NCBI GenBank assembly: GCA_965645245.1
Contig: OZ287072.1
Location: 2,480,001-2,544,000, forward strand
Length of the DNA: 64,000 nt
Direction: 5' to 3'
DNA from: Massalongia carnosa
Taxonomy: Eukaryota
A model generated the notes under the pieces. It was not told the DNA's origin, searched no databases, and was given only the letters and a program-made list of their open reading frames with translations. Shown piece by piece: positions 1-64,000 of this stretch. Every line of letters begins with the position of its first letter. Within the stretch, counting starts at the first letter, position 1. The position numbers were made by a program, and so were the translations under genes.

Positions 1-1318
1 TTATCGCGGGTACTGATAATCAGGAATCCAACGCCCTTAACACTCTCTGCAATATCAGATGGCAAGGTGGCTATATCAATGACCAAATTGAAGGATTTAA
101 AGTTGAAAATAGGCATCGTGATATTTGCTACTGTTGTATTGACCGGTATGTACAGCACTTCATGATGATATAACTCTTCGAGAAGTCCTCGAGGTACGAG
201 GTTCGACCAAGGTTGCAGATACTAGATTCGCCAGTCCTCCGCGCGCAATACAATGCCCGATCGTTGACTTGGATACATATCATGCCATTGCCATGAATAA
301 CCCGGCCCGGCATCATTTATTTTCAAGTCAAGCAGTACCGCTCCATCCACGTAATATGGTACCTATCTCACGGAGCTGTAAGCCAGAAGCTCGACGAATT
401 GAGATGGTAAAGAGAAGCAAAGTATAGCAGAAATCATCCAGAAGTATACTCTGCGAGCTACAGGCTGTCCTGAACTTGATGCAGTAGGATTGCCTCTTTC
501 CAATTAATGTGGCCTGGTCATCGTATTCAATAGGATCATCGTCATGATTTTGATTCGAGACGGATAAAGATGACAATTCATCAAGCTCGTTGCTTCGGTT
601 GTCTAGTTGAAAGTAAGCGATTTGAAGTGATCTTACACAATCAGATGAAACAGTATACCATTCATTTGATTATGGAGTACATGTCTTTGCAGAAGGATAA
701 AAACTTGTGTTTACTTATTTAAGACATCTCAATCTGCAAGTCGTTGACTAATAAACATCCGCAATGAACTGCGTTAGATTATCGTTTATATCGTCAAAGA
801 CGTCGTGCGGATAGGACAAAAAACCCCCCTAAGCATCTGATCACGATCGACTTTAAGTTACCCCACCACGATCCAAACTCGGAATCTTCCGTTATTAGAC
901 TCAAAATAGACAAAGTTATTAATAATCGTCTTATAATAAACTCAGCCTGGTAAACTCGAACCAAGATAGTTATGATGTGTGGACTGTTGCTTTCATCTTG
1001 ATTTTCAACAATAACGCATGATGCTATTTCAGTTCGAGAAGATGGTATTCATGAGTTGAACATCTGTTTCTCATTCTATTATTGTTGCTCTGGACCATGG
1101 CGCAGAAGCTTGAGTCCTTGCGACTGAATAATCTTTTCATGATGGAGCGCAGCATTAAAAGGATCGTAGTATCCAGCATTCAATCCAAATCATCGTCTTA
1201 CATCGTCTCATCTGTTGCAAATAAAGCTTATCCTACAAGCATAATACCTTAGAGTTAATACCTTTACTGTTTTATAAAAACTTCACATTGAAATCATTGC
1301 AAGCGCGACAGGAGAATC

Positions 1319-2290
1319 ATGGCCATTGAATCTGGGATCAGCAACTACGTGCGCACAGACGGCAGGATTGCTTGGGAAGACGGCATGAAGATTGGAGATG
1401 GATATAATCTGGCCGGGCACAACACCCTCCAGTCACCTTTTCGAGAATTCAAGCATCCGGTGACGCCAGGCAAAAACATCTGCAAGATCCATCTTACGTA
1501 CGAGACGATGCGAAACCAAGAAGACATCATGAGGATTCTCGAATCGAGTGCTAGCGCATCTGTGATACATATGTTGATATCTGTGATACTCTCAATGGAG
1601 CTTTTGCAGACGGCGAAATGTAATACAACCAGCATGGTTACTATCATTCGATGTACGGCTACACTGCCCACCGACAACTTCGATGCTTCCTTGCAGTTTA
1701 CGGAGGAAGCCAAATCAAAAGCAAGCAGCGCTGAGGACTTTGTTCGAAGATTCGGCGAGTACTGCATCTCCGGCTGGACGTGTCAATCGACATTCTTCGC
1801 GATATGTGTCCACACAGCCAAAAGCTCGGATATTCTCGACGAATTTCAAGCAAAGCTAAATGTTGGCTTCAATGGCAGCGCAACAGGGGCGGGACTTGCT
1901 TCGGAATTCATGAGGAAGGTTACAGCAACGTCCAAGCATGTCAGCGTTAAGACCGAGATCGACTATGTTGGGTACAATGCCAAAAGGCTTGACAAAGACT
2001 TTGAGAAGATCCGCTTAGACATGGCATGGAAATCTTTCCTAAAAAACTGGTCTCCATTGCCAACGGTGGCTATCTTGAAACATTACTCTGCTCTCAGAGT
2101 GGAGGGGCTTGATAGCATCCCCGGACCAGACCGCACTCACGACATCTCTACCGGGTTGGTCGCGTACATGAGAAGAGCTCTAGCATTGCAGATTTCCGCT
2201 CAGTCGAGTGTGATGAGATGTGCGAGGAAACAGGTACCGAACATCGAGAACGTCATCAATCAACTTGTTATAAACGGGCGGTTGGGGTAG
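1319..2290 (+). CDS. Hypothetical protein, possibly MACPF/CDC-like pore-forming fold
   Basis: 323-aa intronless ORF. Motifs GMKIGDGYN..SPF, AEDFVRRFGEYCISG...FFAI and AILKHYS resemble the pattern of MACPF-like proteins (F..xFG.yisg, L..Y). Judged by eye only. Confidence 0.45.
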   Translation: MAIESGISNYVRTDGRIAWEDGMKIGDGYNLAGHNTLQSPFREFKHPVTPGKNICKIHLTYETMRNQEDIMRILESSASASVIHMLISVILSMELLQTAKCNTTSMVTIIRCTATLPTDNFDASLQFTEEAKSKASSAEDFVRRFGEYCISGWTCQSTFFAICVHTAKSSDILDEFQAKLNVGFNGSATGAGLASEFMRKVTATSKHVSVKTEIDYVGYNAKRLDKDFEKIRLDMAWKSFLKNWSPLPTVAILKHYSALRVEGLDSIPGPDRTHDISTGLVAYMRRALALQISAQSSVMRCARKQVPNIENVINQLVINGRLG

Positions 2291-2521
2291 TCAGATGTGG
2301 TTTCGTTAGGATCTTGATATACCCGGGAATGTTTTTTCTCTATAATATTAGACATGTCGAGATGTTCCCGACATGTATGTTTACAGTAACGATTCATGAA
2401 TTATGAGCAATAGTATATTACCTTACATAGTTATGTCAACAATACTCGAGTTTCTTTTCTGATGATTTTTGCAATAATTATGCAGTTTATAATTTATGTG
2501 TTTTTCTTCATGAATCTTTAC

Positions 2522-2744
2522 TGTTAGTAGCACTAGTAGATAGAACGGGCTGTGGGCACGACTAGAGGCTATTAAGGCCTTCGTCACTGTTAGGCACGGG
2601 ACGCCTAGCCAGCCACGTGACCCCGAAAAGGGGCACACGCCTATATAGCCCACGCTCGCTACTAGCTAATAGAACCACTTTACCATCCAACTCAAGCACT
2701 GACGTAGTCATACGTCTGGTGCCACGAGTTGGGGTAAACCCACA
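2522..2744 (+). repeat. 5' LTR (223 bp) of the GalEa-like Copia
   Basis: Starts TGTTAG and ends CCCACA; its last ~91 bp recur at 7571-7661. Confidence 0.9.
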
Positions 2745-2770
2745 CTGATCAGTTTAGCTATTCAGATCAG
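2745..2770 (+). promoter_or_regulatory. Conserved hairpin site in place of a tRNA primer-binding site (PBS)
   Basis: CTGATC-agtttagctattca-GATCAG immediately after the LTR; no TGG-type PBS. Confidence 0.7.
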
Positions 2771-2814
2771 AATACCCCAATCATTAAAACCTGAAAACCT
2801 CGCTATCGCTGACG

Positions 2815-5800
2815 ATGGCAGGTTCTCCGAGCGTTGCTCCGAGCGCCGAAAACGCGATCGAGTCAACCGAGTCAACAAATCCCTTTCCCAACGGCATCGA
2901 TCCGGAGACGGCCGATGCCGAGACAATCAAGAAATATGTTAAATATCACTTCCAAAGATACGCAGACAATGACTACGAGGACTACTATCTGTGGAATATC
3001 GTCCAGGGAAACTTCGAGCACTTCAAAGAGGAGCATTTCAACAAATTCGATCGAGACACCTGGGAACTCGTAAAGGCCTACTGCTATCAACACGGCATTT
3101 GGATCGATCACAACTACGGGCCCGGCAGGACTCGCGCATCCTTCATGAGAAAGACTATCAACACGGAATGGGAACTGGACTGGACTCTCGAACAAATTAA
3201 ATGGGTTCAAGGACGATATAAACATCTATCCAAGAAAACCCTCGACCGAAAGCGAGAACTCATGAGCATCATCGAGTCAGATAACCTAAATCTCATCGCT
3301 GCAAACTCGCGAGGTCTATCTGCGGATCCGAGAACACAATCGTACCAGGATACCAGACTCCAGACCCCATTGCATCAGTCTGCATCACCAAATCCGTACA
3401 TACCTCAGGCACCCCTCGCGTCGCAGTCCCCACAATTTACTCAGCAGATCTCGCAACAACTACCTCCGAGTCAATCATCGCATCAAACGCCTCATCATCA
3501 ATTTCAGGAGAACTCGACCAATCAATACGCCAAGGAATTGACTCTGCTAGAGAAAATCTACAAGGATAACGACAAGTTTAGTGGCACGGGCGACAACTTC
3601 GGTTTCAAACTCACCATATTCCTCGACAAATGCAGGCGAGTCGGACTACCTCATATCGCGTTCATTCATGGAGCCTCGATTATGCTTTCTGGTCAGGCAT
3701 TGACTCATTACTATGCAAATCGAGGTTCCGCCGCGTCGTTTGATGATTTCTGTCAAAACATGAGGACATTCTTTGAAGGGCCCGAGTGGGAACGCTACAA
3801 TCTGGCAAAGTGGCAAACCATCTCCCTGAACGATGTTATCTCGGCCAACCCCTCGCTGTCGACAACCGAGTGTCTCAGAAAGCTATGCACCGAGCTGGAC
3901 ACGATACAACGAGGCATCAACACGGCATATCACGGGTCAATTCATCTGCGAGAAAACATCATTCGGGCCTGTAGGGGTCACCCAGCACTCGCGGCCGGTT
4001 TAACAAATCCACCACAGGACACACCAGGATTGGTCAATAACCTCTATGCCTCAATCGTCAATTATGAAGCGGTGCATAAGTCCGCGCAGGGGAGCTATCT
4101 AGGCGAGAATGAGGACGATGAGGAGTCTTTCTTCACCGATCGGCAGTATCGCCGAGGCGGTTTCAACCCTCGCTCTCGCGGCGGACAACGTTTCAACCGA
4201 TCAAGTTATTCATCTCGAAACCAGTCTCGAAACCCGTCTCGTGGCCCAATGCGTCAAAAACGCTGCTTCGTATGCGATGAAGAAGGATGCTGGTCAACGA
4301 ACCACTCATCGAAAGAACAGGAGGACTCCAAGAAGCGCTGGGGAGATAAGCATCCCAAGTACAAAAATCGCTCAGGCTATGAACGCAATCTTCGTCAATA
4401 CATCGCTAATTATGAGGGCGATGATGAAGATGAAGACGAAATAGCTCACTTTTTCGGAGACCTGTCCATCGAGGCAAAAGACCCTTCACTTGATGCAGAG
4501 GTCGCTACCGAGATGTTTCATACCTCGATTGGCACCCTTCATGCAGTTGAGTCTATTAATGCGATCAACATGCTGACCAATAAGGCCTTCGAACATCGCA
4601 TAACTTGGTCAGACAATACCATCGCCCCCGTCTCAGTGCCCTACAGTTTTATCACGTCAACCGACACTCGCTACGACGAGTCCGAATTTAAAGGGCTACT
4701 GATCGATTCCGGTGCTGCAACTCGGTCAACCGGTGGCATTGGGCAGCTAAAGGCCTTGCAGAAGATCATCTCGATAAAACTCGACGAGACAACGGCTGGG
4801 TCAGCAAATTTCGTCTTTGCATCGGTAGTACGTCTTCAATCGGCACGGTCAACCTGAATACCCCCATAGGAAGAATCGTCTTTCATATCGTACGAGTCAA
4901 TACGCCGTTTCTCCTCTGCCTCGCCGACATGGACAAGCTAGGTGCCTTCTTCAATAACCTAACCAATCAAGTTGTTCAGGCCCAACATACTCATCCTGTG
5001 ATTCGCCGGTATGGTCATGCGTTTCTTTTATGGTGCACATCCGCATATGCCCTCGCGATTGAATCATTCTCGGAAAATCCATGCTTCTTAACTACCACCG
5101 AGCTCCGCCGACTACATCGTCGCTTCGGGCACCCATCAGTCTCGCGCCTACATCGGATTCTCGAGCGATCAGGTCATGATGTCGACCTTCGAGCCCTAGA
5201 ATACCTCGTTAAATATTGCCATCATTGTCAGAAGCACGGAAAGTCGCCAGGCAGGTTCGGTTTTACCATAAAAGATGACGTCGAGTTTAATTACCACATT
5301 GTCGTCGATATTCTTTACATAGAAGGCAAGGCGGTGCTGCAGTTAGTCGACGAGGCAACTCGATTTCAAGCAGGACGGTGGCTGAAGGACATTTCGGCCA
5401 GACATGTATGGGATCAGCTACGGGCATGTTGGATCGATACCTATCTCGGCCCCCCCGACCTCATCTCGGCCGATGCAGGCAATCAGTTCATGGCCAGGGA
5501 ATTCCGACAATATGCTGCAAACATGGGAATCATTGTCAAAAACGTCCCCGTCGAAGCGCACCACTCCATCGGTCTAGTTGAATGCTATCATGGACCACTT
5601 CGTCGAGCATATAGCATCATAACTGCCGAAATTCCCGGAATCGAGCCCGAGTTGGCCCTACAAATGGCATTCAAGGCACTCAACGACTCGGTAGGACCGA
5701 ATGGTCTAGTTCCGACGTTGCTTGTGTTCGGTGCCTACCCGAGAATGACTGAAATGGATGCTCCCTCGCCTACAATCACCCAACGCACGATAGCCATGAG

Positions 5801-7586
5801 AAAGGCTATGGAGGAGGTACGCAAGCTGCATGCATCTCGTCAGGTTAATGATGCATTGAACACTCGAAACGGCCCGTCCACCACCTTGATTCACGACTTG
5901 CCCATCAATTCGCCGGTGCTAGTATTCCGAGAAGGCAATGCAGGTCGATCAGGGACGTGGAAGGGACCATACAAACTTCTCAGCCTACAAGGCGAGTCGG
6001 CTATCATCGAGCTGTCGAGCGGACCCACCAAATTCCGTTCCACCTCGTTGAAACCGTACTACGACCTTGCTGCTGATGGCATGAAGGATACAAATAAAGA
6101 TGAGAAAGATGACGAAAGCGCAGGAGACGCCGACGTTGGTGCAGGACGTATAGATGATGGTACAGGAGATGCCTCATCTATTAACCCTCGCACCTCGGGA
6201 CATGTTCCCTCGATCGATGCAAGAGACACCCCTCCTACGAATCCCCTCGTCTCGGGAATCATTGCCCCGACTGCCTCACCTTCATCAGCACCATCAGCAC
6301 CAGTCAAACGTGGCCGTGGAAGACCCAGAAAGCATCCCGAACATGTCAATTTCACTACGCCTTCCAACATCTGCTTCGTCATCGATACTCCTGAAGATAA
6401 TGATGACGACATCTCGAAATTACCCCAATTCACCTCATCGAGGCAAAAGGAAGTCGCCGGACTTCTAGAAAAGGGTGTATTCAAACTCGTAAATTCTGAA
6501 GACGTTCCAGATGACGCACGCGTTTTCAACTCGAGGTTTGTTGACGAAATAAAGAATCCTGGCACCGATAAGGCTTTCGAGAAATCACGTCTGGTCGTAC
6601 AGGCCTACAATGACCTCAATAAAAACCTCGTTCTGACACAGTCACCGACAATTCAACGAGTCAGTCAACGTCTTATCATCTGCCTCACAGCAACATTTCA
6701 AAACGAGTCAACAAAGCTATACCTTCGCGACGTCACTCAGGCATACGTTCAATCAAATTCCGAGTTGAATCATGACTTTTACATCCGCCCGCCTCATGAA
6801 CTCACCGCGATGATGGGAGCTCCATCCAACTGCATCCTGAAAGTCATAAAACCTCTCTATGGCGTCCCGGAAGCAGGCAATCACTGGTTCGCCACGTATC
6901 ATGCCCATCATACTAGAAAACTCGGCATGACCGAGTCAACCTACGATCCATGCCTACTCTACAAATCCGAGCCTTTTGGCATCGTTGGCCTACAAACTGA
7001 CGACACCCTTATGCTAGCAAGCGACACCTTTTCGGCCGAAGAAGAAGAAGCTATCAAGAAGGCTAAGATCATGACTAAAGAGCGCACTCATCTCATCCTC
7101 GAAACCCCAATCAAGTTCAATGGCACCATGATCCGACTCGCCCCGAGCAGAGACATCATGTTGAGCCAGGAAACTCGTGTTGGAGGCATCTCGCTGGTTG
7201 AGAATCATGACGCCTCGACAACTAGCTCGCGAGGCATCGTTCGAGAAAAGTTGTCTTCGAGAGAGCAATATGTGGCCCAACGAGCTAGAGGTGCATACAC
7301 AGCTTCCATCTGTCAGCCCGAGGCCTCTTTCGATCTATCTTATGCCGCTCAGTCAACAAAGTTCTCCTCAGATGATATCAATGCCCTAAACAAGCGATTT
7401 AAGTGGCAAATAGACAATCAATCCCGAGGGCTGAAATACGTCAAACTCGATCGAAACAGCCTTCAGTTGGTCGTTTTCACCGATTCATCCTTTGCCAACA
7501 ACCGAGACCTCTCATCACAAATCGGTTATGTCATATGCCTTGCTGACTCGACTGACAAAGCCAACGTCATGCTCGCTACTAGCTAA
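2815..7586 (+). pseudogene. GalEa-like gag-pol polyprotein (frameshifted, RNase H truncated)
   Basis: ORFs 2815-4857 and 4929-7586, joined by an apparent 1-nt deletion near 4819 (FVFGIGS). PR LLIDSGAA, IN LHRRFGH..CHHC plus DDE, AT-hook KRGRGRPRK, RT LYGVPEAG..QTDD. RH starts at VFTDSSF and then fuses to LTR sequence. Confidence 0.9.
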
Positions 7587-7661
7587 TAGAACAACTTTAC
7601 CATCCAACTCAAGCACTGACGTAGTCATACGTCTGGTGCCACGAGTTGGGGTAAACCCACA
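7571..7661 (+). repeat. Truncated 3' LTR of the GalEa-like Copia
   Basis: Matches 2654-2744 apart from about one substitution; followed by TSD TTTAC. Confidence 0.88.
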
Positions 7662-7776
7662 TTTACATACATTATAGAAAACTCGATAACTTATAAGAAT
7701 AATCTCAATTCAAGTCATGGATCTCAATTTTCTATTTTTTTTTTTCGATCAATCAAACACTAGAAATTATGAGCAC

Positions 7777-9091
7777 CTATCTAGTTGTCAAGGGGTATGA
7801 CAATGTTCTCATCATCGACTGAGGTAGACGAGGGTTTTTGGCTCCGCTCCGTAGTTGTCTCCTAGAGCTGTGTTCCGGAACCGATGTTTGAGGCTGAGAT
7901 GCAGGGTTAAACACCGGAGTGGAACTGCGCGAAGAGCTTGTGGGATTCGAAGATTCTTTGAGCGGCAAGGAGACGGCAACGGTGGATTGTGATGTGTGAG
8001 TAATTGATGCGCGCGATATCCGAGGAATGAGACTCGAATGATCTGTGGTAACAACTTTACGACTGATAAAAAATGATGATTTATCATTTGACTGTTGACA
8101 GCTGTTTGACTGTAACTGTGAATCCTGCATTACAAGCTTATCATCTTTCCTAAATCGTCCAAGTTCTAGGTATACTCGTAAGAATGTTGATCAATCTCGT
8201 AAAAAAACTCGACGCTGACATTTGCAAGCTCACGTTTGAGACTATTCAAATGAACAGTCTGTCTGTATTTGTGAATGCGATTCAAATCTCAACTTAGCTC
8301 CACGATGTCCTCCTCCTTCAATAGACTGTAGGCATTACACTGGATCAGGTGATAGGATAATATTTCGAAATGTTTAGTTTGTGCCAGCGGAATCTTCATG
8401 CAGTAAAGAGTCACGCGAGGGCCACAGCACGTCAGCGCGAATAAAGTGATGTCTCTCAAGTTCAAGCTTGAGGACTGTCGTCGAAGCTTCACCCGTTCTA
8501 AGAGCATCATCGCACCCAAAAGAGCAAGAAATTGATGAGTCTCAGTTTCCTGTGACTTGGTATTTTTAAACCCTGCAATTAAGTAAGGCGGTAACGCGTC
8601 GATGCTGGCAAAGGTCCGAATGGCTGGGAAGTTGATATAGCATTCCGAATTTTCCAGTTCCGACAGTTGGGTCGCGTACATGATGTCTGGCCTCATGCCA
8701 CGCGGAGCTTATAAAAAGATGATTTTTTTGTTATTTGTGCTATGCTGATCCTTTCCAAAGCCACCAGTCAAGTCAAGCAATGGCAAAATTGACTAGCGTT
8801 TCTTTTCCTCTCCAAACTGGGTCTCGAATTTTCCTTTGGAGGTAATAATACGTATCCTTGAGACTCCAATGAAACGTACGGCTGTATTTCTCTCTTAGCG
8901 TTCACTTTCTCTTGCGGAAGAAGGTTGGGCTCCGTTAAATGCGCCCATCCATTCTTTAGACTGCCATTCAGAATCGAGATCTTTCGGGATGCAAGCTCCT
9001 CGTTTCGATCATTCCAAGTCCCTTTTTTCGCTATCTTCTGCTCATTCAAGGTCGAAGCATCTTGTGAAGCAGTCTTTGGCTTTCTCGCCAT
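7777..9091 (-). pseudogene. Degraded gene with a possible PD-(D/E)XK nuclease-like domain
   Basis: Collinear minus-strand ORF fragments 8768-9091, 8289-8696 and 7777-8130. RPD...PYLIAGFK...HQ..L.G pattern, with G where E is expected. S/P-rich tail. Confidence 0.35.
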
Positions 9092-9741
9092 GTTTTGACC
9101 GATGGATCTTACTTGTGTCCAAAGCTGATCAACTTCGGCCGGGTCCAGAAGAGAGGGTGGGGATGAAGGTGAGGATGAAGGTGGGAATGAAGGTATAGAT
9201 TTGCTCTGAGGCCCTGTATATCATTGTAATTAGCAAAATTCTGTCCAATGTTTCATCCTTTGTTATTTCTTCGATCTGTGCCTTGCCTATTGAGAATCCG
9301 CTGCTGGAAGGGTCTGCGCTGATGCGTTGCAACCCTCTGATAACGTGAGTGTCGTTTTGTCGTGACCGGACATGCATGGCTTTCATTTAGAGACATGATC
9401 CAAATCCTCAATGAGTGGACGATGAGAGTAGATGGTAGAAGTCATTAAAGAAATAGCAAAGGTTTGAACTCACTTCTTCAGCTTTATCTCCGATGCTGCG
9501 ATTAAATCCGCCCGTTTTCAGACGAGATGACGTAGCGAAGTATTGTAAGCGGGAAATCAAAGACAACTGTCAGGAACGAAAGCAGTCACGCCTTGTAGGG
9601 CAGGTCGCTAATCTTAAAAGTTCGATCAGAATCCGATTAGGCTTCTAGCGCCTAGTTCAACAGGCAACCTTAATCGAGGCAGGGCTCTCGGTTAGGTAGT
9701 GTTTTGACACCATTCAACTCAAAGAGCGATCAGTAACCGAG

Positions 9742-9884
9742 CACGCGGGTGACAAAAAAAACTGCACACACAAACTTTCCCCATTCTACCACGTCAAATG
9801 TACTACTATCTACACGATAATTATTTGATCAAACACAAACTCAATTGAATTCGAAATACTTCATTTAGTATCCAGTCGTTCCAC
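9742..9884 (-). mobile_element. 3' end and TIR of the Tc1-like element whose body is at 44548-45745
   Basis: 41-bp TIR CACGCGGGTGAC... identical to 44548-44588. Its reverse complement completes the transposase end (RLRAVISGEGG|TTGY*). Confidence 0.85.
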
Positions 9885-9933
9885 TGAAGGAGGATAAACT
9901 GGGTGGTGTGCGTCTATGAATCAATCGTACTGT
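9885..9933 (-). repeat. 3' end of a Gypsy-type solo LTR (remainder at 45746-46005)
   Basis: Ends CCTCCTTCA on the minus strand and resembles the Gypsy LTR end. 4-bp TSD CCAC (9881-9884) equals the reverse complement of GTGG (45742-45745). Confidence 0.8.
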
Positions 9934-10291
9934 TGTAGGGGTGGAGCGGTGATACTCTAAATGCAAATTGCTAGCGGTTCGGGAGTTGGTTCTTTTCGGC
10001 TGATACTCGGTAAAGGTAGCGGGGAAGTCAGGTGACAGTCTTTCTTTTAGTTTAGTTATAGATAGTTCTTTTCCTTATAGAGCCAGCATGCTCGTAGCAA
10101 TAGCTACACAGCACATAGCATCAACACATACAGTTCACAGGCACGAGGCATCAGGCACGAGGCGCGAGGCTTACAGTGATCAGTCTAGCTATTGTTCTTA
10201 TTCTATTGTTCTGTTCTTCTCTTGTTTGTTTGTTCTCTTGCACTCCTAGCAGTAGTGGACCACGCACACCACCCAGTTCATTCCTTCCACA
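9934..10291 (+). repeat. Gypsy 5' LTR (358 bp)
   Basis: TGTAGGGG...TTCCACA followed by the PBS; homologous to 39478-39561 and to the reverse complement of 46006-46279. Confidence 0.92.
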
Positions 10292-10379
10292 TTTGGCGAC
10301 CACGGTGCGATCTCTATTTGACCGGGAGCAGGAATCAAACGACGAGTCTAGATAGACATGTGAGACAGACAGTAAACTT

Positions 10380-10482
10380 ACAGCGACAGCGACAGCGACA
10401 GGCGACAGCGACAGGAAATAGCGACAGGAAACAGCGACAGGAAATAGCGACAGGAAACAGCGATCTAGAAGCAGCGACAGCG
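10380..10482 (+). repeat. Short tandem (GCGACA / GCGACAGGAAA) repeats in the Gypsy leader
   Basis: Visible reiteration of cagcga and gcgacaggaaa. Confidence 0.7.
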
Positions 10483-11342
10483 TACAGAGATCTAGAGATA
10501 GTGGGAAAACGACATACAGCGACCGGAGAAAGACAGAAAGAACGGGGGCATCCATTTGACCCTGACAGAGGGTGGCGATGCGAACAGACCTCACCTGAAC
10601 GGGCGGAATTGATTATAGGGGAAGAGACGGACTCGAATAGTCTGCGACACGGTGGAGACGGTCGAGAGTCTAACATAGCGACATCACGATTCCGATAGGC
10701 GGGAGATAGGTGGCCGATTTGACCCGAACCAATCAGCGAGCTCGAATTCCGTCTCGGTGGCAAGCTAATCCTGTTTGAGAAGATCGTGAGAATAAGCGAG
10801 CAGCCTCAAGGACTGAGCGACGACGTCGATTTGACAATGTGAACAGAAGGACCCACCAGAAACATGGGTTCGGAAAGTACCGCATTCCTGCTCGAAGGCC
10901 ATCCGGAATCGAGACCATGGCGACTGAACGGCACCGAGGAGGCATAAAAGCTGCCTCACTGCCCATCTTCAACAGATCATTTCATCCATCTTTTTCACCT
11001 TATTCATCCTGTTCAGACAATGTCGAGCACAAAGCATATCAGCATAACAGGCCTTCGGACCTACTTCCACCATACATTCATCCTACTAGCCCGCACTGTC
11101 ATCACTACTGTTGTCAGTCGAATAGAGAGGACAAGGAAACAACAACAGCTCTTCTTTCGAAAATCGTTACACACCTCCTACCTATACTTGAGCGACTTGC
11201 TACTACTACCTGCAAGCATACTGAACCTGCTACTGAGACTGCTGTCCGAACTAGCCCACCGACTCGACCTGAGTGTGAGAGTTCATCGTCGGCTACCATA
11301 TCTACAATCGAAAATCAGTCTAGTGGTGCAACAATCAGCGAC

Positions 11343-13732
11343 ATGGCTACTCCATCTACGACTAGTCTCGAGTACTCTGGGAATAGACCTGCTATGTCTG
11401 CAGGGCCCTTCGGGTTTGTGATGACCATGCCTCAGCCAGGGACTCCCGGGACCCCATTCTTTCAAGGTAAAAATGTGTCGGAGTTCTTGAGTAGGTATGA
11501 AGACATGTGCGAAGACTACCACGTCGGGAACAATGAAAAGATTCGTAGGTTACCCCGCTATTGTGACATGCTAATTGGACAGACGGTGGAGTCACTACCT
11601 GACTTTGTGGAAAGAAGATGGGCTCAGCTATGTAAGGTGATGAAGAAGGAGTATAATGCTGGTGATAGTATTCAGCAGGTGAATTCTCGAGCGTTTTTGG
11701 AGTCATACAAGGACAAGGAACGTACTAGTGAAGATGACGTGCGAAACTTTTGCCGAAAGTTCGGGCCATATCCAAAGTCCTAATTGGTCAGGAAAAGCTA
11801 GATATTTATACACGCAATCAGTGGTTCCTACAGGGCCTTCCCAAGGACGTACGCGAGGAGTTGTTCTTCCGCCGAGGTGTTGATTTTGACGATAATGTGA
11901 TGAAGGACTTTGATGGATTGGTGAAGAAGACATTGGGACTAGTGGAGGCGAGGCTCAAATATAAAGAGGTGATGCGGACTGAGAAGAGTGTTACTGACAA
12001 ATATAGTGCCCTAGCCGATCAATTTGATAGGAAGATAGTGCTGGATGGTCATGAAAATATCATGAATTCACTTACCCCACCAGTTGCAGACAGTTCGACC
12101 GTTAGCTTGTCGAAGTCCACGGAGAAGGCTATTGCCGGTTTAACCGAAAGGTTTGATGCGCTGGTCCTGATGGCGGGAACTCAGGCCCGTCCAGCCAATC
12201 AGAACAGTCAGCAGACTCGGAACCGTTCATAGTCACCTGGTAGATAGGCACCTTATGATGGCCAGAAACCGAATGACCGTCAGTATGGAGGGGAGGATTC
12301 CTGCACATACTGTGGAGAGAAGGAGACCCATGATAGGCGGAGGAACTGCCCGGAGTTTGATGCCGACCAGCGGAATGGTGTTATTCATCTGAATGAGCGA
12401 GGGTTGTTATGTCTAGGACCGATGGGCACATACTCCAATCCCATTCGGCATGTGCCCGGGGTGACACAGAAGGAGTCCATTAGGCGCGCAAAAATGCTGG
12501 CCAATCAATTCAGTCATGCGGACCAAAGTGCTAATGTCCACTCAGTTCGAATTGGCGAGGATAGCGCGGACGAATATTCATCTGATGAAGAATGGGACCC
12601 TGAGGTGACCATCATCGACACCACCTCTGTCAATTCAGCTAGAACGGAACAACAGAAGCCTGTCGAGGAGAGCTGGAGGGAGCCAGCTAAGCGAATTCTG
12701 AAACGCAGGGCTGAACGCGAGGACAAGTTCGCAGTACCGAAAGCACCCAGATATGGCAGTTGGAACCCGGTTCCTGCCTCGGTAGAACGTCGGAGTGACA
12801 ACTCTGACCAATCAAGACCACCTAGCTCAATTGTAACTGATAAATCTCATGCGACTGAACCTCGTGTTACATTCGCCGACCCTTTGGAAGAAGATGTGAC
12901 CATGACGGAGGCGGGCCCAGCTAGCCGCCTCCGCAGCAGCAGCGGCGGCGGCAAAGGAAAGAAACATGGGGTCGGGGTTCCGACAGGCCCCATCCGAAAG
13001 GAGGTTCGGTCTGCGATAGAACAGATGGGCACCGAAGAGTTTCTACGGATCGCGAAACATGAGTTCAACATGGACCTAATACAGAGTCATTGTTTGCAAA
13101 TACCTTTGCCTGGTGCTGGAGGACTGACCTATGGAAATCTGATGGCCATGATGCCTATGTTTAAACCGGTGGTCAATAAGATGACACGGAATGCCGAACC
13201 GGAAAAGGCAGAGGGTCCAACGGTAAAAATTGGTTCAATTGGCATTCGGGACCCGCGACTTCGCAGGGCCTACACGAGGTCGACACCAAAGGCCAAAGTG
13301 CAGATCGGCGATAGTTACAGGTATAAGTCTCTCCTAGACTCCGGCGCTGAAGTGAATGTGATGACGTACAACGTGGCCAAGCGTGAAGGCCTAGCTATGC
13401 GACCCTATCCCAATATCAATCTTATTTCTCATACTGGAGACCGGAAAGAATTCCTAGGTGTATGTGAGGACGTTGAGGTTAATATTGGCGGAATAGTGTC
13501 GCTCAATCACATATTTGTCATCGACGCTGCGGATCATCAATTAGTGTTGGGCCAACCTTACCTTCATCAGATGCGTGTCGATATGGATTATCAGAATAAC
13601 GAGGTGGAATGTACTATACATGCGGAGGAGGGAAACCGAGCTGCCAAATTCACCGCAACTTCTGACTCAACTAGTAAAAATCGTACTGCAGAGGATCTGT
13701 TTCCGGAGGGCCGAGAGGAGAATTTAAACTGA
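11343..13732 (+). pseudogene. Gypsy gag-protease (frameshift and stops)
   Basis: PFFQGKNVSEFL capsid-like start, CTYC..H....C knuckle near 12300, protease LLDSGAEVN. Pieces 11343-11783, 11750-12232 and 12404-13732. Confidence 0.85.
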
Positions 13733-13776
13733 CCAACCACCATGTGCAGAACAGGTCCATGGTTGGTAGTGGTGGT
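13723..13776 (+). promoter_or_regulatory. Putative -1 programmed ribosomal frameshift signal
   Basis: T TTA AAC heptamer just before the gag-PR stop; the -1 frame is the pol frame (13744 ORF). Downstream ACCAACCA/TGGTTGGT stem. Confidence 0.75.
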
Positions 13777-14560
13777 AAAAACCTGGAGAGAGCGAAAGTA
13801 TCGAGTGTTAGGGTGGGACTTCCGGAAAGTGGTTCTTCCGTTCCATTTAACAGGCCCGGCCTGTTAAATCAAATAGCCCTAACTCCTACAGCGACTAGTG
13901 CGGAAGAGGCAGCGATGGACCACTATATGCGCGCCTTAACACCGTCGCGTTCAATTGGCTCGGTCGGACTTTCCTCTCTAAGGTTCTCTCGAAAATTCGA
14001 CATATATACAATCAATCAAAACAGAGTGTTCGGCAAGCGGAGTACGGTGAGAGTTAACACGGCGTATAAGCGGAAAGCGGTAAAAGTTCGACCAGTGAAT
14101 TCTGACCAGTCGGATGGCACCATACCTGGTGGAATGGCAGATTGGAAAGCGAAGGCGCTAGAGAAAGAGAGAGGTCTACCAAAGTCAGAAAAGTTTCCTG
14201 ATTGGCTGATTCCAAAGTTCTCGACAATATTCAAAGGTTCACGATTGACACCGGAACGGCTGCAGCGAATGACAGTGGGCGACAGTATGACGTCTGCTGA
14301 GAAAGAAGTGTTGACCCAGATGTTATACAACCGAGAAGCAGCGCTGTCATGGGAGTTTTCCGAGATGGGCAGAGTCAAACCTGAGGTGTCTCCACCATGT
14401 AAAATCAACACCATTCCACACGAGGCATGGCAGACCCCATCATTCCCATTGCCAAGGGCCCTGGTACCGATGGTGATAGAGATGCTGAAGGACCGACTGC
14501 AGCGAGTAACGTTGGAACCTTGTCATGGTCCCTATCGAAACCCATGGTTCATAGTGAAGA
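13723..14560 (+). pseudogene. Gypsy pol part 1 (RT N-terminus), interrupted by a Copia
   Basis: Ends ...PCHGPYRNPWFIVK at the Copia LTR and continues KKKEKNKYRLI at 22812. Confidence 0.85.
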
Positions 14561-14660
14561 TGTTGAATGTTCAACTTCTACCAGCACAACAGATTAGATT
14601 AGATCAGTTCCAGTCTAACCGTATCGGTTACTTAAGACCTTTAACCGTGTCTTAAGCAAC

Positions 14661-16008
14661 CACGCGGGGCCAAAAAAAGTTCCCACACCAAAATTTCACC
14701 CACCCTAAAAATCCTTCTTTACCCAACTCCCTCATCATGAATAATCACTATTATACACGACTATATGCAACAAAATCGCTCAATGTCCTGTCATTTTACC
14801 CTCTCTATCTAGCACATCATGCATGCGTTGTGGCATTTGCTCTACTAACGAATTGATCCATTCCTAGGGAACGTGATCCCTCTACCCTGTACGAATTGCA
14901 TCTAAAGTGGTCTCATCGTCCCAATGATCCGATTTTGATAACCACTGCTTGACGGGCTGCCAGCAGTTTTCAATGATGGACAAATCGGGAGCTTTTGGGG
15001 CGTTGAAGTAGTACTTTAACCCGTTTTCTTCCTTTCATTTCCGTACGATGTTGTTATTGTTGGCTGAACCATGCCCCGAATCACCATCTTCCTCCAAAAC
15101 AAATCGTTCACTCACCTCGAGACACAGCTTTACAATAGGCTCCAAAATGGAGTCTATATAAACTCTTTGACTCATCTTTCCATTGGTGTTTCCAGGAACC
15201 TCGTAAAAAATCAGATCTGATTTGTAATTCCATCCCACCCACGCCCAGCAATGAAAACGCTTTTGTACTCTTTCTTCGGGCTCTTTCCCCTCCTGCATGC
15301 AGTCAAAACAATCTCTTTGACCCGGTCGACGTATAATGCGCAATCGGCGTTGAGGACCAAGCCCGAAATGAACTTCATCGCTGAAACGAACCAACTTCCA
15401 GTCCTCCAATGTCCAAGTGGTGATTTTATCTCGTGCAAAAGTACGTCTTAAAGCACGAAGATGAGGAGCAATCTAGGTCCTCGTACAAGCGATGCATTTG
15501 TGATATTCCAAGTCCTGCATAGTATTTCTGATGGTATGCCAATGCACTCGATTACTGCCCACGAGGCCTACTTCTTTGGCCAGTTGATGCCAGGACATAG
15601 CTCGAGCTTGAATAACCTCCATTTTCAATTATTTCCTCCAGTCTCTTGAGAGTCTCCCAATCAATCGCTTTTTTCTACCTCGAGTCTCTGGCCAGACCGA
15701 GTTGTGATGAAATCGACGGGATGATTCGCCCCAAAGCATGGCATCACCGCTCATTCGTTCCACGCCGAAATGACGAAAAACGTCTTCTTTAAATAGAGAA
15801 TTTTATGAGCATCATTAAATTCAACAACAGCTTGAACTTTAGCTTTTATGGGCGTAGAATACTCCTGATTACAGTTATGATCATCAAAATCAGGTGTACT
15901 AGAACGATTAATTGATGATTGATTATTCATAATGAGGGAGTTGGGTAAAAGAAGGATTTTTAGGGTGGGTGAAATTTTTGGTGTGGGAACTTTTTTTGGC
16001 CCCGCGTG
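14661..16008 (-). mobile_element. Tc1/IS630-like DNA transposon in the Copia 5' LTR (defective)
   Basis: ~85-bp TIRs starting CACGCGGGGCC, flanked by GCAAC on both sides. DDE fragments (FSDEVHF, EEDGDSGHG) on the minus strand. Confidence 0.92.
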
Positions 16009-16335
16009 GCAACCTAGGCTCGGATAAACTATTATCACTTCGCTTAATAGAGGGTGACCACTTAAAAGGAGAAGACTGCTTCCTAGCAACTCCTCATCTT
16101 ATACATTAGGATCATACACATTGTCATTTATTACATAGCCATATAGTCATAGTCATATACCTATTCAACAGGTTATGAGTCCGGAAGGGCGCTATCGATC
16201 ACACAGGAATCGAAGCAGACCTATCCGCTGCATTCAATGCTAAAACAGCTAAGCATCGATCTCTCTCGTCAAAAGTTCTATGAACGAGACATACTAAATC
16301 TTCATGTGCACGAGAGACAGAGACGATTGCCCACA

Positions 16336-16653
16336 GTGCCCATAGGCAAACTACAAAGTCCTACTAGCCTACGTGCCCCATAGGCAAACTACAAAGTCCT
16401 GCTGGCCTACGTGCCCCATAAGCAAACTACAAAGTCCTACTAGCCTACGTGCCCCATAGGCAAACTACAAAGTCCTGCTGGCCTACGTGCCCCATAGGCA
16501 AACTACAAAGTCCTACTAGCCTACGTGCCCCATAGGCAAACTACAAAGTCCTGCTGGCCTACGTGCCCCATAGGCAAACTACAAAGTCCTGCTAGCCTAC
16601 GTTCCCCATAGGCAAACTACAAAGTCCTGCTGGCCTACGTGCCCCATAGGCAA
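16336..16653 (+). repeat. 38-bp tandem array (8 units plus a partial) in the Copia leader
   Basis: Unit GTGCCCCATAGGCAAACTACAAAGTCCT(A/G)CT(A/G)GCCTAC starting at 16336, 16373, 16411, 16449, 16487, 16525, 16563, 16601 and 16639. Confidence 0.95.
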
Positions 16654-16749
16654 AATACTCAAAAGACCTATTGCCAGATTACATGCATCAGAGGCACTCT
16701 TCAAAGACCTTGAACACTCGACAGGCTTCTTGCCCGAAGGTTCTAAGAC

Positions 16750-17350
16750 AATCCAGATGATGACGTTGACCCAGAGGCAGATTTCAGTCTGACTTTTGCT
16801 GCATCACCATCCAGATGATGACGTTGACCCAGAGGCAGATTTCAGTCTGACTTTTGTTGCATCACCATCCACCTTACTTTGACCCAGAAGCAGATTTCAG
16901 TCTGACTTTTGCTGCATCACCATCCACCTTACTTTGACCCAGGAGCAGATTTCAGTCTGACTTTTGCTGCATCACCATCTACCTTACTTTGACCCAGAAG
17001 CTGAGCTCAGTCTGACTTTTGTTGCATCACCACTCAACTTACTTTGACCCAAGAACAGATCACTTCTAAACTCAAATTCTAACTGCATCATCATTTGATT
17101 GACGTTGACCCAGAGGCAGATCTCAGTCTGACTTTTGTTGCATCACCACTCAACTTACTTGACCCAAGAACAGATCACTTCAAAACTCTGATTCTTGCTG
17201 CACCATCATTTGACTGACGTTGACCCAGAGGCAGATCTCAGTCTAACTTCTGTTGCATCACCACTCAACTAACTTTGACCCAGAGGCAGACCATCTGAAC
17301 TATCTTTTAAGGTCTGATTTCTGCTGTATCACCTATCTTGACCCAGAGAC
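16750..17350 (+). repeat. ~55-61-bp degenerate tandem array (~11 units) in the Copia leader
   Basis: Recurrent TGACCCAGAGGCAGATTTCAGTCTGACTTTTGCTGCATCACC. Confidence 0.9.
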
Positions 17351-17755
17351 AGGCCTCGGAAATTTCAGTTCCAAGAAGTAATCAGACTTTCAATATGCAG
17401 AACGCCTCAAAATTCTCGGTATTGGTAGTTACAGACCTCGAAAAACCTTATTCCATTTAACAGGCCCGGCCTGTTAAATAGATCGGTATAGCCATGGTTC
17501 AGAACGCCCCTATCTTCACACCACCAAGTGAAAATTCCACCACTGAGTGAAAGTCTTTCATGAGGGTAAAAGCGTTGTGGCAAATAAGGAACAACACAGT
17601 TTGATGTCGCAGAGAGGGATCGTTTGTCTATATAATGACCACGTATCCCCATCTTCCCCATTCATTCCAGTGTACATCCTACTTCCGTGTTTACCTCAGA
17701 AACTTAGATATTTATAAAAAAATCACAGAAGTTTACTTAGACACCTCTTTTCATC

Positions 17756-20700
17756 ATGTCTCTCCCAGATGGCATCAGTTCCACAGAGAAGTCCTATCTT
17801 CTAGAGAAGGCAGAACACTATTCGGCATGGGGCTAGCTACACCAGAGGAGTTCTGCTGAAGAACAACTGCGATACAGCCATATTGGAGACCCAACCAGAT
17901 ATTACACTTGATTCCATCCGACAGAGCCTCATCGACTAAGGCTTCACTCAAGCCAGTCTTACTACCAGCATCCTTGTCAAAGAACTTCGGGATGACATGA
18001 ACAGACAGAAGACTGCGATGACCAAGGCTATTGGAATCATACACGGACTGGTTGCGCCATGCCATTTCAACCTCATCAACAACAAAATTGCTACCGAGAT
18101 GTGGGCAACCCTGAAGACTAGATTCCAGGACGTAGCACCAATGAGCATCACGGATGTCATCTTGAGGGTCAGTGCAAAAAGGATGAGAGATTTTGAAACC
18201 GTAGGTCAATACTGTGCAGAGTATGACGGTGCTTTCAATCAGATCAAGGGCATGTTGGTCGACGGAGCCAAGGTGAACATAGCCTCCATAGAGTTTGTGC
18301 TACAAGGCATGCTACTTGGTAACACTACAGACAAGTATGATCCACTCATTGCACAACTCCGCAGGGACTGGACACATGACACCACAAGTCTCTCAGAAAC
18401 CACAAAGACCCTCATTGCATATGCAGGCAACAACACAGACGTCAAGGCCCTTCACACTATCACTAGCACTTCATCCAACAGAGGCAGAGCACCTATAGGA
18501 AGTTGTACTGTTCCAGAGTGCGTAGCAACGAATAGGACTCGCCACTGGCCAAATGAGTGCTTTCAGAAGTTTCCTCATCTGAAGAGAGCGAGAGACGTAG
18601 CTGATTCAGGGAGGGCCAAAAGTGCCAAGTCCTCCAAGCCAGAAACAACGGCTGTTTCAGAATCCTCGGCCACAGAACCCCCTACACTGAACAGTTGACT
18701 CACACTGGTCACGACCACAGTACTACAGAAGGTCATGGCCATGACAAACTCAGACCGAGACACCTGGCTCCTTGACAGCGCTGCAGACATGCACGTATGT
18801 AATCACAGATCATCTTTTATTGATTACGTAGTACGACCAACAGGTCTGGCGGGATTTACTTCGGAAGGAATGTCTCCAGGGAGGGGAGTTATCGAGAGAA
18901 CGTTGGCACTACAGGACGACTCACCCTCGTCAGTGTTAATCTTACACAACGTACTGCTCATTCCACAGTGTCCAGTGAACTTTATCAGCCTGGCACTACT
19001 CAATCGTCATGACATCTACTATGACAATCTGAACTGGACCCTATTCCTCCAATCCAGTGGAAGGGTCATAGGGTATGTCCCAAGAGTCAACACCAACTTC
19101 ATAGTAAAGATCTTGGATACTCCAGAAGTGGCTGTACGTCTCACAGATAGACGATCAAACTTTTCAATGGCCCAAGACCGCTGTTTATCATACATCTAAC
19201 AGAGCGGACTTGACAACATGACATGCACGTCTTGGTCATCTGAACATAACTGCTTGTCGCACTTATCTAAAGCGACTCGATGTACCTTACTCGGACAATG
19301 TCAGCAAGGATTGGTACTGTCCATCCTGTGAACTCGGAAAGGCTACAAAGATATACAACAGAACATCTCAGGAGAGAGCTACAGGCATCTTTCAAAAGGT
19401 TCATTCAGACCTGGTCGGACCCATCAAACCGGCGGGACTTCTCGAGGAAATCTACTTCTTCACCTTCACCTGTGACGCCAGCAGATACACACATGGCCAG
19501 CAGATACACACATGTGTATACCGTCATCAAGAAGAGCGAGTGGTTCGATCATCTGTCAACATATTACAGCCTGGCTCAGAACAAGACAGGAAAGAGCAAA
19601 CCAATGGGCGTCTTTCGCACCGACTATAGCACCGAACTCCGAAGTCTGAAATCGGACGACTGGTTTTTGAAGGAAGGGATAACGTTTGAACCCTCCGCAC
19701 CACATTCACAGGAACAGAACGGAGTGTCCGAAAGAACAGGCAGGACCATCATGGACATGACCAGGTGTACCATCATCGAAGGATTCCGGACTATTTATGG
19801 ACAGAGGTAGTTCTAGCTATGGTTCATACCAAGAACGTCAGACCTACAAACGCTTTATCTGGAAAGAGCCCCTTTGAAATTATGAGTCTAAGCCACTTTT
19901 TTAAACCATCTGAGAGTTTTGGGATCTACTGTATATGTTCTCGTTCATAGAGAAGAACGAGTAGGAGCAAATAGCAAATCGGTCAAATTCTAACCTCGGG
20001 CCCAGCGTGGCATTCTATGTGGATATGACGGATGCACTACTTATCGGGTTTTCTTGGAAAAGGACTGTAGGGTCATCAGGGTCAAAGATCTGCGCATTCA
20101 TGAGGTCGCCATCTCCAAATACCAGACCGACGTTCCTACGTATGATGCCATCATGGCACCCGATACAAACATCCTATCAGAACCAGTTGTCATTTCACCT
20201 CCCACTTCAACTCCTAAACGTGGACGAGGTAGACCCAGAAAACATATTCATGTGAAGCACATATTGTCTCTGTTCTCCGACAAAGCTTTATTTGAACCAG
20301 ACCATGTTCATACATCTGAAGACAGACATGCAGAGGACTCACTTGTTCTATTAGCCAGAACCCCTATGAAAGAAGGCAGTCTATTCAGAAATGAATCTCA
20401 GGCCTCAAGAATCAGACATTAAGCAATATCAAGCCATAGTAGGGTCCATCATATTTGCCATGATAGAGACACGGCCAGATATAGCCTTTGCAACCTCAGT
20501 GGTTAGCCGACATGCCAAAAACCCAGGCAAAACACATATGGAAGCAGCCAAACACATACTCCAATACCTCAGTGCCACCAAAGACAGAGGTATCACCTTT
20601 GGTGGGGGAGATATGTCTGTACAGGGCTATTCCGACTCTGACTGGGCCGGAGACAGGGAAGACCGCAAGTCCACCTCCGGATATGTCTTTATGTTAAACA

Positions 20701-21190
20701 ACGGACCAATCAGTTGGTGTTCCAGAAGACAACAAACCGTCGCACTCTCATCCACAGAAGCAGAATATATGGCACTCACCTTGGCTGCTAAGGAGACCAT
20801 ATGGATACGCTTATTGATGACTGAGCTCGGCCTGATGCAGGATGATGCTTCTCCGACAGTGAATGTACTTGAAAGGGAAGGCGCTATAGCACTGAAGGGT
20901 GATAATTAGATTGCTATAGCACTGGCCAACAATCCCGTCTTACATTCAAGGACTAAGCACATCGATATTTAGCAAACCACTTCATTCGAAATGAAGTCAC
21001 AGAGGGCCGGATAGACCTTACATATGTCCCAACTGAACACATGGTAGCGGACGGGCTGACAAAGCCGCTTACCCACGTCAAGTTCTTCTCTTTTATCAGA
21101 CAACTACATATGGACTCGGCTACTGAGCTCGATAGTCATCACGCAACAGATTCGACCACCTACAGACCTCATCTGACGGACAAGTACTGA
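17756..21190 (+). pseudogene. Copia gag-pol relic
   Basis: Gag with a C..C...H....C knuckle, PR WLLDSAA, IN (RTD..E, QNGVSER), AT-hook, then only the RT C-terminus (YQAIVGS) and RH (YSDSDWAG, SSTEAEY). Many stops and frameshifts. Confidence 0.88.
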
Positions 21191-21307
21191 TAGAACTTGA
21201 GGGAGGGTGTTGAATGTTCAACTTCTACTAGCACAACAGATTAGATTAGATCAGTTCCAGTCTAACCGTATCGGTTACTTAAGACCTTTAACCGTGTCTT
21301 AAGCAAC

Positions 21308-22656
21308 CACGCGGGGCCAAAAAAAGTTCCCACACCAAAAATTTCACCCACCCTAAAAATCCTTCTTTTACCCAACTCCCTCATTATGAATAATCAATCA
21401 TCAATTAATCGTTCTAGTACACCTGATTTTGATGATCATAACTGTAATCAGGAGTATTCTACGCCCATAAAAGCTAAAGTTCAAGCTGTTGTTGAATTTA
21501 ATGATGCTCATAAAATTCTCTATTTTAAAGAAGACGTTTTTCGTCATTTCGGCGTGGAACGAACGAGCGGTTATGCCATGCTTCGGGGCGAATCATCTCG
21601 TCGATTTCATCACAACTCGGTCTGGCCAGAGACTCGAGGTAGAAAAAAAGCGATTGATTGGGAGACTCTCAAGAGACTGGAGGAAATAATTGAAAATGGA
21701 GGTATTCAAGCTCGAGCTATGTCCTGGCATCAACTGGCCAAAGAAGTAGGCCTCGTGGGCAGTAATCGAGTGCATTGGCACACCATCAGAAATACTATGC
21801 AGGACTTGGAATATCACAAATGCATCGCTTGTACGAGGACCTAGATTGCTCCTCATCTTCGTGCTTTAAGACGTACTTTTGCACGAGATAAAATCACCAC
21901 TTGGACATTGGAGGACTGGAAGTTGGTTCGTTTCAGCGATGAAGTTCATTTCGGGCTTGGTCCTCAACGCCGATTGCGCATTATACGTCGACCGGGTCAA
22001 AGATATTGTTTTGACTGCATGCAGGAGGGGAAAGAGCCCGAAGAAAGAGTACAAAAGCGTTTTCATTGCTGGGCGTGGGTGGGATGGAATTACAAATCAG
22101 ATCTGATTTTTTACGAGGTTCCTGGAAACACCAATGGAAAGATGAGTCAAAGAGTCTATATAGACTCCATTTTGGAGCCTATTGTAAAGCCGTGTCTCGA
22201 GATGAGTGAACGATTTGTTTTGGAGGAAGATGGTGATTCGGGGCATGGTTCAGCCAACAATAACAACATCGTACGGAAATGGAAGGAAGAAAACGGGTTA
22301 AAGTACTACTTCAACGCCCCAAAATCTCCCGATTTGTCCATTATTGAAAACTGCTGGCAGCCCGTCAAGCAGTGGTTATCAAAATCGGATCATTGGGACG
22401 ATGAGACCACTTTAGATGCAATTCGTACAGGGTGGAGGGATCACGTTCCCCAGGAATGGATCAATTCGTTAGTAGAACAAATGCCACAACGCATGCATGA
22501 TGTGCTAGATAGAGAGGGTAAAATACAGGACATTGAGCGATTTTTGTTGCATATAGTCGTGTATAATAGTGATTATTCATGATGAGGGAGTTGGGTAAAG
22601 AAGGATTTTTAGGGTGGGTGAAATTTTGGTGTGGGAACTTTTTTTGGCCCCGCGTG
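21308..22656 (+). mobile_element. Tc1/IS630-like DNA transposon in the Copia 3' LTR (defective, DD38E)
   Basis: Same element as 14661-16008 in the opposite orientation, flanked by GCAAC/GCAAC. ORF 21386-21844 ends in TAG and continues to ~22540 with SDE, EEDGDSGHG and SPDLSIIEN. Confidence 0.93.
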
Positions 22657-22816
22657 GCAACCTAGGCTCGGATAAACTATTATCACTTCGCTTAATAGAG
22701 GGTGACCACTTAAAAGGAGCTTCCTAGCAACTCCTCATCTTATACATTAGGATCATACACATTGTCATTTATTACATAGCCATATAATCATAGTCATATA
22801 CCTATTCAACAGAAGA

Positions 22817-24145
22817 AGAAAGAGAAAAATAAGTACCGATTAATTAATGCGGCCCTAGACATGAACAAAGTGACCATCCGAGACGCAAATCTGCCACCTT
22901 CGGTAGACGAATTCTTAGAGGACTTTGCTGGCTGCCACATCGCTTCCTTGATCGACTTTTTTTCAGGATATGACCAAATGAACTCGATGTTCATAGTCGA
23001 GACATGACCGCCTTCATGACACCAATAGGACTATTGCGAATGACATCTATACCAATGGGAGCTACCAATTCGGTTGCACAGTTCGTACGGGTAGTGACAA
23101 AGATACTGCAGGACCACATTCCGAATCGTGCTAAACCTTTCCTTGATGACATCGGAGTGAAGGGGCCGAAGACTGACTATGGTGGTGAAGAAGTGGCACC
23201 AGGCATCAGAAAGTACGTGCTTGAACATCTCATGTGGCTAGATGGGGTACTCGCGGACATAGAAAGGGCTGGATGCACTATCTCCGGAGAAAAAGTCGCA
23301 ATTTTGCATGGCCGGTCTGAAGATAGTAGGATTTGTGACCGACTCCGATGGTAGACATCCGGACACCGCTAAGGTCATCAAAATTCTAGAGTGGCCGATA
23401 TGCACCGACGCTTCTTCCGCTCGTGCTTTTATAGGTGTGTGTGTGTACTATCGCATATGGATATTGGACTTTGCCATTGTTGCTGAACCAATATATCGTC
23501 TGCTGAAGAAAGATGCTGCTTTTGTATGGGGCATGGAACAAACCGAGGCAATGGACTTGCTGAAGATAGCTCTGACATCTCCGCCAGCACTAAAGACCAT
23601 TGACTATAGCGAGCTAGCTGGACTTATCATATTGGCTGTGGGTGCGAGTTTGAAAGGATGGGGCGCTGTACTGATGCAAATCTTTGATGGCAAGCGTCAC
23701 CCCATTCGGTACGAAAGCGGAGTATGGAGCGAGGTGGAACAGCGATATGATGCAACCAAGCGAGAGTGTCGAGGCGTTCTAAAGGCATTGAAAAAGACAA
23801 GGCACTGGCTATATGGAGTTCACTTTGTGTTGGAGACAGACGCCAACGTCCTAGTGGCGCAATTGAATGGAGCTTGTACCGATTTGCCTGGTACTCTGAT
23901 AGTCCGATGGATAGCATGGATACGACTGTTTGACTTCGAGGTCAAACATGTTGCTGGCCGAAAACATACGGCAGCAGATAGACTGTCTAGACGACCTCAT
24001 ACTGAGGAAGAAATTCGGGCCGAACAGCAGGAGCAAGACATAGACAACTTCATACATGCCGAACTGAATTCACTAAGGGCCTGTCCAATTTCCGTTAACT
24101 CCGCAGACGAGGTGCCAGACGAAAAGGTGCTAAAGGCCGGATATA
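22817..24145 (+). pseudogene. Gypsy pol part 2 (RT-RNase H)
   Basis: IDFFSGYDQ, PMGATNS, FLDD, GWGAVL, ETDA, ADRLSR. Confidence 0.9.
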
Positions 24146-25463
24146 GAGTAACGTAATTGCCACCTATTCGGGCCAACCACCTACTCGGGCCGCCCCATCA
24201 AAATCCATTGGCCACCTAATTCTTTTCCATTATCATTTATCACCACCATCCAACCATAATCAAATGAATTCAAAATTAGATATCTCAGATTCTAATACTC
24301 GTTTAGAATTAGCTCTTGAATATTTGCGGGAAAATCCTAATGTATCACAACGAGAAATCGCCCGTGTTTATGACATTCCTCGATTGACGCTTCAAGCTCG
24401 TTTACGGGGGAGACAACCTGCAAAATCCTATCATCAAACTATGCAAAGACTATCCGTACAGGAGGAACAAGCACTGATTACATGGATTGAAAGAATGACT
24501 GCATGGGGCTGGCCCCCTCGAATTATACATCTTGAAGGCATGGCTAAGAGTTTGATGGAGGCCAAAGGGGATCGAAAAGCGCTTGGACACCATTGGTATA
24601 AAAACTTTTGAACAGACATCCTGAATTCAAGTTAAAATACAATAGAAATTTGGATCAGGTCAGAAAAGACGCCAGCGACCCTGTTATCATGAAGGATTGG
24701 TTTGATTTGTACATGACCACTCGCGAGAAATACGGTGTCGCAGATGCAGATATATACAACATGAATGAAAAAGGATTTGCCATGGGCATTGCGGACAGTT
24801 CTAAGGTCATAATAAGAGGTAATACAGCACCTTTCAATGTGCATCCAGGAAACAGGGATTGGGTCACTTTAATTGAGTGTATATCCTCTCGCGGGAGTAT
24901 TCTTCCTGCTTATATCATTTTTCAAGGTGCTCAGATTCAGCAAGCCTGGTATGCAGCCATTGCGGATGAGAAAACAACTATTCGGGTCAGTCCCAATGGA
25001 TGGACGGACCGGGAAATTATCAAAAGGTAGTATAGTAGATAGAGGGTAGAACGCTTGCTGTTGTTCTATATAGTGGGAATAGCTAGATTTATAGACAATG
25101 TACGGTATGCTAGTATTAGACTAGCGATACGTCTAGCCATTAGCGTGCGCCATACTCGTGCGGTAGAAGGTGAGTGCGGCTGAAATGAAGTAACCTGATT
25201 TGTACATTCTAACACTCCCACTCAGGCACTGAAATAGCACTCCCACATGATAAAGAGAAATTCAATAACTCCCACATACTCCAGTATAATATCATGCTTC
25301 CCAGTGGATCACCTGCAGGTGAGTCAGTGTACTCCGCAGGCTAATGCTGCTGGCGATGTACGAAAACACCCCCACAGGCTCAGCTGTGGGTGATACTTTT
25401 TTTTTTTTTTTTTGGGTTAAGGTCGAATTTTTTACGACAAAGGGCTTCTGGTTTATTCTAAGC

Positions 25464-28400
25464 CTAAAGCTTTTCGAAAGACAACAAATTGTCCTTTAGT
25501 AGGGCCTTGGTTAGGCCGTCAGCTACCTGTTCTTCGGTAGGAACATAGCGAAATTCCACTGATTTGTCTTCGATCTTCTCTCTTTGGTAGTGCCATTGGA
25601 TGTCAATATGCTTGCTCCGCGCGTGTGCCTGGGGATTTTTGGCCAAAGCTATTGCTCCTTGATTGTCGCAGTGAATGATGATAGCATTTAGGGCGAAAGA
25701 TGTAGGCAAGCAGGCAAGGGCTACAGAGGTGCTCTGGGTTTGGAGAGAGTGTATCCCAGGGACTTGAGGTGCTGAAAGTTGGTCGAGAAGACTAGACAGC
25801 CAGACGGCTTCCTTGGTGGCTTGAGTCTGACCCATGTACTCGGCTTCGCATGAAGATAGGGCTACGGTCGGTTGTCGTTTGGAAGACCAGCTAATAGCGC
25901 CACTACCCACATTAAACACGAAGCCTGAGGTAGACCTTCGGGTATGATGATCTCCGGCCCAATCCGCGTCAGTGTAACCGTTCAAGGGTTGTAAGTGACC
26001 TTTGTATGTTAACTGCAACGGTAGAGTGCCCTTGATGTATCGAAAGATGCGTTTGACTGCCTTCCAGTGCGTATCGGTCGGGTTCGAGGCATAGCGGCTG
26101 ACCACCGATACGGCGTAGGCTAAGTCAGGCCTAGTGCCTAGCATAGCATACATGAGAGAGCCCACCGCTGATTGGTAGCGGAGGCGAGAGTCATCTGTGG
26201 CCTGATGGCCCTCTGGTGCAGCCTCCAGTCGCCCATCCATCGGGGTAGCCACGGGGTTAGTGTCCCACATGCCATGGTCGCGTAGTACTTTTTCCAGATA
26301 GGCCTGCTGACCAAGGCGAAGAATCCTATTAGCCCGATCCCGAGTTATCGTCATGCCCAGGTAGTAATTGATAGGGCCTAAATCAACCATCGAGAACTCG
26401 TCACTCAGCAGTTTCTTGACACGTTGTATCTCGGAAGAAGAAGAGCCAGTGATGATTAAATCATCGACGTAAATGGCTACGATAACCCCTTCTTTAACGA
26501 AAACGCTAAGGTCGGCGTTGACTGGAACGAATTCATGAGACTTGAAAAAAGTAGTGATCGTTTCATACCAGATTCTAGACGACTGTTTCAGGCCATAAAG
26601 AGCTTTCTTCAACTTGCAAACTCTCGTTGACCCGTCATCCAGACCGGTTGGTTGCTCCACGTAGATTTCCTCGTCCACCCTTCCGTACAAGAAGGCTGTT
26701 TTTACGTCCATTTGGTGAATTTCCCAGGCATTGGCTGCAGCAATAGCGAAGATGGCTTTATAGCTCATTGGCTTCACTTACTGAAGCAAAAGTCTCATTG
26801 TAGTCAATGCCTTCACGTTGCTCAAAGCCTCTGACTACCCATCGAGCCTTGTAACGAAGAATCTCGCCAGCCGGGCCTTGTTTGATTTTATAAACCCATT
26901 TGCCTCGCAGGGCTTTGCGGTCCGGGGGCAGGGAGGTGAGGATCCAGGTATCATTTTCGTTGATAGAGTCAATTTCTTCCTGCATTGCCCTTCGCCAATC
27001 CTTTTCCTCCCGACTATCTACGGCCTGTTTATAGGTTTTAGGCTCGTATGGCTCCGGGTCATTGGCTCGAGCAAGAAGAGCCAAAAGAGCAAGCGGGTCA
27101 GGCGAGGGGGCACGAAGTTTTGGATGCTTAGAGAGAATATCTGCCTGGGACCAAGGCTCAATGGGCAGTTGGTTTGCCAATGCCTCTTTTCCAGCGTTTG
27201 ATGGGAGAGGTCCAGTGGGAATTGATTCTATGGATTCATGAGCGTCGACTAAGTCCGTATGAGGGGAGTCCGTATGATGGGTAATTTTTTGCTTTCTTGT
27301 GGGTGGTCCTGACTGTCCAACATGTAGGGCTCTTTTAGTTTGAGAGAATGATAAGGAAGGAGGAGATGGGGGGTTGTTATCTATCCACTGAACATTGGAA
27401 TAACGCATGACCGCGCCCCGTGGATTTATCATTCGATAGATGTGATCGCCTTCGTATCCTACTAAAGTACATTGGGTGGCTCGTTCCTGAAATTTCTTCC
27501 ATCCGGTGGAGGGCTTGCGATTTTGCGCATAGCCAGTCTGTCCTATTATCCTTAGATGTCCTAGTTCTGGTGGGCTGCCGGTGTGAGACTCGTAGGGGGT
27601 GATGGAGCGTCCCGCAGTTGGTTGTCGATTTCTTAGGTAGTTGGCAGTGAGAACCATCTCAGCCCAATATTTGATGTCTAGTTTAGCGCCTTCTCGCATG
27701 GTGCTGGCTAACTTGTGAAGCGTTTGACCTAGGCGCTCGGCTGTCCCGTTCATGGGTGGATTTCCCGGTACGGTAGGTTCCCACTGAATGCCATGCTCGT
27801 TTCTGAAATTCTCGAAGTCCTTTGAGTCATACTCACCCCCACAGTCCGATCGCAAGCGCTTAATTCGTTTGTCCCCATATTCATTTTGCTTCTTGTAGTT
27901 TTTAAAAGCTTGAAGGACTCCGCTTTTGACGCGCAGTAAGGTGACGTGGGACCGTTTATCGAAATCGCAAAGAAAGGTCACCATATATTTGGCGCCGTTC
28001 AAGGCTTCTGGGAAAGGTCCTTGGACATCACTGTGAATTAAGTCCAGCGGGTGCTTGCCTGGTTGGATGGGGGCCCGGTGTGGTTCTACTTGGGACTGAG
28101 CGATGGCGCACGGAGGACAGGCGTCTTGGGGCGGGGGCTTGGTGAGGTCCATTCCTTTTGACATGCCAGCGAGCTTGAGAATGTTTTGATTTCCAAGATG
28201 GCCTAAACGAGCGTGCCACATTTTTATCGCCTCGCTATTAATTGCAGCAAGAGCGAGAGCGGCTTCAGAGACGTTCCACATATTCAGGATATACAGATTG
28301 TTGTCCTGGCGGCGAGCGATAATACCATAGTTCCCGATTTCAATTCCCTCTGGTACAATCTTCAGGGGACATCCATCTCGTTGTAATTGTCCTTGGGAGA

Positions 28401-29577
28401 TGAGATTTAGGCCTCCGTCCGGAACGTATAACACATCGAAAAGAGGGAACTCCCGAAGACCCTCGTTACCGGCACACCGCAACATGACGTTACCTATTCC
28501 TTTGGGAATTAATACTCCTCCAATACCTTGAATTGGAGGGCAATCGGATGTCTTGAATGAGGTGAAGATGGAGCGATCGTGGGTAATATGTTGGCTAGTT
28601 CCAGAGTCACAGATCCAGAGCTTAGATATTTTGGTTATATCTGCGGTGGCCATGTAGGCGCAGAAGGCTCCTTTGGTTGAGTCATTGTTTCCGGTTGGCT
28701 TTTGGCTTTGACCTTGACTTTTGGAATTCCTACGACGCTTATTGGACTTACGCTGTGAGTCTTGGTTAACGAGGTGTGGATATTTTTCACGACACTCGCT
28801 CTCTACGTGATAGTCTTTTCGGCAGTGGTTGCAGAACTTGATGGTCTTGGTGATGATTCGAGAATGGGCTGTTCCGGGTTGAGCTCCTGCTTGGGTTTGA
28901 GCGTTTGAAACAGCTGCCATTGCGATTACGGCCTTATCGCTGGACTTGCTTGGGTTGGTCACCGTGTTTTGGAAATGCTGCATAGCCTGACTTAACGTGT
29001 GCTTGGGTTCACCCATTTCATTGAAAGGATCATGATCCTGAGCGTATCGTTCGAAATAGCTGTTGTATTCGAAGCCTAAATTGGTATGGAAGCGATAGAT
29101 AAGCCAGTTTTCGTCCAGGCTTAGCTTGCTTGAGAAGGTGCGAAGCTTATTCACCGTGGCGCGAAATTGGGTAACGTAGTCTGCAGGGCTGCTGCAATCC
29201 GATAGGATAAGGTTGTCTAATTTTCTAAAGGTGTCATTGAGGAATCCCGAACCGCGAGGCTTATAGTTTGACTCAAGCAGGTCCCAGGCGACGGAAGCAG
29301 TAGTATGGTCTTCTATATCGGTGTAGGCATTTCCTTCACAAGCTAATCGTAGAGCAGTGCAGGCCTTATCTTGGCCCTTTTTCCATTTGTTGAAGCCATC
29401 ATTGGGAGCGTTTGGGCGTGGTGCAGCTTCGGTGTTATCACAATAGATCCAAAGATCTATCATTTTGAGGCAATCTCGCATGGCTCGCTTCCATGCTGGA
29501 TAACCCTCGTGGTCCACTAGCTTAGGGATCCTATCAATAGCGCTATAGGACCCCGATCCAGAGATTTTTTCACTCAT
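25464..29577 (-). pseudogene. Copia gag-pol, nearly intact (1-nt frameshift near 26778)
   Basis: CNHC..H....C, WICDSG, WHARLGH..CPPC, RSDCGGEY, KARWVVRG, QMDVKTAFL, YVDD, YTDADWAG, SSCEAEY, ADGLTK. Confidence 0.93.
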
Positions 29578-30180
29578 GATGGAAAGGGTTTATTGGAAGA
29601 GCTTAATGGATTGTCCTTGTTAACGGACTGGCTTGAACTGGTGTTTGGTTTTACCGGATTCCGACGGAGTGCTATTATAAGTGCTTGGTGACTTGGTTCT
29701 GGCTCTTAGATCGAAAGGATCACAGTCGCTGGGCGGTTCTAGGTCCGATTTTGATGTGGACTGACCGGGAGTGACTGGAGGCTCAGGGATGATGGTACAA
29801 AGCAATCCAATTTTGATTGATCTGAGTTATCCTCTAAGAGAAAGCAACGATTTCCGCACTAGCCGCCTGTAATGTATGTTGTGAATCCCGTTCAAGCCTT
29901 GTTGCCGGCCTATTATTTGGTTGAGGCTCTGAGAGTCATTGGATCTCGGCAAGAGTGCCACGTAGGAATGGGGCAGTGATTGATATAATAGATCTAAACG
30001 CAGAAGCAGATGCAGGTGCAAAGATAGATTTGAGGCGTTTAGTTGTGCCTTTGGGGTTGATAAATCGAGAGCGTTTTTTGTTGCTCGAAGCCATAATCCT
30101 GCAGTCTTATAACTGATACGCAGATGCTGACTATGAATAGAGGGCAAAATCGATTACAGGGAGATTTGGTTTCATCCCAA

Positions 30181-30505
30181 TGGATGTCACATTCCCGGTT
30201 TTTTGTTGGGAACGTAGATCATCCGAGACATCTGGATGTCACATTCCCGGTTTTTTGTTGGGAATGTAGATCATCCGAGACATCGAAGTGAATGTCACAT
30301 TTCCGGTTTTTTATTGGAAATGTAGATCATCCGAGACACCTGGATGTCACATTTCCGATTTTTTGTTGGGAATGTAGATCATCCGAGACATCAAAGTGAA
30401 GTGGATGTCACATTCTCGGTTTTTTATTGGGAACGTAGATCATCCGAGACATCTGGATGTCACATTCCCGGTTTTTTGTGGGGAATGTAGATCATCCGAG
30501 ACATC
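30181..30505. repeat. 52-bp tandem array (6 units) in the Copia leader
   Basis: Unit TGGATGTCACATTCCCGGTTTTTTGTTGGGAATGTAGATCATCCGAGACATC. Confidence 0.93.
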
Positions 30506-31105
30506 GAAACGAAGTGCAAGGAGGTGCCTGTTAAAATATTTGTTAGCGTTCGTTTAGTAAGGGGCAAAGAAGAAGCCGGGCGCCCGATAGTAGTGCTTAG
30601 CTATCTCAAACACTGCCGACTGTTTCATATGTGTCGATTTGTGTCGGATTTTTTTGTAGGAGATTATTCGCGACGGTAATTGTTTGCGACGGTAAGGAGG
30701 CTTGTGTTAGGGTAGGTAAAGTAAGACAAGCAAACACATGTAAAGAGGCGCCCTGCGGCCGGGCTCATAACCTATCAAAAGGTAGTATAGTAGATAGAGG
30801 ATAGAACGCTTGCTGTTGTTCTATATAGTGGGAATAGCTAGATTTATAGACAATGTACGGTATTCTATGACCCTTATCGGTGCCGTTACCTTCGCTTGCG
30901 CTGGGGGGGCTTTTAATTGGATGAATTGATTTGAATGCTTGAATTTGATTGGGCATGGGAACGACACAGGTCAGCCCGGGCAGGCCTAGGCACGTGACTC
31001 GGGGTCGGTGCTGAGGTGAGAACCTCATCTTCTAGGCCCGAGGCGTCTGCTGACGCTCAACGATCCGATAGATGATGCCCGACGGCAGTGCCCGACGGCG
31101 ATGAT

Positions 31106-32269
31106 CTAGATGGAGGTGCCCGGCGGCGCTCCGGATCGATGCCCTGGTTGACCTGTACGCCCAATGGAATGCCCAATTGAGTAGGGGTAGGAGTTTGTAG
31201 GATTCGTCTCGGCGACGACAGCACGTGGGACTGCTAGAGGGATGCCTTTTTGAAAACTGAGGTTCAAATTGAATAGTGAGGCCTGGGACGTCTGAAAGTG
31301 TAGCTGAAACGCGTTTGATGACCATCTTCCGAGTCTCTGAATACTCTCATCCAGCATCCCGTGGTCGGCGGCGTGTTGTGCTGCTCCTTTTCTGAAGCTG
31401 TGTCCCGAGTATGCCGAGTCGTTGATGCCGACGGCTATCAGTCTCTTTTTCAGGGATGCTATGACGGAGGCTCTGGTGAATGCGGTGCCGAGACGAAAAA
31501 ACGGGGATGTAGATGGCTGAGGATCATTTCTGAAAAGACGCCGTAGTGCTGTCACGGGGCAAGTGCTCTCATTGGTCGCTGCCAGCACTATCTGAACTCC
31601 TGAGTGATTTGTGTCTGTTTTGCTTCTTTTGAGACGTAATGTCGCGTATTGATCGTTCTCGGCGAATGAGATGTCACTTCGTGTAGGTTTCAATCTCTGA
31701 AAAGATGTCTTCTTACGATCAGCGACAGTGTAGGTGATTTCCCCGAGTCTGAGGAACCCTGCCCATGCAACTTTGAATGTCGCGTCGATGTTGAGGTCTT
31801 CGGCCGAATGAGCGGGAATACTGGTGATTTTTGTCAGTAATTCTTTTGAAATGGGTAGGCGTCTTCTTTTTGTCTGAGAAAAGATCCTTTTTCCCCCTTT
31901 CAGCATCAATTGAAGTCTCGGCCCCTCGAATGGGGTGAGGCCGTATCCTCGGTCTACATGGTATGATCTGAGGCCGGCGAGGTAGCTCGCTGCCGTCTCT
32001 GGTTTTATCTTTCCCTGCTTGGGTGTGCCGCCCCCGTATAGTCGACCGGCTAGCCATTCCTCGAGGGACTCGGTTGTTGCAGGCCACGACGTGCGTCCCG
32101 TCGTCGCGCAGAATGCCTCGTATGAGTCGATCGCCGTCCCGTACCCTTTTCTCGTGTCCGCCGAGTGTCCGTGCCAGACGAGACGTTTTACCAGGGCTGA
32201 CCCTGGTGTGGAGGATAGGTAGGTGGAGGGAGGTTCATCGAATTGTATGGGTTCTGCCAATGAGGGCAA
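31106..32269 (-). CDS. Tyrosine recombinase (expected catalytic Tyr appears as His)
   Basis: GFLRLGE, KRSKTD, HSFRKGAA, LGRWSSNAFQLH; overlaps the RT-RH ORF. Confidence 0.9.
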   Translation of the reverse strand: MPSLAEPIQFDEPPSTYLSSTPGSALVKRLVWHGHSADTRKGYGTAIDSYEAFCATTGRTSWPATTESLEEWLAGRLYGGGTPKQGKIKPETAASYLAGLRSYHVDRGYGLTPFEGPRLQLMLKGGKRIFSQTKRRRLPISKELLTKITSIPAHSAEDLNIDATFKVAWAGFLRLGEITYTVADRKKTSFQRLKPTRSDISFAENDQYATLRLKRSKTDTNHSGVQIVLAATNESTCPVTALRRLFRNDPQPSTSPFFRLGTAFTRASVIASLKKRLIAVGINDSAYSGHSFRKGAAQHAADHGMLDESIQRLGRWSSNAFQLHFQTSQASLFNLNLSFQKGIPLAVPRAVVAETNPTNSYPYSIGHSIGRTGQPGHRSGAPPGTSI

Positions 32270-33891
32270 AAGTTAGCCAATCTTTCATCATCAAAACGTG
32301 ACAGGGCATCTGCTAGTCCATTGGAAGTGCCACTGATCCATTGACAACGTAGTACGATGTCCCACTTTGCAGCTATGGACAGTATTTCTCGTAGAGGCGC
32401 GTTGGCCGGTCCCTTGAGGGTTAGATTCGTGAATCCTGTGTATGCTGTGTTGCTGTCGGTAAAGACAAGGATCTGTCGATGTCGCCATGTCGGCGCCCAT
32501 TTCTGAAGGATTAGAAGGATAGCTTCGACTTCTCGGACGTTTATGCTCGGTGATCCTTCCTGATTGAGGACTAGGACTCGGGCCCTACATGCGTTTTTTT
32601 GATTCACGAGCTCGTTGTCTTGTTGAAAATAGCCTCCGAGACCCGTGAGGCATGCATCCGTATGCACCTTGATCGTGTCTCGTGTTGACGTCTCGAAGAA
32701 GACAATACCGTTGAAGTCCACTAGAAGTTTGTTCCACCAGATGAGATCCTGTCTGACCCATGTGGGAATTCTTCTTTTGACCCGACGATGACTGCCCGAG
32801 GGAAATGAGGCTATAAAATTCCAGAATAATCGTAAGAAGACTCGGCCCAATTTGACTGCCTGTGCGCAGAAGCTTAGGAAGCCCGCTATTGACTGCATGT
32901 CGCCGAGGCTGATTGTCGTCTCGTTTAGTGCCTTTGTAGTGATGATTCTCGCTTTTTCCAGCTTGTCCGCTGGCAGACGAATAAGACTGTTGATGGTGTC
33001 GACCTCGAGTCCGAAGACTGTCGCTGTCGTTCCCTCGGCGTCTTTTGAGTCGTTTCTCGGGATGCCAAGAATGTCGGTGAGAATGTTGTAGGCTTTTGTT
33101 TCTTGGTGCAATCGTTCTGACGATGTCTCGGATGGGAAAATTGCAACGAAGTCGTCTAGATAGTGATGTAATCTCCATTGTAGAAAGGATTCCAAAATCC
33201 AATGAAAGCCTTCCGCAAAAAGATTGAAGATGAACGGGGCCGTCGACAGTCCGAACGAAAGGCATGTCTCGGTGTAGAATTCGTCATTCCATCCGAAACC
33301 CAGAAGCCATTGATGATGAGGTGCGACGGGAACGTTTCGAAAGGCGTCTTTGACGTCTCTTTTCACTATGACAGCACCTTTGCCCGCTGACAGAATCAAT
33401 TGAATAATGTCGTCGAGTCTGGCGTATTGTAATTTGGATGCCTCTTCTGGAATGTTGTCGTTGACTGATGTTTGATTGGGATGAGACAGATGATGAATGC
33501 GTCGCCATCCTCCGTCATGTTTCGGGACCAAGCCGAGGGGGGAGGCCACAAATGGCTGACTCGGGGCGGCTATTCGTCTGACTCGGCCCTTCCTGAGGTC
33601 CTCTTGGAGCTTATTCTCGATCGTTTCCGGGTCCTCATTCGCTGATGTCAGATTTTTTTCGATCCGAAGGATGTCTGTGGGGCCTTCGTATCCGATTTGT
33701 ACTCCGAAACGAAGGATCATGGGCAGATGGACTCGGAGGGGGCCCGGATACTCTTGAAGTAGAGTTGCCCATGCGGACGGTACGAGGGGAGATGGGCTGT
33801 CTTTCAAACGCTGACGAGATGCGTCTACGAGTTGAAACGAAGGGATTGTATTTGGTCTGATTGGTGCAGGTAAGCAGGGATGGGACGTCAT
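32188..33891 (-). CDS. Reverse transcriptase-RNase H of the YR retrotransposon
   Basis: SPLGLVPK, KRDVKDAF, LSFGLSTAP, YLDD, HTDAC, INVRE, FTDS, ADALSR; open 567 aa. Confidence 0.93.
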   Translation of the reverse strand: MTSHPCLPAPIRPNTIPSFQLVDASRQRLKDSPSPLVPSAWATLLQEYPGPLRVHLPMILRFGVQIGYEGPTDILRIEKNLTSANEDPETIENKLQEDLRKGRVRRIAAPSQPFVASPLGLVPKHDGGWRRIHHLSHPNQTSVNDNIPEEASKLQYARLDDIIQLILSAGKGAVIVKRDVKDAFRNVPVAPHHQWLLGFGWNDEFYTETCLSFGLSTAPFIFNLFAEGFHWILESFLQWRLHHYLDDFVAIFPSETSSERLHQETKAYNILTDILGIPRNDSKDAEGTTATVFGLEVDTINSLIRLPADKLEKARIITTKALNETTISLGDMQSIAGFLSFCAQAVKLGRVFLRLFWNFIASFPSGSHRRVKRRIPTWVRQDLIWWNKLLVDFNGIVFFETSTRDTIKVHTDACLTGLGGYFQQDNELVNQKNACRARVLVLNQEGSPSINVREVEAILLILQKWAPTWRHRQILVFTDSNTAYTGFTNLTLKGPANAPLREILSIAAKWDIVLRCQWISGTSNGLADALSRFDDERLANFCPHWQNPYNSMNLPPPTYPPHQGQPW

Positions 33892-33936
33892 GAATTCAGC
33901 TATTGAAGCTATTCTACTGCCTCCTGCACCAACCCC

Positions 33937-34950
33937 CTATTTCTTCGTTGGGCATGTCTTCTGGCCATGCCCAGCCGCGCCGCACGATTTACATTTGTGC
34001 TGTCGGTAGCACGACGGCCAGGTGCAGGTGCCGCTGTTGTACTTGTCGCAGATTTCCCCCGCTGCCTTCTCGGCCCTATCGGCCCTGTCTCCTCTCGGGG
34101 TCGGTCGCCGGGACGGCGGGGATCGTGAGCGGCGACGGCGTAGGACTGTGAGGGGGGTGCAGAATCGAGCTTGGAATTCGTCGGGCATTTTCCATTGGGA
34201 TGCGTCGGATGGCTGAGACGCGATGATGTGAGTGTGGGTTTCGATGGCGAGGGGGAGGACTGCTTCCTGCCACTCGTACACCTTGGCCAGCGTGAGGATT
34301 TTTCCGTGGAATGCCGACATGGTGGCGTGAAGCTGTTGACTCGATTTTCCGAAAAGACTGACCATGATCGAGGTGTAGTTGATGAAGCTCTCGGTCCAGA
34401 CGTCATGAACTGTCTTTCCGAAATCTTTGTAGGTCCCGGATGCCTTTCTCAACCTCAAGGCGCCGTCTTCGATGCCGATGCGGTCCTGATCCTTGTAGGA
34501 CTCGTATTGCATGCCGTGCATGTGTCGGAGGCGGGAGAGGTTGATGGCTTTGAATTTATTTGAAAAGATCTTGATGATCTCGTCCTGTGGTAGGCCCGCG
34601 AAACGGGGTGCTATACTTCTTACTTCGAGAGGGATCTCACCTAGGTCCTCGTCGTCATCGCCGACGACACGACTCGGCTTGCCAGCAGGAATGACGGCCG
34701 CTATTCGGGCGTCAGATTCTCGGCGCATGCAGTCGATTTCTAGCTGCATTTTTTCCACCTCCTTCTCGGCGACCAATGCCTTGGACTCGGCAATTCTGGC
34801 CTCAGCCTCGGCCGCCTTCGCTTCTGCCTCGGCTTTCTTCTTTTGTAGGGCGAAGATTTGATTGGACTGGGCCTGCGTCAATCCGAAAATCTCCTGGGAG
34901 TCGGGGACTATGTCGTCCATCGGGGTGCTTTGGGAACGGGTGTTCGTCAT
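33937..34950 (-). CDS. Gag-like protein of the YR retrotransposon
   Basis: Coiled-coil N-terminus and C-terminal Cys/His finger CDKYNSGTCTWPSCYRQHKCKSCGAAGHGQKTC. Confidence 0.85.
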   Translation of the reverse strand: MTNTRSQSTPMDDIVPDSQEIFGLTQAQSNQIFALQKKKAEAEAKAAEAEARIAESKALVAEKEVEKMQLEIDCMRRESDARIAAVIPAGKPSRVVGDDDEDLGEIPLEVRSIAPRFAGLPQDEIIKIFSNKFKAINLSRLRHMHGMQYESYKDQDRIGIEDGALRLRKASGTYKDFGKTVHDVWTESFINYTSIMVSLFGKSSQQLHATMSAFHGKILTLAKVYEWQEAVLPLAIETHTHIIASQPSDASQWKMPDEFQARFCTPLTVLRRRRSRSPPSRRPTPRGDRADRAEKAAGEICDKYNSGTCTWPSCYRQHKCKSCGAAGHGQKTCPTKK

Positions 34951-34957
34951 TGGGAAA

Positions 34958-35096
34958 AAGCACCGACAGCGAGGTAGGGGCACCGAGGACAACGTGAGGT
35001 CGACGACGAGTCAGTGAGATGGGAAAAGCAGCAAGCACTGACAGCGAGGTAGGGGCACCGAGACAACGTGGGGTCGACGACGAGTCAGTGAGATGG
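34958..35096. repeat. ~64-bp tandem duplication in the YR element 5' UTR
   Basis: 34958-35022 and 35033-35096 are near-identical. Confidence 0.85.
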
Positions 35097-36238
35097 ATGA
35101 GGCCGAGTGAGAAGAAGTGGATGAGGAAAGAATTTTCAGAGGGTGATTCTTAATTTACTTTGACTCAGGGGCCTCACGTGACATAGAACCATCTCAGCTA
35201 GTATTAGACTAGCGATACGTCTAGCCATTAGCGTGCGCCATACTCGTGCGGTAGAAGGTGAGTGCGGCTGAAATGAAGTAACCTGATTTGTACATTCTAA
35301 CAGAAATAGCTTTGCATTGGTTAAAAGAAGTTTTCCATCCACAAACAAGTCACACTCAAGGGGTTTATAGACTGTTGATTGTCGATGGGCATGACAGTCA
35401 TATCACAATGGAATTCATGGAGTTCTGCGATCAAATCAAGATTTTACCCTTGTGTCTACCTCCTCATTCCACCCATCTATTGCAACCATTGGACGTGGGT
35501 GGTTTTGGACCATTGAGTAAGGCCTACAAGCAATTAGTTTCTAGCAGATCTCGTTACGGGGCCGTAAACGTCTCGAAGGTGGAATTTCTAAATCTAATTC
35601 AGGTCGCAAGAAAACAGGCCATGTCCACCACCAACATCCTGAGTGCCTGGCGAGGAACAGGTCTGGTTCCGTACAATCCTCAGCATGTTATAGACAAATT
35701 ACCTAGACCAGTCACTCCTCCATCTTGTCGCGACGTCAATAATGACACTCCCAAAACGACCAAACGGATTCAAGAGGCCAGCGACGTTTTGTTGACTCGT
35801 ATGACTCCGTCTCTCCGGGCGCATGTTGATGTTCTAAAAACAACCGCTTTGAATGCTGTTGCTGATAGAACTATTTTACAGCATACCAATCAGGAATTGA
35901 TTGCCAAACAGGATCAACGACGTCAAAAGACGTCTAGAAAAGGGCATGGAAAAGCAAAAGTGCTGACGGTGGGTAAAGAACGGGAGTTGGTAGAGGAGAA
36001 GAGGCAAAAGGATGAAGCATTGGCCAACAAAAAGGCACGATATCATGCTTTAAATGGGAAAGTGAAGTTCGCGAAGATTGCCTGGAAGGAATTGGCCATG
36101 GACAGTGGTGTTTTTAGCTAGTTTTGATGTTGATAGAGGTAATGCGCTGATGGTGTTTCTCTATTTGGTGATGATGGTGGAGTTTGCGGGTGGCCGGCCC
36201 GAATAGGTGGCTGGCCCGAATAGGTGGCAATTACGTTA

Positions 36239-37650
36239 GTGATAAGTCCGAGAGAATCGCTGCATTTCTAACATCACTACAAAAGCCGGTTGGACTAAAC
36301 CGCAAAGAGTTTAGGGCGTTTAAGAGCGAGGCCTTGCGCTATCGAGTACAAGATGGCCATCTTTATAGACGAAACAGCAAGAACGTACCTTCCAGGCGAG
36401 TGATAGACTCTGATGAGCGGAAGTTGGAAATATTGAAACAGCTACATGACGAGAGTGGACATAGAGGCAGAGAGGGCACATACAGACGCATAGCAGACAG
36501 GTACTGGTGGGAACAATTGCACGATGATGTAAAAGGCTATGTTCTGTCCTGCGAGGAATGTCAGAAACGTGACCCCACTAGGCTCGAGGAAGCACTTCAT
36601 CCGACATGGGTTACCTTCATGTGGCAGAAGGTTGGCTTAGACGTGGTACACATGCCAGCTTGTCGAGGCAAGCACTATATTGTTATGGCCAGAGATGACT
36701 TTTCCGGATGGGTCGAGGGTAGAGCACTAGGAAAAGCTACCGCTCAGAACGTCACGAGATTCTTGTGGGAAGATGTTATATGCAGACATGGATGCTTCGG
36801 AAAACTGATTGTTGATGGTGGACCAGAAAACAAAGATGCTGTTATCGAATTAGCAAATCGATATGGTATCAAAAGAGTAGTTGTTTCTGCCTATCATCCG
36901 CAAGCCAATGGCATGATAGAACGGGGACATCGGCCAGTTGTTCAAGCATTATCCAAAATGACAAATGGAGGCATGGGCAAATGGGTTGATAATCTTCCTG
37001 CAGTACTATGGGCCGACCGTACAACAGTTCGTGCTAGCACCGGCAACACACCTTTCTATCTGAATAGCGGCAATGAGGCTGTTCTACCAATTGAACTGGA
37101 AATTCCAACATGGAGAATATTACCATGGAATGAAGTTCATACAACAGACGAATTGATAGCTATGCGTGCGAGACAAATACAGCGAAGGGACGAAGACATG
37201 GAAGAGACAGCTTTATTCCTGCAAAGACAAAGAATGGAAGGCAAAGAGACCTTTGACACTCTGAACAATCTGAGATCAATTGAACTCACCGAGGGTCAAT
37301 TAATTCTTTTGCACGACACTAAATTAGACAATCAGCACACAGGCAAACTAACGTTCAGGTGGTTGGGACCATATAAAATTCAACAAACAGTTGTTGATAA
37401 GGGAACTTACAAACTATGTGAACTAGACGGCACCCTATTAGCTAGAACCTTTGCAGGAAATTGACTGAAACCATTTCATGCTCGGCAAAATATTAACTTA
37501 CCTCCGATAGAAGAACCTGAGCAACATTATAGTCAGGGGCCGACTATAAACCATGGGGGGGACGAGGACGACCGACAGTCCATGATTCCACCTGGCTGGC
37601 CAATGGCAGTAGTGATTTCTAGCAGACGTGCTGATGCGATGGAGACGGTG
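36239..37650 (+). pseudogene. Gypsy pol part 3 (integrase)
   Basis: HDESGH..CEEC, GLDVV, VDGGPEN, NGMIER, WLGPY; stop at 37464. Confidence 0.9.
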
Positions 37651-38016
37651 GAAAATTGACATACCCGACTACCTATATCGAACGAATTTCCTTAGTAAAA
37701 TGCATATTGTCAGCGGAGGAAGCACACGAACCATCGGAATACTTTCATTTCACATTTACCAAAATTCACCGAAAACTTCACCAACCTTAGTCGAAATTGC
37801 CATCTTCCGAATCCTCACCTCCATGTTTTACCTTTTCCATACTACCAGAACTCAGCAAATTATCTAGCTTTTACTACCTACCTGATCAGCACATATACTA
37901 TCTTCCTATCAGCAAACATCTCTGCTAAGCTCAACTTCTTATCTAAGCGAAAGTCAGCAAGCTACTCGATAACTTGGAACAATTTATCTTACCTTACTTG
38001 CCTTACATCTCTTGGC

Positions 38017-38496
38017 ATGTCTTTCCAATTAGTCATTGTCCTAGGAAATGACCGCTTCCACCGCATGACAGACGCACTAGCTTTTCTTGAGACATTGCCC
38101 CAGCAGACCGATACGAGGGACAGAGGACCATAGAATCGCAGCTAATAGAGTTCCAGCATATGCTAGGGGATAGCATAGTGGACTATTATGACTATGTCAT
38201 ACAGAATGATGCCTGGGCCTCGGTGATGAAAGAAGAAGAGTTCAAAGCTCAATGAGAAGATGTTATTGAGGAGGTGGATATGGCCCAACTGTCACGGGCA
38301 GTTGGAGAATGGAGGAATCGGACACTCAAGGAGGCCATTATTATGTTTCAGCATGTGAAGAAAGCAGAGGAAGAGGACTTTGGGACTAGGTCTTCTTTTC
38401 GGTTAAAGCGAGAGTCACATGGCAGGCCTATTCCTCACATCTCTGATGACATTGATACGACTCCGGGACCCGAGCTGGATGAGGAGGAGTTAGAGT
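38017..38496 (+). pseudogene. Degenerate accessory ORF in the Gypsy 3' region
   Basis: ATG 38017, one frameshift near 38100 and one stop near 38253; ~160 codons of protein-like sequence, cut by the TRIM. Confidence 0.45.
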
Positions 38497-39387
38497 TGTT
38501 AAATAAACAGTTGACGGCATAATGTTGAAATTACTACGGAGGTGACTGCTTATAGCAGTCACGGCAGCCTGCAGGGCTGAGCTAGAACTAATGGGGCTAA
38601 GCGAGTATTCCAACACTCCCCTTCGAGCGTGGCTCCCCTTTCGCCTCCAAAATTGAAACTATCCAGCTTTTATCACTCCCCTTGCGAAGTGATTCATCCA
38701 GCTGTGTCCGATTCGCTCCCCTTGCGGAACGAATCTAGCTCCCTCTGACTCCATTTTCCCTGAGCACGTAGTTCTTTCTTATGTCTTTTGTTATCCTGCT
38801 TTGTAGCCTCATTAAACCCATAACCATCTCTCGAAACGTAGCTTTTGTGAGTGTATGGGTGGATGGGAAGAGTACTATGGACGTGTTTTGTTGATGGCCT
38901 GAGCAGGGCTTTTCTCGATGTCTCTGTTAGACATTTTCCCGCAGACCATTGACGTTGGTGGCCTGATCGCAGGGCTTTTATCTCCCCTTGCTGATCTGAC
39001 CAGTATTGCAAGATGTGAAGTCTTCGAGGCACCGCCCGTTGTAGATGTCCTCCTCAGCACGTTTCGTACGTACACCACTTTCGATGACGTTTCCGCTTCG
39101 TTTCCGCTTCGTTTCTCATCCCTTTCGATGTCGTTTCCGCTTCGTTTTCGCGCTTTCCACGTCTGAACTTTCACCTCACCATCTTCTTGATACGACATGA
39201 TAGTACGTAGTCTATGCATGAAGGATGCCGTCGGAGGGGCGCAAAGCACAAACCCGGGACTCATAACCTGTTAAATAAACAGTTGACGGCATAATGTTGA
39301 AATTACTACGGAGGTGACTGCTTATAGCAGTCACGGCAGCCTGCAGGGCTGAGCTAGAACTAATGGGGCTAAGCGAGTATTCCAACA
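38497..39387 (-). mobile_element. TRIM (miniature non-autonomous LTR retrotransposon)
   Basis: Identical 119-bp LTRs 38497-38615 and 39269-39387, TSD AGAGT, Copia-type PBS GGTTATGAGTCCC, PPT GAAGGGGAG, no retroviral domains. Confidence 0.92.
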
Positions 39388-39477
39388 AGAGTTTGCTGAA
39401 GGCCGGAATGAAGCGAACGGTGGAGTAGGAACAGTGATAGGTGTCAGGGGTCAACACCTAAAGAGAGAGGGGAACTA

Positions 39478-39561
39478 TGTAGGGTGGAGCGGTGATACTC
39501 TAAACTCAAATTGCTAGCGGTTCGGGAGTTGGTTCTTTTCGGCTGATACTCGGTAAAGGTA
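39478..39561 (+). repeat. Gypsy 3' LTR, left part
   Basis: Matches 9934-10018, follows the PPT, and ends at the TA of pogo copy A. Confidence 0.9.
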
Positions 39562-41731
39562 GAAGATTTCCCGAGGAAATGCCGCGCCCGGCGAAATGCC
39601 GCACTTTACAATTCGGCATTAGAATATTGTTTTCGTCGTTGATCAACAACTACAACGATTAATGGAATGTGTATTAAATATAGTATAAATAGAAAGTATA
39701 TACACGATATCCGACCTTAAAAACCTTACATAGCAAAACGCCCTGGGCGCTGGACCCTTCTTCCAGTCGAGGTAGTTAAAACCACCTCCTCTAACCTCTT
39801 TAGCGATAATAACACGAGTAGGCGGCTTTACCTTCTTCTTTCGAGTCTTTTGAACTTTATTAGACCCTGTATACTGCTTCTGCTGCCCGAGCTGTCCCTT
39901 AGGATATCTGTTTGCTGTTTTACGTAACTCCTTCTGAGCCTGCTTCTCAGCGGCCTTTGCTACCTTTGCTTCTGCAGTCAATCGCCGCTTCTCTAGAGCG
40001 ATTGCTACCTTTTCTAGCTTCTCCTCTTCTTTCTGTAACCTTTTAGCAGTAGCTTGTCGTCGCTTCTCGCTAATATCTAGCTGGCGTTGTGCTTCTTCTT
40101 CCTCTTTTGCTGCTTGAAATTCCCTGGCAGCCTGTACTCGCCTAGGACTAAAGAATTGAGGGCCTGAGTCCTCTTCCCCAACTAAATTAAGCCGTTTACC
40201 TCTCTTCCTCCTCTTCTTTTCGTCCTGAAGGGTATTGCAGAGCCCTTTGATCACGTATTTGTTGATAGAGTCCTGGGCAGCAAGGCGTTCGTTAGCCCGG
40301 AAGATCTTTGCTAGTAATAAATTTGTAGGCGCAATATCGTACGCTCGCTGCGTACGGCGAATAGCACGGCTTGTCATTGGTGTTTTTGGCGACTGAGAAG
40401 GAGCCTCGATTATCTGTGGTGTGATAACATTTAGTATAAGGCTCGGATTGTAAGGCCAAATACCGGTTTTTTCGAAGGCAGAAGTAATTTTTTCCTCCGA
40501 AAATGCCTGCTGCCATGCAGGGAAGAAAACGCTCCAAAAGGCTCTTTTTGACATGTTTATCATGCCTAGACTCTCGAACATTAGTCTATTCAGCCCATTG
40601 GTATAGAACGTTGCTAACGGCGCGAATAGAGAAACGTCCAGAGGCTGTAAACGATGCGTAGAGTGCGAAGGTAGAATCAGGAGAAGAATACGTAAGTTAT
40701 CGCATTTATCGATAAACTTAAGATTCACGTGGCTAGAATGACCGTCTACTATCAGTAAACGTCTTCTATTTCTAGCCTTTTGCTTCGTATAACGCTGAAA
40801 AACCTGCTCTAGCCAATTTAGGCCAAGGATATCACAACTCCATCCTTTCGCCGATACTGCAAAGAACGCCTCGTCATTAGGATTTACATCCTCAACCCAT
40901 GTATCCTGGAGTATGCCAGAGTCGCCTTTATAGATCAAGGCAGGAGGTAAAGCGGTTCCGTCGGCCCCGATACAAGCAAGGAGGCTGATAAACTCCCTAT
41001 TCCCGTCCTGGCTTGCATGTGTGATCCGCCCTGATTCAAGGGCCTCTAGCGACATGATACGTTGCGTGGCGCTTGCTTGGCCAATCACAAAGCCCTTTTC
41101 GTCCCAATTGTAAAGGTTTTCCCTCGTGATATTGTATTTTTCGACACCGGCGATTAGCTAATAGAAACATTAGTTATTTTCGATCATAATTAATATTCAA
41201 CAAATAGGAATGGGTAGTTAACACGCTACCAAATCGTAGAATTGCTTAAATAAAGGCGGATACTCAGATTTTATACGCTGGCTATCCATATTTCGAAGAT
41301 AAAGACTTTTAAGCCTATCCTTGTATCGGCGGACAAAATCCCCTGTCCAGTTCTTCCCTACAGGCCCTCCTATCACCTCCTCCGCTAGGTTTCGTACAAT
41401 TCTGGCGGTTGGGGGCAGTCCACGATCGACAAGCCGATTGATTTGCTGAATTAAGGCCTCTTCCTGGGCCAAGGTAAGTCGTTGCTTGTATTTTGACGCG
41501 GCTGCCTTTTGGGACACCGTTTGGCCTTTCCAGCGCCTCCGGAGGGTACTTTCGACTAGGCTAAACCTTTTAGCTGTCCCCCTGAGGTTAGGCTGATCTT
41601 GCTGATTCAGATCAGCAATTGCGAGCTCGATACGAGCGTTGAGGGTGGATTTATTCATGTCTGAAAGTAATGGTTGGAAAGTGAGAAGATGCGGCATTTC
41701 GTCGGGTGCGGCATTTCCTCGGGAAATCTTC
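39562..41731 (-). mobile_element. pogo/Fot1-like transposon, copy A
   Basis: TIRs GAAGATTTCCCGAGGAAATGCCGC with TA flanks. Confidence 0.93.
39726..41658 (-). CDS. pogo-family transposase with a 72-bp intron (41158-41229) and a C-terminal 1-nt frameshift
   Basis: HTH-CENPB-like exon 1, GTAGCG..ACTAAT..TAG intron, YNWDEKGF, LIVDGHSSH, QPLD. Confidence 0.85.
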
Positions 41732-41806
41732 TAAAAGGAGACTTTGGTTGCAGGTAATCGCATTGTGTTGAATATTCAACTTTTAACAGTACAGTGAACA
41801 CCTACC

Positions 41807-44504
41807 GGGAGGCTGTAAAACTCAGAGGTTTTCTATTTTCCATACCATTTAGCTGCCGCAGCCAATTAGTAAGCTAGCACATGACCAAATCTCGTAAATA
41901 TTAATGTCGCGTCTTCCAACCGTAATTCTCATCCCCCTTATTATCACTTTTCTCATACCTCGCTGCTCTCATTTATTGAGGCTATTCAAGATGTCTTCGT
42001 ACTTAGATACCACCAAGCCCGAAAGCCACGTCAACAGTCAGCTAGATAGTCAGCTGGATAGTCAGCTCACCGTCGCCAGAGAATCTTCTCGCTCCGCTTC
42101 GACCCCTATTTCCACTGTCTTGGCTCTACCTTCTCATCTGGTCTCGATGCGTCAGCTTGTCTTTGCATTAGATGCATCAATAACTTGGACTGCGGATAAT
42201 TATGCTTCATACTGGCCGTTTATGGACAACATCTGGGTGCATAATCACACGGAGCCTATTACCAAGAAGAGAACTCAAAAATCATATTGGTTTTGCAGAC
42301 TTTGGAAGCAAGATGCTGACATTAAAAGTCAAGGTTCAGGACGACGTGCTAAACGAATGCGGTTAACTGATGCTTGCTCTATAAAGCTGGCTATGATCAA
42401 ACAATTTGATGAGATCAATGAATTGTTGACGGTGACTTTGAGTCGTCACGTCAACAAGAAGCTTGACGACTCAGTTAATCAGCTGCAACATAATCACATT
42501 TTGGAGGTTGTGGACAATATCAAAATCAACTCCGCCATCAGACTGACGGCTGGTAAAGAGGTGGCAAAAGGATATACCCCGGGAGACGTCAATCGAAACA
42601 TGCAGGGCGTTAGATGGGAAGGGAATCTTGAAGCTTTGAAACAGGCCGGGGGGTCGAATTTCAACTTTCAAACCGTATACAATGCTGGAAGAAGCTTTAA
42701 AAAGCAGAATCCTGATGCACGAATTCAGGGAGCTAGGGAGTCATGGATTAATCAATTGAATAGCTGTTTTGATGCATTGCAGGCATTGGGTGAAGATGTT
42801 CTAGCTGCAAAGCTTGAAATAACTCGTCTCATTGATAGAGAAAGATCACATGCAATAGCATTTGCAAAAAGATCTCGGTTATCAGTATTGATGAACAGTA
42901 CTCATAACACCAATCAGCTAAAATGGAAGTTATTTACATTGATGATTCGTGACGAATGTGGAAGCTGGATTCCCGGAGCCCACATGCTGAGTAGTAACGA
43001 GGACGGTGACATTATAGGAGAGTTTCTTCGTCAGATTAAGCGATGGTCTAGAGCTTGGAGACTTCGATACATTATCACCGACGATTCTGCAGCTGAACAG
43101 CGAGGGGTCAGTCTTGCATTTCGAGGGTTGATCGACGGGGAGATGGAGGTTACTCATCTACTTTGTCGGACTCACTCCGAGCGTACCCTGAATCGAAAAT
43201 TGGTCGGTCCCAATTGCAAAAATGCAAAAAAGCATTTGTATGATGCTCTATATTTCAGAAAAACGAAGCTCGGATGCGATGATAGTCTCAAAAAGGCATT
43301 GGCAGCTGCCCCTGAAGAAAAACGTCAATATATAGATCGAGAATGGGTGCAGACTAAATCCAAATGGGCTAATTACGCACGTCAGCATTCATGCATTTTA
43401 CTGCAGTGCATGACGACTAATGCGGTAGAATCCTGGCACGCATCTATTAAAAAGCATGCTGACGGTGAGACTATTTCTTGAGCTTCATTCGTCATACTAA
43501 TTAGTACTGTAGGTAAAGCGCATTTCATGACTTTTTCTCTGATCGGGGCTGCAAGCCATGTGATTCGAATCGGGGATCAATGGGAAAATCGAGCCCGCAG
43601 CGAAGAGGCTAATTTTCGTACTACTATGACTCCCGAATGTCAGGAATGCCCATATCTTCGAAAATTTCCCTATCCCGTGCAAATGCTCATAGTTGATCAA
43701 TGGAAGCTAGCCGCTAGAAGTTTAGCAGACGGTGATGAGCCGGCAGCTGAGCTGCCTGATGAGCTAATCTGTCCTGTAGACTGTCTATTTTGGCGTCAGT
43801 ATCAACTCCCATGCAGACACTTGTGGCACTATAACATCGTTTTCGACGCGTTTCAGGAAGTCAATTGGACAGTCTGGGCGGAGATGTTTGAGGATAGCGG
43901 CTTCGAGGTGTATGAAACGTCGACTAGGCTGGATTTTGATCATCACGAGGAGGTAGAAAGATCGGATCGACATATGCTACAGATGAGAGAGGTTTTGGAC
44001 GCAATTAAAGACAAATACTACGAAATAGCCGAGTACACCGCCGAATGGACTGCCGAGGAAAGAAATCCACAAATAAAGCGATGGCTAGACTGGTTGGAGA
44101 AGTTGACTGGACCAATCAGAAGACGGGGGGTGGAGGAGGCCTTGCAGGAGTTGGAAGATGAGGAGACGACGACGCTGGCAATGACGATGGCGGCGGAGGA
44201 GAGTAGGAATCGTCGGCGGGATGATGACGAATAAAGAGGGAAATAGGGGGGATTTTATTAGGGGCCGCGGGGAAATTTTTTTATGTGGGCAGCGGCGGGA
44301 ATTTTTATGTGGGCGCCGGGGGGGCGCCGGGGGAGGGTTCTATGTCGGCGAGTTGAATAACTTCAAAACTTGGCGACAGCAGGGTGAGTTGGTATGTAGG
44401 GAGATGTAGGTAGGGAGGGGTAGGTAGGGGTAGGATGCTTATTAAGCGGCTGCGGCAGCTAAAAGATAGGAAAATTACAAAACCTCTGAGTTATACAGTC
44501 ACCC
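41807..44504 (+). mobile_element. Mutator-like element (MULE)
   Basis: Imperfect ~65-bp TIRs (GGGAGGCTGTAAAACTCAGAGG / CCTCTGAGTTATACAGTCACCC) and 9-bp TSD ACACCTACC (41798-41806 and 44505-44513). Confidence 0.92.
41991..44234 (+). CDS. MULE transposase with SWIM finger; intron 43465-43512
   Basis: LMNSTHNTN, YIITDD, LLCRTH, TTNAVESWH, C..DC.......LPCRH. Splicing keeps the reading frame. Confidence 0.85.
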
Positions 44505-44547
44505 ACACCTACCAGTTCAATGAACATAGCACCTACGACTGCCCAAG

Positions 44548-45745
44548 CACGCGGGTGACAAAAAAAACTGCACACACAAACTTTCCCCGCACTTCTATCT
44601 TTGCAATCACCCTCAGCATCAATTGATTAAATGAATCGTACTACCATAACTGAGCATGATAATGACGATGATGACGAAGATCATTATCCTACTCCAGTCA
44701 AACCAAAAGTTCAAGGTGCTGTCGAATTTTGCGAGCGCATGAACATTCCTTACTTCAAAGAGGATGTTTTTCGAGCTTTCAATGTCAGTCACGGTCGGGG
44801 CTGGGAATTTCTTCGCGATAATTCACCTTCTTCATCTTCTCGACGAAGACATAATGATTCAAATCAAGAAGAGACTCGAGGTCGTAAATGTCTCATTACT
44901 CCACGAAAATTCGAGAAATGGAGCGTCTTTTAGAGGAAGAGGGCATAGAAACTCGCGCGTTGACTTGGGAGCAATTGGCTATGAAGTTGGTTTAGACTGC
45001 ACCGGACGAACAGTTCAGAGAGTTATGGGTACTATGAATTATCACAAGTGTGTCTCTTGTAGAAAGGGCTGGGTCAACAAGAAAACAGCGAAAAGTCGAA
45101 TGAATTGGGCTGAGATTCTGCTTCATAAATATCCTGAATCGGAGGATTGGCATCACGTACGATTCAATGACGAGGTGCATTTTGGCTGGGGTTCTCAAGG
45201 GAAATTACGAATAATTCGTCAACCAGGTACACGATATTGTTAGGATTGCATTCAAGAAGCAGACGAACCGAATGAGAAAGATACAAAACGTCATCATTGC
45301 TGGGCCTCCGGAGGACACAATTTCAAGTCGGACATCTACTTTTACGAGATTCCTGGCAATTCGGATGGAAAAATAAGTCAAAAGGCTTACATCGAGCAAA
45401 TTCTCGACCCCATTGTACTTCCATGGCTACAAGCAGGTCAGAATTTCGTTTGGAAGAGGATGGTGATTCGGGTCATGGACCAGGCAAATCAAATATCGTA
45501 CGCACCTGGAAGGAGAAACATGAACTAAAGCACTACTTCAGTTGCCCTTCGTCTCCTGATTTGTCTCCCATTGAGAATTGCTGGCAGTTTCCAAAACAAC
45601 ATCTTCGTAAATATCCACATTAGGACGATGCGACCACTAAGGAGTTGATTTTAGAGGGATGGAACCATGTTTCGCAGAGATTTATCAACGAAAAGGAAGC
45701 TACAATGCCTGACCGTCTCCGAGCAGTTATTTCTGGTGAAGGTGG
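44548..45745 (+). mobile_element. Tc1/IS630-like transposon body (DD37E, defective); 3' end at 9742-9884
   Basis: TIR CACGCGGGTGAC; fragments FNDEVHF, EEDGDSGHG and SPDLSPIEN. Confidence 0.88.
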
Positions 45746-46005
45746 TGTGGAGGGGTGGAGTGGACCTCCACCAGATGGCCAGATGACAGGTGTCTGTACG
45801 CGAGGGTCAGTGCTACCGAACACCATTGCCGGAAGTCACATGATCGCTCCCTATGCCGTCAGTTATATTCCCGCTCGCCCACTTCTTCTGTTCAGTTTGT
45901 CTCTTCATCTCTTCATCTAGTCAGCTAGTCAGTGCACACGTAGCAACTTAACAACGACGATGACCTGATCATTCATTTCTTTTTCATATGATGGCCCAGT
46001 GACAG
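45746..46005 (+). repeat. Gypsy-type solo LTR, main part
   Basis: Starts TGTGGAGGGGTGGAG (like the Gypsy LTR start), interrupts the Tc1 ORF, and is completed by the reverse complement of 9885-9933. Confidence 0.8.
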
Positions 46006-46279
46006 TGTGGAAAGATGAACTGGGTGGTGTGCGTGGTCCACTACTGCTAGGAGTGCAAGAGAACAAACAAACAAGAGAAGAACAGAACAATAGAATAAGA
46101 ACAATAGCTAGACTGATCACTGTAAGCCTCGCGCCTCGTGCCTGATGCCTCGTGCCTGTGAACTGTATGTGTTGATGCTATGTGCTGTGTTGCTATTGCT
46201 ACGAGCATGCTGGCTCTATAAGGAAAAGAACTATCTATAAGTAAACTAAAAGAAAGACTGTCACCTGACTTCCCGGCTA
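46006..46279 (-). repeat. Gypsy 3' LTR, right part (inverted)
   Basis: Reverse complement of ~10017-10291. Confidence 0.93.
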
Positions 46280-49200
46280 GAAGATTTCCCGAGGAAATGC
46301 CGCACCCGACGAAATGCCGCATCTTCTCACTTTCCAACCATTACTTTCAAACATGAATAAATCCACCCTCAACGCTCGTATCGAGCTCGCAATTGCTGAT
46401 CTGAATCAGCAAGATCAGCCTAACCTCAGGGGGACAGCTAAAAGGTTTAGCCTAGTCGAAAGTACCCTCCGGAGGCGCTGGAAAGGCCAAACGGTGTCCC
46501 AAAAGGCAGCCGCGTCAAAATACAAGCAACGACTTACCTTGGCCCAGGAAGAGGCCTTAATTCAGCAAATCAATCGGCTTGTCGATCGTGGACTGCTCCA
46601 ACCGCCAGAATTGTACGAAAACTAGCGGAGGAGGTGATAGGAGGGCCTGTAGGGAAGAACTGGACAGGGGATTTTGTCCGCCGATACAAGGGTAGGCTTA
46701 AAAGTCTTTATCTTCGAAATATGGATAGCCAGCGTATAAAATCTGAGTATCCGCCTTTATTTAAGCAATTCTACGATTTGGTAGCGTGTTAACTACCCAT
46801 TCCTATTTGTTGAATATTAATTGTGATCGAAAATAACTAATGTTTCTATTAGCTAATCGCCGGTGTCGAAAAATACAATATCACGGGGGAAAACCTTTAC
46901 AATTGGGACGAAAAGGGCTTTGTGATTGGCCAAGCAAGCGCCACGCAACGTATCATGTCGCTAGAGGCCCTCGAATCAGGGCGGATCACACATGCAAGCC
47001 AGGACGGGAATAGGGAGTTTATCAGCCTCCTTGCTTGTATCGGGGCCGACGGAACCGCTTTACCTCCTGCCTTGATCTATAAAGGCGACTCTGGCATACT
47101 CCAGGATACATGGGTTGAGGATGTAAATCCTCATGACGAGGCGTTCTTTGCAGTATCGGCGAAAGGATGGAGTTGTGATATCCTTGGCCTGAATTGGCTA
47201 GAGCAGGTTTTTCAGCGTTATACGAACCAAAAGGCTAGAAATAGAAGACGTTTACTGATAGTAGACGGTCATTCTAGCCACGTGAATCTTAAGTTTATCG
47301 ATAATTGCGATAACTTACGTATTCTTCTCCTGATTCTACCTTCGCACTCTACGCATCGTTTACAGCCTCTGGATGTTTCTCTATTCGCGCCGTTAGCAAC
47401 GTTCTATACTAATGGGCTGAATAGACTAATGTTCGATAGTCTAGGCATGATAAACATGTCAAAAAGAGCCTTTTGGAGCGTTTTCTTCCCTGCATGGCAG
47501 CAGGCATTTTCGGAGGAAAAAAATACTTCTGCCTTCGAAAAAACCGGTATTTGGCCTTACAATCCGAGCCTTATACTAAATGTTATCACACCATAGATAG
47601 TCGAGGCTCCTTTTCAGTCGCCAAAAGCACCAATGACAAGCCGTGCTATTCGCCGCACGCAGCGAGCGTACGATATTGCGCCTACGAAGTTATTACTAGC
47701 AAAGATCTTCCGGGCTAACGAACGCCTTGCTGCCCAGGACTCTATCAACAAACACGTGATCAAAGGGCTCTGCAATACCCTTCAGGACGAAAAGAAGAGG
47801 GGGAAGAGAGGTAAACGGCTTAATTTAGTTGTGGAAGAGGACTCAGGCCCTCAATTCTTTAGTCCTAGGCGAGTACAGGCTGCCAGGGAATTTCAAGCAG
47901 CAAAAGAGGAAGAAGAAGCACAACGCCAGCTAGATATTAGCGAGAAGCGACGACAAGCTACTGCTAAAAGGTTACAGAAAGAAGAGGAGAAGCTAGAAAA
48001 GGTAGCAATCGCTCTAGAGAAGCGGCGATTGACTGCAGAAGCAAAGGTAGCAAAGGCCGCTGAGAAGCAGGCTCAGAAGGAGTTACGTAAAGCAGCAAAC
48101 AGATATCCTAAGGGACAGCTCGGGCAGCAGAAGCAGTATACAGGGCGAGAAGACTCAGGACAGTCCCCCACCGTCCCCCCAGCGAAAATCATTCCAAATT
48201 AGGACTAGCTACAAGCCACCTCCCCATACTAAATAATTAGGTGCATATACCTCGTTCACCGTCTCTATTAATAATATTATAGGTATAGGCAGCCAACCCT
48301 CTGTATAAATTTATCACTATGATAGGTAGACCGCACTTCTTCTCTCCCTTATCTTTTTCTTTGCTATGGCCCTCACATCAACGTCCCTGGATGCACGTTT
48401 GCAAAGGGCTATAGCGAGTTTACCGTCTTCTCATCGTCTTCCTCCGAGTGAGAGTGAAATCTTTATCTCCTGGGAGGAGGGAAAAACCCGCCTTCAGAAT
48501 TATGCCTTTACTCAAGGCTTTGCATTGGTCACAGAGACTAATGATAAGAAGAATCATCTCGTTATACTAGATTGCACCCGTCATCACAAAAGAGAAACAC
48601 TAGAAAGCTAGAGGAGAAGGACCGCGTACGAGAAAACACGAAGGTCTCGTTCAACGAGTGCAAATATCGACTAAGACTGAAGCAAAACAAAGACGAATCG
48701 TGGAGATTAATCATCACCAATCCTGATCACAATCACGAGATGGCTACAGACCCCTTCGGTTTCAAAGAGCATCGTAGCCAAGACCTCGATCGAGCAACTG
48801 CCCTAGATCAAGCAAAAAGTCTCCGTGATGCATCAACTAGATACGGTCAAGCATCTCGCGTTTTGGGAATGACTGGCCTGCGCCTTTCGAAGAAGGACTA
48901 TTACAACCTGGCTCGATCCCAGGGCAAACATACACCTGAAGAAGAGTTGACCTATGCACTTGGATTTCTAGAAGAAGGGTTTCATGTACGGACTTTGGAG
49001 AAATATCTCGTTGAAAACAATACTCCCCGAAGACGTGTTGTTGAACATTTCTTTTTCTGTAACGCTGAACAGATCCGACTGACTAGACGATTCGTCAGTG
49101 GATTTTTGATAGAAACGGATGCTACGTTCAATACAAATCAGTTGAACTTACCTCTATCGGTGTTGGTTGGCATCACCAACACAAATCAGACTTTCCCCGC

Positions 49201-51694
49201 GGCCTATTGTTATATAACTTCTGAATCGGCTGAGTGTTTTACGTTTCTATTTGATTGTATGAAAGATCTCTTTTTTCATGATACATGTCCTGGTCCTAGG
49301 GTCATCCTCGGAGACTTCGCCGCTGGATTGACTGCAGCGATGCATAAAAAACGGGCTAAGGAAATAAACCACGGAAAGAGCTGCATGAATTGATATGGGA
49401 GTGGATCAAAACTCCTACCGTTGAACAGCTGGATGAGAAGAGAAACGCGTTGATATTGAAGCTTCATGATTCAGAAAAGGTATGAAGCCATCAAAAAACG
49501 TTAATAAGGGCTAACTCACTCCTATTTCCAGGAGTATTTTACTAGCTATTATCAACGTCAGGAGTGTCAGTTTGTTTCCGCATACACCAGATAGTTCCCT
49601 AATTTAGGTGCACATAGCACACAAAGGGTGGAAGGTTTGCATCCGTTGGTAAAGAATGTGACAAATAGGCATACACCTATTAAGGACTCGGTGCGGAAAA
49701 TATGCGAAACAGTGCAAAGGGTTCAGGTTGACTACGAAATATCAACCAATCATCAACGAATCAACAACCCCCGGCTAATGGATAGAAGTGCGTTCAAAGA
49801 CCTTATAGGCTTAATAACTCATCATGCTATTGACCTCATATCTAGAGAGTTGGATGCAGCTAAACTTTTAGCCGAAGATTTCAATCAACAGGTTTCTTTT
49901 GGAGTTGAAGGGACTGCATTAATCGAACCAACCGGTGAGGATTGTATGTATGATTGTGATTTGCCTCCACGATACGGTCTTCCGTGCAGATGCTGGTTGT
50001 ATCGTTGCGTCATTGATGTTATCCCCATACCTATCTCCCTCATTCATCCCCGCTGGTTTTTCGATGGCCCGCCTTTTGTGGTCTCGTGGAGCATGGTTTT
50101 CGACCCCACCATAAATTTCGCTGAGATGTTTCGGAGAGCAGCTCACAGGAAGACCACAGAAGAGCAGGATGAGGAGGCGGATGAGGGGGGGAATGCTCAA
50201 CAAAGTCAAGAATCTGAGCCGGAGGAGGAGATCGAGAAGGCAGTTGACAATAATACTAGGGATAGATTTCGTCGCGGGGGTGTTGATTTACTGCATGCGG
50301 CCGCACATTAATCTATTGATTTTCATAAATCAATAGAAAATGTGCATAGAAGGGAGGGATACGCTCGTGAATTCGCCAAATTCACTGCTATTTTCAATAA
50401 AAAATGGCAGGATAAGGAGCTGGCGAGGCCACTTATCCCTACAACTTTCCCCGACGAAATCCGACCGAAGGACAACCTCATGTATAAAAAGGGTGGGAGT
50501 CGCCGGCGGGCTTACACTGGCCGTGAGGCAGCTGCGGCAGATGAAGCTAAGCAGCGACGTGCTAAACGTAAGGACTCGATTGAAGAAGGGAGGAGAAGAA
50601 GGCATGAGGATGAATTGCGGGCAGGCGGTGAAGACAAGGGTATGATTGATGATAAAAAACCCACGATATCAGCAAATCGATCGATGTAGCGCGGCTAATA
50701 TTCGGTATAGATTCCGGAGATGCTATCATCGTATCTAACGACGATGCCCTGCAATATATAGCAACTCAGCCTACCCCCGATCCTCCACTCTCTCGGAATG
50801 AGAATGATGATTTTATCCCTCCATCCCCGGCATCTTCTTCCGATTCATTTGAAGATATTGATGAAGTGCTGGCGAAACATAGCCAAAAGGCTCTTTCCCA
50901 AACGGTTCCCTCTCCAAATAGCTCCTTCCCTTTATAGCCTCAGTCAAAAAAACATCCGCGCTAGCTAGCTACCATCCACATCGTCTGCAACAACAACACG
51001 AGGGTCACGGGGTGTGGTAGCCAAAAAATCGAAGGCTCAGTTGGAGTTGGAGTCTCAGCAGAGGGCCGACCAAGCGGCCAAACAAGCAAGGGCTGAGGAG
51101 AGGAAAAACGCAGCTGCAAGAAAGGTTGCTAAGACTATGAAGCCTAGAAAGGATAATGTTTCGCAATTGAGTGATGCATTTTCAGAATTGAGATCATCGC
51201 AATGAGTGGTAGGAGTAGTAGTAATAGTGGATTTTTCAGAATGCGGGGCTAAGCTAAATCAGCTAGAGGAAGCTTGCAGAGAGACGGTGGACGTGCACAT
51301 ATTTACCGTAGTATGGGGAGGTGGCTTGTAGCTAGTCCTAATTTGCAATGATTTTCGCTGGGGGGACGGTGGGAGGGACTGTCCCGAGTCTTCTCGATCG
51401 GTATACAGGGTCTAATAAAGTTCAAAAGACTCGAAAGAAGAAGGTAAAGCCGCCTACTCGTGTTATTATCGCTAAAGAGGTAGAGGAGGTGGTTTTAACT
51501 ACCTCGACTGGAAGAAGGATCCAGCGCCCAGGGCGTTTTGCTATGTAAGGTTTTTAGGGTCGGATATCGTGTATATACTTTCTATTTATACCATATTTAA
51601 TACACATTCCTTCAATCGTTGTAGTTGTTGATTAACGACGAAAACAATATTCTAATGCCGAATTGTAAAGTGCGGCATTTCTCGGGAAATCTTC
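46280..51694 (+). mobile_element. pogo/Fot1-like transposon, copy B (defective, interrupted by a MULE)
   Basis: Same family as copy A in the opposite orientation; TA flanks; intron 46781-46852; stops and frameshifts. Confidence 0.92.
48146..51400 (+). mobile_element. MULE (FAR1/MULE/SWIM-type), degenerate
   Basis: ~85-bp TIRs CGAGAAGACTC(A/G)GGACAGTCCC; duplication GTATACAGGG (48136-48145 and 51401-51410); ETDATFNTN, LGDFAAG, GLPCRC. Confidence 0.9.
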
Positions 51695-52590
51695 TAACTG
51701 TATAAATATTTAACGTGTAATAAAACCGATTTATACTGTTTTACGCGTATTTTTTTTAAAAAACAAAATCTTTAAAGTACATCTTCGTACGACGAATAAA
51801 TTATTTATGACTTTTTCTTTCTTTTAAAAAAATCTAATCTGAACATAACAATCTTTTCTAAAATATAAATAACAAAAGAAAGTAAAATCGCGTACAAATT
51901 CTATTGCTAGTCTTTATTCGATTACCCGTTCGTTTTCCTCATCTGTTTATTACTTATCTGTTTACTTTCTCGTTGACCGAACTCATCATCAGATCAAATT
52001 ATCAGCAGAATATGAGATTCTGGCGCACGCGACCCGGAGGACGACGAAGAAGCTGTCGCGTTCTTGCGAACAGGTTGTCACGTACGTGATCTGTTTTCTC
52101 TGTCTGGCTGTCTTTCTCGATATCCGTCTGCTCTGCAGCGGAACCCGGAGATTCTCAAGACAGATGTCCGTCTGTTACCTGCTCAACAACAATGATCTAT
52201 TCTCTTTTATCCTGTCTATATGTCTATTTGCTTCATCTCCTGTCTTCCAACATGAGCCGATTAAAGATCACGCACGATCGGACTGATTCATGTTGCGATT
52301 GTGATACGCGTTCGATTGTACGATGCTGATGTAGATGGACGATTTAACTGACTCTTGCTTTGCTTTGACTACTAGAATACTTTGACTTTAATCATTGGTT
52401 GATGGTTTGGATTTTCATTGCTGTTACTCTATTGGGTAAGTAAAACTACTACATTGTTTTTGGTCGGTCGGTCGGTCGCGTGCTCGTGCTGCGGCGGCGG
52501 CGGCGGCGGGAGCAGCAACAGAACAAAAAATCTACGAAACATAACGTATAAATCGATGACTAATGGGCTCTACGGCTGCATTTCTATCTA

Positions 52591-53399
52591 GTATGGCTTT
52601 TGATAGGATGCGCGTTCAGCTCGAAAGCAATTCGCAATATATACCTGCTCTCGCTGCGCGTCTCGGCTGACGCGGCGGTCGGGGGCAACGGCACGGATCC
52701 GGTGCTGCCCGTTCTCGAGGTCCGGGTCGGGTATTTCGGGGTTTGTCTTCGGACAAGTACGCTGCGCTGGATGTGTAGCACAGACGCACATCATCTTGCG
52801 TTCATGGCGACGCAACTGGCTGCTGGCAAGAATCAGGATCCGTTAGGGTTGATTGCGGGAGCAGCGCAGTACAGGACCGATGTGATATTCCCGGGATTCA
52901 TGTACGGCTCTCCGTCTCGGATTACCTTTATGATCTGACAACGAGTCACTGTAATGACGATGACAGTGTTACTACCATTACCCTAGCCATTTTGTCCTTC
53001 CTGGGTTTGTTGTCTGTTCCAGGCTGGCAGAGGGTGATTGAGGCAGATGGATCGGAAAATTGGGAAAAGGCATTTCCATCACGTGCATTTTTTCAGGCGA
53101 TTTACGTTGGTCTCCTCGTCTCGACAATGTTGATGTTTGTTGCCATCGTTTGGCAACATACCGCAGCACTAGCAGCCACATCCGCGGTGCAGTGGACTCA
53201 TAATGGACGTATTGAAGGCCAACTAGGGACAATAACGACGGCTTTGGGGTGGACAGCTGTCGCGCTTCTGGCCGTCGCCACCATCGGAATACGTATATCG
53301 ATGTTGAGCTTACTGTTGCTGGATCAATTGACTGAGGTGGAGCCTGCAAGTTATCAACTCGATGACATCTATATAGTTTCAAATGTTGAAAGATTATGA
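52591..53399 (+). CDS. Fig1-like (Sur7/claudin superfamily) membrane protein; 5' exon not located
   Basis: LEVRVGYFGVC, DPLGLI, PGW..KAFPSR, WQHTA..LGW; in-frame intron 52902-52966. Confidence 0.75.
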
Positions 53400-53640
53400 C
53401 TTGTAGGAAATGCGTGTTAGTGTTAGGTGAGATTTAGGGTTCAAGAATTTCTTCTTTAGAATTGGAATTTGTTGTAGGCTATATTGGGAAGTCGTAGCGT
53501 AAAATAAGTGGAGATAGAGGCTAGAGACTAATTGAAAGATGCATCATATGATCGGCTCGTTGAATTGGCTCTGAATTGTTAAGTTTTGTTCTTGAGTGAC
53601 CGAAACAGCGTTTCTTGATGCTTCTGAACCGCGAAAAGAA

Positions 53641-56288
53641 TCAAACAGAAGGTGTATTTTCTGATTCCAAGTCACGACTCGACACCTTCTCATCCCGGCT
53701 GAACAGGGAGATGCGGACAAACAGCGCGATAAAGAGGATCGACACTGCAAGCCCCACCTTGTAGCTGAGATCTACGTTTTCCGGCAGAAGCGCAATCATG
53801 GGCGCCAAGGCGATCAAAAGCGTCAGGGTGAAAATAACACCCAGCCGCTTCAGATTGTACCATTGATCCCGAATGAACGATCCACGCCATTGGGACTTGA
53901 CGAAGGAGTCTTTGACGGATTTCAGTTGAAGCCGTCTCGATCCTTTGCCTGTTTGCGTTACGTCGAGGAATCGAGACGTGTTCCACAGGTGGAGTTTATT
54001 ACGGACGCGTTCATTGGAGAGCATGAAATAGGCTACGGTTGCAAAGGCAACGAGGATGTACAACGAGATGATCATCTCGTTCGCCGGATGGAAGTTTTTG
54101 GTCCACACGAAGCCAAGAGCCGCGAATATGCCTCCCAGGAAGACAACTACAACCGCTGTGGCGCGCACCCCACGGGCCCAGGCCCATCGCAGTAAGTTGG
54201 TCGTTGGAATCGGTTTACTGGCCGACAAACCCGTATACTGCCTAATCTCCAACGCTATCGATTGAGCGGATGTTTTGGCAGTATCACTCCTCACCATCAG
54301 TCTCAGTCCGTAGGCAAACGCCAGGAGAGAGATACCCACTCCGATAAACGCTGGGATTGAAGCTCCTGTTGTGACTTCAGGGATCTGCATGCTAAACAGG
54401 CCGGCAGAAAACGTCAGGGGAATGAAAATAAACTTGGCTTCATCAGCTAGAGGAATATCGAGATGTACGGGGAGTTGGGATTTACCGCGAGTTCGGTGAT
54501 TCTCGTCACCGCTTCGGCCTCTGCTATGCCTCGCTTGCTATCAATGATTGATATATTCGTAAGGAGCGTTTTATATGTTTCCCTTAGAAGAGCTACCGCA
54601 TCTGTGATATCGTCATCTAGACGGCTGAGACGTAGTCCCATGGACTGTTCACGATCGTCCCTCGCGGTTACCAGATGGAAGGAGACCAAGCTTGACAGTG
54701 ACTTCAGCAGTTCGGGTAGTAGATATCCCGTTTGGCTGATCAGAAGCCGCCAATGCGTCAAGCGTTCTTGCAAAAGGGAGTCGTCCAGAGTACCTTGATC
54801 GATTTCTCGCAGAGACTTCCGAACAGAATGCAGTAACTTAAGGGTATCATTATACATAACGGTAAATAGAGCGTCGGCAATCGGGGCATATGAAGCGGCC
54901 AGCGTCTGATTCAACAAGCGTCGATGCAATCTCGCTGAAGTCGGTTCGGTGGATGAGGCTACATGATCGAAGAGTTCCTGATGGTGCAATTGTGTCGTGG
55001 AGTTGTCTACGGCCCGCGGTTGTGTCGGCCCTTCCAAGGTCACAAATCGAAAGAACGGATTGAGACGTCGGACGTATACACTGCGCCTAGAGGACTCCGG
55101 TTTATCGTCCACGTCTTTATCCGCAGGTATTGCCGTCGAATTCTGTCCATCAATACTAAACTCGAGATCCGGATCCCGTGGCGGACCTACGACAGTTTCT
55201 TCCGTCTCTGGAAGAGGATCGAGCAAGATGAGAACTTCCGAAACCCAGTTAGCTGACGAACTCGACTTGCAACGGCCATGTCACTCACCAATCAAACACT
55301 CGCCAAACTTTCGTTGCCAGAGCGTCATTTTCTCCGCCCACGCCATCGGTACTACTGTCGCATTGGGGTCGGGAGCCATTTCAAGCCCTTCTCGTATTAT
55401 GTTCGAAAAGGCCCGTAACTGGTGTTGCAGCTTGACAGTACAGGTCGAATGTTGCGACCGCCGCACCAGCCGTTGTTCCGTCCAGCGCACGCCATCCATC
55501 CTCGAGTTTAGCAGTTGAGTCTTCATGGTTTGGGAGGGGGCATCGGGCGGGCGGAAGACCGGTCGATACCACTTCAGGGAGATGTAGTCCTTTTGCATTC
55601 CCGCCGTGATCCAGTCATCCGGATCCGGTTCGGTATACCTCCCGTCCATGTAACCGGAGTTGTGCAGATGCTCCGCAAAATATTCGGGCGGAACGTCGAA
55701 AAGGGAACCTAGCAGGTCAATCATTTCTGGTGTCAGATCTTCCACCACGATGACCCGTGTGTCCGCTTCCGGTGGTATTGCCTCTCGAAGTTTGCGTTTG
55801 ATGCACGCCAGTTCGTCCCGACGATAGTCATGGCGCAAGCTCCCCGCGATCCGCTGTTGATCAAAGCGGGCCGGTCGGAGAAGAGTGCCACTGCTGTAGT
55901 CGTACCACCTGCACAAGGCAGAGCGATCGTTTCGCGGTTCATCCGCAAGACACTTCAAATGCGGTAACGCAGCAGACATAGCTTGCGCGGCTTGAATGTA
56001 GTCCCTCGGACCATATTGTTTCACGCCACCTTGCCTCGAGTCACCGTGCAGCGATTGCAATGCCGCGAGCGAGGACGCTCTCGAGTCCGGTCGTGGCTGT
56101 CGTGCTCCCTTCGAGGATGGCGGAACATAGGCTTCCTCCGCCGCCTCGTCCCGAGCGGCAACGGCAGCCAGTGACGTCTCATCGGCGGTAACGTGGGAAG
56201 CCGCAGAAGACGGCAATGGCGGAAACTCGACCGAAGTGGAAGCTTCGTTCACATCTTCATTTGGGGCATCAGCAGTATTTACGGACAT
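53641..56288 (-). CDS. Fungal CorA-like Mg2+ transporter-family protein
   Basis: VVEDL...LGSLFDVPPEYFAEHL and DSKRGIAEAEAVTRITELA|FIFIPLTFSAGLFSMQ; introns 55235-55288 and 54433-54485; start codon uncertain. Confidence 0.78.
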
Positions 56289-56701
56289 AACGTGGTGCTG
56301 TCCATGAACTCGATCGTTGGTCTCGAATTGGGTCACTGACTTCAAACGAGATAAAGTACGGTACTCTGGTGGAATCGTAGTTCAATCGTGACTCATCACT
56401 CATGAGCCGCATGACATCTTCCACCAGCCACTGCCGATGAAGGAGGCTGACGATGACTCAGCTATGTTGGGGCGAGATGCGAGGTTCTCACATATCACGC
56501 AAAGCAAGGAGTACTTCGTACGGAGTACTCTGGAACGTTAATACTTACAGGGTATTGTGACGTCTTTGACACCGTGGCACTTGGGGCGTTGGACTCTTCT
56601 ACACTCAACACTTCACTGATGCTTGAACATCGAAGGAAGGTTTACCGAATCTTTAGGTGTCCTGTTCACGTCATGACGCGATTCTAAATGTAAAATCTCT
56701 T

Positions 56702-57991
56702 TCACGTATAATGAGCACTGTCATAACTATGTCTTGTAGCTGCGAGATTTTTCAGCACTATGACCTCCTGCGTCAATCTTTCATTCTCCGTCTCCCACTC
56801 CCGCGAATCGATTTGATTTACCTGTAATTGACTAACCGCCAACTCGCTTCGTGCATGAAGCAAGTTCTTCAGGCCTACAATCTCGGATCTCAGTCGATCC
56901 ATCTCGGTGAGATGATCGCAAAAGGTAGCTGCACTCGGTGCGCAGCAGGCACCGTACAGAGGAGCGTTTTCTGGATCGAGCCGACTGATGACGTGAATGC
57001 TGATCAGTAGATCTGCCGCGGTTGGTCGTACTTCCGGCTGAAAATGAAGCATTTCCCTGATCTCGCAGAGAAGGTGTCGCAGCCTTGCGGAAGAAGTCGT
57101 CTTGGATTGTACACAACATTTTTCAAGGAACTCAACATGAGCCTGCGACAATGGATTTCCAGTGATTCGAAGAATCGACAGATTGCTGAACGGAATCCGA
57201 GCACACAAGGCAGTCATCTCAAAGAAGATACAGCCAAGAGAGTATATGTCTGTCGAGGGTCCACTCGGACATGATGAAGAAATCACAGGGGCGATGTAAT
57301 TCCCTGCAGCCCACATTCTATTGTCGATAGCGCTCATGTTGAGCTCGACAGGTTTGGAGTAAATCGTGAAATCCGTTAACCAGAGCCGGCTGAAAGACAA
57401 CAAGATCTTTTCCGGATTGAGCCCGTTGTCATAAATACGCTGTCCATGGAGGTAAGACACGGCGCTCAGGATGCAGCCATAGCACCGCGCAACTCGTGCT
57501 AGGGCTGCAGAATAAATTCTCTCCAATGCCCCTTCCTCTGCAGTAGAACCGGCTGTCTCCGCGTAACCTGGACAAGAGCTGAGAAGAACATGAAGCCGAT
57601 TCAATACGGGCCTAATATCAGTTATGTTAATCGAGTCCTCCCGATTCTCCAGTTTGTTCCTGCATGCTTCTACATCCTCCAAGAGTGTTGCTAGATGATA
57701 ACGAGCAAGCGGCCAAACCAGCGTTCCGGGAAGCTTACATGATCCCAATACTTGAACAATGTGCTCATGATGTAATCTCGTCAACGTCTCGATTTCTTTT
57801 GCTTTCAAACATTCATCTGTGTTTTCGACAACTTTTCGATGCCAGACCTGTTCGCTATCATTGTGTGTCGTCTCGTAGAAGTCCTGATTGGCAGCATGAG
57901 CGAGGAATCGGCAATTCTGAAGGGACGAGTGGGATATCATCTCGCGTACAGCGGAGTCCGATGGCACAGGAGTACAGTTCTTCTGGTTCAT
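56702..57991 (-). CDS. Protein-kinase-fold protein, probable pseudokinase, with coiled-coil tail
   Basis: EIETL..LHHEHIVQVLG, YLH..IYDNGLNPEKILL, LTDFT, YIAP, DIYSLGCIFFEM, PEVRPTA. Confidence 0.75.
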   Translation of the reverse strand: MNQKNCTPVPSDSAVREMISHSSLQNCRFLAHAANQDFYETTHNDSEQVWHRKVVENTDECLKAKEIETLTRLHHEHIVQVLGSCKLPGTLVWPLARYHLATLLEDVEACRNKLENREDSINITDIRPVLNRLHVLLSSCPGYAETAGSTAEEGALERIYSAALARVARCYGCILSAVSYLHGQRIYDNGLNPEKILLSFSRLWLTDFTIYSKPVELNMSAIDNRMWAAGNYIAPVISSSCPSGPSTDIYSLGCIFFEMTALCARIPFSNLSILRITGNPLSQAHVEFLEKCCVQSKTTSSARLRHLLCEIREMLHFQPEVRPTAADLLISIHVISRLDPENAPLYGACCAPSAATFCDHLTEMDRLRSEIVGLKNLLHARSELAVSQLQVNQIDSREWETENERLTQEVIVLKNLAATRHSYDSAHYT

Positions 57992-58176
57992 GGTACGATT
58001 TTAGAAAAGTGGTCTAGTCTAGTACTCTGTATCGATCTCAATGACGGACAATTGATCAGTAAGAAGGATGTGAACGATGACTAGGTCATGCAGCAGACAA
58101 TAAAGGAACGTTCAATGCTACTCCGATACTCTGTACAGAGTACTCCGTACCGTTTCTCTTCCGTACTCTTGCCGAG

Positions 58177-61100
58177 CACGCGCGTGACAGAAATAGGCGG
58201 CCACCAAAATTTCCCCGCACCACCCACACCTTAGTTTTTTAATTTTTACATCGTACATGTACGTACACACTTTTATCAATTCTTTATAAGCAATGGAGCC
58301 TGTTCTAGAGTCACGAATCACTATAAATACTGAGCATACCACTCCTACCAAGGCGAAAGGGATTTTGCGTTCAAAGCGAGAGGTTTTCGACTTTTTCGGC
58401 GTGGGACATACTCGAGGTTATGAAATACTCAACGATCAAGAAACTAATCGACGGCATGATCATACAAACAAATCGGAGACTCGTGGTCAGCCTCGCAAAC
58501 TGTCAAAGAAGCAGATAGATCGTATGGATGAAATATTGCAAACCTGGGGCTTGGAGGGAACGAGATGCTTAGGGACAGTCCCCCCCGACCGTCCCCCCTG
58601 TGTAAATCTTTACTAGTAAACAGCCATTTTACTACTCATCCAGGGTGCGTACAAGCTAGCAGTTACACTACGTATTAATAATGTTGCTGTTACTGACTAA
58701 GTGTATTCAACACCTACAAATCTACCTATTAAAACTCGTCAGCCAATTGCGATACATAATCTTTTCTAGGCTTCATGGTTTTAGCCACCTTTCTCATCGC
58801 CGTTCCCTTTCCTCGCTTGAGCCCTAGCCTGTTTGACTGATTTCTCGACTCTTTGCTGAGATTCCAACTCCAACTGAGCCTTTGATTTCTTCGCCACACC
58901 CCGAGACCTTCGCGTTGTTGCAGAGGAAGTAGGGAGATTTGACTGGCGCGCACGTTTTGGCTAAGGCTATAACTTAAAGAGATGGAGGCGGCGCTGCCTG
59001 AGGTAGGGCTTTTTGACTATGCTTGGCAAGCACATCGTCAATATCTTCGAGCGAATCCGACGAGGCTTCTGATGTAAGAATAACATCATTATCGTCATCC
59101 GAAGGAAGCATAGGATCCATAGAATGACCGAGAATGGGCTGAGTGCTTATATACTGCACCTCGTCATCGTCGTCGGAGACGATAGACGCGTTTTCGATTC
59201 TCTCAATAACTAAGTTTTCTCCTAAACCTATTGTACCCAATATTAGCCGACCTGAGCGCAATAACTTTGCAACATCGTGAATTTTACCTTCTGTTTCACC
59301 TTCAACCTCATCGTCGCCCCCAGCACGCAATCTATTATATCTAAGCCTCCTCCCTTGTTCAATAGAGTCCCTTCGCCTAGTACGTCGCTGTTCAGTTTCT
59401 CTAGCCTCAGCTGCCTCGCGACCAGTGTAGGCACGTCGACGACTCCCTCCTTTCTTATACATGAGGTTTTCTTTGGGCCGAATTTCGTCGGGGAATGTGG
59501 TGGGGATGAGAGGTCTTACCAGCTCCTTCTTTTGCCATTTCTAATTGAACTTTTCAACGATGTGAGCTCGCGAGCGTACTCCTCCCTTCGATGAGAATCT
59601 TCTATTGATTGATGCAGGTCAATAGATTGATATGCCACAGAATGTAGCAAATCAAGGCCCCCGCGGCGAAATATATCCACACTCAACACGCCTTCTTCGA
59701 GCTCGACCTCATCCTTATCCGCCTCAATCTCTCCCGTCCCTTCGACCTCATCGACGATCTTTTCGACCTCGGGCTCCGAGCCGCGAGCGAAATCGAAGGT
59801 CATTTGCCAAGAGACCGCATAAGGTGGGCCATCAAAAAAACCAGCGGGGGTGGATGAGGGAAACGGGAATAGGGACCGAGTCGATGATGCATTTATACAA
59901 CCAGCATTTGCATGGGAGACCGTACCTTAAAGGCAACTCATAATCATAAACACAGCTTCCACCATCAGGGACAATAGAAAGGATTCGTTCAGCTAATGAT
60001 TTGGCGGCATCGAGTTCTCTTGAAACGAGGCCAATGGCATGATGCGTAATTTTCCCAATGAGTAGCGTAAAAGCATTTCTATCGATCAATCTAGGATTGC
60101 GTATTCGCTGTTGATTGCACAAAATCTCCTGATCTAATTGTTTTTTCCGCACCTCATCACATATTTTCTGCACCGATTGTCTTATAGGAGTATTTCTATT
60201 GGTCACATTTTTAACCAATGAATGTAGACCTTCTGAACGCTGTGTGCTGTGTGCGCCTAAATTAGGGAGTTTAGTAGTATATGCATGCACGAACTGAATT
60301 TCTTGACGTTGATAGAAATTCATGAGATAATCCTGCGAAAGAGGTAGCGTTAGCAGTAGCCCTAACTCGCTTGAAATTTAATTTGATATATCACTACTAA
60401 CCTTTTCTACGGGATGAAGTTCATTCAGCAACTTTCTTCGTCTCTCATTCAACTCATCAATAGTGAGGGATTTTATATAATCCCAAATCAGAGTCTCCAG
60501 CTTTTTGCGCACTTCTTGGGGATATTTCCCTGCCTTGATCAGTCGTTTTTATATTGCCTCGGCCGCATGCCACGTGCACAGCTGCAAATCGCATCTCTCC
60601 TCGCCCGCTTCCACCGTTGATTGGTTTAGATTTCCGGCGACCTCTCTTGCAATGGCCAATGCAGCATCGAGATCAATTGCCGGAGCTTTAGCTTTTCTTT
60701 GCATGGCCACAGTCAACCCAGCTGCAAAATCCCCGAGAATCACCCCAGGCCCGGGGCAATCATCATGAAAAATCAACTCTTTCATACATTCGAAAATAAA
60801 AGAGAAACATTCGGCCGATTCGGAAGTTATATAGCAATAAGCGACGGGAAACGAAAGGTCGGTGTTAGTGATTCCAACAAAAACGGATAAAGGCAAGTTC
60901 AATTTATTTAGTATTGAACGTTGCATCCGTTTCTAATAAAAACCCACCCACGAAACGTCGAGCCAGCCTAATTTGGTCTGCATTGCAAAAAAAAAAATTG
61001 TTCTATCACCCGTCTCTCACGCACATTATTCTTAACAATATATTTTTCCTTACACCGTACATGAAAGCCCCTGTCTTTCAACGAGCCCAAGGCAAAAAGA

Positions 61101-62185
61101 AGCTCTTCTTCAGGCGTGTGAGCTCCCTCCGAATGAGCGAGATTATAATAATCGCTCCTCGACAGACGGAGTCCTTGGATTCCTAATATTCTCGCTGCTT
61201 GGCCATATTGGGTTGACGATGCACGGAGACTCTTCCCTTGATCTAGGGCATCTATTCGATCAGGGTCCCTACTATGATGTTCTCTGAATGCAAAGGGATC
61301 AGTAGCCATCTCAAGATTGTGCTCGGAGTAAGTGACTATTAGTCTCCATGCATTGTCTTTGTTTTTTTTTTGAGACGGAGGCGATAAGGGCACTCATTGA
61401 ACGAAACTTTGGTATTGGCTCGCACCCGGTCTTCCCCCTCTACTTTTCTAGTGTTTCTAGCTCTTTTGTGGTGGCGTGTGCAGTCTAATACGATTAAATG
61501 GTTTTTCTTATCGTGAGTTTCTGTGACCAACGCGAAGCCTTGGGTGAAGGCATAGTTTTGAAGAATAGTCTTTGCCTCCTCCCAAGACGAAAATAACTCA
61601 TTGTCCTGCGGAGGAACGAAACTATCGTAAATGTCTCGCATGCACAAAAACCTACGTCCCGAAAGATTTGATGATTGCACGAAAGGATTGGGCTTGGAAC
61701 AAACGAAACACATACTCGTTGAATGATTGGAAAAGAGTTCGCTTTTCCGATGAAGTTCATTTCGGACGAGGACCTCAACGAAGACTACGCATCATTCGAA
61801 AACCTGGCGAGCGTACGTGTCAGGATTGCATTCAGGAACAACATGAGCCTGAAGAGAAGGACAAAAAACAGAAACGATATCATTGTTGGGCTGCTGTGGG
61901 GTGAAACTTCAAATCAAAGCTGATTTTTTATGAGGTTCCCAGCAATTCGAATGGAAAGATGAGTCAGAAGGTGTATATTGACTTCATTCTGGAACCGGTA
62001 GTAAAAACATGGCTCGAAACAGACCCGAATTTCGTGTTGGAAGAAGATGGCGATTCAGGACATGGATCGGGGAAGGACGAGCATGGGCTAAAATACTACT
62101 TCAACTGCCCTCGTTCTCCTGGTCTTTCTCCTATCGAAAATTGGTGGCAGGTGCCCAAACAACGGGTAGGTCGTCAACCTCATTG
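58177..62185 (+). mobile_element. Third Tc1/IS630-like element, interrupted by a MULE and a Copia
   Basis: TIR CACGCGCGTGAC; ORF 58293-58560 resumes near 61619 (NYRKCLAC, FSDEVHF, EEDGDSGHG, SPIEN); 3' end not in the window. Confidence 0.85.
58561..61618 (-). mobile_element. MULE related to 48146-51400, 5'-truncated
   Basis: TIR CGAGATGCTTAGGGACAGTCCC at 58561; homologous ORF fragments (LGDFAAG, LQLCTWH, STQRSEG, YKKGGSRRRAYTG); other TIR missing. Confidence 0.85.
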
Positions 62186-64000
62186 TGTAGAAGTATGAGG
62201 TTATTCATTTTTGTTATATTAATGATTCTATAACTCTGTCCTTCTAAAGTCTAAAATCATCCAAGTCCAGGATGCGTGCCGCATACCGGAATAGGTCTAC
62301 TGTTACACGTGACCATAATAATGTCTAGCGCCATAGGTTGGAATCCAACACCCCCCCACAAGCTATGCGCTAGCTACGTAAGAATCGCCCACGCTAACGA
62401 ATCGATTTTTATCTCGTTATTTTTTGGAAGAATCAGCAGCTGTTGGTTGCATCGGTTCATTGGTAGGTTGTGGCTCCAGGTAGTGTGGCTGTGCTGATTT
62501 GGCTCTAGGTCATCTGCATCTGTTCGACAAAGGTGTGGAACTTTGCGTGCGTTAGAGCCTTCGTCAGGCCGTTGGCGATCATCTCCCCAGTTGGCACGTA
62601 GGTCAACTCGATTCTCTTTGCCTCCACCTCGTCTCGGATGTAATGGTGCTGGATATCGATGTGTTTGGTCCTGGCATGGAATACTGGGTTGTGTGCCAGA
62701 GCAAGAGATCCTTGGTTGTCACCTTTGAGTGAAACAGTGGGGTCTCCGTCGCTGGGCTTGAGGCTGTTGAGGTCTCTGTTGATCGCTTGTACGCACGAGT
62801 TCTTGTTGGAGACCTTGATCTCAGCATGCTGTTGGTCCGCTTCCAACACCCCAAGCTCTGTGAGGAGTAGACGAAGCCAGGTGGCTTCTTTGGCGGTCAG
62901 CGTGAGTGCGATGTATTCCGCTTCTGTGGAAGAGAGAGCAACTATTAATTGCCTTTTAGAGCACCAGCTTATCGGTCCCCCGTTCAGCATAAAGATGAAA
63001 CCGGATGTTGACTTCCGGCTGTCCTTGTCACCTGCTCAATCCGAGTCCGAATAGCCTTCGATTTTCAGTTCTTCATCCCCCCCATAGGTTACGCCTCGAT
63101 GTTTCGAGCCCTTGAGGTATTTGAGGATGGTTTTGACTGCTTCGGTGTGCTGATGGCTCGGGTTCTTGGCAAAGCGACTTACGAGGGACGTGGCGAAGGC
63201 AATATCTGGTCTGGTCTCTACCATGGAGAACATTATGGACCCCGTCATTCCTTGGTATCTCTCCTTCTCTGGTGGTGAGGCTTCTCCTTCCTCGCGTTGG
63301 GAGAGTGGCACAGATTCTTTCATCGGGGTGTTGACGGGGTTGGCTTTGTCAAGATGGAATCTCTCCAACACTTTTTCGATGTAGGCCGGTTGAGACAGTT
63401 TGATGGTTCGTTGCTTTCGATCCCGATCTATTCTCAATCCTAGGTAAAAGCTGATGGGACCCATATCTGACATAGAGAATGCAGCTGTGAGTTCTGCTTT
63501 GACTCGCTTGATTATCCCACTGTCCTTTAGCGCCAATCTTGATGTCATCTACGAAGACGCTGAGTATGGGGCCTTTCAGCCCTGCACCCGATACGAATAT
63601 ACTGTGGTCTGCGTGGATGCGTTTCAAGCCTAATTTCTTGAGGAGGAAGGCTAAAAAGCGTTCGTACCAGAGGCGGGGAGATTGTTTGAGGCCGTAGATA
63701 GCTTTCAACAGTTTGCAAAACATATTCTTTGTGGCTTCTGTCTCAGTTCCCTTTGGAATCTCCATATATATCAGTTGATCAATGAGGCCATAGAGAAAAG
63801 CCGTTTTTACGTCCATCTGGTCGATGTCCAGGTCGAAGAAGGCGGCAAGGGCGAACAGGGTTCTGAAGGCCATTGACTTCACCACGGATGCGTAGGTTTG
63901 ATCGAAATCAACACCAAACTGTTATAGGTACCTTTTGATAACCCATCTGGCTTTGAATCTAGATACCTTGCCTTCGACATCACGTTTGACCTTGTACACC
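62186..64000 (-). mobile_element. Ty1/Copia 3' part (RT-RH and 3' LTR 62186-62350), runs off the window
   Basis: QMDVKTAFL, FVDD, YSDSD, SSTEAEY, NGLTK; G-run PPT next to a TG..CA segment. The LTR is inferred without its partner. Confidence 0.85.

Follow-up and report, generated by a model that had tools for sequence, protein, structure and literature searches.

Both LTRs of a degenerate Copia element carry the same Tc1-like transposon at the same base and in opposite orientation. We tentatively favour an account in which one insertion was duplicated together with its LTR, after which one of the two copies was inverted once. The opposite-facing insert in paired LTRs is a real structural oddity, and it gives no sign of a switch function.

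The Copia is nested inside a Gypsy pol gene in the window, that is, the whole stretch of 64 kb that was analysed. Its LTRs, both on the plus strand, were delimited by direct repeats (D3–D5 for the 5′ LTR), BLAST of the LTR parts and TG...CA ends. The 5′ LTR (14561–16170) is made up of 257 nt of LTR, the nested element and one extra copy of the target site duplication (TSD), the 3′ LTR (21208–22811) of 250 nt of LTR with a private 7-bp deletion and the nested element. The 7 bp are retained by other LTR copies, as seen in X1 contigs (loose end at 22719), and a purine run (21200–21207) abuts the 3′ LTR. GAAGA was read directly on both sides of the pair in the host Gypsy pol (14556–14560 and 22812–22816), so that two direct LTRs with TG...CA ends are flanked by a TSD in the 4–6 bp range of Copia elements. 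Read data were available as k=31 contigs of four sequencing runs (X1, X2, X4, X5), and in X2, X4 and X5 the Gypsy site is intact with a single GAAGA (loose ends at 22812), i.e. an empty host site. The internal region (16171–21207, plus strand) holds remnants of gag, the protease beta-barrel, integrase and RNase H, with tandem arrays at 16263–17290 (direct repeats D1 and D2) ahead of the gag remnant. A profile search gave, in this order, Retrotran_gag_2, Pol_BBD, gag_pre-integrs, SH3_retrovirus and RVT_3, with integrase before RNase H. Pol_BBD passes its cut-off (35.1 bits), while the matches to Retrotran_gag_2 (22.4 bits), gag_pre-integrs, SH3_retrovirus and RVT_3 stay below theirs, and there is no match to the reverse transcriptase profile RVT_2. 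The Copia lineage is non-autonomous.

In both LTRs the nested element begins after LTR base 100 of ~257, a position that is probably in U3, upstream of TATA-like motifs. The copy in the 5′ LTR (14661–16008, 1348 bp, called ORFs P0126 and P0133) lies on the minus strand and the copy in the 3′ LTR (21308–22656, 1349 bp, called ORFs P0130 and P0121) on the plus strand. Each is bordered by GCAAC, read directly at 14656–14660 and 16009–16013 in the 5′ LTR and at 21303–21307 and 22657–22661 in the 3′ LTR. Coordinates and alignment thus agree with a sequence-only reading of this DNA, which had described a ~1.35-kb element at LTR offset +100 between GCAAC repeats on opposite strands. The two copies are reverse complements in the assembly, 98.5% identical over 1353 aligned columns, with 15 substitutions and 5 one-base indels between them. 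The 3′ LTR copy is the better kept, its ORF (21386–22579) being open except for a TAG and a C-terminal frameshift. The 5′ LTR copy is more decayed: besides the shared TAG it has three additional stops and a frameshift, all private to it.

The nested element is a real transposon insertion into an LTR, with GCAAC as its true 5-bp TSD. Indeed, empty LTRs with a single GCAAC were present in all four runs, as joints of 21302 to 22657 in X1, X2 and X5 and as loose ends in X4, and they are the common state in the run contigs. An automatic scan of 18 relatives of the transposase yielded exact 5-bp TSDs in 10, compared to 1 of 306 mismatched control pairs, and TA flanks in none of the 18; with hand-set ends, 13 of 19 relatives have 5-bp TSDs. 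No two of these 13 TSDs are alike, and the family shows no specificity for GCAAC. TA stands at −3,−2 or +2,+3 of the TSD in 12 of the relatives' 26 half-sites (by eye; P = 1.7e-9). The family prefers TA-N7-TA targets, a motif that the LTR site fits on both sides and that is matched in both halves at only 2 of the 13 relatives' sites. Counted in the 64-kb window only, the full motif has a density of ~3.3 per kb overall, with 44 sites in the emptied Copia plus 5 kb on each side and only two in the emptied LTR. Other element boundaries, which would give a TA TSD, were rejected, as the outer 6 nt would no longer be inverted repeats. They are also contradicted by the family copy that P0129 reads through, in which a different flank stands directly ahead of CACGCG.

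The terminal inverted repeats (TIRs) of ~89 nt show that the element lies inverted as a whole. Left and right TIR differ by two indels and one mismatch and can be told apart as an A5/T4/T type (21308–21396, plus strand, in the 3′ LTR copy; 15920–16008 in the 5′ LTR copy) and an A4/T3/C type (22570–22656, minus strand, and 14661–14747, respectively). They share identical blocks of 29, 28, 18 and 11 nt, the outermost being the one of 29 nt, or 33 nt if an ambiguous A run is counted. Since the left and right types are unscrambled in both copies, any break has to lie within these outer 29–33 identical bases, just as had been read from the letters: the indels travel with the body and leave the outer ~29 bp for the break. 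Over the terminal 222 and 116 nt one copy is fully (100%) complementary to the other (inverted pairs I2 and I4), and none of the 20 differences falls in the terminal 215 and 115 nt (P = 0.004 for a uniform distribution). In the 64-kb window a 16-nt terminal motif is present four times versus 0.4 times expected, and an exact scan of metagenome contigs with the 29-nt TIR gave no match. The k=31 contigs are blind to the orientation of the insert, because the outer TIRs are identical over 29–33 nt and the distance from the flank base to the first left/right difference takes 36 nt. Their listed joints include none that changes strand, a negative without weight, as contigs of this kind would not reveal one. 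None of the four runs showed a contig bridging LTR and element or the Copia/Gypsy junction, thus no run is shown to contain this particular insertion; the T at 22342 of the 3′ copy is absent from all contigs of the four runs.

Both nested copies read KCIACTRT followed by TAG (21842–21844 on the plus strand, 15473–15475 on the minus strand), a stop derived from TGG. The codon specifies W in seven and C in one of the eight other cluster members, and a second shared change, G>A at 22511, does not occur in other family copies covering that position. As the TAG is missing in 8/8 other family copies, the two LTR copies are, judged by these shared changes, sisters from one defective copy, as the sequence-only reading had concluded from the common stop. 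Two unrelated donors are ruled out by the common TAG and 22511A. At position 21843, all X1, X4 and X5 contigs that reach this base have G, as do 14482 of 16282 depth units in X2. Position 22511 behaves in the same way, the shared A being missing from the X1, X4 and X5 contigs and from most of the X2 depth. The exact TAG-truncated product of 152 aa is on record from one contig only.

The nested copies have diverged by 15 substitutions in 1346 nt (1.1%), or 11 in 1165 nt (0.9%) without a clustered tract, and the LTR parts by 2 in 250 nt (0.8%; Fisher P = 1, in a test with almost no power). This similarity of divergence fits one common start. The clustered tract (21523–21703) contains 7 of the 20 differences, and at least two of the 5′-copy states in it were also found in a family copy on another contig. 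Several 5′-copy states (the deletions at 21523 and 21643, 21564T, 21572G) are independently present in run contigs. The shared states suggest that exchange between copies of this transposon family probably occurs. Polarised substitutions number seven in the 5′ copy versus one in the 3′ copy (P = 0.07). Mutation by RIP alone was rejected, since only 4 of the 15 substitutions lie in CpA context and 3 in CpG, and 3 are transversions. The rough X2 depth is ~1800 for the TAG, ~1767 for the 5′ haplotype and 390–980 for single empty-LTR joints, which points loosely to two copies of the TAG and two of the 5′ haplotype; this arithmetic is shaky and carries little weight, and other X2 depth sums, e.g. 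at the G after 22524, disagree.

According to the favoured account, an already defective (TGG>TAG) copy of the 1.35-kb DDE_3/Tc1-like element would have inserted once into an LTR of the Copia lineage, at a TA-N7-TA site and with duplication of GCAAC. Upon reverse transcription of the Copia the transposon-bearing LTR would have been doubled, and integration into the Gypsy pol gene would have produced the GAAGA TSD. Both LTRs would then have started out with an identically oriented copy of the insert, and one nested copy would later have turned round once. This could have happened by recombination between its TIRs or by template switching from one TIR to the other during replication, with the exchange point in their outermost 29–33 identical bases. 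Alternatively, the family's still-intact transposase may have cut and religated the element in an abortive reaction, since the symmetric ends make either orientation ligatable after a cut. Intact 383-aa transposases of the family (P0001, P0128) exist elsewhere, so that the enzyme was available for any transposase-mediated step. After the flip the nested copies would have decayed independently, and the 5′ copy would have acquired a short tract from another family copy. A scarless cut-and-religate flip by the family transposase following passage through an RNA intermediate inside the LTR, taken as one combined claim, has a very small probability. Two other routes that had been proposed for the inversion do not hold. 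Reverse transcriptase template switching on the TIR stem-loop needs two switches onto a plus-polarity template, and excision and reinsertion at the vacated site would leave two TSD copies or a footprint.

The proposal that a hitchhiking transposon flipped in place, made already in the sequence-only reading, is sustained in part, as to one defective source and a real insertion with empty LTRs elsewhere; a second filled LTR or a parent element was found neither in protein-collection look-ups nor in region searches. Three ORFs at junctions or termini have no exact entry in the protein collection. The LTR-plus-TIR part of the 112-aa ORF of the 5′ copy matched only P0133, the window's own, among proteins of near length and none among longer proteins; the region search with this ORF would detect filled LTRs only if they are minus-oriented and carry a called ORF, and is weak evidence. 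Several points speak against duplication followed by a flip. The X2 depth of the TAG amounts to ~2 copy-equivalents and leaves, by the same shaky arithmetic, no room for a third, parental copy. Homologous recombination would confine the exchange to the TIR's outer third in only about one of three cases. Because the Copia lacks a match to RVT_2 and its LTR carries the 1.35-kb insert, it would have had to be mobilised in trans and through a disrupted LTR. Moreover, a single flip leaves unexplained the lopsidedness of 7 versus 1 substitutions and the difference-free terminal 215 and 115 nt.

Among the alternatives, two transposase-mediated insertions fare best, and we regard them as possible but unlikely. 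The defective copy would have entered one LTR after Copia integration. A transposase acting in trans would then have moved it, while gap repair or replication refilled the donor site, and it would have inserted at the corresponding TA-N7-TA target in the sister LTR, ~6.6 kb distant and by chance in the other orientation. An independent insertion gives exactly what is seen, an element reversed as a whole between intact TSDs and with its TIRs unscrambled. Intact transposases exist, the look-ups and region searches gave no parent whose LTR is filled, and empty LTRs are the common state. Concerning the site specificity that the sequence-only reading had attached to two insertions, GCAAC itself is not preferred, but TA is preferred, in 12/26 half-sites, and the LTR site, one of two such sites in the emptied LTR, fits both halves. 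Nevertheless, the preference is loose, with 13 different TSDs and 2/13 sites fitting both halves, and with 44 motif sites and only ~10 family copies a chance second hit at the identical base is improbable. A later hop also predicts a divergence of the nested copies below that of the LTRs, which was not observed in the comparison of almost no power given above. Double insertions at one site would explain two copies at a homologous target without a flip; the known cases involve elements of strong site preference, unlike the loose one seen here.

Distinctly less probable is an insertion after Copia integration that was copied from LTR to LTR by gene conversion, with arms of ~100 and 157 nt, and then inverted once. 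Such a conversion requires no transposon-bearing parent, in line with the failure to find one, and the tract 21523–21703, common to a copy on another contig, suggests exchange between family copies. Sister status and equal divergence fit it as well as they fit duplication by reverse transcription. However, two rare events are needed, including conversion of a 1.35-kb heterology through short arms, plus the same flip. Two substitutions and the 7-bp indel still separate the LTR parts, and there is no direct evidence of LTR–LTR conversion.

An assembly artefact, with the inter-TIR segment of one LTR assembled the wrong way round, seems very improbable. Perfect inverted repeats of 29–33 nt do make the segment orientation-ambiguous for short k-mers, and four of the five one-base indels lie in base runs, which are typical sites of consensus errors. 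Yet 15 substitutions keep the nested copies apart, several of the 5′-copy states have independent support in the run contigs, and the inner TIR differences at 30–80 nt resolve the orientation for reads longer than ~150 nt. The window ORFs are recorded from a repeat-dense contig of 2.85 Mb, which suggests reads spanning 1.35 kb. Least probable of all is an actively invertible cassette, as had been envisaged for the LTR promoter, that would flip back and forth and alter promoter output: it has in its favour only the geometry of inverted repeats around a segment upstream of TATA-like motifs, but repeated exchange in ~89-nt TIRs with three differences should scramble them, while both copies are purely left and right, which argues for at most one or few events; the copies are ~1% diverged since separation, and the only gene inside is a transposase broken in both, with no dedicated recombinase.

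In plant transposable elements, a nested insertion present in both LTRs is known to be older than the last round of retrotransposition. The inserts described here match this precedent in element, offset and TSD and in being sisters. They differ from it in being opposed, a state that reverse transcription cannot yield. Inversion of a segment between inverted repeats is known from IS or TIR pairs, plastid inverted repeats and the yeast 2-micron plasmid. As in these systems, a bounded segment is reversed and its flanks are untouched; unlike them, the repeats are imperfect and ~89 nt long, the exchange would be confined to the outer 29–33 nt, and no dedicated recombinase is present. A literature search found no description of a flipped insert in paired LTRs, and the matches on inversion of transposable elements, as far as their available text goes, dealt only with chromosomal inversions mediated by such elements. 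An insertion carried in both LTRs, or a flipped one, is not described in the accessible parts of PMC12807066, PMC4528315 and PMC3281118.

The nested transposase matches DDE_3 (E = 5.7e-14; 52.6 bits versus a cut-off of 28.6), and D185, D282 and E321 are invariant in the transposase alignment A1. HTH_Tnp_Tc3_2 reached 19.4 bits, below the cut-off of 31.5, while PF01498 (Tc3-type HTH) is precomputed for many relatives. Fungal relatives bear the UniRef name ‘Tc1-like transposase DDE domain-containing protein’. The TIRs of relatives share a CACGCGG...A-run start; the ends of the nested element begin with CACGCGG as well. Duplication of TA is a defining feature of Tc1/mariner elements. The family resembles Tc1, impala and fungal Mariner elements in its DDE_3 domain, its TIRs, a single ORF of ~380 aa and a length of ~1.3 kb. 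It differs in a variable 5-bp TSD instead of TA, with TA one base outside the TSD on either side, so that the earlier designation ‘Tc1-like’ holds for the transposase and not for the duplication. The ends CAC...GTG and the 5-bp TSD recall Transib, whose ends also begin with CAC; the likeness is superficial, as Transib has a RAG1-like transposase and this family DDE_3. In a literature search we found no description of a Tc1-like family with 5-bp TSDs. According to the available portions of the sources, fungal Tc1/mariner elements are taken to have TA TSDs (PMC4188875), as does MarCry-1_FO (PMC3212892).

If duplication followed by a flip is true, the locus would be a clean natural record of a class II element copied by reverse transcription and of a whole transposon inverted between its own TIRs. 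It would call for caution in LTR dating and in the annotation of nested elements, and would open no new mechanism. If the flip was a cut-and-religate event, the element could still toggle when transposase is present, placing either end beside the LTR core promoter. The more interesting result may be the clade itself: a widespread group of fungal DDE_3 elements, binned as Tc1/mariner, has 5-bp TSDs centred between two TA dinucleotides. This changes how such elements should be annotated and raises the question of how an IS630-Tc1-mariner transposase moved its staggered cut from 2 to 5 bp.

The window is crowded with nested transposable elements. The Copia lies on the plus strand and comprises a 5′ LTR (14561-16170) and a 3′ LTR (21208-22811), both of which start with TG and end with CA. 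The pair is flanked by the target site duplication (TSD) GAAGA (14556-14560 and 22812-22816), and a purine run (21200-21207) directly adjoins the 3′ LTR. Domain matches in the interior follow the order Retrotran_gag_2, Pol beta-barrel domain, pre-integrase, integrase SH3 and RNase H-like, of which only the Pol beta-barrel domain exceeded its cut-off, the other four staying below theirs. Domain matching of the interior yielded no match to RVT_2. With no recognisable reverse transcriptase (RT) the element is a degenerate Copia-type, and from this absence it would appear to be a non-autonomous derivative. Two tandem arrays, one with about 12 copies of a 38-bp unit and the other with 55/115-bp units, lie just inside the 5′ LTR (16263-17290).

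The Copia breaks into the RT region of a host Gypsy pol (13678-14560 and 22812-24156; RT_RNaseH_2 match at 23263-24153). Contigs from three of the four sequencing runs compared with the window (X2, X4, X5) carry the Gypsy sequence unbroken with a single GAAGA, which confirms the Copia TSD and indicates that the Copia is absent from this site in other Gypsy copies. In the contigs of all four runs the LTR ends join 8-10 different flanks per run, so the LTR family is multicopy. A 7-bp deletion (16071-16077 vs. 22719) is private to the 3′ LTR; the 7 bp are kept in other LTR copies of run X1.

A Tc1-like element of 1348 or 1349 bp, flanked on both sides by GCAAC, interrupts each LTR after base 100 (14661-16008, minus strand, and 21308-22656, plus strand). 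The two copies are reverse complements with 98.5% identity over 1353 columns, differing by 15 substitutions and five one-base indels, with complete complementarity between them in the outer 222 and 116 nt. The left and right terminal inverted repeats (TIRs, about 89 nt) are distinguished by two one-base indels and one mismatch, leaving identity blocks of 29, 28, 18 and 11 nt. Because the left and right types are unmixed in both copies, the reversed segment is either the whole element or everything interior to the outer 29-33 nt. The translation of each copy runs to KCIACTRT and stops there at a TAG. The sequence-only reading had thus described the locus correctly on every point, from LTR offset, flanks and orientations to the shared TAG and the TIRs.

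A C-terminal frameshift and the TAG are the only interruptions of the 3′ copy's open reading frame (21386-22579), which matches DDE_3 (E = 5.7e-14); a match to a Tc3-type HTH stayed below the cut-off of the HTH family. A total of 222 proteins match the transposase at E ≤ 1e-5, and those with names are from ascomycete fungi and bear the label Tc1-like transposase. The nearest cluster has ten members on megabase contigs, including the window's own fragments P0121 and P0126 and two intact 383-aa proteins (P0001, P0128). Three further decayed relics of related transposases lie in the window (44685-45752, 58323-58559, 61611-62183), with 32-60% amino-acid identity to the nested element; TIRs were not detectable in any of the three.

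All eight cluster members covering the TAG codon have W (seven) or C (one) there, and the LTR pair alone therefore carries the TGG>TAG change. Family variants were checked in the contigs of the four runs, which come from three studies. At position 21843, all covering contigs of X1, X4 and X5 have G, as do 14482 of 16282 depth units in X2; the A that both copies share at 22511, which turns G into R in the protein, shows the same pattern. The 152-aa product truncated at TAG is recorded, in its exact form, from a single contig. Judged by these two states, private to the pair among family copies, the LTR copies are sisters, which bears out the earlier suggestion that both derive from a single defective copy. 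Their sister status rules out two unrelated donors. The contigs read C at 22342 throughout, and the T of the 3′ copy was seen in none of the four runs; either no run represents the assembled isolate, or contig building lost the variant.

GCAAC is a true target duplication of the nested element. Contigs that skip the element and retain a single GCAAC were found in X1 (one contig), X2 (two) and X5 (one), and in X4 as three loose ends; the run contigs also hold several variant empty LTRs. TSDs were further surveyed at 80 metagenome loci encoding transposase relatives (33-53% amino-acid identity), whose ends begin with the same CACGCGG...A-run motif as the nested element. An automatic end scan gave 21 elements with both ends, of which 20 were left once a single duplicated flank pair had been dropped; flanks were usable in 18. 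Ten of these 18 have an exact 5-bp TSD, one a 3-bp match, one a 2-bp match and six none, while TA flanks were found in 0/18; mismatched control pairs gave 1/306 (Fisher P = 1.5e-13). With ends set by hand, exact 5-bp TSDs were present in 13 of 19 elements (L005, L009, L011, L017, L020, L028, L029, L032, L035, L052, L053, L058, L061), all 13 being different. Together, the empty LTRs and the 5-bp TSDs of relatives establish the presumed transposon insertion into the LTR, and the window's clade member with its flanks spans 21303-22661.

Reading the 13 sites by eye placed TA at −3,−2 in five and at +2,+3 in seven, so that 12 of the 26 half-sites carry it, whereas the frequency of TA is 0.051 (P = 1.7e-9). 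Ten sites match on one side or both, two of them on both; the LTR target has TA on both sides (TAA, GCAAC, CTA). This fungal DDE_3/Tc1-like clade, whose transposase has a spacing of 38 residues between the catalytic D282 and E321, thus makes variable 5-bp TSDs rather than TA, with a TA separated by one base from each end of the TSD (TA-N7-TA). The nested element is Tc1-like by its transposase but departs from Tc1/mariner in its TSD. DDE_3 elements are classed as Tc1/Mariner in fungal surveys (PMC5751038), and TA TSDs are assumed in fungal family papers (PMC4188875). No report of a 5-bp-TSD clade of Tc1-like elements was found in the literature searched.

Differences between the two copies are unevenly distributed. 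Seven of the 20 cluster in 21523-21703 (15615-15793 in the 5′ copy; P = 0.012). At least two 5′-copy states in this tract, deletion of a T at 21523 and the stop-creating 21564T, recur exactly in P0132, a 59-aa product recorded from another contig, and contigs of X1 and X2 also carry the 5′-copy haplotype of the tract. The 5′ copy therefore looks mosaic, most simply and probably through ectopic gene conversion among family copies. Seven polarised substitutions, of which four replace residues (Y>D, P>L, M>V, S>A) and three introduce stops, are derived in the 5′ copy, against a single one in the 3′ copy (P = 0.07). No difference falls in the terminal 215 or 115 nt (21308-21522, 22542-22656), all 20 lying in the central 1019 nt (P = 0.004 if uniform); lower CpG content (4 and 3 terminally vs. 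52 centrally) accounts for this only in part. None of these three patterns decides between the routes to the flipped pair.

Reverse transcription makes the two LTRs of a retrotransposon identical, and the difference in orientation thus arose after integration. Our tentatively favoured route, held at somewhat below even confidence, is that the transposon would already have resided in the parental LTR before retrotransposition, would have been duplicated along with the LTR, and that one copy would have inverted later. Such hitchhiking through retrotransposition, as the sequence-only reading had proposed, is plausible. The route is favoured because inversion between inverted repeats is a known process and because, for a family of about ten copies, a loose target preference makes a second hit at the identical base improbable; with the insert removed, the LTR has two TA-N7-TA sites and the Copia 18, and 44 lie in the Copia plus 5 kb on either side. 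It has its costs: the exchange has to lie within the outermost third of the TIR, and the Copia, lacking an RT and carrying 1.35 kb of insert in its LTR, would have needed mobilisation in trans. Cutting and religation in place by transposase would flip the whole element free of the outer-TIR constraint. A further cost to the favoured route is that a filled parental LTR was not found by ORF look-ups and protein region searches, which have low sensitivity.

Insertion into one LTR after integration, followed by remobilisation in reverse orientation to the matching target in the sister LTR, is rather unlikely, as it requires this improbable hit. Less probable still is insertion into one LTR, transfer to the other by LTR-LTR gene conversion and then inversion. 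Divergence cannot separate these two from duplication followed by inversion, since transposon copies (15/1346, 1.1%; 11/1165, 0.9%, without the clustered tract) and LTR parts (2/250, 0.8%) diverge alike (Fisher P = 1). A wrong assembly is very improbable, and an actively inverting element even more so, the idea of an invertible cassette being left without support; a small part of the probability falls to none of these readings.

Nested inserts common to both LTRs are familiar from plant work, and inversion between inverted repeats is likewise a known type of event; a flipped insert pair in two LTRs was not described in the literature searched. The flip itself is of moderate interest, and the atypical target duplication of this Tc1-like clade merits a separate study.
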